Sequence record: KX689784
Reading direction: 5' to 3' (one strand)
Source of the DNA: Escherichia phage JSS1
DNA length: 39,024 bases
In this document: positions 1 through 39,024 of the stretch, piece by piece
Layout: the number at the start of each line of letters is the position of its first letter
Numbering within the stretch: the stretch's first letter is position 1
Position numbers and translations under genes: made by a program
The notes under the pieces: model-generated
What the model was told of the DNA's origin: nothing
Database searches by the model: none
The model's input: the letters and a program-made list of their open reading frames with translations, nothing else

Positions 1-430
1 ATTACAGATAGAGACTCAGAGAAGACCAATAGTCCCAACCTATCGTCCTGACCTCCAGCCATAGCCTAGACCTATCGTCAGGACTATGGGTCAACCTTGA
101 GTCAACGACCTGAAGTTTAGACCGAAGGTCTAGGGGCAGGGCCTTTGGTCTGGACTTAAAGAGGGCCTATGGGGAGACTTGAGGTTCTTGAACTGTGAGA
201 TGTGGTCTCAAACTTTTGGTCCAAAACTCATCGAAGACTGTAGGTGGCAGCTACTGTAGGTCAAGGACCGTAGGTCAGGCGACACTAGGATAGACCAATA
301 AGTAGGATGACCCTAAGTGAGCTTCTATTAAGGTGTTACCTAAAGTCCTTGACCTACAGTAGCTAAGGTCAGTAGAGTGAGTCTTTATCCACGTACTGAC
401 CTTAGGTCTTCCGCTCATGAATCGTTACCA
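1..430. repeat. Non-coding terminal region with dispersed short repeats (GACTGTAGGT / CCGTAGGTC / CCTATCGTC types); likely holds the genome terminus and terminal-repeat sequences
   Basis: No ORF with start and RBS. Motif copies at 236-245, 254-261 and 268-276 continue the array at the window end. Position matches the T7 right-end/left-end non-coding regions. Confidence 0.5.
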
Positions 431-438
431 TGATTGCG

Positions 439-597
439 TTAACTACACTGAGAGACCAGAGAACATACGAGAGTCTCGACCCACCCGACCCACTGACTTC
501 CAGCAGTAACGCCAGCAGCAAGTAGAACAGCAGCAAGAAACCTGTATGTAGCTCGATTGGTCGCCAGAGCTTTAAGTACAGCTTTGGTCTTTGCCAT
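439..597 (-). CDS. Small hydrophobic protein (52 aa) at the T7 gene 19.5 position
   Basis: ATG at 597 with AGGAGG about 9 nt upstream, TAA at 439-441. Hydrophobic core FLAAVLLAAGVTAG. Lies downstream of the phiOR-type promoter as gene 19.5 does in T7. Below the 60 aa cutoff of the ORF track. Confidence 0.35.
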   Translation of the reverse strand: MAKTKAVLKALATNRATYRFLAAVLLAAGVTAGSQWVGWVETLVCSLVSQCS

Positions 598-746
598 ATG
601 CTACATACCTCCTGTATCTATGGTCGGTGACTATCTGTATTGGAGGGATTATGATTAATATCACCCTCCTGACTATATGGAGACCTATAGTCCTTACCTA
701 TATGCTAACTTTTAGTCGGCATACTATAAGGTCCCCCCGGTCCCCC

Positions 747-769
747 CATCCCTATAGTGATAGTTAAGT
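747..769 (-). promoter_or_regulatory. Phage RNAP promoter (phiOR-like), consensus class
   Basis: Minus-strand CTTAACTATCACTATAGGGATGG; full match to the repeated promoter motif; +1 G at 752. Confidence 0.8.
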
Positions 770-782
770 TAACCTATTGAAT

Positions 783-1325
783 TTACTTGTGGTTTCTATG
801 GGTCCTATCACGCTTAGGGGACCGTCGGTTTACTGCGTATTCCTTGTGCTTCTCAGTGCGTAAAGCATCAAGCCACACCTCTAGTTCCTCTATGGAATCT
901 GAGGTCTTCGTGAAGCACTTACCTTTTAGGCGCAACTGAGCGCGATACTTTCCGGTAGGCTTGAAAAAGCTGATACCTTTGGGTAGACCATTAGTATCGC
1001 CACCTCCTGAGTTCCATCGGTTCTCTAATGCTGTTACTAACCTGTAGTTATCCGGCCTGTCATCAAGTCTATCACCATTGATATGGTCAACCATCATGCC
1101 AGAAGGTATTCGACCAACGACTAGGCTGTAGATGATTCTGGCACGTCTATACCGACTGCCAAGAACCTTCACGATTGCGTACCCAGACGGATGAACTGAA
1201 TGTCCCATTACCTCACCGGGCTTCTTGCGAGATCCTTTATAAGGTTTCCTACACACCAACTCACCATCTACATAAGCATAGTGATTAAAGAGGGCCACCC
1301 TGTCGATGGCCTTCTGTTTACTCAT
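783..1325 (-). CDS. HNH homing endonuclease with AP2-like DNA-binding domain (180 aa)
   Basis: ATG at 1325 preceded by GGAGGAGGAG. HNH motif MVDHINGDRLDDRPDNYRLVT followed by an AP2-like segment GISFFKPTGKYRAQLRLKGKCFTKTSDSIEELEVW. Inserted between gene 19 and the phiOR promoter; not in T7. Confidence 0.8.
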   Translation of the reverse strand: MSKQKAIDRVALFNHYAYVDGELVCRKPYKGSRKKPGEVMGHSVHPSGYAIVKVLGSRYRRARIIYSLVVGRIPSGMMVDHINGDRLDDRPDNYRLVTALENRWNSGGGDTNGLPKGISFFKPTGKYRAQLRLKGKCFTKTSDSIEELEVWLDALRTEKHKEYAVNRRSPKRDRTHRNHK

Positions 1326-1341
1326 GTTTCTCCTCCTCCTA

Positions 1342-3102
1342 TTAGTGGAACGTAACGTATGACCCTAGTCCAAGCTCGTCCATATCGTGAGTTACCCGGA
1401 CCCCATTGTCCCAGAACTCAGTGTGGATGGACTCGAAGCCTTTCCGTGGGTTCTCCATCTGTTCCTCCAGCCACTCCTCAGTGACTTCACGTTCGCCTTT
1501 GTTGGCATCCTTAGCCATAGACTCAACGAAGAACTGTACACCGATAGCCAGCGCATCAAGTCGGTCATCGTGTGCCAAGGCTCCACGTTCACGAGAGATA
1601 CGGGTCATCTGATAGAAGAGAGAGTAGATAGGGTTACGAACACCATCCTTATCAGAGGCTGACTGGTAGTCTTGGACGATAGCAGCAGCGTTAACGATAA
1701 GTCGGTGAGACCCCATGATAGGCTCCAGAACGTCACAGATGCGGAGTTCTTTCTGACCCTTACTCTTCACTTCAGTTACAGCCGCAGGATGGATACGGGC
1801 CGCTACAGGCTTGAATAGCTCAAGGTACATGCCATCACCGAAGTTACCCTCAATGACGTATTCGTTGACCTTCCACTTACGACCAATCTTAGCCAAGGCT
1901 TCCAGCGTAGAGTCTTCATAACCACCACGCATGCCACCAACTTCCATAGCGAAGATGTAGCCGTTTAGCTGGTACAGTACCGCATAGCCAGTTTCATCCT
2001 TACCACGACCACTAGGGTCAATGACCAGAATCTTCTGGGTGTACGAGCTGAAGGCAGAACCTACAGTCTGATACGTGTGGTATGAATCACCCATGAGTCC
2101 AACGTTAGGAACGTCCTCACGCTTGTTCTGAGGGTTTGGCAACCATTGGTAGACCATTGGGCTGGACGCTGGGTCCAAGTCGGCTACGATAAGGTCACGG
2201 AGCTTTAGAGGGTACTTCTCAGCATCACTCAGGTTCGGGTTAAGCATGAACTGTAGAGCGAAGCCAGCCTTGCCATATGACAGCTCACGTTCCTTCAGGT
2301 CCGTATCATCGAAGCGTACTTCGTCGGTCGGACGCCAGTAGAATGACTCAGGGTCCTCTTCCAGCTCTGCCTGAAGCATAGGAGCCAGACGGTCGCCGTA
2401 AGACTGCCAGTCATTCTTATCGCGTGGATAACGAGCGGGCCAGATAGTAGTGGTATACCCACGACCTTCCAGCTCACGATACAGGGTCATCTCGTTCTGA
2501 GGAGTACCCAGATAGATGATTGTACCTCCCGGCTTCAGGATAGCGTCGAACTCTTTCACAAGCTCTGACAGACGGTCTCGTGCGGCCTGAGTCGCTGAGT
2601 TGTTCGGAACCTCTACGTCATCGGCAATCAGGATGTCAGCACGACTACCAGTCAACTGACCAGTGATACCAACAGACTTAACCGAAGGTGAGTGGTCTGG
2701 CTTGGCTGGCCCAACGTCGAAGCTAATAACCGCATCTCGCTGTCCCTGCTTAGGTTTGAGTTCCTGAAGCTGAGGCATGAGGTCGATGATTCGCTTGATG
2801 AATATGGAGTTAGCATCGGCTCGTTCTTTTGAGGCAGACACAATCATGAACTTCAAGTCTGGGTTGTTCCATAGTTTCCAGACCACGAATGCACACGTAA
2901 TGAAGGACTTCCCGATACCACGGAACGCCTGTAGGATGAAACGCCTGTTGTCCCCAGCCGATAGTTTCTTCGCCATGTCAATCTGACAGCGAGTCGGGAC
3001 TGGGAGTGACAGAGCTTTCCATAATACGAACAGGAAGAACACGAAGTCTGCCTTCATACGTGCTGTCATTAGCGCCTGACGCGCCACTAAGTCTTTACTC
3101 AA
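1342..3102 (-). CDS. 19: Terminase large subunit (T7 gp19 homolog, 586 aa)
   Basis: Strong similarity to T7 gp19 ([48 protein letters not shown]), same length as T7. Start codon is TTG at 3102 with AAGGAGGTG 5 nt upstream; it overlaps the gp18.5 TGA. Confidence 0.93.
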
Positions 3103-3548
3103 TGCGTCACCTCCTTATCTTGCTGCAAGGCTCTCACAGTGTCCTGAAGGGCCTTAATCCACTTGTCTCCTTTCACTCCGATGGCGATAAGACGTTTAGC
3201 ATCTCGTTCGTCAAGTTCGGCGTAACCATCAACGATGCATCGACCGTCACTTTGCGTGGCTCCACTCGTAGGTTTGACTCGGATGCGCAGCCGCTTATTG
3301 TCAGACTGAAGGTCAGCAATAATCCTATCAGTGCTGCCTTCCAGCGAGGACATTTCGTCCTGAAACCGTTTGGACACTTTGTTGACTTCAGCTTGGACAG
3401 CAAGCCTTGTATCTTCCGATGCCTTAAGATTCGAGGTGTATTCTGCATTGACCTTAGCCTCCCACTTATTGTTAGCGGTGTGGTAGCCACCAGCAAACAT
3501 CACTGCTGCAAGTAACCACGGAGCCGCTCTCTTTAAAAATTCGAGCAT
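3099..3548 (-). CDS. 18.5: Rz-like i-spanin (T7 gp18.5 homolog, 149 aa)
   Basis: N-terminus [18 protein letters not shown] and [24 protein letters not shown] resemble T7 gp18.5. N-terminal TM segment. GGGAGGG RBS. Confidence 0.85.
3173..3448 (-). CDS. Candidate Rz1-like o-spanin lipoprotein embedded in the +1 frame of gene 18.5
   Basis: Alternate-frame ORF inside 18.5 with a hydrophobic stretch ending in lipobox-like LTISGC and a proline-containing mature part. First ATG at 3448 (GGGAGG upstream) gives an unusually long N-region, so the true start is uncertain. Confidence 0.35.
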   Translation of the reverse strand: MQNTPRILRHRKIQGLLSKLKSTKCPNGFRTKCPRWKAALIGLLLTFSLTISGCASESNLRVEPRKVTVDASLMVTPNLTNEMLNVLSPSE

Positions 3549-3604
3549 AGTTGCCCTCCCGGTTTATCAGATTTTACGTAGAGTCGCCTCCACTAGTTAG
3601 TGTT

Positions 3605-3647
3605 AACCATAAAGGCCACTACATATAGTAATGACCTTGAGTCTAAC
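3605..3647 (-). promoter_or_regulatory. Conserved RNA hairpin, candidate RNase III processing site (T7 R18.5 position)
   Basis: Minus-strand RNA UAGACUCAAGGUCAUUAC-UAUAU-GUAGUGGCCUUUAUGGUU: 11 bp stem with two G-U pairs. Shares flanks with the elements at 25891 and 33823. Confidence 0.5.
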
Positions 3648-3649
3648 AC

Positions 3650-3913
3650 TTATTGAACGCCATACCCGGTGTCATTATCCTCAGTCGCTGAAAGCACCTT
3701 ATCGTACTCTGCGTTCAGGGCCTCCATATCAGCCAGCGTCTTCTCGTCCACAGACACCTTACTTAACACGAAGTTGTGACGAGCAAGCAGCTTCTCAATG
3801 GCGTTGTAGAGCTGAGGTGAACGCTTAGTGTCATCCCGCAAGTCTTGCAGCATGAGTCGAGCACGTTCAGTATCAAGCATCAAGAGGAACTTCTCTAAGT
3901 CCATCTGCGTCAT
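3650..3913 (-). CDS. 18: Terminase small subunit / DNA maturation protein A (T7 gp18 position, 87 aa)
   Basis: ATG at 3913 with AAGGAGGTGG RBS, ATGA overlap with the holin stop. Size and position match T7 gene 18. Confidence 0.7.
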   Translation of the reverse strand: MTQMDLEKFLLMLDTERARLMLQDLRDDTKRSPQLYNAIEKLLARHNFVLSKVSVDEKTLADMEALNAEYDKVLSATEDNDTGYGVQ

Positions 3914-4104
3914 GTTTTACCACCTCCTTTAATCGTTTTGTAGACTAGCACACCAATCTGGACAACGGTGTACGCGATAGCTGCAACGTAGAACCATTCG
4001 TTCAGTGTAAGTCCGAAGAAGAACCGACTGGCACCATCAGCCGCAGCGGTCCCGACTATAGGAGAGGCTTTAAGGACCTCATTCTTGAAGTCTAACTCAA
4101 TCAT
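3910..4104 (-). CDS. 17.5: Class II holin (T7 gp17.5 homolog, 64 aa)
   Basis: FFFGLTLNEWFYVAAIAYTVVQIG is near-identical to the T7 gp17.5 core. GGAGG RBS. Confidence 0.88.
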   Translation of the reverse strand: MIELDFKNEVLKASPIVGTAAADGASRFFFGLTLNEWFYVAAIAYTVVQIGVLVYKTIKGGGKT

Positions 4105-4175
4105 AAAACCTCCAGTTTAAAGCGGGTCGTCCGTGACCCAAAGTTGTTACATACGCTAGTCAGCGTGTAGTTAGT

Positions 4176-6362
4176 CTATATCTCCTCTCCCCTCCACGAG
4201 CAATCGATAATCCCTCCGCGCACCATCTTCCACCGCATGTTGTACGACGCCGAAGGAACAAGCTTTATACCAACACCCAAATTGGGAGCTGTTTCAACAG
4301 ACTTAATCCACGCGTTATTTGAATTATTGTACGTGAATGTTAATTGCTCTGTATTAGTGTAGAAGTCATCAGTACATGTTGTTATTGCTGCTGAAGTATT
4401 CGCAGAATCTGCCCCATTAAAATAATACAGCTCAAAGGCTATGTAGCCGTGGTTCTTCATCCTCGTAGCAAACACACCGCCAGTGTTTCTTGCCGCAATA
4501 CCACCCTGTTTAAATGTAGTGTTACGCTCACCTTGTACGCTCCCGGTATTGATAGTCTGGAATGGTGTGACATCGGCAGAACTGTACTTGTCATTGTACA
4601 ACTGCATAGCTCCACCCATTCTATCCGGGTAAAATGCATACACATCTATGTCATAAGGTTTTTGTCTAGGTGCAGAATTTAATTCTTTCCCTAAAGCATA
4701 CAAATCAGTATCGGTGGTCAATGTGTTGTGTGTGTTTACGATGAGTTGTGTCTCCCACGAGAACGCCGCATACTCACCGTCACCCATGTTAAAAAACTTC
4801 TTAGCGAAAGCTATCTGTTTTGCTTTGTTTTTGAAGTTGTCAGAACCACCATTTGCGTCAGTTGTAAACAATCCAACACAAGGTACAATTCTTGATGTGG
4901 GACATTTATACTTCAGTTCCCCCCACCCAATAACAGCCTGTCGCTTATTCCGGGCATCATCCCAGTCATCATGGTAATACGCGTCTGCAAATATAATATC
5001 ATATCCAGTACCACCATAACCGTTCGGGTGTGTATTTGAGTCAAACCCAAAAATACCATTTTCAGCTATGCATAATGATTTTTCTGTGAATGATTTAAAT
5101 GCCGAGATGCGCGTTTCTTGCACTGCTCTGCTTACTGAATTATTTTGCGGTTCATCAAACAAGTAATAGCCGATAACGCAATCTCTGCTGTCAAGGTCTG
5201 TAGCCGGAGTGTTTGTCTGCCCGTATACTGGCCCACCAAGTATAAGTTTAAGCCCAACAGCTTCTGCGGCGTTACAGGCCTTTTCCATATTCCCACCGTT
5301 TGTCCACGCTTGACCGTAGTGAATTAGCGTATTAAACCCGGCGGTTTTTAGTTGTAACATGTCACAAATATCAAACACGCGATGAACGTATACAGCCTTC
5401 ATCAGTGAATGGTCTACAGGTATTTCACTATCAAGTTCACATGGAACGTTTGGTAGCCTTGTGTATGTGATGGTGGCCTTTCCTGTCAATCTGGCTCCTT
5501 CAGGCCAATCAAAACTCGATAATGTCGTGGCGCCAGTTACGTGTGCGTACCCGTGGTCCGATACGGCTGATAGCACCGCGTCTTTACCATCAGCACCACT
5601 ACCATAAACATACCCGTAATTAGAGATGTCTGCGCGGTCTAAATTTAATCGTTGTTGAACAGTTAATCCGTTATTAGTCCCAACTAAATTGGAACCATTA
5701 TTTGTTTTAAGTGCGCTTCTTAATGACGCGTCCCCAACACTAACCCACGCGCCCAGCCCAATACCACCGGAAGTTTCAGGAGTTGAACCAGCAGGAACGT
5801 TCTTTGGAAGCGTACCATCCCAGCGGTAATAATCACCATCCTCTTCCCATAGCAGGACCTCGTTCCATGTTGTAACGTTGAAGCCTTTCTCGAAGGAGCG
5901 ACGGGTAATATGGCCAATTAGACCAGATGCCTTGATATTCTCAGCGATTCGTCGTGCTTCGTCCTCGCTATCCTTAGCGCTGCCAGCAGAGCTACTAGCA
6001 GCATCGGCATATTCCTTAGCTAAGTCAACCGTTTGGTCTCGACCTTCTTCTGCAATATGGATAGCCTGAAGCTCTGCATTGGTCAGGTCACTAGCTGTCA
6101 ACACTGAGCCATTCCTGAAGTCTACCACTAAGTCAGTTCCAGTCTGACGGTGAATACGAACGATGTCGAAACCTGATTGGTCAATCAACATCTCAATCAT
6201 CGTTGGATTAAGGAATCGGTAATCTCGACCAACTTCCAGTACACGGTTCATGGCAGGGTTAGAGCTATTCACCAGCGTAACAACAACGAACGTTCTGGCT
6301 AGGTAGTCGAACTCAATCCTGTACTGAGTGTTTCCTGAAGGGAATTGTGTAATAGTGGACAT
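4176..6362 (-). CDS. 17: Tail fiber protein (728 aa): T7 gp17-like N-terminal attachment domain plus a long divergent C-terminal receptor-binding, possibly enzymatic, domain
   Basis: N-terminus FDYLARTFVVVTL...LVVDFRNGSVLTASDL...AIHIAEEGRD matches the T7 gp17 N-terminal domain. The remaining ~570 aa are unlike T7 and include a GYYLFDEP motif reminiscent of TIM-barrel glycoside hydrolases. AGGAGG RBS. Confidence 0.85.
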   Translation of the reverse strand: MSTITQFPSGNTQYRIEFDYLARTFVVVTLVNSSNPAMNRVLEVGRDYRFLNPTMIEMLIDQSGFDIVRIHRQTGTDLVVDFRNGSVLTASDLTNAELQAIHIAEEGRDQTVDLAKEYADAASSSAGSAKDSEDEARRIAENIKASGLIGHITRRSFEKGFNVTTWNEVLLWEEDGDYYRWDGTLPKNVPAGSTPETSGGIGLGAWVSVGDASLRSALKTNNGSNLVGTNNGLTVQQRLNLDRADISNYGYVYGSGADGKDAVLSAVSDHGYAHVTGATTLSSFDWPEGARLTGKATITYTRLPNVPCELDSEIPVDHSLMKAVYVHRVFDICDMLQLKTAGFNTLIHYGQAWTNGGNMEKACNAAEAVGLKLILGGPVYGQTNTPATDLDSRDCVIGYYLFDEPQNNSVSRAVQETRISAFKSFTEKSLCIAENGIFGFDSNTHPNGYGGTGYDIIFADAYYHDDWDDARNKRQAVIGWGELKYKCPTSRIVPCVGLFTTDANGGSDNFKNKAKQIAFAKKFFNMGDGEYAAFSWETQLIVNTHNTLTTDTDLYALGKELNSAPRQKPYDIDVYAFYPDRMGGAMQLYNDKYSSADVTPFQTINTGSVQGERNTTFKQGGIAARNTGGVFATRMKNHGYIAFELYYFNGADSANTSAAITTCTDDFYTNTEQLTFTYNNSNNAWIKSVETAPNLGVGIKLVPSASYNMRWKMVRGGIIDCSWRGEEI

Positions 6363-6409
6363 TATGCCTCCTGTTATGAATTAAAGGGAGACCTATGGTA
6401 GCGACTCCC

Positions 6410-6432
6410 GTTTCCTATAGTGATAGTTTAGT
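6410..6432 (-). promoter_or_regulatory. Phage RNAP promoter (phi17-like), consensus class
   Basis: Minus-strand GGACTAAACTATCACTATAGGAAACGG, overlapping the gene 16 stop. Confidence 0.8.
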
Positions 6433-9400
6433 CCTTGATGTGGATGCCTTGCTCCTCAAACGTTCCAAGCAGCAACTTCTGGGTAATTGGGTCGTTCGGA
6501 ACCAGTTCACGGAACGTATTATACATCCCGGTCATGTAGTCACGCTCGTTGACACGAGTATCAGCCTTTAGGTAGCCAGCCAAGTTGTAAGCCGAAGCGC
6601 CAACGTTAGCAGCATATCCGAAAGCTGGAACCTGCTCCAAGAAGTTACCAACAATATTCATCACAGGGTCACTTGTAGACGCACCATATGTGAAAGCACG
6701 TTCAGGCTTCTCTGTAGGTGAACGAGGGAGGATAGACGAACGGAGCATCTTAGTGTCCTCATACCCAGCGATACCACCAAGAATGTTGGCGACTCCAAGT
6801 GGTCCACCCAGATGTGAACTACGGGACAGAGCCGCATAGCCAATCATCGTCGGGTCCAGAGCTTGCTTGAGGTATTCACGGTCTCGACCATCCTGCATAG
6901 CGTAAGCCTTGACGTGAGCTTGAGCCATGTAGTAGATACCAGACAGACCCATAGACATCACAGTAGACAGTGCAGCGTCCATCGCTCGGTTGTTCTTCGT
7001 GGCGTTATAGAAGGTTCGCATGGTTCGACCATTGATGGACTTGATGACGAAGTTCTTAAACTGAAGGACAGTCTTAGCGATAGGGCCATAAGCCTTGGCA
7101 TCCATGTTAGACAGCTTATAAGGTCGTAGTAACGTTTCATCAGCGATGGTGTCACCCATACGCCACAGGTCCATAGCCCTTGGATCCTGACTGAACGCCT
7201 TCTTATCCTTGATGGTGTACTTCCCGTCTGGACCACGAGTCACTGACTCACGGATTAGGGACTTAATGCCCTTCCACTGCTCGTCAGAGATACCAGCGGT
7301 CTTCAGCCAGCGGTCATCGAACCGACGCTTACTGCCAGTCAGACTATGCTCCACGATGTCAGACAGGAATCCCTGACGTCCAGCATCTAACAGGTAGTTG
7401 GTCGTACCGTTGAGGACTTTAGTGAACGGAGAGCGTACTGCAAGTTCACCAGTGTAATACTTGGCAGTCCCCAGAGCTGTAGCCGTACCACGACCGAGGT
7501 CACTGTAAGACCGCAGACGGTCGATGACATCCTGTTTAGACGGACGGATTGAGTCATCAAGTTCCTTACCGAAGAGAACATTGTGAAGGTCCTTAATCTC
7601 TGAGGCTCCTACCTTCTTGTTACGGAAGGCTAGGTCACGGAACATCGGGACTCCATGAAGCAGCGCACGAACGTTACCACGAGCCAGCATACCACCAATC
7701 TCCGTTAAGTTCTGAACACCCATGTAGGCATTCTTAGCGAAGAACGATAGGTCTGTCATTGTGCGCATCACGGTAGCGAAGGCTGCATCATCAGCACCAT
7801 CACGTCGAGCACGACCAGTGAGAATCTTCAAGGTGTCACGTAAGGTAGATACTTCACCTTTCAACTTACCGTCATCCCCAGCCTTGTTCATCATGGTCTC
7901 AACCAAGTCCTTCATGTCCTTCGTGGTTTTGCCTGTACCAGCCATGATAGCAATATCGCCATTAACTCGACGGTTGTAGGCCGGGACAATCTTGTCCATG
8001 TCCCACTCACGAAGGTTGTTGACACTGAAGGTCTGACCGTTAGGCAGGACGATTGACATATCACTATCGAACAGGTTACGAGCCTCAAGGAAGCTGTTGT
8101 TCTCCAGACCAACCAGACCGTTGATATTCTCTTCCATTACGGATGAGCGTTCGAACTTCTCGGTGTGAGAGATACCGTAAGCCTTATCGTTGGCGTACTT
8201 ATCGACAGCAGCCGCAAGTCCTTCTGGAGTCAACGTAGGGTCAGACTCTAAGAGTGCCTCGTCCACACGTTTCTTGACTTCAGGTCGAGACGCATAGCTG
8301 GTCAACCATGATTTCTTGATGGCCTCCTGTAGTGCCTCTGGACTTCCAAGCTCCTTGATGTACAGCTCCTTCATCTGGTTACTATACACATGCGGGACGT
8401 AGGTTCCCTTGAAGCGGCTACCAGGAAAGATAGACTGAGCGTCTGGACGACCAAACATCGCTGGGTTCTCCATCATCTCACGCTTGGCGTCGAACTGGTT
8501 CTTCAGCAGGTCATAGACTTTCAGTTCTCCCGGAGTCAGTTCAGCCTTCAGGTTTCCGCTACCATCTTCGATAGCCATAGACACACGCTGGTAGACGTCC
8601 TGACGGAATGCGCCAGAGTCTCGCCAGAATGCTGTCTGGAAGTACGGGTCCTTTAGTGCCTCAGTAACCGCATCGTCGATGTCGTTGTAGAACCGATGGT
8701 CCACAGCACGAAGTCTCTCGAATACGTCTGACGCAGTGGTCCCGATTTTACCTGAGGCACCGGACTGCATACCAGTCGGTGAACGCACTAAGTCCGCAGC
8801 GACTCCACGAATCTCAGGGTTCTCAGACCGAAGCAGCTTCAGGCCAATCTCAGTTAGCCCACCAAGGTTCACACCCGCAGCGGCACGTTCAGGCTCAATC
8901 ACTTCGTCAAAGACTTGACGTGTCTTAGGGTTCAGAAGGTTCTCACCAATCAGGATTGAACCATCTTCCAGTCGTACACTACCCGGCTCGTTCGGAACGT
9001 CAGCGAACTTAACGCCTTGATGACTAAAGGTCTGCTCACCTTCCTGAATAGGGAGACGAGACAGGTCCTGACCATCAACGTTACGAGCGGTCTCACGAGC
9101 TTCCAGACGTGTAGCTGGACCAGCAAACTCATTAGTGTTGCGACCTAAGGCTCTGCCTAAACCATCAGCGATAGCAGTCATACCGCCACCGAAGAGAGCA
9201 CCGCCAAGGATAGCCTCAGCCACATGAGCATCACCACCAGCCACTGAGGTACGGGCCATCTCCGACACACCAGCCAGTGCTCCAGATTGAGCAGCCACGG
9301 TGAACATCTTGTTGACCAGCTTACCGCCTTTACCAACCTGTCCAGCGATAGGAACGTAGGTCAGCGGGTCTACACCAGCACCAATCACACCAGCAGCTAA

Positions 9401-10315
9401 CTGAGCACCAATCCCGGCCTTGGCCTTCTCTTGGTCCAACTTCTGGTTCTCAAGCGCCAAGTTAATAAGCTCGGTCAGGTTCTGAGGGGAGCCACCAGTA
9501 ATGACCCCGTAATACTGAGGAAGAACTCCAGCGTTACGAATCTGGTCCAGCTCCTCACGAGACCACTTATGGTTGTTCCAGCGGGTCGGGTTGAACACAT
9601 CGCCAATGACATCAAGTGAGTCCTCGGTCTGACCAGCGCGGATAGCCACGCCGACCATAGAGTTCTTCACTTCAGATTCTGTAGCAGAACCAAAACCGAA
9701 CCACGTAGAGCGGTCCTCTCGTTCCTGCATGGTCTCGCCAGTAGACTTATAGAACATCTCACCGAACGATTCGTTGGGAGCTTCAGGTGCTTGACCCTCA
9801 ATGTTCAGACCAGCAGCGGTCGGAAGGTTCTCACCAAGAGCTACTTTAGGTTTAGCCTTGAGTCCTTCCGTGAGTGCGTCAAATACGTTAGCGCTTACTG
9901 GTGGAGTCTTTGGGCTAATGCCATTGAGTGCTCGTGCGACTCCCTTCTGATAGACTTCAGGGTCGTACCGGGAGCCTGTCTCATGGAAGCTGATAGCTTG
10001 AGCCAGAGAAGACAGGGTGTCAGGGTCCGATAGGTCGAGACTCTGGGTAGCTGGAATACCAGTTGCAGCCACCACTGAGTCAATATAAGCCTTAGTGTCG
10101 TTCTCGTTAGGAGGTGCCCATCGGTTGATAATCTTCTCGATGGAGTCATAACCTTGGCGACCGTAGGACAGCAGGTTTTTACCTAAAGCTCGGACGCCAG
10201 ACTCTGGACTATCGAATGTGACGAATGCGCCATCATCTCCAGTCATTCCTTCCCATTGGTCCTTACTTACCCGGATGTTACCCGGATTGTTATTGCGAAT
10301 ACCACGAGTCGCCAT
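6428..10315 (-). CDS. 16: Internal virion (core) protein D (T7 gp16 homolog) with a divergent N-terminal domain
   Basis: Extensive similarity to T7 gp16 from about residue 200 onward (STWFGFG, PTRWN, GAGVDPL, EARETARN, SPTGMQSGASGK, FLEARNLFDSD, ALSRSS). ATG at 10315 with AAGGAG RBS; the track start at 10333 is a TTG extension. The first ~120 aa (GIRNNNPGNIR...) differ from the T7 gp16 transglycosylase region. Confidence 0.9.
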   Translation of the reverse strand: MATRGIRNNNPGNIRVSKDQWEGMTGDDGAFVTFDSPESGVRALGKNLLSYGRQGYDSIEKIINRWAPPNENDTKAYIDSVVAATGIPATQSLDLSDPDTLSSLAQAISFHETGSRYDPEVYQKGVARALNGISPKTPPVSANVFDALTEGLKAKPKVALGENLPTAAGLNIEGQAPEAPNESFGEMFYKSTGETMQEREDRSTWFGFGSATESEVKNSMVGVAIRAGQTEDSLDVIGDVFNPTRWNNHKWSREELDQIRNAGVLPQYYGVITGGSPQNLTELINLALENQKLDQEKAKAGIGAQLAAGVIGAGVDPLTYVPIAGQVGKGGKLVNKMFTVAAQSGALAGVSEMARTSVAGGDAHVAEAILGGALFGGGMTAIADGLGRALGRNTNEFAGPATRLEARETARNVDGQDLSRLPIQEGEQTFSHQGVKFADVPNEPGSVRLEDGSILIGENLLNPKTRQVFDEVIEPERAAAGVNLGGLTEIGLKLLRSENPEIRGVAADLVRSPTGMQSGASGKIGTTASDVFERLRAVDHRFYNDIDDAVTEALKDPYFQTAFWRDSGAFRQDVYQRVSMAIEDGSGNLKAELTPGELKVYDLLKNQFDAKREMMENPAMFGRPDAQSIFPGSRFKGTYVPHVYSNQMKELYIKELGSPEALQEAIKKSWLTSYASRPEVKKRVDEALLESDPTLTPEGLAAAVDKYANDKAYGISHTEKFERSSVMEENINGLVGLENNSFLEARNLFDSDMSIVLPNGQTFSVNNLREWDMDKIVPAYNRRVNGDIAIMAGTGKTTKDMKDLVETMMNKAGDDGKLKGEVSTLRDTLKILTGRARRDGADDAAFATVMRTMTDLSFFAKNAYMGVQNLTEIGGMLARGNVRALLHGVPMFRDLAFRNKKVGASEIKDLHNVLFGKELDDSIRPSKQDVIDRLRSYSDLGRGTATALGTAKYYTGELAVRSPFTKVLNGTTNYLLDAGRQGFLSDIVEHSLTGSKRRFDDRWLKTAGISDEQWKGIKSLIRESVTRGPDGKYTIKDKKAFSQDPRAMDLWRMGDTIADETLLRPYKLSNMDAKAYGPIAKTVLQFKNFVIKSINGRTMRTFYNATKNNRAMDAALSTVMSMGLSGIYYMAQAHVKAYAMQDGRDREYLKQALDPTMIGYAALSRSSHLGGPLGVANILGGIAGYEDTKMLRSSILPRSPTEKPERAFTYGASTSDPVMNIVGNFLEQVPAFGYAANVGASAYNLAGYLKADTRVNERDYMTGMYNTFRELVPNDPITQKLLLGTFEEQGIHIKD

Positions 10316-10319
10316 TATG

Positions 10320-12602
10320 TTACTCCTTACCAATTAGTACGTTTGCGATACCCTCCAGTGAGACGTCATTGTACACCCCACCGCGCTTCTCGATGTTGGC
10401 CTCTTGGTCAGCTCGACGTTTGTCACCAGCAGCTTTAGTCCCGACGATACGCGCTCGCTTGTTAGCGTCACGTTCTGCCTGAGCGTATGCGGCATCTTGT
10501 GCCTTCTGCTGTTGTTCGCGGTAGAGTTTACCTACAAGTTCTTTATCGTATCGAATACGAATAGTCCCTGTAGCGTCTTGGAGGAAGATAGAGCCGTTCT
10601 GTTCAACAACGGACAACTGAGAGTTCACTACCCAAGGGTTGGCCTTAATGAGCTGCTTGCGAGCTATGTCGATGATGTCTCGACCCACCTTCCAAGACTC
10701 AGGGTCATCCCCGACCATAAGTTGATGATGGGACACCATGCCGATGGACTTACCATCCTGACCATCATCGGTGAAAGTAACGGTGTTTTCATTCAACCAC
10801 TTCTGGGTATGCTGAGTGGCTCCGTCAGCGTTACCTGTCCTGTAGTACCATGAGTCCCAGACCTTACGAGCAGTTGAGTCCAGAGACGTTGGAAGACGCG
10901 AAAGGTCCTTATTCCGAGAGTCGTTCTTCAACTCCTGCCACGCCTTGTCTGACTCAATGCGCATCTCACGGCTTTGACTTGCAGCTTGTTTATCAGCTTC
11001 AATCAGCGTCTGAGGGTCCAGACCTATCTTGTCCATCTGCTCGAAAGTCGTGAACAATTGGGCCTGCTCAGGATACAGAGCAGCAAAACTTGAAGGGTCC
11101 TGAGTGTAGGCACGACGAAGAGACTCGAAGCGTTTCATCTTATCTGGGTCGTACTGTCCACGGATGACCGCAGCTTGCCACTCACCATCAGCATCCTGAG
11201 TAAGAGTCTGGAAGGCGTTACGGAATGGGCCATTGTTGGTATCAGCTCTTAACAATGCCACCTTCTGAGCATCCTTAGCAGCCTCAGGGATGTCCATCTG
11301 GTCAATCTGCTGTAGCTTGGCAGACGCATAGTTGTTCATGTCTGAACGCTTAAACTCTCCTGTAGCTTCAGAGACCGGAAGGTCCTCATAGTTGGTGGAC
11401 ACGTTGTCACCAGCCAGACGTCGCTGATAAACTTGGTCTATGACCAGTTGCTTGTTCTGGGTCTGGATTAACTTAGTGTTCTCCTTCGCCTGTTCAGCGG
11501 ACTTACGCTTGACCGCTTCCAGTAAGCTGGCTTCGGCATTAATAAGCATCTGACGCTGAGGCGTTAGTTCTTCACCAGACTGAAGCAGGTTGTTCTGCTC
11601 CTTGAGTTTCTGAATCTGGGCAAGACCAATGGTTGGGTCATCCTGAAGAATCGCAGACTGAACGCCTAACGCTAAGTCTTCCTGATACTTAGCCACCAGC
11701 TTGTACTCAGTTCCTTGTGCCTCAACAATAGCAGCGTTGAAGACATCAGGTCCCACAATCTCTTCGACTGTAGCGTCCACACCGTTAAGGGTGATTCGCT
11801 CGCCTCGTACTTGCTGTAGGAAGTTTGAGCCGCCAGACTTCTGGATTGCGTCACGGACCGTCTGGGTAATTACCTCTCGTGCTCGCTGGTCAGAAGGGAT
11901 AGCAGCAGTCGTCAGTCCATCCCGAAGATAGGCCATGAAGGTCTTTCCAGACTCAGGCGAACGCATCAGGTCCCCATCGTTAAGGAACGAGTTCATCTCA
12001 ATACGAGTGTTCAACATTGCTGTCTCTTCAGACTGCTTGCTGAAATACTTATTGAAAGATCCATAGATAGCGATGTTGCGGTCTGTGATGTTATCGTTGA
12101 ACCCACGCTGGAAGAACTCATCGGTAGGGTTAATGCCCGCCTCTTCAGCATAGGACTTAGCGGCATCCTGAAGTCGCTGGTGGCGATACTCTTCCATGTC
12201 CTGACGTGTGCGGAACTCACCGTTCTGAATCTTAACGTTAATCTCGTCATCCACCGCAAAGGCAGCGTTACGACCGGTCTTTACTCGAAGTGCTTCCATA
12301 GCGTAAGGGTCATCCTGATACAGCAATGTGCCGTTCTGGATAGCCTCACGTCTTTGCTGAGGTGTCAGCTTACGGATAATCTCGTTAGACCGGTCGTCAG
12401 CTCTGGTCTTCTCATCGTCCTTGAACTGCTTGTATAGTCCAGTACCAGACTCAACGAAGTTGGTTAACGCCCGAGCCAGGCCTGAGTCACCAGTTGGAGC
12501 CTGAACGCTGGCTGCTTGATAGTTGACGGCGATAGTTTTACCCGGCGCTCTGCCACGACCCATAGTCCGATTAGCCAGAGCTGATTCAATATTACTAGCC
12601 AT
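10320..12602 (-). CDS. 15: Internal virion (core) protein C (T7 gp15 homolog, 760 aa)
   Basis: Size and position between gp14 and gp16; GAGGAGG RBS before ATG at 12602. Confidence 0.85.
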   Translation of the reverse strand: MASNIESALANRTMGRGRAPGKTIAVNYQAASVQAPTGDSGLARALTNFVESGTGLYKQFKDDEKTRADDRSNEIIRKLTPQQRREAIQNGTLLYQDDPYAMEALRVKTGRNAAFAVDDEINVKIQNGEFRTRQDMEEYRHQRLQDAAKSYAEEAGINPTDEFFQRGFNDNITDRNIAIYGSFNKYFSKQSEETAMLNTRIEMNSFLNDGDLMRSPESGKTFMAYLRDGLTTAAIPSDQRAREVITQTVRDAIQKSGGSNFLQQVRGERITLNGVDATVEEIVGPDVFNAAIVEAQGTEYKLVAKYQEDLALGVQSAILQDDPTIGLAQIQKLKEQNNLLQSGEELTPQRQMLINAEASLLEAVKRKSAEQAKENTKLIQTQNKQLVIDQVYQRRLAGDNVSTNYEDLPVSEATGEFKRSDMNNYASAKLQQIDQMDIPEAAKDAQKVALLRADTNNGPFRNAFQTLTQDADGEWQAAVIRGQYDPDKMKRFESLRRAYTQDPSSFAALYPEQAQLFTTFEQMDKIGLDPQTLIEADKQAASQSREMRIESDKAWQELKNDSRNKDLSRLPTSLDSTARKVWDSWYYRTGNADGATQHTQKWLNENTVTFTDDGQDGKSIGMVSHHQLMVGDDPESWKVGRDIIDIARKQLIKANPWVVNSQLSVVEQNGSIFLQDATGTIRIRYDKELVGKLYREQQQKAQDAAYAQAERDANKRARIVGTKAAGDKRRADQEANIEKRGGVYNDVSLEGIANVLIGKE

Positions 12603-12613
12603 TAGTCCTCCTC

Positions 12614-13201
12614 TTAGCTATGACCTGTAGGTGTGCCTTTAGCAGCACTAATTGGTGCAGAACCACCAGAGCTGGACTCTCCAGAGATTGACTTACCAGC
12701 GGCGTAGCCTTGCATCCCGGCGGTAGCAACATTAAGTGCATGAGCCAGTGGGCTGGTCTTGATAATTTTACCTTGACCACGGATAGCAGACTTGGTGTTC
12801 TCAATGTTGGCGATACGGTTCCCGAAGATAGCCGCATAGTCGCGGTTGTAACTTTCGGTAATCCCTGCTCGCTCCTTGACTGTATCTCCTGCGACCTGAC
12901 GTTCAATCCTGTCCATAGAGTTACCTTCCAGACCTGACTCAGCCACCGCAGCTCGGACCATACCCTGATTGCGGATACCGTTGAGTGTGGTCTCTGTCAG
13001 TTCAGCCATCTGCTGCTCCTTCAGGTCTCGCTCCTGCATCTTCAGGTTCGCGTCAGAGTAGTTCATCTGCTTAACCATTTCCTGAGCCTGTCGGTTCTGA
13101 GCGTCAATTGCTGCACCTTCGGCCTTGGCCTGCTGGGATGCGGACATAGTGGCCCCGGCTGTAGCCATGATACCCATGCCGATACTTACGGGTTCACACA
13201 T
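12614..13201 (-). CDS. 14: Internal virion (core) protein B (T7 gp14 homolog, 195 aa)
   Basis: Starts MC..., has GSSMDRI and a C-terminal KGT.TG tail as in T7 gp14. AAGGAGG RBS. Confidence 0.85.
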   Translation of the reverse strand: MCEPVSIGMGIMATAGATMSASQQAKAEGAAIDAQNRQAQEMVKQMNYSDANLKMQERDLKEQQMAELTETTLNGIRNQGMVRAAVAESGLEGNSMDRIERQVAGDTVKERAGITESYNRDYAAIFGNRIANIENTKSAIRGQGKIIKTSPLAHALNVATAGMQGYAAGKSISGESSSGGSAPISAAKGTPTGHS

Positions 13202-13656
13202 ACGTCCTCCTTAGAGATAGTGAATAGTTGAAAACGCTCACCAGTTACTGGGCTGATAGTCCAATCATCATGGAACTTAGCCCCAAGCAACTTCAAGAAT
13301 TTAATGTGAGACTTATTGCCTGACCACACGTAGTTCCAGATGGTCCCGTATTGGTCTAACATTAAGTCCCTGTACTCAGAGATACGCTTTATGAACTCTC
13401 GCTTCTCTTTAGGTCTCAGCTTATAGACAAGACCGGAAGTCAAGAACCATACGTTATCACCTTGGTTTCCACCATAGGCAAACACTTCGCCTACACCGTT
13501 CGTTAAAACCACAGATGACGGGGATAAATGCTTAAGCAGTCTTTCAGAGAGACCAACGGTTGACCCATAGTTTGCTTTGCACTCATTAACATCATCTGCT
13601 GAAAGATGCCACAGAAAGTAGTGGACATCTGGTTCCGTAGCCTTGCGAATATACAT
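13186..13656 (-). CDS. 13: gp13-position virion/assembly protein (156 aa)
   Basis: Sits between gene 12 and gene 14 directly downstream of a consensus promoter. AAGGAGA RBS. Identity by synteny only. Confidence 0.55.
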   Translation of the reverse strand: MYIRKATEPDVHYFLWHLSADDVNECKANYGSTVGLSERLLKHLSPSSVVLTNGVGEVFAYGGNQGDNVWFLTSGLVYKLRPKEKREFIKRISEYRDLMLDQYGTIWNYVWSGNKSHIKFLKLLGAKFHDDWTISPVTGERFQLFTISKEDVCVNP

Positions 13657-13685
13657 AAAGTCTCCTTATAACCTTAAGGGCCTAT

Positions 13686-13708
13686 AGTCCCTATAGTGAT
13701 AGTTAAGG
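13686..13708 (-). promoter_or_regulatory. Phage RNAP promoter (phi13-like), consensus class
   Basis: Minus-strand CTTAACTATCACTATAGGGACTATAGG. The +1 region partially repeats the promoter core (CCTATAGTCC-CTATAGTG on the plus strand). Confidence 0.8.
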
Positions 13709-13732
13709 TAAATCTATAGGCCCTTCAATAAG

Positions 13733-16090
13733 TTAGACGGAACGAGCTTTCTTAGCGTATGACGCCTCCCAGCCACACCCAACGATTGACACTGGGGTGG
13801 GATAGTCGGACTCTAAGGTTAGACTCGTGGTTAATGTGTTACCATTCATAGCGAAGCGATACTGCCCGTCACCAATGTTTGTAGTCCCGATGGTTTGCTG
13901 CCCAAGGGTGTACCCGTTGAAGGTATTCACGAACTCCCGCTCACCGTTTCTGACAATGAGTCTCAGAGCGCCAGTGTCTTTGTAGTTTACCCAAGCCCGA
14001 CGAAGCTGTAGACGACCAGTGTCTTCAGACTGAGTGCCACTATCATCTTCAATCTTAATCAGGAACCGTGAGAACTTGTAGGACATCAGATAGGACCGTC
14101 CGATGAACACTGTGCGTCCTGACCAATCGCCGTTGAGGATAACCACAGTAGAGCTACTGGTCAAGTCCCCAAGGTCCACATAAGCACCCTGACTGTCAAT
14201 CAGATAGTACCGACCGGGAGACGGAGCGTTGCCGCCATAAGCAGCACCAATGTCAACCGTAGTCTTATATGCGTCAGCATTATATGAGTCAATTGGAATT
14301 ACCATAGACACCTTGGAGTCAATGTGTAGTCTATATGGCTCTGACGGGAAGTCAGTTGCCTCCTTGATGAACTTAAGGTGCTCAATGTCTACCCCTCCTT
14401 GGTGCTGACGAACGATGAACATGGTAGAGCCAATAGAAGCAGACGCCAGAATCTTATCATCTTTAGGGAACTCCCAGTGTGACCAAGAGGCTTGAAGCTG
14501 TACGCCGTCCTTAAACAAGAACTTGTAGATGTAGATACGGTTGTATGCACCTGTAGAGTTGACGCAGATGTAGTTCTCAGTCCCTGTACCTTGAATATCA
14601 AACACCCCGTTAGGGATGTAGGACAGTACGTGACCAGTTGTATCATCGGCATCCTTCACATCAGACACATCAGCTACAGCGAAGTATCGCTTAATGCTGG
14701 TGAATGACCCACGAGGCGCTGAGAAGAAGACTGAGCGTCCTACAGCGAACGGTCTGGCATTGTCCCCTAGGGCAAACTCTGAGCCTACATCAAGCTGGAT
14801 AGACTTCGAGGTAAGTACCCCAGAGCTTGTCATCACGAACTGAACCTCATCCGACCAAAGTAGTAGCTGCTCGCTAAACGGAACGGCATACTTAAGGATT
14901 GAGATTCGAGGGTTACTTACAGCTACATCAATAGGGTCATCATCACTCAGTGTCGCCACACTCTTAGGGAAGAACGCAAAGTAGCTGGCTGAACGGCTCA
15001 TGATTACGTTCTCACCCGACAAGAACCCAAGTCTGTTCCTGTAGAAGAACACATCATTAATCGTAGCATCAACGAAGCTAGGCATAGGGTTTGTGTCATC
15101 GTTACCAGCACCACGCTTGGACCAATCCAGAGTCTTGAACTCAAAGGAGCCATCAAACTGTCTGACCAGAGCATGTGGCATTGTGGTGACATCGAACCCA
15201 GTTACAACTCCCGGCTCCACTGTCTCCTTCCACGTCTTAGTGTTGGAGTCATACATCACGTAGTATTCATCGGCGCTACTGTTTGTCTCACCTTGAATCT
15301 TAATGATATACCCATTAGGAGCGGCAAGAGGTAGTTTAGAGATTGTCTGCACAGTGTCTAGGACTGGGCTTATTAGCTGGTTAGCGTAGCCATCCTCCGT
15401 CTCCACTGAGTTAATGTCGGTCCCTTCAGGGGCAGTAATTAACAGGAAGCCAGACCCAAGGTCGAACGTGAAAGAAGGATAGGCAGTAACAAGAAGGCCT
15501 CTCAGAGTTGCACCAATGGCTTGAGCGTCAACCTTAGGCGGGTCATTCGCGGCATCGTTACCTGCTGGTAGCTTATGAGAGACCTTAACGCCACCGTTGA
15601 TTCCCACCTTAAGGGTTCGACCATACTGTCCACCACGCAGGTTAATTAAAGCTCGTGCTTTGCGGTTATAACCAGAGTGTGACTTCTCGCTTCCACCTTT
15701 GACTACAACCTTACGGTTAACGACGAACGTATAGTCTGCCACGGTAACGACGCGGATGTCATCTCGCGGGTTGGAGGACTTAACGTAATCTACCGCACCG
15801 GACACTGAGTATTGATTACCACTCAAGTCAACTACCTGAATGTTGGACCCATTGAACACGATGTAATACTGCTCATGCTCGTCACGGTTAATCAGGTGGA
15901 ACTTAGGGTTACTCCCAACGTCGATGTTAAGACGTCTCTTGAAGACTGTAGGTGGGCGCTTCTGGAGACCATCACTCTCGGATGACCAGCAGTTAACCTG
16001 TGCCTCGCCTTGGTCTGAGAACCTCAGTATATCAGGCTGTTGGCTAATACCACCTTTAAGGTTCTTGATTGATTGAGTAATTAGTGGCAT
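13733..16090 (-). CDS. 12: Tail tubular protein B (T7 gp12 homolog, 785 aa)
   Basis: Length and position; AAGGAGGG RBS. Confidence 0.88.
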   Translation of the reverse strand: MPLITQSIKNLKGGISQQPDILRFSDQGEAQVNCWSSESDGLQKRPPTVFKRRLNIDVGSNPKFHLINRDEHEQYYIVFNGSNIQVVDLSGNQYSVSGAVDYVKSSNPRDDIRVVTVADYTFVVNRKVVVKGGSEKSHSGYNRKARALINLRGGQYGRTLKVGINGGVKVSHKLPAGNDAANDPPKVDAQAIGATLRGLLVTAYPSFTFDLGSGFLLITAPEGTDINSVETEDGYANQLISPVLDTVQTISKLPLAAPNGYIIKIQGETNSSADEYYVMYDSNTKTWKETVEPGVVTGFDVTTMPHALVRQFDGSFEFKTLDWSKRGAGNDDTNPMPSFVDATINDVFFYRNRLGFLSGENVIMSRSASYFAFFPKSVATLSDDDPIDVAVSNPRISILKYAVPFSEQLLLWSDEVQFVMTSSGVLTSKSIQLDVGSEFALGDNARPFAVGRSVFFSAPRGSFTSIKRYFAVADVSDVKDADDTTGHVLSYIPNGVFDIQGTGTENYICVNSTGAYNRIYIYKFLFKDGVQLQASWSHWEFPKDDKILASASIGSTMFIVRQHQGGVDIEHLKFIKEATDFPSEPYRLHIDSKVSMVIPIDSYNADAYKTTVDIGAAYGGNAPSPGRYYLIDSQGAYVDLGDLTSSSTVVILNGDWSGRTVFIGRSYLMSYKFSRFLIKIEDDSGTQSEDTGRLQLRRAWVNYKDTGALRLIVRNGEREFVNTFNGYTLGQQTIGTTNIGDGQYRFAMNGNTLTTSLTLESDYPTPVSIVGCGWEASYAKKARSV

Positions 16091-16099
16091 AGGCCCTCC

Positions 16100-16327
16100 T
16101 TAAATCATACTCATTAGGACATATCCTTCAGCGATGTCACCAACGTCAGCAATGTGGACAACCTTACGCGCTACCTGTTGTCCAGTATACCCGTTGTCCC
16201 ACTCATTCAGGATAAGCCAGTCGCCAACCTTAAAGTCCCGGTCGTTAAGTCTCAGCTCTGCTGTCTTTAGACCTAGCTGTACCGGACCAAAGTGCTGGCG
16301 GTGAATCTTCAGGTTGTGACTAGCCAT
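16100..16327 (-). CDS. Small ASCH/PUA-like protein (resembles the DUF3850 family, 75 aa) inserted between genes 11 and 12
   Basis: ATG at 16327 with GGGAGGG RBS, TAATG overlap with the gene 11 stop. Pattern HNLKIHRQHF...LKTAELRLNDRDFKVGDWLILNEWD matches my recollection of DUF3850 proteins. Not in T7. Confidence 0.55.
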   Translation of the reverse strand: MASHNLKIHRQHFGPVQLGLKTAELRLNDRDFKVGDWLILNEWDNGYTGQQVARKVVHIADVGDIAEGYVLMSMI

Positions 16328-16893
16328 TAGTCCCTCCCGATGTCAGACATCATGTTGTAGCGACCAGTGTCCATCTCGTACTCCATAACCTGCTGATAGA
16401 GTTCTGCTTCCTGCTCACGAAGGTATAGCTCTGACTCTGGGCTACCGAAGAACTTAGCGTTGAACTCACGGCTAGCTTTAGTGACGATGTAGTCCCTGAA
16501 GACCACAGGCATCTCGGAGAATGGCTTCATCTCCACAAGCTCTACCGTGATAGGGTCGGTGAAAGTGGTTGACTGAGTGGATAGGTCGTACAGGTATCCA
16601 CCCATGTTGCTGTAGTAGCTGGTGGCCCCAGTGGTCATTACACGAAGGTATGACGGCAGGAATCTAATCCTATTGTCTTGGACATCAGGTGTCAGGACAG
16701 CGGCTTCGTTGATGTTAAAGTTCCAGCCTTTAGCTTGGACCTGACGATTGACACGATGCAGGATACGTTGAGCGTTAGAGACGTCAGCGTTCCCCTCGTC
16801 AAGCTGTAGGACTGCTGGTTCACCGATAGTAGCTAACATATCGTTGATGGCGTCTAAGTCATCGTTAGCATTCAGTGGAATGTATTGAGCCAT
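16327..16893 (-). CDS. 11: Tail tubular protein A (T7 gp11 homolog, 188 aa)
   Basis: Similar to T7 gp11 (INDMLATIGEP, RGW.FNI, RDYIVTKASREFN, MEYEMD). AAGGAGGG RBS. Confidence 0.9.
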   Translation of the reverse strand: MAQYIPLNANDDLDAINDMLATIGEPAVLQLDEGNADVSNAQRILHRVNRQVQAKGWNFNINEAAVLTPDVQDNRIRFLPSYLRVMTTGATSYYSNMGGYLYDLSTQSTTFTDPITVELVEMKPFSEMPVVFRDYIVTKASREFNAKFFGSPESELYLREQEAELYQQVMEYEMDTGRYNMMSDIGRD

Positions 16894-16906
16894 AGGCCCT
16901 CCTTAA

Positions 16907-16946
16907 GCAAAAAAACCCCTCAAGCACCCGAAGGCACCCAAGGGGT
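16907..16946 (-). terminator. Intrinsic terminator (T7 Tphi equivalent)
   Basis: Minus-strand RNA ACCCCUUGGGUGCC-UUCG-GGUGCUUGAGGGG then UUUUUUU: 13 bp stem including G-U pairs, UUCG tetraloop, U7 tract. Immediately after the 10B stop. Confidence 0.8.
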
Positions 16947-16951
16947 TTCAA

Positions 16952-18264
16952 TTAGTTTGTGAACGAAACGTTGAATGACCTAACGGTAGACCCGTCATAT
17001 CCAACAGTTACAAGACCTGTCACAGCATCGGTGGCCTTGAAGTAGAGACTTGAAGTTCTACGAGAGTAGCTCACACCATCCGGCATGGTTACATCCAGCA
17101 GAGACCAGTCGGTCACATCTGCCAGCTCAGGGAAGTCAACCTTAAGACTGACACCCACTGAGGACTCCAAGGTTTCCAAGGTAGGACCCTCAGTAGAGAG
17201 AGTCCTGAAGGTCATTAACCCTTTGCTGCTTGACTGAAAACCAGAGCACCAGCCGCTTCAGGGCGCAGACCACCGTGACCCATAGCGTATTTACCAACAA
17301 TCAGGTCGCCCTGAGCATCGACGTCACGGTCACGTTCCAGCGCCAAGTCACGCAGCTTCACAGTACCAACAGCAGAACGGTGAGAGAACAGACCCACAAC
17401 GTTGTCCATAGCAACTTTAACAGCGCCAGTAGCAGTTGCCGGGAATGCGTGTTTCTGACCGGAAGCGATAGAAATACCATCGTCACCACGAGTCTCACCA
17501 GCGCCACCCTGTACCAGATGCGGAACCTCGACAACAACGAAGCCCATCACGTTACGGATGTTACCAGTCTCTGGATCAATCAGCGCAGCATAGTTAGCAG
17601 CGTTCGGCATCAGAGCGGCGAGGATTGCAGAGTAGTTGTCAGGCGTGGTGTAGAAGTAACGGTCGCCAGCAGGAACGTAGTTGGAGGTCAGCTTCGCACG
17701 AGCAATGGTCAGTTGACCAATGATTGCCTCACCCAGCTTAGCCGGAGTGTTCAGGTCGGCTTTAGTACCAACTTCAAGTACTGACGCAGTGCCCAGACCG
17801 GCAATATTTTCGTTGGATGCAGCCGGGAGGTTACACAGGAGAGCCATTTCAGCCAGAACCGCACCATCAGCAGCGATAGCCAGAGCTTCACCCAACTGGT
17901 TGGAGTACTCGCCAGCCACGTCATAGTGGTTCATCGCGTCTTCAATGTCGAAAATCATCACATCGGCAGTCAGCAGACCATCAATGGTAATCACTTTCTC
18001 TGTATGTTTGATACCTTTACGCTTATCGGACAGTCGCTCACCCGGAGCCAGATACACACCAGAGGTGCGACCCATGACCGGGAACTGAGCAGACTTACCG
18101 TTCTGAATGGTACGGACAATATGCTTGTCAGCGGTTACAGAGCGGCGAGTGAATGCGGTCAGGACTTCACCAGCAAAGACCTTCAGGAACAACGCCAGAG
18201 CGTCGGAACTGGATTTGCCTTTACCTTGGTCTGTACCAATTTTCTGACCCGGAACGTTTGCCAT
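16952..18264 (-). CDS. 10B: Major capsid protein 10B, predicted -1 frameshift product of gene 10
   Basis: The -1 frame at the end of 10A is open across the slippery site and continues to TAA at 16952, adding about 94 aa. The arrangement parallels T7 10A/10B. Confidence 0.55.
17215..18264 (-). CDS. 10A: Major capsid protein 10A (349 aa)
   Basis: Very strong similarity to T7 gp10A (KSAQFPV.GRT, HTEKVITIDGLLTADV, MPNAANYAALIDPE, RSAVGTVKLRDLALER, GKYAMGHGGLRPEAAGA). AGGAGA RBS. Confidence 0.96.
   Translation of the reverse strand: MANVPGQKIGTDQGKGKSSSDALALFLKVFAGEVLTAFTRRSVTADKHIVRTIQNGKSAQFPVMGRTSGVYLAPGERLSDKRKGIKHTEKVITIDGLLTADVMIFDIEDAMNHYDVAGEYSNQLGEALAIAADGAVLAEMALLCNLPAASNENIAGLGTASVLEVGTKADLNTPAKLGEAIIGQLTIARAKLTSNYVPAGDRYFYTTPDNYSAILAALMPNAANYAALIDPETGNIRNVMGFVVVEVPHLVQGGAGETRGDDGISIASGQKHAFPATATGAVKVAMDNVVGLFSHRSAVGTVKLRDLALERDRDVDAQGDLIVGKYAMGHGGLRPEAAGALVFSQAAKG
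17236..17242 (-). other. Candidate -1 programmed ribosomal frameshift slippery site GGUUUUC
   Basis: mRNA CUG-GUU-UUC-AGU lies 6 codons before the 10A stop; the -1 frame stays open into the downstream ORF. Confidence 0.55.
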
Positions 18265-18366
18265 ATGATAATTCTCCTATTCAATTGAAAGATAAAGTTT
18301 ATTACTTACTGTATGCCCAATCCGTATGGACTGAAGTAATAGGGAAACCTTGAGTCTTTCTCTTGG

Positions 18367-18389
18367 TCTCCCTATAGTGATAGTTTAGT
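18367..18389 (-). promoter_or_regulatory. Phage RNAP promoter (phi10-like), consensus class
   Basis: Minus-strand GGACTAAACTATCACTATAGGGAGACCAAGA; perfect GGGAGA initiation region. Confidence 0.85.
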
Positions 18390-18390
18390 C

Positions 18391-19275
18391 CTACAGGCTT
18401 GAGGCAGCTACCTTAGCGCGAACTTCCATCGTGTACTTAGCGTCACGCAGGTATCGCGGGTCACTCATAGCCTTAATCATGTCAGCCTTTGAGCTGAATG
18501 CTTCGGTCTGAGGAGCCTTAGGTGCGACCACAGGTTTAGCCTGAGTGGTGATGGTGCGCTGAGGTTTAACACCCACAGCTTTACCAAGAGTCTTGCCAGC
18601 CAGATTCAGAAGAGCTTTGGTAGTCGCAATGTCCTTACGAACGATAGCAGCTTCCAGTGCTTCACGAGTTGACGGGTCGTTGGACTCAAGGTGTGACAGG
18701 ATGCGATTAAACTGTTCAGCACCACCAGCGTAGCGAACCACACCAGCAGCATACTGTTCAGCCAGAGCTTCCTGACCACGGACAAACGAATCTACGAAAC
18801 GCTTGGTGTAACCTGCTTCCTGCAACTTAGCGTAGGATGCGTCAGACAGCTTACCGTCCTTGGCGTATTCAGCCTTGATAGCGGTAATCTCATCAGCAGT
18901 GACCTTGCCAGCTTCTACAGCAGAAGACACCATGTCGTCGAATGCAGCTTCGTTTTCATCCAGAGCGGTGACACTTTCGGTCAGCTCTTTAGGTGCATCA
19001 CCAAGTTCGACGAACTCAGGTTGCTCACCATCGGTCTCAGACTCTTCGTCATCGGACTCGTGGTCTTCTCCACCTTCAGTCTCTTCGACGTTTTCGTCTT
19101 CTTCGGTCGCCTCTTCATTTTCAGCTTCCAGTTGCTTGAAGGTAATAGCGTCGTCGCCATCACGAACAGCTACGTCCTGTTCAAGCATAGACTTCTGGTG
19201 TTCGTTCAGGTCCTCAACGTAACCAGTGATTGCATTAGAGCTAACGCCGAACTCGGCATAAACTGATTGAGACAT
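18391..19275 (-). CDS. 9: Capsid assembly (scaffolding) protein (T7 gp9 homolog, 294 aa)
   Basis: Highly acidic with an E/D-rich central segment; position between portal and capsid; AAGGAGA RBS. Confidence 0.85.
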   Translation of the reverse strand: MSQSVYAEFGVSSNAITGYVEDLNEHQKSMLEQDVAVRDGDDAITFKQLEAENEEATEEDENVEETEGGEDHESDDEESETDGEQPEFVELGDAPKELTESVTALDENEAAFDDMVSSAVEAGKVTADEITAIKAEYAKDGKLSDASYAKLQEAGYTKRFVDSFVRGQEALAEQYAAGVVRYAGGAEQFNRILSHLESNDPSTREALEAAIVRKDIATTKALLNLAGKTLGKAVGVKPQRTITTQAKPVVAPKAPQTEAFSSKADMIKAMSDPRYLRDAKYTMEVRAKVAASSL

Positions 19276-19362
19276 TGAGTCATTCTCCTTTGGTAGTTAA
19301 TAGGTGACGGGACAGAGTATGGTAGCTCCCAGTGGCACACTCTCGGTGAATGTGTGTCCCGT

Positions 19363-19385
19363 TGTTCCTATAGTGATAGTTTAGG
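19363..19385 (-). promoter_or_regulatory. Phage RNAP promoter (phi9-like), consensus class
   Basis: Minus-strand GCCTAAACTATCACTATAGGAACAACGG, overlapping the gene 8 stop. Confidence 0.8.
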
Positions 19386-20949
19386 CTTGAGCCATGTCCT
19401 CACCAGCTCCCTGACCTACAGCAGCCCCCATGTTAGCACCAGCAGCAGACGCACCGTTGACCACAGCTCCTTGAGCGGATTGTTCAGCAATACGTTGCAT
19501 CTTCTCGTCTTGTGTCAGGAGTAGTCCAGCGGTGTCGATACCCAGAGCGTTCAGAAGTCGCAGCTTAAGGGTCGGCAAGTTGATGTCCGGGTCCTGAGAG
19601 AGCTGCTGAAGACCAGTCATCATGTTGACTGCCTGAGTCAGCTTCTCCAAGTCCTGACCACGGCCCAGAGCTTCCAGACCAGTGGAGACCGTAGGCTCTA
19701 CCGCTTCTTTCGGAAGGTCAGGAATCATGCCCGCAGACTGAAGCTGGTTCATCAGTACACGGACGATAGGTAACTGAAGCTCTTGTGACTGTACTGAGTA
19801 CACGCCACCTAAGGTCGCCTCCAGTTCGCCAGCAACATAACGAATCTCTTCAGCAGTGACTCGCTCGGCATTACGCTGAACAGCACTATTAAGAAGGAAG
19901 GCCCAGCCTAAACGTTGCTCGATAGCGTCAGCCACCGACTTGGCAATCGTAAAGTCCTGACCTTTCGTCAGTTGCAGGAAGTTGATGTCCTCTACGCGAC
20001 CAGCCACGAACTCACCTGTAGCCGCCTTGTTCAGACGTCGAGGTTGCGTGATGCCGTTCGGGTTAACGAGGCCCACCACCTTGGAGGCTACCTTAGCCAT
20101 TTTGGTGATAGCTTCTGTAATCGTCTCCAGCGAGTTCAGGTCTCCCAGATACTCCTCGCAATAAGAACGACCATAGTCTTCACCGTCCAGTCGAACCATT
20201 CGTACCGGGATGTATGGACATGCAGTCAGTGGGTATGAACCCTCTGTCCCTGCTACCTCAATGCCTTCCACTTCCTCATAGCGCAGATACTCGTCGTCCT
20301 GACGGTAGATGTGCGTATACACTTCCAGCTCTGTGTCAGGCTCATAGTCGTCTGCGTTGAGTTGAGACTTAACGTCTTCCGGTAGAGCACTAAACGCTAC
20401 CTTGTCGAGCGTCACAATCTGCAAGATGTTACCGAAAGCATCACGTTGAACAACGTAGGACACTAAGCGGTACATTCGCATAGGACTGTAAGTACCTTGT
20501 TCAGGCTCTGGAATGTAGAGCAGGCAGTTACCGGAGACGATAAGCTGCTTAAGAGCTTCGAACAATGGCACACGGAAACTGTTAGTCTCCATGTAGGCCA
20601 TCAACACACGCTCGACCATAGCCAGCCCTTCGTCAACACGAGCAGCAGCCTCTGAGTCCTGACTCAAGGTCTTTGCCTCATATTCTGAGACTGTCAGTCG
20701 CATCCACGGTGACTGAGGGAATAACGCCAACATCAGCTTTGCGGCCAAGTTGTTCAAGCAGCGAGCACCTACAGCTTGCCACGGAGTTGTGTACTCAGTA
20801 GACGAGTTGTCTGACTCCTTAGGAAACAGTGACGGGATAGTGACAGCAGCACAGTTCTGAGCGCGTGTCTCATATGGCTGTCTACCGTTCTTAAGTCGGT
20901 CATAGACCGCTTTGGCTCCTTCAGCAGCGAACCCTTCACGTTCAGCCAT
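19381..20949 (-). CDS. 8: Head-to-tail connector (portal) protein (T7 gp8 homolog, 522 aa)
   Basis: Length and position; AAGGAGGTG RBS. Confidence 0.9.
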   Translation of the reverse strand: MAEREGFAAEGAKAVYDRLKNGRQPYETRAQNCAAVTIPSLFPKESDNSSTEYTTPWQAVGARCLNNLAAKLMLALFPQSPWMRLTVSEYEAKTLSQDSEAAARVDEGLAMVERVLMAYMETNSFRVPLFEALKQLIVSGNCLLYIPEPEQGTYSPMRMYRLVSYVVQRDAFGNILQIVTLDKVAFSALPEDVKSQLNADDYEPDTELEVYTHIYRQDDEYLRYEEVEGIEVAGTEGSYPLTACPYIPVRMVRLDGEDYGRSYCEEYLGDLNSLETITEAITKMAKVASKVVGLVNPNGITQPRRLNKAATGEFVAGRVEDINFLQLTKGQDFTIAKSVADAIEQRLGWAFLLNSAVQRNAERVTAEEIRYVAGELEATLGGVYSVQSQELQLPIVRVLMNQLQSAGMIPDLPKEAVEPTVSTGLEALGRGQDLEKLTQAVNMMTGLQQLSQDPDINLPTLKLRLLNALGIDTAGLLLTQDEKMQRIAEQSAQGAVVNGASAAGANMGAAVGQGAGEDMAQA

Positions 20950-20960
20950 TCGTCACCTCC

Positions 20961-21209
20961 TTAAATAGAAATACCGCCACCAGAGGTACGAGAGACCTGA
21001 AGTCCACGCTTACCAGTTCGCTTAACTTTCTTCTCGTCAGATGCAGTCACTTCAGTATCCACATCTTCCACTTTGTCGTTCGGCACTTCTACTGGTGCAG
21101 CTGGGGTCTGAGCCTCAACAACTTTAGGTGCATCATCAGCTCCAAGACCAACGGTCCCTAACGCACCTTTTACCACTTTCTTGAAAGCCTTACTGATTGA
21201 TTTACCCAC
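20961..21209 (-). CDS. 7.3: Tail assembly protein (T7 gp7.3-like, 82 aa)
   Basis: Lys/Gly/Ala/Val-rich N-terminus like T7 gp7.3. GTG start at 21209 with AAGGAGA 6 nt upstream. Confidence 0.7.
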   Translation of the reverse strand: MGKSISKAFKKVVKGALGTVGLGADDAPKVVEAQTPAAPVEVPNDKVEDVDTEVTASDEKKVKRTGKRGLQVSRTSGGGISI

Positions 21210-21606
21210 GATTAATCTCCTTAGTTGTTACGATGTCTACCGACCCAGAAACATGCTTGACACGAGAATACCAGCCAAGACCCCAACGCTTGCACTCTTC
21301 GTCTATGATGTGCCTGACAGTCTCAAGAACCTTGCGGGAGGACTGCGAGTCACGACGAATAGCGATGATTGAAAGGTCAAGACCGGGAGTCGGTCGGTGC
21401 CAAGATGCGGTAGCCAGCATGTAGAGGTACGCTACTGGTTGACCTGAGACATCGTAGATTGTGTACTCTTCACCGTCGAACTCGTCAGCCATACGGTAAG
21501 TATGAGCCTTGAAGTCCTCGAATGACTTGAAGTTAGACTGCCCGTCTTCCCAGAGGCGACAAGCGCACATATGGCGACCTTCGCGTGAGTTGAGATATGG
21601 TAGCAT
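21202..21606 (-). CDS. 7: gp7-position virion protein (134 aa)
   Basis: Synteny between 6.7 and 7.3, size close to T7 gp7. ATG 4 nt after the 6.7 stop. Confidence 0.6.
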   Translation of the reverse strand: MLPYLNSREGRHMCACRLWEDGQSNFKSFEDFKAHTYRMADEFDGEEYTIYDVSGQPVAYLYMLATASWHRPTPGLDLSIIAIRRDSQSSRKVLETVRHIIDEECKRWGLGWYSRVKHVSGSVDIVTTKEINRG

Positions 21607-21610
21607 TGTC

Positions 21611-21835
21611 TTACCCCATGTTGACGCCAGAGTTACGCATAGCGCGACTCACTGACGATTTATCTTTAGGTGCAGACTCCTTCTTGACCTTCAGGTCTTT
21701 GATACCTTTGGTCTCGTTGGTGTCAACATCAGATTCAGCCCCGATGTCAACTGACGCAACTTCCTCACTCAGAGGTGCTGGTTCAGGTGCTTGGACCGAA
21801 GGCTTCGGAGTGCTAATCTTTGGACTGAAACACAT
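21611..21835 (-). CDS. 6.7: gp6.7-position small virion protein (74 aa)
   Basis: Synteny; GGAGGG RBS. Confidence 0.6.
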   Translation of the reverse strand: MCFSPKISTPKPSVQAPEPAPLSEEVASVDIGAESDVDTNETKGIKDLKVKKESAPKDKSSVSRAMRNSGVNMG

Positions 21836-21849
21836 AGTCCCTCCTACAG

Positions 21850-22122
21850 TTAATCGAACTGAACGGTATCTTTCAGCTCACGACGCATAGCAATCGCAGA
21901 GTCGAGAGTGTCAGAGCAATACTGGAGACCCTTGATAAACCCGGCAATGAACGCATCGCTGTAGCCCTGCTGCTTGAGGAGACTAATAGCTCCCATCTTC
22001 TCAGCGTAGCTTGCGTTGAACAATACGTGCAGGAACTGGATGGCAGACTGGGAGATGTTCGGGACATCAAGTCTTTCTTCCTGTAACTGCTTAACAACGT
22101 TTTCAATAGCATTAATCGCCAT
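21850..22122 (-). CDS. 6.5: gp6.5-position protein (90 aa)
   Basis: Immediately downstream of the phi6.5-type promoter; AGAGGAGA RBS. Confidence 0.6.
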   Translation of the reverse strand: MAINAIENVVKQLQEERLDVPNISQSAIQFLHVLFNASYAEKMGAISLLKQQGYSDAFIAGFIKGLQYCSDTLDSAIAMRRELKDTVQFD

Positions 22123-22183
22123 CTTGAATCTCCTCTTTAAGTTAAGACTAAAGTCTATCTTATAGTCATATCTTAGGTCCTAA

Positions 22184-22206
22184 AGTCCCTATAGTGATAG
22201 TTTAGT
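22184..22206 (-). promoter_or_regulatory. Phage RNAP promoter (phi6.5-like), consensus class
   Basis: Minus-strand CACTAAACTATCACTATAGGGACTTTAG. Confidence 0.8.
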
Positions 22207-22332
22207 GTTTCACCTATGGATGACTATTGGATTGATAGGATATGACTATCGGTTAGACTCAGTGTTTAGGACGGTTGTTCGACCCGAACCACTTGTACAT
22301 GCAGTAAAGGGCCAGAAGTCCGGCCCAGTAGA

Positions 22333-23199
22333 TTACATGGATGGTGTCCACAGGATGACCTCCTTGGACTTAGGGTCGTAGTCGGAGGCTCGACAAATAC
22401 GAGCGACCTGAGCTTGGACCAGAAGTTCCTCCTCGGTCATGCCAGCCTTAGCAGCCAGTGTAACCATGCAGTCCCACAGCGTCATGTCTTCACGCTTCGG
22501 ATACTTCTTCCACTCAGTCTTAATCTGGCCTTTGTTCTTACCAGTCTTAAGCTCACGGCTCTCCTGCACGAAGTAGTACGGCTCGTCAAGGAACGCACGA
22601 GTGGTATCCTCACCCATCCCCGGAATACCTCCGTAGCCATCTGTAGTGTCACCCTTGATGGTCTGCTCCATGTGCCAGTAGTCTGCCTCAGCAGTCGTAT
22701 GACTCAGGATTTCACCAGTTGTTAACCAGAAGAACTCACAGTTCGGGATGGTCTTGAAGTCCTTATCACAGGACACCAGCACCGCATGATCGCACCCAAC
22801 AATCTGAGGTCGGGTACCGATGATGCCCATACAGTCATCACCCTCAAGCGTAGGACGCAGGAAGCTGTTGAACCGTGGGTCAGCCATCACTTCGGCTACG
22901 AACTTCTTGTAACCTACAGGCTTGCGAGAACCTTTACGGTTGGCCTTATAGGTAGGTAGAACATCCTTACGCCAGTTGTTATCATCAGTAAAGCACATCA
23001 CAATCTTAGCGTCTTTCCACGCCTTACGCTTCTTAACGATTTCAGCGATGGTGTTCTCAAGGATACGACGAGCCTTCTCATGGTCGCAGATAAGGGTCCA
23101 GATGTCATCACCCCAGTCTGTCTCGTCCTCGGCAGCAGCCATAGAAGAGAAGACCAGATAGTCACCATCTAACACAAGAGCTATTTTCTTTTCACTCAC
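22333..23199 (-). CDS. 6: 5'-3' exonuclease (T7 gp6 homolog, 288 aa)
   Basis: Similar to T7 gp6 (LDGD.LVF, YKANRK, PVGY, LEGDD.MG, CDKDFKTIPNC, TIKGD.TDGY, WDC, AKAGMTEE). GTG start at 23199 with GGAGG RBS. Confidence 0.93.
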   Translation of the reverse strand: MSEKKIALVLDGDYLVFSSMAAAEDETDWGDDIWTLICDHEKARRILENTIAEIVKKRKAWKDAKIVMCFTDDNNWRKDVLPTYKANRKGSRKPVGYKKFVAEVMADPRFNSFLRPTLEGDDCMGIIGTRPQIVGCDHAVLVSCDKDFKTIPNCEFFWLTTGEILSHTTAEADYWHMEQTIKGDTTDGYGGIPGMGEDTTRAFLDEPYYFVQESRELKTGKNKGQIKTEWKKYPKREDMTLWDCMVTLAAKAGMTEEELLVQAQVARICRASDYDPKSKEVILWTPSM

Positions 23200-23405
23200 A
23201 GACAGCCTCCGTGTTGGTTCAGGAACTTAACGCCTTCAGCGGTAATCTCCCACGCACCATTGTTACGCCCATCCGTAGACAGGCAGCTCAGATGTCCACG
23301 ACTCGCAGCCTCAGCCACAAGTGCAGCGTTGTTGCGCACATAGTTGGACTGGAAGGTCTTCGGGCAGGACTTAAGGGCCGCTAGGACCCGTAAGTATTCA
23401 CTCAT
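23196..23405 (-). CDS. 5.7: T7 gp5.7 homolog (69 aa)
   Basis: KSCPKTFQSNYVRNNA.LVAEAA...NGAWEITA.G matches T7 gp5.7. Confidence 0.85.
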   Translation of the reverse strand: MSEYLRVLAALKSCPKTFQSNYVRNNAALVAEAASRGHLSCLSTDGRNNGAWEITAEGVKFLNQHGGCL

Positions 23406-23701
23406 TGCTTGAACCTCACAGTAGCTGGTGAGACACTGAAGAACTCTGCGTCTGAATACTCCTGTACAGCCTCTTTAATCGTTGAACGGAAGCTGTCACG
23501 CAGAACAAACTCAATCACTGCGTCCATACCTTCCGTCAGCCACAGGGTAAGCATATGGCGCTGCTTACCATCAGGATTGATTTCACCTGAGTGAACGTCT
23601 TTAGCCAGCTCTCGCAGACCCTTAATGATGAATTCCTCTTGGTCTGTAGGAAGTACAGCCTTAAGGTTGAAACTTACGATAGCGCGTTTGGTCATAGCCA
23701 T
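23402..23701 (-). CDS. 5.5: T7 gp5.5 homolog (H-NS-binding protein family, 99 aa)
   Basis: MAMTK start with TAATG overlap of the gene 5 stop, AAGGAG RBS. Same length as T7 gp5.5. The track ORF begins at an upstream GTG inside gene 5. Confidence 0.75.
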   Translation of the reverse strand: MAMTKRAIVSFNLKAVLPTDQEEFIIKGLRELAKDVHSGEINPDGKQRHMLTLWLTEGMDAVIEFVLRDSFRSTIKEAVQEYSDAEFFSVSPATVRFKQ

Positions 23702-25872
23702 TAGTGACACTCCTTCCACGTTGGTCCAATCTTACCTTCGGTATCAAGGACACATTTAAAGTTATAAAACTCACCCACCTTACGCATAGCAAGTTGAGCA
23801 ATCTTGACGACTTCTTCGGCAATCTCCTGAGTACGACACGCAATCTGCAATTCGTCATGCACCCAAGCCATGTACGCAAAGTCACCTTCCCAGCCGTGAA
23901 CATACCCTGCCTCTTCGAGCATACGTTCAGTCTCTACAATCCAGTGCTTACAGACTACCGCACCATCTCCTTGGAGTAATGCGTTCAGTGCTGAGTGTGG
24001 AGACCGGATGTGGATACGGCGACCATCAAGTCCACGCAACCAACGGCGTTTCCACTTGACGATATTCTCACCGTCCACCCACTTAGAGTCTGAGATTAAC
24101 GTATTACTAACAGCTTCCCTGAGGTCTTTGATGGCTGGTGTACCCTCAATGAATTTCTTCATGAGAGCTGAACCTTCCTTCTTACCTCCTCCTACTATCA
24201 GTCCAATCTTAGCTGCCCCTGCACCATACAGGAACGCATAGATGAACGTCTTAGCGTTGTTACGGAAAGCATCATGGTCGTGGTTCGACTTATCGCGTGG
24301 GACGTTAGGTGCTAACCCAGCGTTGACTGCATTGGCCCAGTGGATGTCACCTTCGACCACAGTCTTCGCATAGTCACCACCATCAAATGGAGCTGCTCGG
24401 TTCCCCAGACAACGAAGCTCAAGACCTGAAGCATCCACACCAACTTGAATCCAAGGGTCTGGCTTACCATCCGTTTTGTTCCAAGCTGCACCGAAAGCAC
24501 CACGGCAAATCTCACCATATGGAGCACCGTTAGCAGGGACCTGAGCCATGTTTGGTGAACTATGAGTCGCACGTCCTGTTACTGCCCCGCATGGGTTGAT
24601 TGAACCGTGCATACGTCCGTCTGGACCTACAAGTTTCAACCATGCGTTCTTACCTTCAGCAGCCTGACCGATGCGCTTCTGGACTACCAGATACTCACGG
24701 ACCAGCTCTACGCAAGCCTGAGCCTCTAAGTCTGGCAACTTAACGTGTTCTAACGTCTCGTCATCGACTACAGGTTTACCGGTGTCAGTGAAGTCCACAG
24801 GCTCCCAACCACGCTCCATCAGAACTTTCGCTAAGTGGTCTCCGCTTCCCGGATTAAACTCAACGTAAGTGATAGGTGTGAACGGTGCTCCCTCCATCGT
24901 GTCTCGTGAGTCGAACTCGCAAGGCTCCAGACCTAAGCGTTGAGCTTTGTTCTTCGGCTTCTTGAATACTGACCCGACCTTAGGATACACGACTCGTGGA
25001 TACTTCGGAAGGTCCTTGCCTGTCCGTGGGTGCCGGAAGAACTCCTTGCCTCCCTTTGGTGCGTACCAGCTACCGAAAGTCGAACGCAGCTTGTCAAGCA
25101 GCTCTGCACGTTTGACGGTGAGTTCACGATATAAGCCTTCGACCATCTCGGTGTTCATTGGATAGCCGTTACGTTCCATCTTCGCACAGGTCCACGCAGC
25201 ATCATGTTCCAGACGCAACGCATAAATCTGGTCGAAAGCGAACTGTTCAGACTGGAAGTAATACTTGTCAGTCAGGAACTTCTTGAACAACGCCAGTGTG
25301 ACCACAACGTCTTGAACGTTATAGTCCAGCATCTTCTGAGACGGGAACAACCATTCGTCCCCAGCCTTATATTCGATACCTTCAGCCTTGCACTTGGCAA
25401 CGTAATCGTGTTTGTACTCACCTTTCATCTCACCGAGACGATAACCCCAAGCCTCAAGAGACTGTCGTCCCATCATCTGAGGTGGCAGACGACCAGCTTT
25501 CACCGCTCCCATGTCTGAGAACTTAATGTTTGGATACATCAAGCGTCCCAGCACCAAGGTATCAATCATCTTGTGTTTCGGGAAGTTAAAGCGTTTCCCA
25601 AAGTACAGACGTTTCAGCTTGTCAATAGCAGGGACGTCATAGGTGATACCATTGTGAAATGCCAGCATACCATCAGGTGATGCGGCAATCTCTTCCACTT
25701 TATGCACATACTCTTTGAAGCCACCGACGATACCGACCATCGGAGCTACCCCATACTTAAGGGTCTCATTCGACTCGGCGTTAATCAGGACCCCGCAGTG
25801 GAACTGGGAGACTGTATCAAGGAGACCGTTTGTCTCGATGTCAGAACCCCAGATACTCTTAAGGTCAAACAT
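23701..25872 (-). CDS. 5: DNA polymerase (T7 gp5 homolog)
   Basis: Family A polymerase. N-terminus MFDLKSIWGSDIETNGLL resembles T7 MIVSDIEANALL. ATG at 25872 with GGAGGA RBS; the track start at 25908 is a GTG inside the upstream hairpin. Confidence 0.95.
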   Translation of the reverse strand: MFDLKSIWGSDIETNGLLDTVSQFHCGVLINAESNETLKYGVAPMVGIVGGFKEYVHKVEEIAASPDGMLAFHNGITYDVPAIDKLKRLYFGKRFNFPKHKMIDTLVLGRLMYPNIKFSDMGAVKAGRLPPQMMGRQSLEAWGYRLGEMKGEYKHDYVAKCKAEGIEYKAGDEWLFPSQKMLDYNVQDVVVTLALFKKFLTDKYYFQSEQFAFDQIYALRLEHDAAWTCAKMERNGYPMNTEMVEGLYRELTVKRAELLDKLRSTFGSWYAPKGGKEFFRHPRTGKDLPKYPRVVYPKVGSVFKKPKNKAQRLGLEPCEFDSRDTMEGAPFTPITYVEFNPGSGDHLAKVLMERGWEPVDFTDTGKPVVDDETLEHVKLPDLEAQACVELVREYLVVQKRIGQAAEGKNAWLKLVGPDGRMHGSINPCGAVTGRATHSSPNMAQVPANGAPYGEICRGAFGAAWNKTDGKPDPWIQVGVDASGLELRCLGNRAAPFDGGDYAKTVVEGDIHWANAVNAGLAPNVPRDKSNHDHDAFRNNAKTFIYAFLYGAGAAKIGLIVGGGKKEGSALMKKFIEGTPAIKDLREAVSNTLISDSKWVDGENIVKWKRRWLRGLDGRRIHIRSPHSALNALLQGDGAVVCKHWIVETERMLEEAGYVHGWEGDFAYMAWVHDELQIACRTQEIAEEVVKIAQLAMRKVGEFYNFKCVLDTEGKIGPTWKECH

Positions 25873-25890
25873 GGTTAATCCTCCGTTTAG

Positions 25891-25935
25891 TCTAATCATA
25901 AAGGCCACTCGATGTGAATGACCTTGAGTCTAGAC
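25891..25935 (-). promoter_or_regulatory. Conserved RNA hairpin, candidate RNase III processing site (T7 R4.7 position)
   Basis: Minus-strand RNA UAGACUCAAGGUCAUUC-ACAUC-GAGUGGCCUUUAUGAU: 10 bp stem with G-U pairs and the same conserved flanks as 3605 and 33823. Confidence 0.5.
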
Positions 25936-26100
25936 CTAGAAGTCTGTACGCAAGAAGTGATACATAAACTTCCGGTTAGCTTTCTTCCATGCCTTAGAGT
26001 CGAACCTTTGGTCTCCCAGAATGTTGGACAGGCATGTTGCTTCATCACTCCACCATTTGTACATGAACCGATGGTAGCGAGCTTTAAGTTTCTTTAACAC
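25936..26100 (-). CDS. Small basic protein (54 aa from GTG, or 42 aa from ATG at 26064), gene 4.x position
   Basis: GTG at 26100 with GGAGGA 6 nt upstream, TAG at 25936-25938. Position between genes 4 and 5. Confidence 0.3.
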   Translation of the reverse strand: MLKKLKARYHRFMYKWWSDEATCLSNILGDQRFDSKAWKKANRKFMYHFLRTDF

Positions 26101-26142
26101 TAACGGTCCTCCATAAAATTCTTATAATCAGCTATATCACGC

Positions 26143-27971
<1,829 letters not shown>

Positions 27972-28021
27972 TGGTCACTCCTTAATCATAAATGCGAACA
28001 AAGGGACAGGACTCATGGTCC

Positions 28022-28044
28022 CATCCCTAAGGTGATAGTTTAGT
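28022..28044 (-). promoter_or_regulatory. Variant phage promoter (class II-like; CACCTTAGG instead of CACTATAGG)
   Basis: Minus-strand CTAAACTATCACCTTAGGGATGG: the upstream half is consensus, two changes at -4/-3. Position matches T7 class II promoters before gene 4. Confidence 0.45.
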
Positions 28045-28255
28045 CTTTGAAGAACTGAGCCAACTGGTTAGCTTTGGTATCAGCCTGACGAGCCTTCATG
28101 CCAGCTTCCAGTGATGCGATGGTCAGCTTGTCAGCCAGAGCAGCAGCATCAGCCGCATCATCAGCAGTCTTCTTTTCTACCTTTCGTTCCAGAACCGCAG
28201 CACGACGATAACCACGCACCACCAGACGACCTAGAAATTCAATAAGTTTAATCAT
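28040..28255 (-). CDS. Hypothetical protein (71 aa), gene 3.7/3.8 position
   Basis: ATG at 28255 with AAGGAGA RBS; predicted helical, Ala/Lys-rich. Confidence 0.55.
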   Translation of the reverse strand: MIKLIEFLGRLVVRGYRRAAVLERKVEKKTADDAADAAALADKLTIASLEAGMKARQADTKANQLAQFFKD

Positions 28256-28279
28256 TAAGTTGTTCTCCTTTAGAGTTTA

Positions 28280-28738
28280 TTAACCACGGTCGGAAGTGAC
28301 CAGTTCGTTGGTAGTCAACCAGCGTTGCAAGTCAAAACTTGGACAGGCCTTAGGTGCTACGTCATGGTGTGCTTTGATTTCTGCCTGAGGATACAGGACC
28401 TTCAGGTCATCCAGCTTGATGCGCAGGGAGTCCATCTGGGCTGGAGTGAAGTTAGCTTCAAACTTGCCATTAGCGTTGATCCCACCTACAAGGCAGACGC
28501 CTACGGACCGGGAGTTCCAGTCCTTAACGTGTGACCCTACGACATTGACCGGGCGGCCTTCTTCCACAGTGCCATCACGCTTGATGACGAAGTGGTAGCC
28601 TACGTCCAGCCAGCCTTGCTGCTTGTGCCACATACGGATTGTCTCTACCCCGATGTCCATATCTGGCTTGGTAGCCGAACAGTGAACGAAGATAGCGTCA
28701 GTCCGTGACCGTGGGTTGAACTGAACCTTACTCACCAT
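28280..28738 (-). CDS. 3.5: Lysozyme / N-acetylmuramoyl-L-alanine amidase (T7 gp3.5 homolog, 152 aa)
   Basis: Near-colinear with T7 lysozyme (DAIFVHCSATKP, WLDVGYHF.IKRDGTVE.GR, GVCLVGGI, KACPSFDL, NELVTSDRG). Confidence 0.96.
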   Translation of the reverse strand: MVSKVQFNPRSRTDAIFVHCSATKPDMDIGVETIRMWHKQQGWLDVGYHFVIKRDGTVEEGRPVNVVGSHVKDWNSRSVGVCLVGGINANGKFEANFTPAQMDSLRIKLDDLKVLYPQAEIKAHHDVAPKACPSFDLQRWLTTNELVTSDRG

Positions 28739-29198
28739 CGTACACCACCAGCTCTACAGCTACGAGGTTCAGATGACGTTGGAAGCGCTGTGCGTCAGTC
28801 GTGTGCATCTGGAGCAACTTATGGTTGAAGACGTGAGAGTTGCTAATCTTCACGTACACTTCGTCAGGCTTACCGTGGACGATGAACGTCTGACCTACAC
28901 CGATCTTGTTGATGGTCAGGACTTCACGTTTAACTGTGACAGGAGGGACACTTGAGGCTGGCAGGACTTGCGGTTTATCCTCTAAGATTTCCTCAAGCTG
29001 ATTATTTATAACCCACGCTCCCCACATACCGTCAGGCTGAGTGTTATAACCTTCCGCTCCGTGTTTGTAGATTCCCCTCTCGGAGGATTCCACCAGAGTC
29101 ATTACAGGTGATGGTACAGGGTCTTTCGAACATTTCGTAACGATAGTGCCTGCTGGCCACCCGTTGAATCCAGTCTTAAGTCTATATTTCTGAGTCAT
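28728..29198 (-). CDS. Hypothetical protein (156 aa) inserted between endonuclease I and lysozyme
   Basis: ATG at 29198 in an ATGA overlap with the gene 3 stop, AGGAG 7 nt upstream. T7 has no gene here. No recognisable motif. Confidence 0.6.
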   Translation of the reverse strand: MTQKYRLKTGFNGWPAGTIVTKCSKDPVPSPVMTLVESSERGIYKHGAEGYNTQPDGMWGAWVINNQLEEILEDKPQVLPASSVPPVTVKREVLTINKIGVGQTFIVHGKPDEVYVKISNSHVFNHKLLQMHTTDAQRFQRHLNLVAVELVVYDGE

Positions 29199-29647
29199 CA
29201 CTTAACTCCTTTCTTCTTGGGGATGAGTATACCAGAAGGCAGACGTACAGTCGCCTCTCTCAGCCACTCAACCGGGATAAACTTGTCGGCAAACTTAAAG
29301 CCGTTCTTTTCGCACCATGCGCCATACGTGGTCGGAGACCCTTTGTATAACTTGGAGCGGGAACTTGAGAACACGAACCGAATGTCTAACTCTGGGTGCT
29401 GTTCTCTAATCAATAGGTGCTTCTTGCGGTCTTCCACTGCGAAGATTCCTTTGGTCTCCACAATTATTCCGTTGGGCAGTACAAAGTCTGGACAATAACT
29501 GTGAAGAGATTCTGGTATTGTGTACTTGATGCTATACATCTCGTACTCAGCCTTAACTCCGTTCTTCTCCAGCCACTCTTGGTTCTTTGCTTCTAGTCCA
29601 GACCTATATATTCCTACTTGATGCCCTCGGCTAATCGTTCTTGCCAT
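29198..29647 (-). CDS. 3: Endonuclease I, Holliday junction resolvase (T7 gp3 homolog, 149 aa)
   Basis: PDF.LPNGI.VETKG...DRKKHLLIREQHPELDIR.VFSSSR.KLYKGSPT.YG matches T7 gp3. ATG at 29647 with GGAGACG RBS; the track start at 29698 is a TTG extension. Confidence 0.93.
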   Translation of the reverse strand: MARTISRGHQVGIYRSGLEAKNQEWLEKNGVKAEYEMYSIKYTIPESLHSYCPDFVLPNGIIVETKGIFAVEDRKKHLLIREQHPELDIRFVFSSSRSKLYKGSPTTYGAWCEKNGFKFADKFIPVEWLREATVRLPSGILIPKKKGVK

Positions 29648-30080
29648 TCTTGCGTCTCCAATTAATAGCTTGCGGAGTAACGCCAAACATCTTAGCAAGT
29701 TCTATAGGCCTCAGCTTGGACTTCAGGATAAACGCTACGTCTTCCTCGGTCAGCTTAGTCTTGTGATTAGCTTCTCCTTCGAATACTGGCGGTTTCGAGT
29801 GACGTCCCCGCTTCACGCAGTCCTGCATGTTGTCCTTCTGAGTCCCAACTTCAAGGTGCTCAGGGTTACAGCAGCAAGGGTTATCACATTTATGTCTAAC
29901 AACCAATCCATCAGGTATATGACCTTTGTACTCCCTGTACGAAACTCGGTGAGAATAGTCCTGTTTCTGATGACCTATAGCTATTTGACCATAACCAGTT
30001 TTAGTCCGGGAGCGTTGCCACTCCCAGCATCCCGAAGGAGAAACCTTAGAGTAAGCCTCCAGTTTCTCTTTCAGCGTCAT
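29631..30080 (-). CDS. HNH endonuclease (149 aa) inserted between SSB and endonuclease I
   Basis: HNH signature CWEW...GYGQ...HR.SY...GHIP.GLVVRHKCDNPCCCNPEHLEVGT. ATG 3 nt after the gene 2.5 stop (TAAATG), with no strong RBS of its own. Confidence 0.8.
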   Translation of the reverse strand: MTLKEKLEAYSKVSPSGCWEWQRSRTKTGYGQIAIGHQKQDYSHRVSYREYKGHIPDGLVVRHKCDNPCCCNPEHLEVGTQKDNMQDCVKRGRHSKPPVFEGEANHKTKLTEEDVAFILKSKLRPIELAKMFGVTPQAINWRRKNGKND

Positions 30081-30776
30081 TTAGAAGTCGTAGTCTCCTG
30101 CAGTATCTTCATCACCACCTTCGGAACCATCGTCGCCGAAGTCATCAGACCCGAAGTCACCATCGGTTGGCGCTTTGTAGCCAGTACCGAGGTCTTCATC
30201 ATCACCCCAGCCACCATCGCCACCAGCACCATCACCTTTCCACTCCTTCAGTTCTACCATAAGGCAGGACTCAAGCTGGAGCTTAATGCTTGCACCAGTC
30301 GCAGCGTTCCACTTGAACGGCAGGACTTTAAACTTGACCTTCAGCTTAGACCCTGAGCCAATATTCGGGACGTCACGGATGAGTTTAGCATCGGTGTCGT
30401 AGAACCGTAATACGATAGGCTCGGACTTGCCGTCTTTCAGGTAAGACGCGAAGCATTTAAACTTCAGGGTAACAGTACCGTCACCATTCTCAATCCACGG
30501 CATGTCGCCTTCTCGTGGTTCAATAGGCTTCTTGCCACGCTGAACCTGAGGCGGGTTCTTCTCGTGGTCTGCGAGTGCTTTCGCATATGCATCGTCGTGA
30601 ATCTTCTGTAAGACATCAATCATCTTACGGACCTTCGGGTTGCTCAGGTCGAATGTCAGGTTGACTTTATGTTCACCACGCTCGTTGAACTTGGTGTCTG
30701 CTTTGTTCAGCCATGCGTAAGGCTCAACGATACCAGCTACCGGAGTGGTGAAAGTCTTCAGTTGCTCTTTAGCCAT
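30081..30776 (-). CDS. 2.5: Single-stranded DNA-binding protein (T7 gp2.5 homolog, 231 aa)
   Basis: MAK...A.PYAW, NPP...RGKKP, GDMP...NGDGT, KLQLES and an acidic C-terminal tail ending DF as in T7 gp2.5. Confidence 0.95.
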   Translation of the reverse strand: MAKEQLKTFTTPVAGIVEPYAWLNKADTKFNERGEHKVNLTFDLSNPKVRKMIDVLQKIHDDAYAKALADHEKNPPQVQRGKKPIEPREGDMPWIENGDGTVTLKFKCFASYLKDGKSEPIVLRFYDTDAKLIRDVPNIGSGSKLKVKFKVLPFKWNAATGASIKLQLESCLMVELKEWKGDGAGGDGGWGDDEDLGTGYKAPTDGDFGSDDFGDDGSEGGDEDTAGDYDF

Positions 30777-30815
30777 TGGTGTAAATCTCCTAATTTAAAG
30801 TTACGAACTGGACGT

Positions 30816-30838
30816 CTGTCCTACAGTGATAGTTTAAG
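30816..30838 (-). promoter_or_regulatory. Variant phage promoter (phi2.5-like; CACTGTAGG)
   Basis: Minus-strand CTTAAACTATCACTGTAGGACAG: one change at -3. Overlaps the gene 2 stop, upstream of gene 2.5. Confidence 0.5.
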
Positions 30839-30992
30839 TCTCAGGACGAATCCGTCCTACCACAAACCCAGCGTCCTCATACTCTTGGGACTTCAGGGTA
30901 GCCTCTTCAAGAGACTTTGCGTACACCGGAACCTCGAAGGACTGAACTCGACCCTCAAGCTCCACGATGTATTTCTTCTCAACCTCAGTCAT
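30834..30992 (-). CDS. 2: Host RNA polymerase inhibitor (T7 gp2 homolog, 52 aa)
   Basis: [14 protein letters not shown]...[10 protein letters not shown] resembles T7 gp2 (SFEVPIYAETLDEA...AGFEVTRVRP). ATG at 30992 with GGAAGGAG RBS. Below the ORF-track size cutoff. Confidence 0.7.
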
Positions 30993-31070
30993 AAACCACG
31001 CTCCTTCCATTGGTTGTATAGTGTAATGTAGTCCGGGTTGAGAGTCTTCTCATACATCTCCCGGCACCAC

Positions 31071-31511
31071 TCACTCGGCAACATAGCACTTACCTTTATG
31101 CAGGTCGAACAGCTCCTGATAGAAGGCCGCTTTGTTCAGGTCCTTCTCCATAGTTGCCAGCTCTGACTTCTTACCAGCCCGGAGTCGATACTTCAGGACG
31201 TTACCCATGCAGAACCCACGGAACTCACTCACAGTCATTGACCGTGCGATAATCTCAATGGATTCCACGCCGTCAAAGACCTGATAGTGAGATGGCTTGC
31301 GAACGCCATCGTCTTCACTGCACGTTCCCACAGAGGCCCGTAAGTCACGAAGGGTCTTGTACTCGCCAGTACCTGTCCTCTTACCGACCATTGGGCATCG
31401 GTCACATGATAGTCCCTTGCAGCTCACCCCATTACCGCAGCTAGCTTCGTCTCTTACGTCAACGTTAAGTGCCAAAAGTTCTTTGACAACAGTTGGTGTA
31501 CGGTTAAGCAT
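31071..31511 (-). CDS. 1.7: gp1.7-like protein with DUF3310-type C-terminal domain (146 aa)
   Basis: C-terminal motif FRGFCMGNVLKYRLRAGKK...DL.KAAFY is typical of the DUF3310 family found in T7 gp1.7 nucleotide kinase. AAGGAGGTGG RBS. Confidence 0.65.
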   Translation of the reverse strand: MLNRTPTVVKELLALNVDVRDEASCGNGVSCKGLSCDRCPMVGKRTGTGEYKTLRDLRASVGTCSEDDGVRKPSHYQVFDGVESIEIIARSMTVSEFRGFCMGNVLKYRLRAGKKSELATMEKDLNKAAFYQELFDLHKGKCYVAE

Positions 31512-31764
31512 TAACCACCTCCTTCACGAACTCAACGAACAGACGGACGCGTGGCCACTTTGTGTAGACCACAGGTACGTCGGTCTCACGCTTCTGGCGA
31601 GCCTCTTCAGCTTTACCCGGAGTAATCAGAGCGAAGACTGTAGGTGCCAGCTTAACGGCCTTCCCGAAGTAGCACAGCTTCTCGTTGCGCTTAATGCAAG
31701 CGAACGGGTTGTTGGACAGGTGGAAGGTATTGGAATAACGATTGAACATTAAGTTCTTAGACAT
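31504..31764 (-). CDS. 1.6: gp1.6-position protein (86 aa)
   Basis: Synteny; AAGGAGA RBS before ATG at 31764. Confidence 0.55.
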   Translation of the reverse strand: MSKNLMFNRYSNTFHLSNNPFACIKRNEKLCYFGKAVKLAPTVFALITPGKAEEARQKRETDVPVVYTKWPRVRLFVEFVKEVVNA

Positions 31765-31790
31765 AGAGTCTCCTTAGGTCGAAGTTATGG

Positions 31791-31813
31791 GTGTCCTATA
31801 GTGATATCTTAGG
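31791..31813 (-). promoter_or_regulatory. Variant phage promoter (phi1.5/1.6-like)
   Basis: Minus-strand CTAAGATATCACTATAGGACACC: consensus -8 to +2, changes at -12/-11. Confidence 0.5.
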
Positions 31814-31846
31814 GTCTAGCTGGTGGCCCAGACGATAGCTTTCTAG

Positions 31847-31886
31847 CATAAGCAAAGAAACCCAGCAGTCCGAAGACCACTGGGTT
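31847..31886 (-). terminator. Intrinsic terminator (T7 early terminator TE equivalent)
   Basis: Minus-strand RNA AACCCAGUGGUC-UUCG-GACUGCUGGGUU then UCUUUGCUU: 12 bp stem with two G-U pairs, UUCG tetraloop, U-rich tail. Downstream of ligase and the HNH insertion. Confidence 0.7.
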
Positions 31887-31890
31887 GACG

Positions 31891-32352
31891 TTATAATGAA
31901 TCTCTTAAGGCTACCGCCTCGGCTATGGTAGCGAACGTACCGTATGACTTACGCTTTATCCTCAGTTGCCAGCGACCAGTCCTTGGCTCAAAGTTAATAT
32001 ACTTCTCGCCAGACTTGCAGTGGCTACGGACGGCGACGTTCGTCAGGTTCACTGCCTGAGTCACACACCTTAGGTTCTCAATGCGGTTATCAGAAGGGTC
32101 TCTGTTTATATGGTCAATAACCATTCCTTCCGGTATCGGACCGTGAGTTAGCTCCCAGACTACCCGGTGGGCAAGGAGTTGACCCTTGGTTGTGTTTATA
32201 ATCCAGTAGCCGTCCTTGCGTCGATAACCTAAGTGTTTACCCTTCAGGTTGGAGACTCCCGAAGGAGCCGTCCGGTCAACCTTAAATCTTGACTGTAGGA
32301 TTGTCCTCAGTCCCTCGCCACTGGTCGAATGACGGATGTCGCAAACTTCCAT
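31891..32352 (-). CDS. HNH homing endonuclease with AP2-like domain (153 aa) inserted after the ligase gene
   Basis: HNH motif MVIDHINRDPSDNRIENLRCVTQAVN and AP2-like KYINFEPRTGRWQLRIKRKSYGTFATIAEAVALRD; paralogous to the ORF at 783-1325. ATG at 32352 with GGAGGAGA RBS. Overlaps the ligase 3' end by about 70 nt; the track ORF extends further upstream. Confidence 0.75.
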   Translation of the reverse strand: MEVCDIRHSTSGEGLRTILQSRFKVDRTAPSGVSNLKGKHLGYRRKDGYWIINTTKGQLLAHRVVWELTHGPIPEGMVIDHINRDPSDNRIENLRCVTQAVNLTNVAVRSHCKSGEKYINFEPRTGRWQLRIKRKSYGTFATIAEAVALRDSL

Positions 32353-33304
32353 CTGGTGTCTCCTCCATGTAGGTAATCTGACAGGCCCACCCTTTGTAGT
32401 AATCTGGGTCTGACTTGACGTTCTCTGTGAACTCGGACATAAGGGCGCGACTAATGTTAGTTGCGGAGACCTCCATCCCGTTCTCAAGCATAACGTCAAA
32501 CCCAATGACCAGACCTTCGTTGGCTAAACCTTCCGTTCCCCACACCGGACGAACAACGTGACCATCTGCCTCTTCGCTTGGCTTCATTTTCCACATGCCT
32601 GACTTCTTGCCACGCTTGTATTTACCCAGCGGGTCCTTGACTACCAGACCCTCGTGTCCTTCCAGACGCTTCTGTTCGTACAGGGAGTTGAGCGACTCAA
32701 GGTCATAGACCGTGTGCGACTCAGACAGAACCCAGTCGATTTCCGGGAAGTATTTCTGGAGGAGAGGGACGATAGCTTCGGCCTTCAGGCGTGTGACGCT
32801 GTGGATAGGACCTTCTGCTTTCGGGTCAGCAATGGTTGTCATGTCGACAATACCGTAAACCACAACCTTAAGTCGTGACCGGGCGACCCAGAACGGGACC
32901 TTCTTGCCACGGCCCGAATAGCATTCAGCGAACTCCTCGTTGTTAGGCTTGAGCCACTTGGTTCGAATGAGACCTGAGGACGTATTAAAGTCAACACCTT
33001 TGACCATGACCTCGCCATCAATCATTAGGCCGATACCTTCATAGCCAGCTTGACGAAGGAACCACCTCCAGTCAGCCTGAGTCCACGCATTGCCTAACTC
33101 AGAGTTCATCCACTCAAGTGCTGGTAGTGGTTTAGACTCACGGCTTAACCAATAAGTCTCACCCTCTCGCAGCACCGGAAGGTTCAACCGCACACCGTCA
33201 TACTTCACTTCAGCTTCCAGCGACCCTGCTACTGCCAGTGCTTTCGTAACGCCTGACTCAGAGTAATCTACAGCGCGGTGCGGGTTGGTTTTGATAGTTG
33301 TCAT
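32282..33304 (-). CDS. 1.3: ATP-dependent DNA ligase (T7 gp1.3 homolog, 340 aa)
   Basis: IKTNP..AV, adenylation motif EVKYDGVR, YWLSR.SK..PALE, GEVMVKGVDFN.SSGL.RTKW, EGHEGLVVKDP, KRGKKSG.WKMKP, WACQITYMEETPDGSLRHPSF.QWRGTEDNP. Confidence 0.96.
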   Translation of the reverse strand: MTTIKTNPHRAVDYSESGVTKALAVAGSLEAEVKYDGVRLNLPVLREGETYWLSRESKPLPALEWMNSELGNAWTQADWRWFLRQAGYEGIGLMIDGEVMVKGVDFNTSSGLIRTKWLKPNNEEFAECYSGRGKKVPFWVARSRLKVVVYGIVDMTTIADPKAEGPIHSVTRLKAEAIVPLLQKYFPEIDWVLSESHTVYDLESLNSLYEQKRLEGHEGLVVKDPLGKYKRGKKSGMWKMKPSEEADGHVVRPVWGTEGLANEGLVIGFDVMLENGMEVSATNISRALMSEFTENVKSDPDYYKGWACQITYMEETPDGSLRHPSFDQWRGTEDNPTVKI

Positions 33305-33321
33305 CGTTAATGTCTCCAGAA

Positions 33322-33609
33322 TTAAAGGAATCGACCAGTGTAGTCGTTGAACTGTTTATTGAACCAAGTGGCGATCACAATGGTCTGCACATCTGCGTCG
33401 CGGATATTCGGGTACTCCGTGAAGTCCTTCTCGATGAGCACCTCTCGTGTGTGAACGTGGGCTATTACCGCTTTGATACAAGTTCTGTTCATCACCGGGT
33501 CAAACCAAGTGCTGACATCTGCATTGTAGTCCGTCTCGGTCTGCCAGTTGTTGATGGCTGTACGCAGAGTGTTCAGGTTGCCGCTATGCGCTCTTGAGAA
33601 CATGCCCAT
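33322..33609 (-). CDS. 1.2: gp1.2-position protein (95 aa), candidate dGTPase inhibitor homolog
   Basis: Synteny after gene 1.1. ATG 2 nt after the 1.1 stop. Weak similarity to T7 gp1.2. Confidence 0.55.
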   Translation of the reverse strand: MGMFSRAHSGNLNTLRTAINNWQTETDYNADVSTWFDPVMNRTCIKAVIAHVHTREVLIEKDFTEYPNIRDADVQTIVIATWFNKQFNDYTGRFL

Positions 33610-33611
33610 GT

Positions 33612-33791
33612 TTACGCTCCTACGGAATACTTCTCTTGGTTTACCAGAGAGTCTTTACCTTCAGCGTTACGGAAAGCACCCTTGACACCACCGCCACGCT
33701 TGGTCTTGTTCAGCTTGCGGCCCTTCGGAATGTAATCTTCAGTCTGCTGACGTTCACGGATGCGCTCTAAGTTGATAGTGTTCTGATACAT
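33612..33791 (-). CDS. 1.1: gp1.1 homolog (59 aa, basic)
   Basis: GRKLNKTKRGGG matches the T7 gp1.1 core (GRKLNKTKR). ATG at 33791 with GGAG RBS. Below the ORF-track cutoff. Confidence 0.65.
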   Translation of the reverse strand: MYQNTINLERIRERQQTEDYIPKGRKLNKTKRGGGVKGAFRNAEGKDSLVNQEKYSVGA

Positions 33792-33822
33792 GTTGTAGCT
33801 CCAGTTATTTAGGTTATAGGGT

Positions 33823-33863
33823 TAATCATGAAGGCCACGACTTTGAGTCATGACCTTGAGTCT
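33823..33863 (-). promoter_or_regulatory. Conserved RNA hairpin at the 5' end of the phi1.1 transcript, candidate RNase III site (T7 R1.1 position)
   Basis: Minus-strand RNA AGACUCAAGGUCAUGACU-CAA-AGUCGUGGCCUUCAUGAUUA: 12 bp stem with G-U pairs; flanks shared with 3605 and 25891. Confidence 0.5.
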
Positions 33864-33885
33864 AATCCTATAGTGATAGTTTAGG
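33863..33885 (-). promoter_or_regulatory. Phage RNAP promoter (phi1.1-like), consensus class
   Basis: Minus-strand AGCCTAAACTATCACTATAGGATTAG. Confidence 0.75.
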
Positions 33886-33959
33886 CTAACCTCTTCTGCG
33901 TTGGATTAAAGTGAATACTGCTAGTGCTCCTAGCCACAAGGCCAGTAACTGTAGGTCTG

Positions 33960-34175
33960 TCATTTGGTCTGCTCCAGCTTAGACACTGCGTCTTTCAGGT
34001 ACTTCTCGTGGTTGGATTCCACAAGATGGACGAGGGTCTTGAATGGTACGTTAAGCTGTTTTGACAGCTCGGTAGGGATGACCGTGGTCTTCACCAGACC
34101 CTTGCCGTTGTGTTCTGTTACGGTCACGATTTGAGTCCCACCATTAACGCCAGCCTGCTTGTGTGCAAATTTCAT
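33960..34175 (-). CDS. Hypothetical protein (71 aa) immediately after the RNAP gene
   Basis: ATG at 34175 with AGGAGA RBS; no recognisable motif. Confidence 0.55.
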   Translation of the reverse strand: MKFAHKQAGVNGGTQIVTVTEHNGKGLVKTTVIPTELSKQLNVPFKTLVHLVESNHEKYLKDAVSKLEQTK

Positions 34176-34187
34176 AACTCTCTCCTG

Positions 34188-36869
34188 TTAAGCGAATGCA
34201 AAGTCTGAAGACAAGATGTCTTCGATATTCAGTTTACCTTTCTTCGGAAGCTCAGGCAGCTTGTCGCGCTGACTCTCATGTAGCTGGTATTCAAACTGCT
34301 CGTAGAAGTCAAGCAGCACATCGTTGTCTCGGTAGGTCTCAACCATCGTCTCACGGACGCCACGGAACAGATATTCAGCGTCAGCCGGGATGGTCCCAAA
34401 GCTATCGTGAATCACTGCGAATGACATCACGCCATACTTGCGGTGCGTGTGGACTACAGTCTTGCGGAGGTGGCTACCATCTTGCGAGTGGACGAAATTC
34501 GGGCTAATGCCTGACTCCTGCTTGTGCTTGTCCAGCTCCTTCTTAGTGCCTTTGTTGACTGTAGGCTGAAGGTTGAATGACCCTAGGAACATAAGGTTCA
34601 GACGAGTAGTATCCTTCTTGCGGTATTCCTGCCAGACAGGGAAACCATCAGGTGTGACCCAGTGTACCGGAAGGCAAGGCTTCAGGGTTTCACCAGTCTT
34701 CTTGTCCTTCACCTCAGCAGCCAGCAGCTTGGCAGCACCTTGCAGCCACTTCATCGCGTCAACCGCAGCAACTACGGTCACACTCACAGCTTCCCAAATC
34801 ATCTTAGCCATGAAGCGAGACGCTTGGCTTGGTTCAGTGAACATAGCGCCAGACCCTGAATCAATCGCTGGCATCACGATATCCTCGTAAACTTGGTCTG
34901 CGAAGCCATACTCTTTCGACCCGTAGGCCAGAGTCATGACCGAACGCTTAGTGACCTTGCGTGACATACCGTAGGTCAGCCACTGACGGGCCAGCTCTCG
35001 TGTCCCCAGCTTGAGACGTTCGGTAATCTCACCAGTTTTCTTGTCCTCGTGAGTTACCATCTCGTTGTCCGTACCGTTAACCAGCAGGACTTTAAGCTCC
35101 TCCTCAATGCGGTCGGACACGATGCGGTAGATGTCTTGGACCTTACCGGATGGCGTCAGGTTTACTGCATGTCCACCGATGTGGTCACGAAGCATCGCGC
35201 TGAAGTGCTGAATCCCAGAGCAGGACCCATCGAACGCTATCGGTAGCGAGCAGGAGTAAGACAGGCCGTGGTGCATTACGCCAGCATACTCGAAGCAGAA
35301 CGCAAGGAAGCAGAACGGAGAGTCTAACCTGCCCCACCACTCAATGCTATCCATCGGGGCTTTGGCAGCAGCCATGATGTTGTCGTGGTTGTCTTCCACC
35401 CACTTGATGCGCTCCTCGAAGGTGACTTTATCGACACCCGCACAGTTTGCACCATGGACCTTCAGCCATTTGAAACCATCAGCACCAATAGGCTTACCGA
35501 CTGCCAGAGTCAGGAGACCCTTCTGCATGTCGTTACCCTGAGGGTTGAACATCGGCACAGCGTAGACGCGACCGCGCCAGTCCATGTTGTATGGGAACCA
35601 GATGGCCTTGAACTGAGAGAACTTATTCGCTTGGTTGACGATAAAGCTCAGTGACAATCTGCGTGACTGTCTGGCCTTCTCGCGGCGATAGATGCCAGCA
35701 GCAGCCTTCTTCCATGCCTTGAGTTCCTCCTCGGTCTCACCCGCATAGTCCTCAGGCTTCAGTGGTTCCATCTGAGGGATGTCATCAATAGGCGTATTGT
35801 TCAGCTTCTCTACCATGTTCACCACGTCCAGCACCTTCTTGTTCACTTTCCAAGGTGTATTCTGGATGATGTTTACTGCCTCGTAGACTTCAGGCATATA
35901 CACGTCTTCGTAACGTGCTACCGCAGACTTAGACCCTAAGCGAATCAGTGGTAATGGTCTGCGACCTTTGGCCCAGTACCCACCACCTACGACACCCGTC
36001 CACGGCTTAGGTGGAACGACGCAAGGCTGATAGACTGGCGCAATACCCGCAAGGCTGAATCCACGTTGTGCCATCTTCTTTACCCAGAAGTCTGACAGGT
36101 GGACCATCTCAACATCAGTCGCTGCATTGCCAGCACCGTAACGCTTAAGCTCAACCAGTTGTGTAGACTGGATGACAATCTCAAGCATCTTGATGCCAAC
36201 GTGTACCGCTTCGGTCGGACTCCAAGTACCCCACGCATCTTCCAGTTGACCTTGCTCCAGCATGGAGGTCTCAACCGCTTGCATGTAGGCTTTCTTATAG
36301 GATGCCCCGGCTCGCTTGTTCAGGTTCTCAGCTATCGCCTTCTTGAAGTGCTCCTGCTCCTTGTCACGAATGCGACCGAAGCGGATTTCATCCTCAAGTG
36401 TACGGCCTATCGCGGAGGCCATCGGTGTAATCGGGATACCTTCAGGCTTGACCAGCTTGGAGAGGATGACCTTCAGTATGATGACCGCAGCAGACTCACA
36501 GGAGATGCGCAGAGAGCGGTCCTTTACGGCCTTCTCTTCAGTGCTCAACATGGTGAACGCTACGCTAGGACGAGAGGTTGACAGCTTCCCGTCTGGGCCT
36601 TCATGCCACTCCTTGACGGCTTGCGCAATCTTAGGGACCAGAGTCTGCATCAAAGGTTTGGCGACCTGATTGTCTGCCAGTTCCCCGCGCTCTGTCTGGC
36701 GCTCAAGGTTCTTGATGAAACGTCGCTCGCCTTCAGTGTATGCCTCATGCTCAAGCTGAAGCTGTTTTACTGCAAGGTCCTGCCCGTAGTGGTCGGCCAG
36801 CAGGTTAAACGGCTCAATTGCGTTCGACACGTCAGAGAAGTCGTGTTTGTCAATGGAGATGACGCTCAT
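34188..36869 (-). CDS. 1: DNA-directed RNA polymerase, single subunit (T7 gp1 homolog, 893 aa)
   Basis: Colinear with T7 RNAP (DFSD...PFN.LADHYG, RFGRIRD, PCVVPPKPWTG..GGGYWA.GRRPL, WFPYNMDWRGRVYA, DGSCSGIQHFSAMLRD, NFVHSQDGSHLRKTV, C-terminal FAFA). The segment between LQPT and HKQESGI, where my recollection places the T7 specificity loop, is diverged. Confidence 0.98.
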   Translation of the reverse strand: MSVISIDKHDFSDVSNAIEPFNLLADHYGQDLAVKQLQLEHEAYTEGERRFIKNLERQTERGELADNQVAKPLMQTLVPKIAQAVKEWHEGPDGKLSTSRPSVAFTMLSTEEKAVKDRSLRISCESAAVIILKVILSKLVKPEGIPITPMASAIGRTLEDEIRFGRIRDKEQEHFKKAIAENLNKRAGASYKKAYMQAVETSMLEQGQLEDAWGTWSPTEAVHVGIKMLEIVIQSTQLVELKRYGAGNAATDVEMVHLSDFWVKKMAQRGFSLAGIAPVYQPCVVPPKPWTGVVGGGYWAKGRRPLPLIRLGSKSAVARYEDVYMPEVYEAVNIIQNTPWKVNKKVLDVVNMVEKLNNTPIDDIPQMEPLKPEDYAGETEEELKAWKKAAAGIYRREKARQSRRLSLSFIVNQANKFSQFKAIWFPYNMDWRGRVYAVPMFNPQGNDMQKGLLTLAVGKPIGADGFKWLKVHGANCAGVDKVTFEERIKWVEDNHDNIMAAAKAPMDSIEWWGRLDSPFCFLAFCFEYAGVMHHGLSYSCSLPIAFDGSCSGIQHFSAMLRDHIGGHAVNLTPSGKVQDIYRIVSDRIEEELKVLLVNGTDNEMVTHEDKKTGEITERLKLGTRELARQWLTYGMSRKVTKRSVMTLAYGSKEYGFADQVYEDIVMPAIDSGSGAMFTEPSQASRFMAKMIWEAVSVTVVAAVDAMKWLQGAAKLLAAEVKDKKTGETLKPCLPVHWVTPDGFPVWQEYRKKDTTRLNLMFLGSFNLQPTVNKGTKKELDKHKQESGISPNFVHSQDGSHLRKTVVHTHRKYGVMSFAVIHDSFGTIPADAEYLFRGVRETMVETYRDNDVLLDFYEQFEYQLHESQRDKLPELPKKGKLNIEDILSSDFAFA

Positions 36870-36938
36870 ACTTAAAGTCCTTGTTATTAGTCTTTCACTT
36901 AAAGTCTCTTTGGTCTTTCACTTGGAGTCTTAGACCTT

Positions 36939-36961
36939 GAGTCCTATAGTGATAGTTAAGT
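36939..36961 (-). promoter_or_regulatory. Consensus-class phage RNAP promoter about 75 nt upstream of the RNAP gene
   Basis: Minus-strand ACTTAACTATCACTATAGGACTC, identical over -17 to +2 to the promoters at 747 and 13686. Transcript 5' end contains GACUCAAGGUC. Confidence 0.7.
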
Positions 36962-36966
36962 CAGAA

Positions 36967-37359
36967 TCACTTGCATATCAGTGGGTTAGCGTGAAGATGA
37001 CTGAAGTCACCATGAGTCGTGTGCTTGATGGTTGACCGTTGGTCTATCGCCTTCCAGCCTGAGACCAGAAGTTTACCATCGTCGGTGATCGGTCGTCCAC
37101 CATACGCCAGACACATCAGCTCGGACTTATGGCCCTCGGCCCGGAGTCGTGCCTGTAGTACACGGTCCCGCTCCTGCTGTTGACGTGCGGTGTGTGACGA
37201 GTGGCGATGCACATAAGCAGTCTTGTTCCCGGTCTCCTCCCAGTAGTTGCGACCACGAGAGTCCGTGCCGACGTACTTCCACTCTACGCCGTTCTTATCG
37301 GTGAAGGCGCGTAGCGCTGTGATTTGATCCAGTGCGTGTACCAGATTTGACATATTCAT
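36967..37359 (-). CDS. Hypothetical early protein (130 aa) at the T7 0.6/0.7 position
   Basis: ATG at 37359 in a TAATG overlap with the upstream ORF stop. Too short for a gp0.7-type kinase and no kinase motifs seen. The first ~20 aa loosely resemble my recollection of the T7 gp0.7 N-terminus. Confidence 0.6.
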   Translation of the reverse strand: MNMSNLVHALDQITALRAFTDKNGVEWKYVGTDSRGRNYWEETGNKTAYVHRHSSHTARQQQERDRVLQARLRAEGHKSELMCLAYGGRPITDDGKLLVSGWKAIDQRSTIKHTTHGDFSHLHANPLICK

Positions 37360-37556
37360 TACAGTTTGCTCCCTAAGGTTGCTATATCCCAGACGTTCGC
37401 TAAGTTGCGCATGAATCGTCCGTTAGGTTGACGTACAGTCCAGCGGACCAGACGTACATAGTTTAATTTGTAGACTTTACGCGCTTTGTTGATGTCTCTC
37501 ACCAGCACGTAGGCGATAAGTCCATAGCCTATGGCTATCAATAGTGCAGATATCAT
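37359..37556 (-). CDS. Small early protein (65 aa) with N-terminal transmembrane segment
   Basis: ATG at 37556; hydrophobic N-terminus ISALLIAIGYGLIAYVLV then a basic tail. Confidence 0.5.
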   Translation of the reverse strand: MISALLIAIGYGLIAYVLVRDINKARKVYKLNYVRLVRWTVRQPNGRFMRNLANVWDIATLGSKL

Positions 37557-37568
37557 AGCGATTTCCGT

Positions 37569-37814
37569 TTAATACAGTCGTATATCCCCCAAGCTATCAG
37601 AAAGATGACCGGAGATAAGCATACCCAATGTCCAATACTCATAGATTATCCCGCCAGTCCAATCCACATCAGTAGACCGCGCACGACCCCCTACCGGAGA
37701 GAATATTATGTCCACTGCCAGCCAGCCAAGACGTAGTGCATTCCCATCGACTATGACCGCAGTTAGCCATGACAGAATGATGGCGATGTAAAGTGCGATG
37801 ACTGTAAATTTCAT
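37569..37814 (-). CDS. Small early membrane protein (81 aa)
   Basis: ATG at 37814 with AGGAG RBS; N-terminal hydrophobic helix FTVIALYIAIILSWLTAVIV. Confidence 0.55.
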   Translation of the reverse strand: MKFTVIALYIAIILSWLTAVIVDGNALRLGWLAVDIIFSPVGGRARSTDVDWTGGIIYEYWTLGMLISGHLSDSLGDIRLY

Positions 37815-37882
37815 TAGTTAACTCCTATCAATTTAAGTGATAATCTTTGAGGCCACCTATCAGTTAGCTGACCTCTCGTCTA

Positions 37883-38032
37883 TCACTCAGCGTATAAGCT
37901 GTCGTGTATACGCTTGCGGCCATCATATACCGCTTTCAGGAGACGCATAGCCGCATCATGGTTTAACTGCCCGGTCTTGACCATAAGCCGGGCGTTGGTG
38001 ACGTGGTGCTGGCAGAGACCATAAGTTACCAT
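37883..38032 (-). CDS. 0.4: Small early protein (49 aa), candidate T7 gp0.4 homolog
   Basis: ATG at 38032 in a TGATG overlap with the ocr stop. YGL...AMRLLKAVY...YAE loosely matches my recollection of T7 gp0.4 (YGL...AMAQLKELY...SAE). Below the ORF-track cutoff. Confidence 0.35.
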   Translation of the reverse strand: MVTYGLCQHHVTNARLMVKTGQLNHDAAMRLLKAVYDGRKRIHDSLYAE

Positions 38033-38364
38033 CACTCGTCGCCCTCTTCAGCCTCAAACCAGACGACATCAGAGCTATTAGACACGTCGATATACAGCGC
38101 CTCATAGATGCGAGCTTGCAGTATATGCGTTACGTCCTTGGTCTCAGGCATCAGCCCAGAGTCTTCGAACTCATGGTCTATACCATCAGCAGCCATCACC
38201 GTGAAAATCTCGTGGTAATAGTGCGGAACATTGCCGTCTACGACCTCATGCAGCGCATCGCTGTAGTCGTCACCTTCAGCTATCTTGTCGTACTGAATAC
38301 GCTCGTTAAATGCCTCAACGGTTGCAGCCAGCAGCTCATAGTATGCATTGGCGTTACGTTCCAT
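38032..38364 (-). CDS. ocr: Ocr, DNA-mimic anti-restriction protein (T7 gp0.3 homolog, 110 aa)
   Basis: Strongly acidic and close to T7 Ocr: [45 protein letters not shown] versus T7 [45 protein letters not shown]. First gene after the early promoter region. Confidence 0.93.
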
Positions 38365-38412
38365 AGTTATATCCTCTCAAAGTTAATCGTGTGTGTGTTA
38401 GTGACTATCAGT

Positions 38413-38444
38413 CAGGGCCTTCAGATGTAGACTCAAAGACCCTG
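38413..38444 (-). promoter_or_regulatory. Hairpin upstream of ocr, candidate RNase III site (T7 R0.3 position)
   Basis: Minus-strand RNA CAGGGUCUUUGAG...UGAAGGCCCUG can pair over about 11 bp; it sits in the position of the T7 R0.3 region. Confidence 0.3.
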
Positions 38445-38559
38445 TAGTTAGTCGCTATCGGCGCACATTAAGAGTTTATCCAGATTGTTAAAGAGCATTC
38501 GCGTTGGCTGTCGTCGCCGTGCTATCCCGTTTCAGTGTTGGGACTCACTGTCGTTTCGA

Positions 38560-38597
38560 TGTGGTACATATTACTTTAAGTCGTTACTGCTTGTCAA
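38560..38597 (-). promoter_or_regulatory. Host sigma70-type early promoter (T7 A3-like)
   Basis: Minus-strand TTGACA-18 nt-TAATAT then GTACCACATCGAAACGACAGTGAGTCC, which closely matches the T7 A3 initial transcribed sequence as I recall it. Confidence 0.5.
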
Positions 38598-38702
38598 CTA
38601 CTTTCTGTCATCTGCCTGTTTTTCGTATGACTTATCAGGCTGTCTACTTAACCAGGATGACCCGGCGTCTTCACTATCCGGTTGTTGCCGTGTCGTGTTG
38701 AC

Positions 38703-38738
38703 GGAAGCTATTAAGCCATAATCTAGACCTATAGTCAA
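38703..38738 (-). promoter_or_regulatory. Candidate host sigma70-type early promoter (T7 A1-like position)
   Basis: Minus-strand TTGACT-17 nt-CTTAAT; good -35 but weak -10. Confidence 0.3.
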
Positions 38739-38849
38739 TAGGTAATCTTAAATAATATTGATTAAGCTATCGTCGGCCTCATAGTGTAAGAGGATATAGT
38801 CTTTGACTAACATGTCTTTGACCTTAAGTCTATAGCTGTGTGTCTATTA

Positions 38850-39024
38850 ACTGTAGGTCTCTGACTGTGGGTGTTGGTGTCTTATGGTTGTGACTGTAGG
38901 TTAGTTAGACTGTAGGTACAGCAGGAGTCAATGACTGTAGGTAGTGAGACTGTAGGTTGTAGGACCTATGGTTGTGACTGTAGGTCGGTGAGACTGTAGG
39001 TTGTAGGACTTATGGTTGTTGAGA
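38850..39024. repeat. Array of (GA)CTGTAGGT short direct repeats with a nested ~44 bp higher-order repeat
   Basis: At least 8 copies of CTGTAGGT (one CTGTGGGT) at 14-28 bp spacing. GAGACTGTAGGTTGTAGGAC(C/T)TATGGTTGT occurs at 38946 and 38990. Same motif family as at window positions 236-276. Confidence 0.7.

Follow-up and report, generated by a model that had tools for sequence, protein, structure and literature searches.

Early genes between ocr and the RNA polymerase gene of Escherichia phage JSS1: a probable K1F-like accessory block with a frameshifted gene 0.36

Background

The early region of Escherichia phage JSS1, between ocr and the gene for the phage RNA polymerase, raises the question of what occupies the interval in which T7 carries the gene 0.7 kinase. 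The DNA analysed here, which we refer to as the window, is the whole 39,024-nucleotide stretch of sequence record KX689784. An initial annotation, made from the sequence, noted that a kinase gene was missing and listed four small ORFs in the interval, which it put forward as candidates for new functions. Two questions follow: are these genes new, and does the missing kinase point to a function that they supply in its place?

We report a comparison of the block with its relatives, in which each ORF is placed in a family where one exists, the reading frames are examined for selection and the likely origins of the least familiar protein, gp0.38, are weighed against one another.

Results and Discussion

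Identity of the window and layout of the early region

The KX689784 stretch is 99.98% identical to Escherichia phage PE3-1 (Kayfunavirus), of which it is a permuted and reverse-oriented copy, and the two records differ genome-wide by seven substitutions and one indel. The early-gene region has 99.9% identity to that of PE3-1; over its 1531 nt the sole difference is one extra G in a run of G. We read the interval as the early (class I) block of accessory genes in a K1F-like phage, and the window as essentially phage PE3-1, with a probability of about 0.8. That this is the early region of a T7-group phage was borne out. The ocr and RNA polymerase genes anchor it, and PE3-1, K1F and EcoDS1 have its genes in their annotations. 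The features of the region are collected in Table 1.

Table 1. Features of the early region, in the order of transcription (positions in the window)
Feature	Position	Strand	Basis
Sigma-70-like promoter (TTGACA-18-TAATAT), upstream of ocr	38568..38597	-	Consensus scan, 10/12 positions
Gene 0.3, short-form Ocr DNA mimic, 110 aa; upstream anchor	38032..38364	-	Pfam PF08684 E 2.5e-32; phrog_2568 E 1.2e-52
Gene 0.35, 49 aa, ATG at 38032	37883..38032	-	PHROG cross-hits; BLASTP; pN/pS 0.30
Hairpin between genes 0.35 and 0.36 (gap of 68 nt)	37838..37885	-	RNA fold -17.4 kcal/mol, z -2.6
81-aa ORF, gene 0.36 disrupted by +1 G	37569..37814	-	One-base insertion relative to PE3-1
G5 homopolymer (C5 on + strand), site of the inserted base	37687..37691	-	Comparison with PE3-1 and relatives
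Fifth gene, 29-aa hydrophobic peptide (MSIGHWVCLSPVIFLIAWGIYDCIKRKSL)	37553..37642	-	Own ATG and intact ORF, 18 related loci
Gene 0.37 (labelled '0.6' in PE3-1 and EcoDS1), 65 aa	37359..37556	-	phrog_2385 E 1.9e-31
Gene 0.38, 130 aa, soluble	36967..37359	-	phrog_7066 E 3.5e-46, residues 44-130
Phage-RNAP promoter (TTAACTATCACTATAGGACTCAA), gap between genes 0.38 and 1	36937..36959	-	One of nine CACTATAGG sites
Gene 1, T7-type single-subunit RNA polymerase, 893 aa; downstream anchor	34188..36869	-	gp1 in PE3-1, K1F, EcoDS1

The order 0.3, 0.35, 0.36, 0.37/'0.6', 0.38, 1 is the same in PE3-1, K1F and EcoDS1, with an identity to the window of 99.9-100% for the early block of PE3-1 and of 77-93% for the proteins of K1F and EcoDS1. 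The window differs from all three in that its gene 0.36 is frameshifted by one extra G; its Ocr, 53% identical to that of T7, is also the short form, whereas K1F has one of 169 aa. The genes held to be candidates for new functions are thus known genes of K1F, EcoDS1 and PE3-1, namely 0.35, 0.36, 0.37 ('0.6') and 0.38, annotated since 2005-2014, and GenBank already annotates every gene of the block except a 29-aa ORF. The ORFs of 49, 81, 65 and 130 aa do lie where they had been placed, but the count of four genes has to be revised to five, because the 81-aa ORF is a frameshifted gene and the 29-aa gene had been missed. Judged by their substitutions, with pN/pS of 0.19-0.30 in frame as against 0.6-5.5 in the two other frames, the block genes are more than chance ORFs, every one of them under purifying selection. 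Sequence searches of all block proteins against Pfam, NCBIfam and the PDB returned nothing above threshold besides ocr, and a literature search for a function of gp0.35-0.38 or of T3-type gp0.6 found nothing.

The 81-aa ORF and the 29-aa gene within it

The extra base makes a G5 run of what is G4 in PE3-1 and is the sole indel across 39 kb. In its normal form gene 0.36 encodes 55 aa with two hydrophobic segments, and the eight relatives compared all keep the 55 aa, with the ending ...SPVG[VI]VRG.L.W.GL.G and two to four G in the run. The profile of the K1F gp0.36 family, phrog_7319, matches residues 1-54 of the 55-aa PE3-1 form but only residues 1-42 of the 81-aa ORF; residues 43-81 are out of frame and overlie the next gene, and by hydropathy the second segment is lost, such that the window holds no intact two-segment ORF of about 55 aa. 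The 81-aa membrane protein proposed initially is, on this comparison, a frameshift product, and the ORF is best regarded as a chimera that corresponds to no natural protein. The added G would create this ORF, and ribosomes translating it would pass over the start codon of the 29-aa gene.

It is very improbable that the 81-aa ORF is instead a real and functional extended protein, one that either evolved as a variant or arises by programmed frameshifting. In its favour, the reading frame is open in this sequence, with a good Shine-Dalgarno sequence (TAGGAG), and the extra G on which it depends has no second indel beside it in the 39 kb, but residues 43-81 lie in a frame with a pN/pS of 1.45 across the 29-aa gene, stop codons interrupt that frame in two relatives (L007 and L017) and no relative shows such a reading. 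The extension also destroys the second hydrophobic segment of gp0.36, and five G make a short run for programmed slippage. The frameshift itself is either a real knockout of gene 0.36 or a homopolymer sequencing error; with no other indel in 39 kb to suggest generally noisy sequencing, a real mutation may be the cause.

The fifth gene, whose stop codon and the ATG of the 65-aa gene run into each other (ATGA), encodes a peptide with a KD hydropathy of 1.82. Among the related loci 27 of 27 third codon positions are variable, compared with 12 first and 8 second positions, and pN/pS is 0.29 in frame as against 1.4 in the other frames. Phages Baskent_phicoli_1 and EPr2 have the gene annotated as a CDS, whereas it is unannotated in PE3-1, K1F and EcoDS1, the last of which annotates the wrong frame at this position; a conserved gene for a putative membrane peptide is accordingly absent from several reference annotations. 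From their hydropathy, gp0.36, the 29-aa peptide and gp0.37 are probably all small inner-membrane proteins.

Gene 0.35 is related to T7 gene 0.4

The initial annotation had described the 49-aa ORF as gp0.4-like and coupled to ocr, and both parts of this description stood. The ATG of gene 0.35 and the stop codon of ocr have one base in common (TGATG), the same 1-nt overlap as in T7, in which 0.3 ends and 0.4 begins at one base, 1278. Cross-hits in PHROG are reciprocal, the window protein matching phrog_7202 (7.9e-5) and T7 Gp0.4 matching phrog_5058 (9e-5), and both of these families also match phrog_25044; a direct BLASTP alignment of the two proteins, which are 49 and 51 aa long and both end in AE, gives 39% identity over 41 aa (E 5e-6). 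By these alignments we take gp0.35 to be remotely homologous to Gp0.4, the FtsZ inhibitor of T7.

T7 Gp0.4 inhibits FtsZ polymerisation (Kiro et al. 2013; PMC13423816), for which V15, V22, W28, M32, L35 and Y39 are each required (PMC13423816). Five of these six residues (V15, V22, M32, L35 and Y39) are identical in gp0.35, the sixth, W28, being replaced by His, and the positions of the FtsZ face are invariant or near-invariant in 19 unique members of the gp0.35 family. K1F infection is known to block division and to mislocalise FtsZ (PMC9372555). On homology, gp0.35 would be a two-helix peptide of the Gp0.4 family that most likely binds FtsZ and blocks division, although its binding could be weakened or retargeted, because the required W28 is not conserved. 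The residues through which T7 Gp0.4 contacts the CapRel(Ebc) sensor are all changed in gp0.35 (A12Q, T14H, L16T, S19R and R23K), and since all five differ the protein may evade the CapRel(Ebc) defence. More speculatively, it could represent an immune-evasion variant of Gp0.4, in which the FtsZ face has been kept and every CapRel(Ebc) contact altered, and whether it combines FtsZ inhibition with escape from CapRel-type sensing deserves an experiment.

Gene 0.37 belongs to the T3-type 0.6 family

The 65-aa protein was predicted at the outset to carry an N-terminal transmembrane helix, and a hydropathy peak (KD 2.27) at residues 2-18 agrees with this; a basic tail is the other feature of the protein, and the pN/pS of its gene is 0.29. 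BLASTP places gp0.37 within the family of T3 gp0.6 and BA14 gp0.6A, with E values from 4e-9 to 4e-12 (42% identity over 60 aa to T3 gp0.6, E 4e-9; 43% to a 65-aa Przondovirus protein; 39-43% over the three). All three are likewise 65 aa long, with an N-terminal transmembrane helix and the motif R[FW]TVR.PNGRF, and their genes, like gene 0.37, lie in the early region after genes of the 0.3/0.4 type. On this evidence gp0.37 can be assigned as the T3 gp0.6 orthologue and a member of the T3 gp0.6 / BA14 gp0.6A family, which tblastn finds in 608 phage records and which is widespread, also in phages that carry the kinase. What follows the 0.6-type gene differs: T3, BA14 and Przondovirus have 0.65 and/or the 0.7 kinase there, whereas the window has gp0.38 instead.

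The label '0.6' calls for some care. BLASTP of the ORFs of the region against T7 gp0.6A, the MreB inhibitor, and T7 gp0.5 gave no match, and the PHROG families are 8393 and 16572 for T7 gp0.6A/gp0.5 and 2385, 7319 and none for the ORFs of the region. The label denotes a T3-type 0.6 that is unrelated to T7 gp0.6A despite the shared number. The initial annotation had held that clear homology to characterised T7 0.5/0.6 proteins, with no added function, would count against new functions. This applies in part: the 49-aa protein has its homologue in T7 Gp0.4, which is characterised, and the 65-aa protein in T3 gp0.6, which is not.

The missing kinase and the claim of novelty

The 0.7 kinase is indeed absent, as had been noted: tblastn finds no gp0.7 homologue in the whole window (best E 0.41), and a profile built from four gp0.7 sequences retrieves nothing below E 5 from the same 39 kb. 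A 'protein kinase' of phage IME177 that lies under the match is a mislabelled long ocr gene. K1F is also without gene 0.7, both in its GenBank annotation and in our searches. Close relatives, on the other hand, carry gp0.38 together with a short, kinase-only gp0.7 of 244-254 aa, without the C-terminal domain, and this short kinase occupies the slot of gene 0.36, alongside the 29-aa, 65-aa and gp0.38 genes. The absence of the kinase is no clean genus trait; the window has none because, in its lineage, gene 0.36 fills the variable slot that separates 0.35 from the 29-aa gene. Relatives keep the 29-aa, 65-aa and gp0.38 genes beside their short kinase, and the missing kinase loses its value as a pointer to a replacement function; kinases accompany both gp0.38 and the gp0.37 family elsewhere, so that these do not compensate for its loss. 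With the gp0.7 of T7 and T3, a Ser/Thr kinase plus a host shut-off domain, the only shared feature is the place in the early region upstream of gene 1, and even the truncated kinase of the relatives sits in another slot than T7/T3 gp0.7, upstream of the 0.6 homologue.

That the block replaces the kinase by four intact and novel proteins for host takeover or anti-defence is, then, unlikely. The early position adjoining ocr, the want of a Pfam, NCBIfam or PDB match for any of the proteins and the orphan status of gp0.38 all speak for it, but a frameshift has made a chimera of one of them, the families of all four have been annotated since the genomes of K1F, EcoDS1 and PE3-1, gp0.35 and gp0.37 have T7/T3 homologues, and the gp0.37 family and gp0.38 are found alongside kinases in other phages. 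The genes themselves, the absence of a kinase and the labels of unknown function were all already public in the PE3-1, K1F and EcoDS1 records. As a discovery the result is small, and what novelty may remain lies with gp0.38 and the small predicted membrane peptides; its use lies in the corrections to the frameshifted ORF, the unannotated 29-aa gene, the '0.6' label and the kinase slot, which is swappable.

Gene 0.38 encodes an orphan protein

The remote homology search and structure prediction recommended at the outset gave T7/T3 homologues for gp0.35 and gp0.37 and left gp0.38 without relatives. This 130-aa protein had been called soluble and devoid of kinase similarity, and both stood; by hhalign it matches neither gp0.7 domain. 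Its gene starts with a 1-nt overlap of the gene 0.37 stop (TAATG) and encodes a protein in which residues 1-45 form an N-terminal module that varies and residues 46-130 a C-terminal domain that is conserved. The motifs of K1F gp0.38 (phrog_7066), YGG.P.TDDGKLL and HT..GDF.HL, are present, and an alignment of 130 sequences contains invariant and near-invariant columns. Homologues number 139, all on phage-sized contigs, and a profile search yields only 14 clusters among 1.84 billion representatives. A first AF2 model, from 20 sequences, was unusable (pLDDT 54); with the 130-sequence alignment the mean pLDDT rises to 77, and residues 60-110 exceed 90, so that the core can be predicted with confidence to be helical. 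Comparison of the predicted fold with known structures gave no match. The protein thus forms a narrow, Kayfunavirus-restricted orphan family with no relative in sequence or fold and, being under strong purifying selection, deserves an experiment.

The most constrained segment of gp0.38 is its tail (residues 111-130; pN/pS 0.16, pS normal), for which the pLDDT is only 51-70, a low value that may just reflect limited information, the alignment having an Neff of 2.6. Strong conservation combined with low model confidence is the reason for which we infer that this invariant, poorly ordered tail (HTTxGDFSHLHxNPLI) may be a docking motif for a host protein. A bolder and decidedly speculative proposal is that gp0.38 is a takeover effector restricted to K1F-like phages, with a tail that docks onto an essential host protein (RNA polymerase, for example) and so supplies shut-off; gp0.38 would then do the job that the C-terminal domain of gp0.7 does in T7, with no sequence relationship between the two.

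Two genealogies for gp0.38 may be weighed here. A diverged relative of T3 gp0.65 and of a 77-aa Przondovirus protein, the genes for which follow 0.6, is possible though doubtful: the position is the same, in overlap with the last bases of the 0.6 homologue, both families have the motif K..[LM]..[ML][AP]YG[GA] and hhalign aligns 47-53 columns at E 0.0025-0.003, but with a probability of only 10-12%, and the profile search of 1.84 billion proteins with gp0.38 did not recover the family. As T3 gp0.65 is itself uncharacterised, such a link would reveal no function. Much less probable is a detached shut-off domain of gp0.7, acting on host transcription and kept immediately upstream of gene 1 after the kinase was lost. 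Gene 0.38 does lie directly 5' of gene 1, as does the 3' part of T7 gene 0.7, the relatives pair gp0.38 with a kinase-only gp0.7 (244-254 aa), and by HMM gp0.38 aligns, weakly though colinearly, with residues 265-328 of T7 gp0.7 (2.4 bits). A query with the C-terminal domain of T7 gp0.7 returned 9 close fragments only, and 78 gp0.7 genes were hence taken from IMG/VR; against the C-terminal domains of these 78 the hhalign probability is 0.6%, and against four full-length gp0.7 proteins 0.2%, on which we reject the proposal. A derivation of the gp0.38 N-terminus from that of gp0.7 is unproven, with no similarity to the gp0.7 N-termini of T3, BA14 and Klebsiella phages or to the short kinase of the relatives. 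For MNMSNLVHALDQITAL of gp0.38 and MNITDIMNAIDAIKAL of T7, the match beats all but 6 of 20000 shuffles.

Transcription and translation of the block

If T7, T3 and EcoDS1 are a guide, the block would be transcribed by host RNA polymerase, from promoters upstream of ocr. The sigma-70-like sequence found there is a candidate host-RNAP early promoter, and EcoDS1 has three annotated host promoters at its position. The hairpin between genes 0.35 and 0.36, which 2 of 200 shuffles equalled in stability, matched no family in an Rfam scan of the early region; it is positioned like T7 R0.5 and may be an RNase III processing site. Translation would proceed in two tightly coupled groups, ocr-0.35 and 0.36-(29-aa gene)-0.37-0.38. 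The CACTATAGG sites, nine in number as against 0.2 expected, all lie on the minus strand, and EcoDS1 has an equivalent of the one before gene 1, annotated 'phi'.

Identity of the early block

All of the long ORFs of the window lie on the minus strand; at its right end are ocr, a number of small ORFs and a T7-type RNA polymerase of 893 aa. Across 1.5 kb around this early block the identity is 99.9% to Escherichia phage PE3-1 (Kayfunavirus, Studiervirinae) and 88-93% to K1F, EcoDS1, SH3 and many further K1F-like phages. The complete PE3-1 record and the window are circularly permuted, reverse-complemented copies of one another, differing by seven substitutions and one indel over 39 kb; the reverse strand of the window begins at PE3-1 position 812 and its final 738 nt map to PE3-1 1-738, while PE3-1 739-811 is without a counterpart in the alignment. 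The early block therefore belongs to a published, annotated genome, and it is a known early cassette of the K1F-like phages, whose functions are predicted at most.

One of the substitutions, at 31807, falls within a phage-promoter-like site and creates a second mismatch to the promoter consensus ctaaactatCACTATAGG; PE3-1 carries C at this position. The window contains 14 copies of the 9-mer ACTGTAGGT, where 0.5 would be expected, and the two clusters of this 9-mer, which sit either side of the permutation point, are probably short repeat arrays beside the terminal repeat or concatemer junction.

Features of the early block and related loci (coordinates refer to the window unless a phage or locus is named)
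Feature	Location	Strand	Remark
49-aa ORF (gene 0.35)	37883-38032	-	
81-aa ORF (gene 0.36 region)	37569-37814	-	
29-aa ORF MSIGHWVCLSPVIFLIAWGIYDCIKRKSL	37553-37642	-	fifth gene, beneath the tail of the 81-aa ORF
65-aa ORF (gene 0.37)	37359-37556	-	
130-aa ORF (gene 0.38)	36967-37359	-	
Short ocr (110 aa)	38032-38364; also EcoDS1		
Long ocr (~169 aa)	K1F (L002 1114-1623), SH3, EPr2, SAKp10309		
ocr-leader hairpin	38365-38470	-	-26.6 kcal/mol, z -2.6
Phage promoter TTAACTATCACTATAGGACTCAA	between gene 0.38 and gene 1	coding	23 nt
Promoter-like site ctaagAtatCACTATAGG	31789-31817	-	contains substitution 31807
Substitutions relative to PE3-1	31807, 26188, 21366, 19220, 14667, 13837, 6404		n=7
ACTGTAGGT clusters	38850-39001; 237-261	+	7 and 2 copies
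NL[VIA]HA[LM]D motif	37312-37359; P0132; ORF upstream of the kinase in L115	- (window)	
Short, kinase-only gp0.7	related loci L020 1675-2439, L034 2001-2735; also L021, L023, L024, L026-L029		

Five early genes, one of them broken

The initial annotation described four small ORFs, of 49, 81, 65 and 130 aa, and all four are present in the ORF listing of the window where it placed them. The ratio pN/pS is 0.19-0.30 in frame, against 0.6-5.5 in the two alternative frames (6-26 unique homologues), and the early ORFs are therefore real genes. The count of four, however, overlooked a 29-aa gene; 18 related loci preserve it intact, with a separate ATG and a stop that overlaps the start of the gene that follows. 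Among its codons all 27 third positions vary, compared with 12 of the first and 8 of the second, and its pN/pS is 0.29 when read in frame and 1.4 in the remaining two frames; the frame in which the 81-aa ORF crosses it contains stop codons in two relatives. This gene is annotated in phages Baskent_phicoli_1 and EPr2 and lacks annotation in PE3-1 and K1F, and EcoDS1 has an 'unknown product' CDS (1493-1636) called in the wrong frame, with the conserved 29-aa ORF in another frame at 1563-1652. In one IMG/VR relative (L030, 2600-2740) a deletion has produced an in-frame fusion of the 29-aa ORF with the C-terminal portion of the 65-aa gene (MSVGYLVCLSPVIFLIAWGIYDCIKRKSRFMCNLANVWDI...).

Hydropathy supports the N-terminal transmembrane segments that had been ascribed to the 81- and 65-aa ORFs, and finds none in the 49- and 130-aa proteins, but the 81-aa ORF arises from a frameshift, and no evolved gene corresponds to it. 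An extra G in the G-run at 37687-37691 is the sole difference from PE3-1 in the early region and the sole indel genome-wide. In PE3-1, K1F and six other relatives the equivalent run is two to four G long and gp0.36 is a 55-aa protein with two hydrophobic segments, ending ...SPVG[VI]VRG.L.W.GL.G; the phrog_7319 profile matches the whole of the PE3-1 protein, as against residues 1-42 only of the 81-aa ORF. Downstream of the extra G this ORF reads out of frame across a 3-nt gap and into the 29-aa ORF, terminating 16 nt ahead of the gene 0.37 start. The extra G is either a real mutation or a homopolymer error, and the sequence alone fits either. If it is real, ribosomes on the 81-aa ORF would run across the start of the 29-aa gene, so that translation of the 29-aa peptide may be lowered. 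The region therefore contains five genes, one of them broken, and the original description holds in part.

Relatives of gp0.35 and gp0.37 in T7 and T3

The 49-aa protein had been called gp0.4-like, and this is borne out by reciprocal PHROG matches (gp0.35: 5058 best, then 7202 at 7.9e-5 and 25044; T7 Gp0.4: 7202 best, 5058 at 9e-5) and by direct BLASTP to T7 Gp0.4 (39% identity, 41 aa, E 5e-6). The toxicity of Gp0.4 is abolished by a single alanine at V15, V22, W28, M32, L35 or Y39 (PMC13423816). The 49-aa protein retains five of the six unchanged, W28 aligning with His25, and the six equivalent positions are invariant or near-invariant among 19 unique gp0.35 sequences. All five Gp0.4 residues that contact the CapRel(Ebc) sensor (PMC13423816) are different. 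Infection by K1F blocks division and mislocalises FtsZ (PMC9372555). Homology places gp0.35 in the Gp0.4 family and makes it a probable FtsZ inhibitor.

The 65-aa protein gp0.37, labelled '0.6' in PE3-1 and EcoDS1, is 39-43% identical to T3 gp0.6, BA14 gp0.6A and a Przondovirus 65-aa protein, with which it shares its length, the N-terminal transmembrane helix and the motif R[FW]TVR.PNGRF; neither the MreB inhibitor T7 gp0.6A nor T7 gp0.5 is related to it. The family occurs in 608 phage records (tblastn), the majority being kinase-bearing Klebsiella phages, and we found no report of its function in the literature. A 0.4-0.5 kb insert separates the 65-aa gene from gene 0.38 in Baskent_phicoli_1 (L007, 2065-2490) and in L014, L023, L027 and L029; it is probably a mobile endonuclease, because it is annotated as endonuclease VII in Baskent_phicoli_1. 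The ocr gene of the group has two forms, short and long, the latter with an acidic C-terminal extension.

The missing kinase and a swappable slot

The absence of a gp0.7 kinase is upheld across the entire window, where four gp0.7 proteins gave a best tblastn E of 0.41 and a gp0.7 profile HMM found nothing below E 5 among all six-frame ORFs. The annotated records of K1F, EcoDS1 and PE3-1 are likewise without a kinase; a 'protein kinase' label in phage IME177 (L005, 1537-2040) is a misannotation of its long ocr gene. The group as a whole is nevertheless mixed in this respect: searching with the 65-aa protein recovered 22 IMG/VR relatives, of which 8 encode a gp0.7-like kinase domain (39-42% identity, ~200 aa), as does Klebsiella phage SAKp10309, and a close copy of this short kinase is found in about 44 phage records. 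It is 244-254 aa long and lacks the T7 C-terminal shut-off domain. Its gene is not adjacent to gene 1 but upstream of the 0.6 homologue, flanked on one side by gene 0.35 (or a SAMase gene) and on the other by the 29-aa/65-aa genes. This is the slot of gene 0.36 in the window; its content varies among phages, being gene 0.36, an ORF of 115 or of 41 aa, the kinase, or no gene. It is a cassette that can be swapped, and the absence of the kinase is one of its states, reflecting cassette exchange; a missing kinase is not in itself evidence of a replacement function, and the phages with the short kinase also encode gp0.38. The suggestion that the small ORFs are candidates for new functions is partly supported: it is weakened by this exchange and by the T7 and T3 homologues of the 49- and 65-aa proteins, but retains some support from the orphan gp0.38.

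The orphan protein gp0.38

Searched with a gp0.38 profile, 1.84 billion representative proteins yielded only 14 clusters, and tblastn returned 223 phage records; all 139 homologues lie on phage-sized contigs and are without a Pfam domain. Family lengths range over 83-139 aa, with a modular N-terminus and a conserved portion at residues 46-130. The AF2 model (130 sequences; mean pLDDT 77) has helices at 55-74, 78-85 and 93-110, all above pLDDT 90, a small beta-hairpin in the N-terminal module and a final 20 residues at pLDDT 51-70. Within this tail T114, G117 and F119 are invariant and H113, D118, H121, L122 and H123 near-invariant, and its pN/pS of 0.16 is the lowest of the protein at an ordinary synonymous rate; the constraint is therefore on the protein and not the DNA.

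That gp0.38 might be a detached shut-off domain of gp0.7 is rejected, since the hhalign probability is 0.2% for four full-length gp0.7 proteins and 0.6% for a set of 78 C-terminal domains collected from IMG/VR. Comparison with the family of T3 gp0.65 and the Przondovirus 77-aa protein, encoded after the 0.6 homologue in those phages, gives 10-12% (E 0.0025) and the common motif K..[LM]..[ML][AP]YG[GA], which may hint at a relationship and no more. The protein is still a genuine orphan, its C-terminal tail under strong constraint, and it is the single element of the block that deserves experiment. Separately, otherwise unrelated early proteins begin with the motif NL[VIA]HA[LM]D, namely P0132, the long forms of gp0.38 and, in L115, an ORF that is a gp0.4-like fusion. 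The motif is similar to the start of T7 gp0.7 (equal score in 6/20000 shuffles) and matches none of the other gp0.7 N-termini compared (T3, BA14, Klebsiella phages and the short kinase of relatives).

Gene junctions and regulatory signals

The ocr stop and the ATG of the 49-aa ORF have one base in common (TGATG), as in T7 0.3/0.4, which agrees with the coupling to ocr initially described. The remaining junctions are a 3-nt gap in the native frame (0.36/29-aa gene), ATGA (29-aa gene/0.37) and TAATG (0.37/0.38), and such overlaps and short gaps indicate translational coupling of the early genes, as read from their arrangement. Upstream of ocr lies one strong sigma-70-like site. Two intergenic hairpins, upstream of ocr and between 0.35 and 0.36, are more stable than shuffles (z about -2.6); T7 and T3 have RNase III sites at these places, the ocr-leader hairpin occupying the R0.3 position, and by analogy both are candidate RNase III sites. 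There are nine sites of the TTAACTATCACTATAGGACTCAA type in the window, all on the coding strand. The one before gene 1 is labelled 'phi' in EcoDS1 and 'host RNAP promoter' in PE3-1 (L001, 2874-2896), and the latter label, on a phage promoter, is an annotation error.
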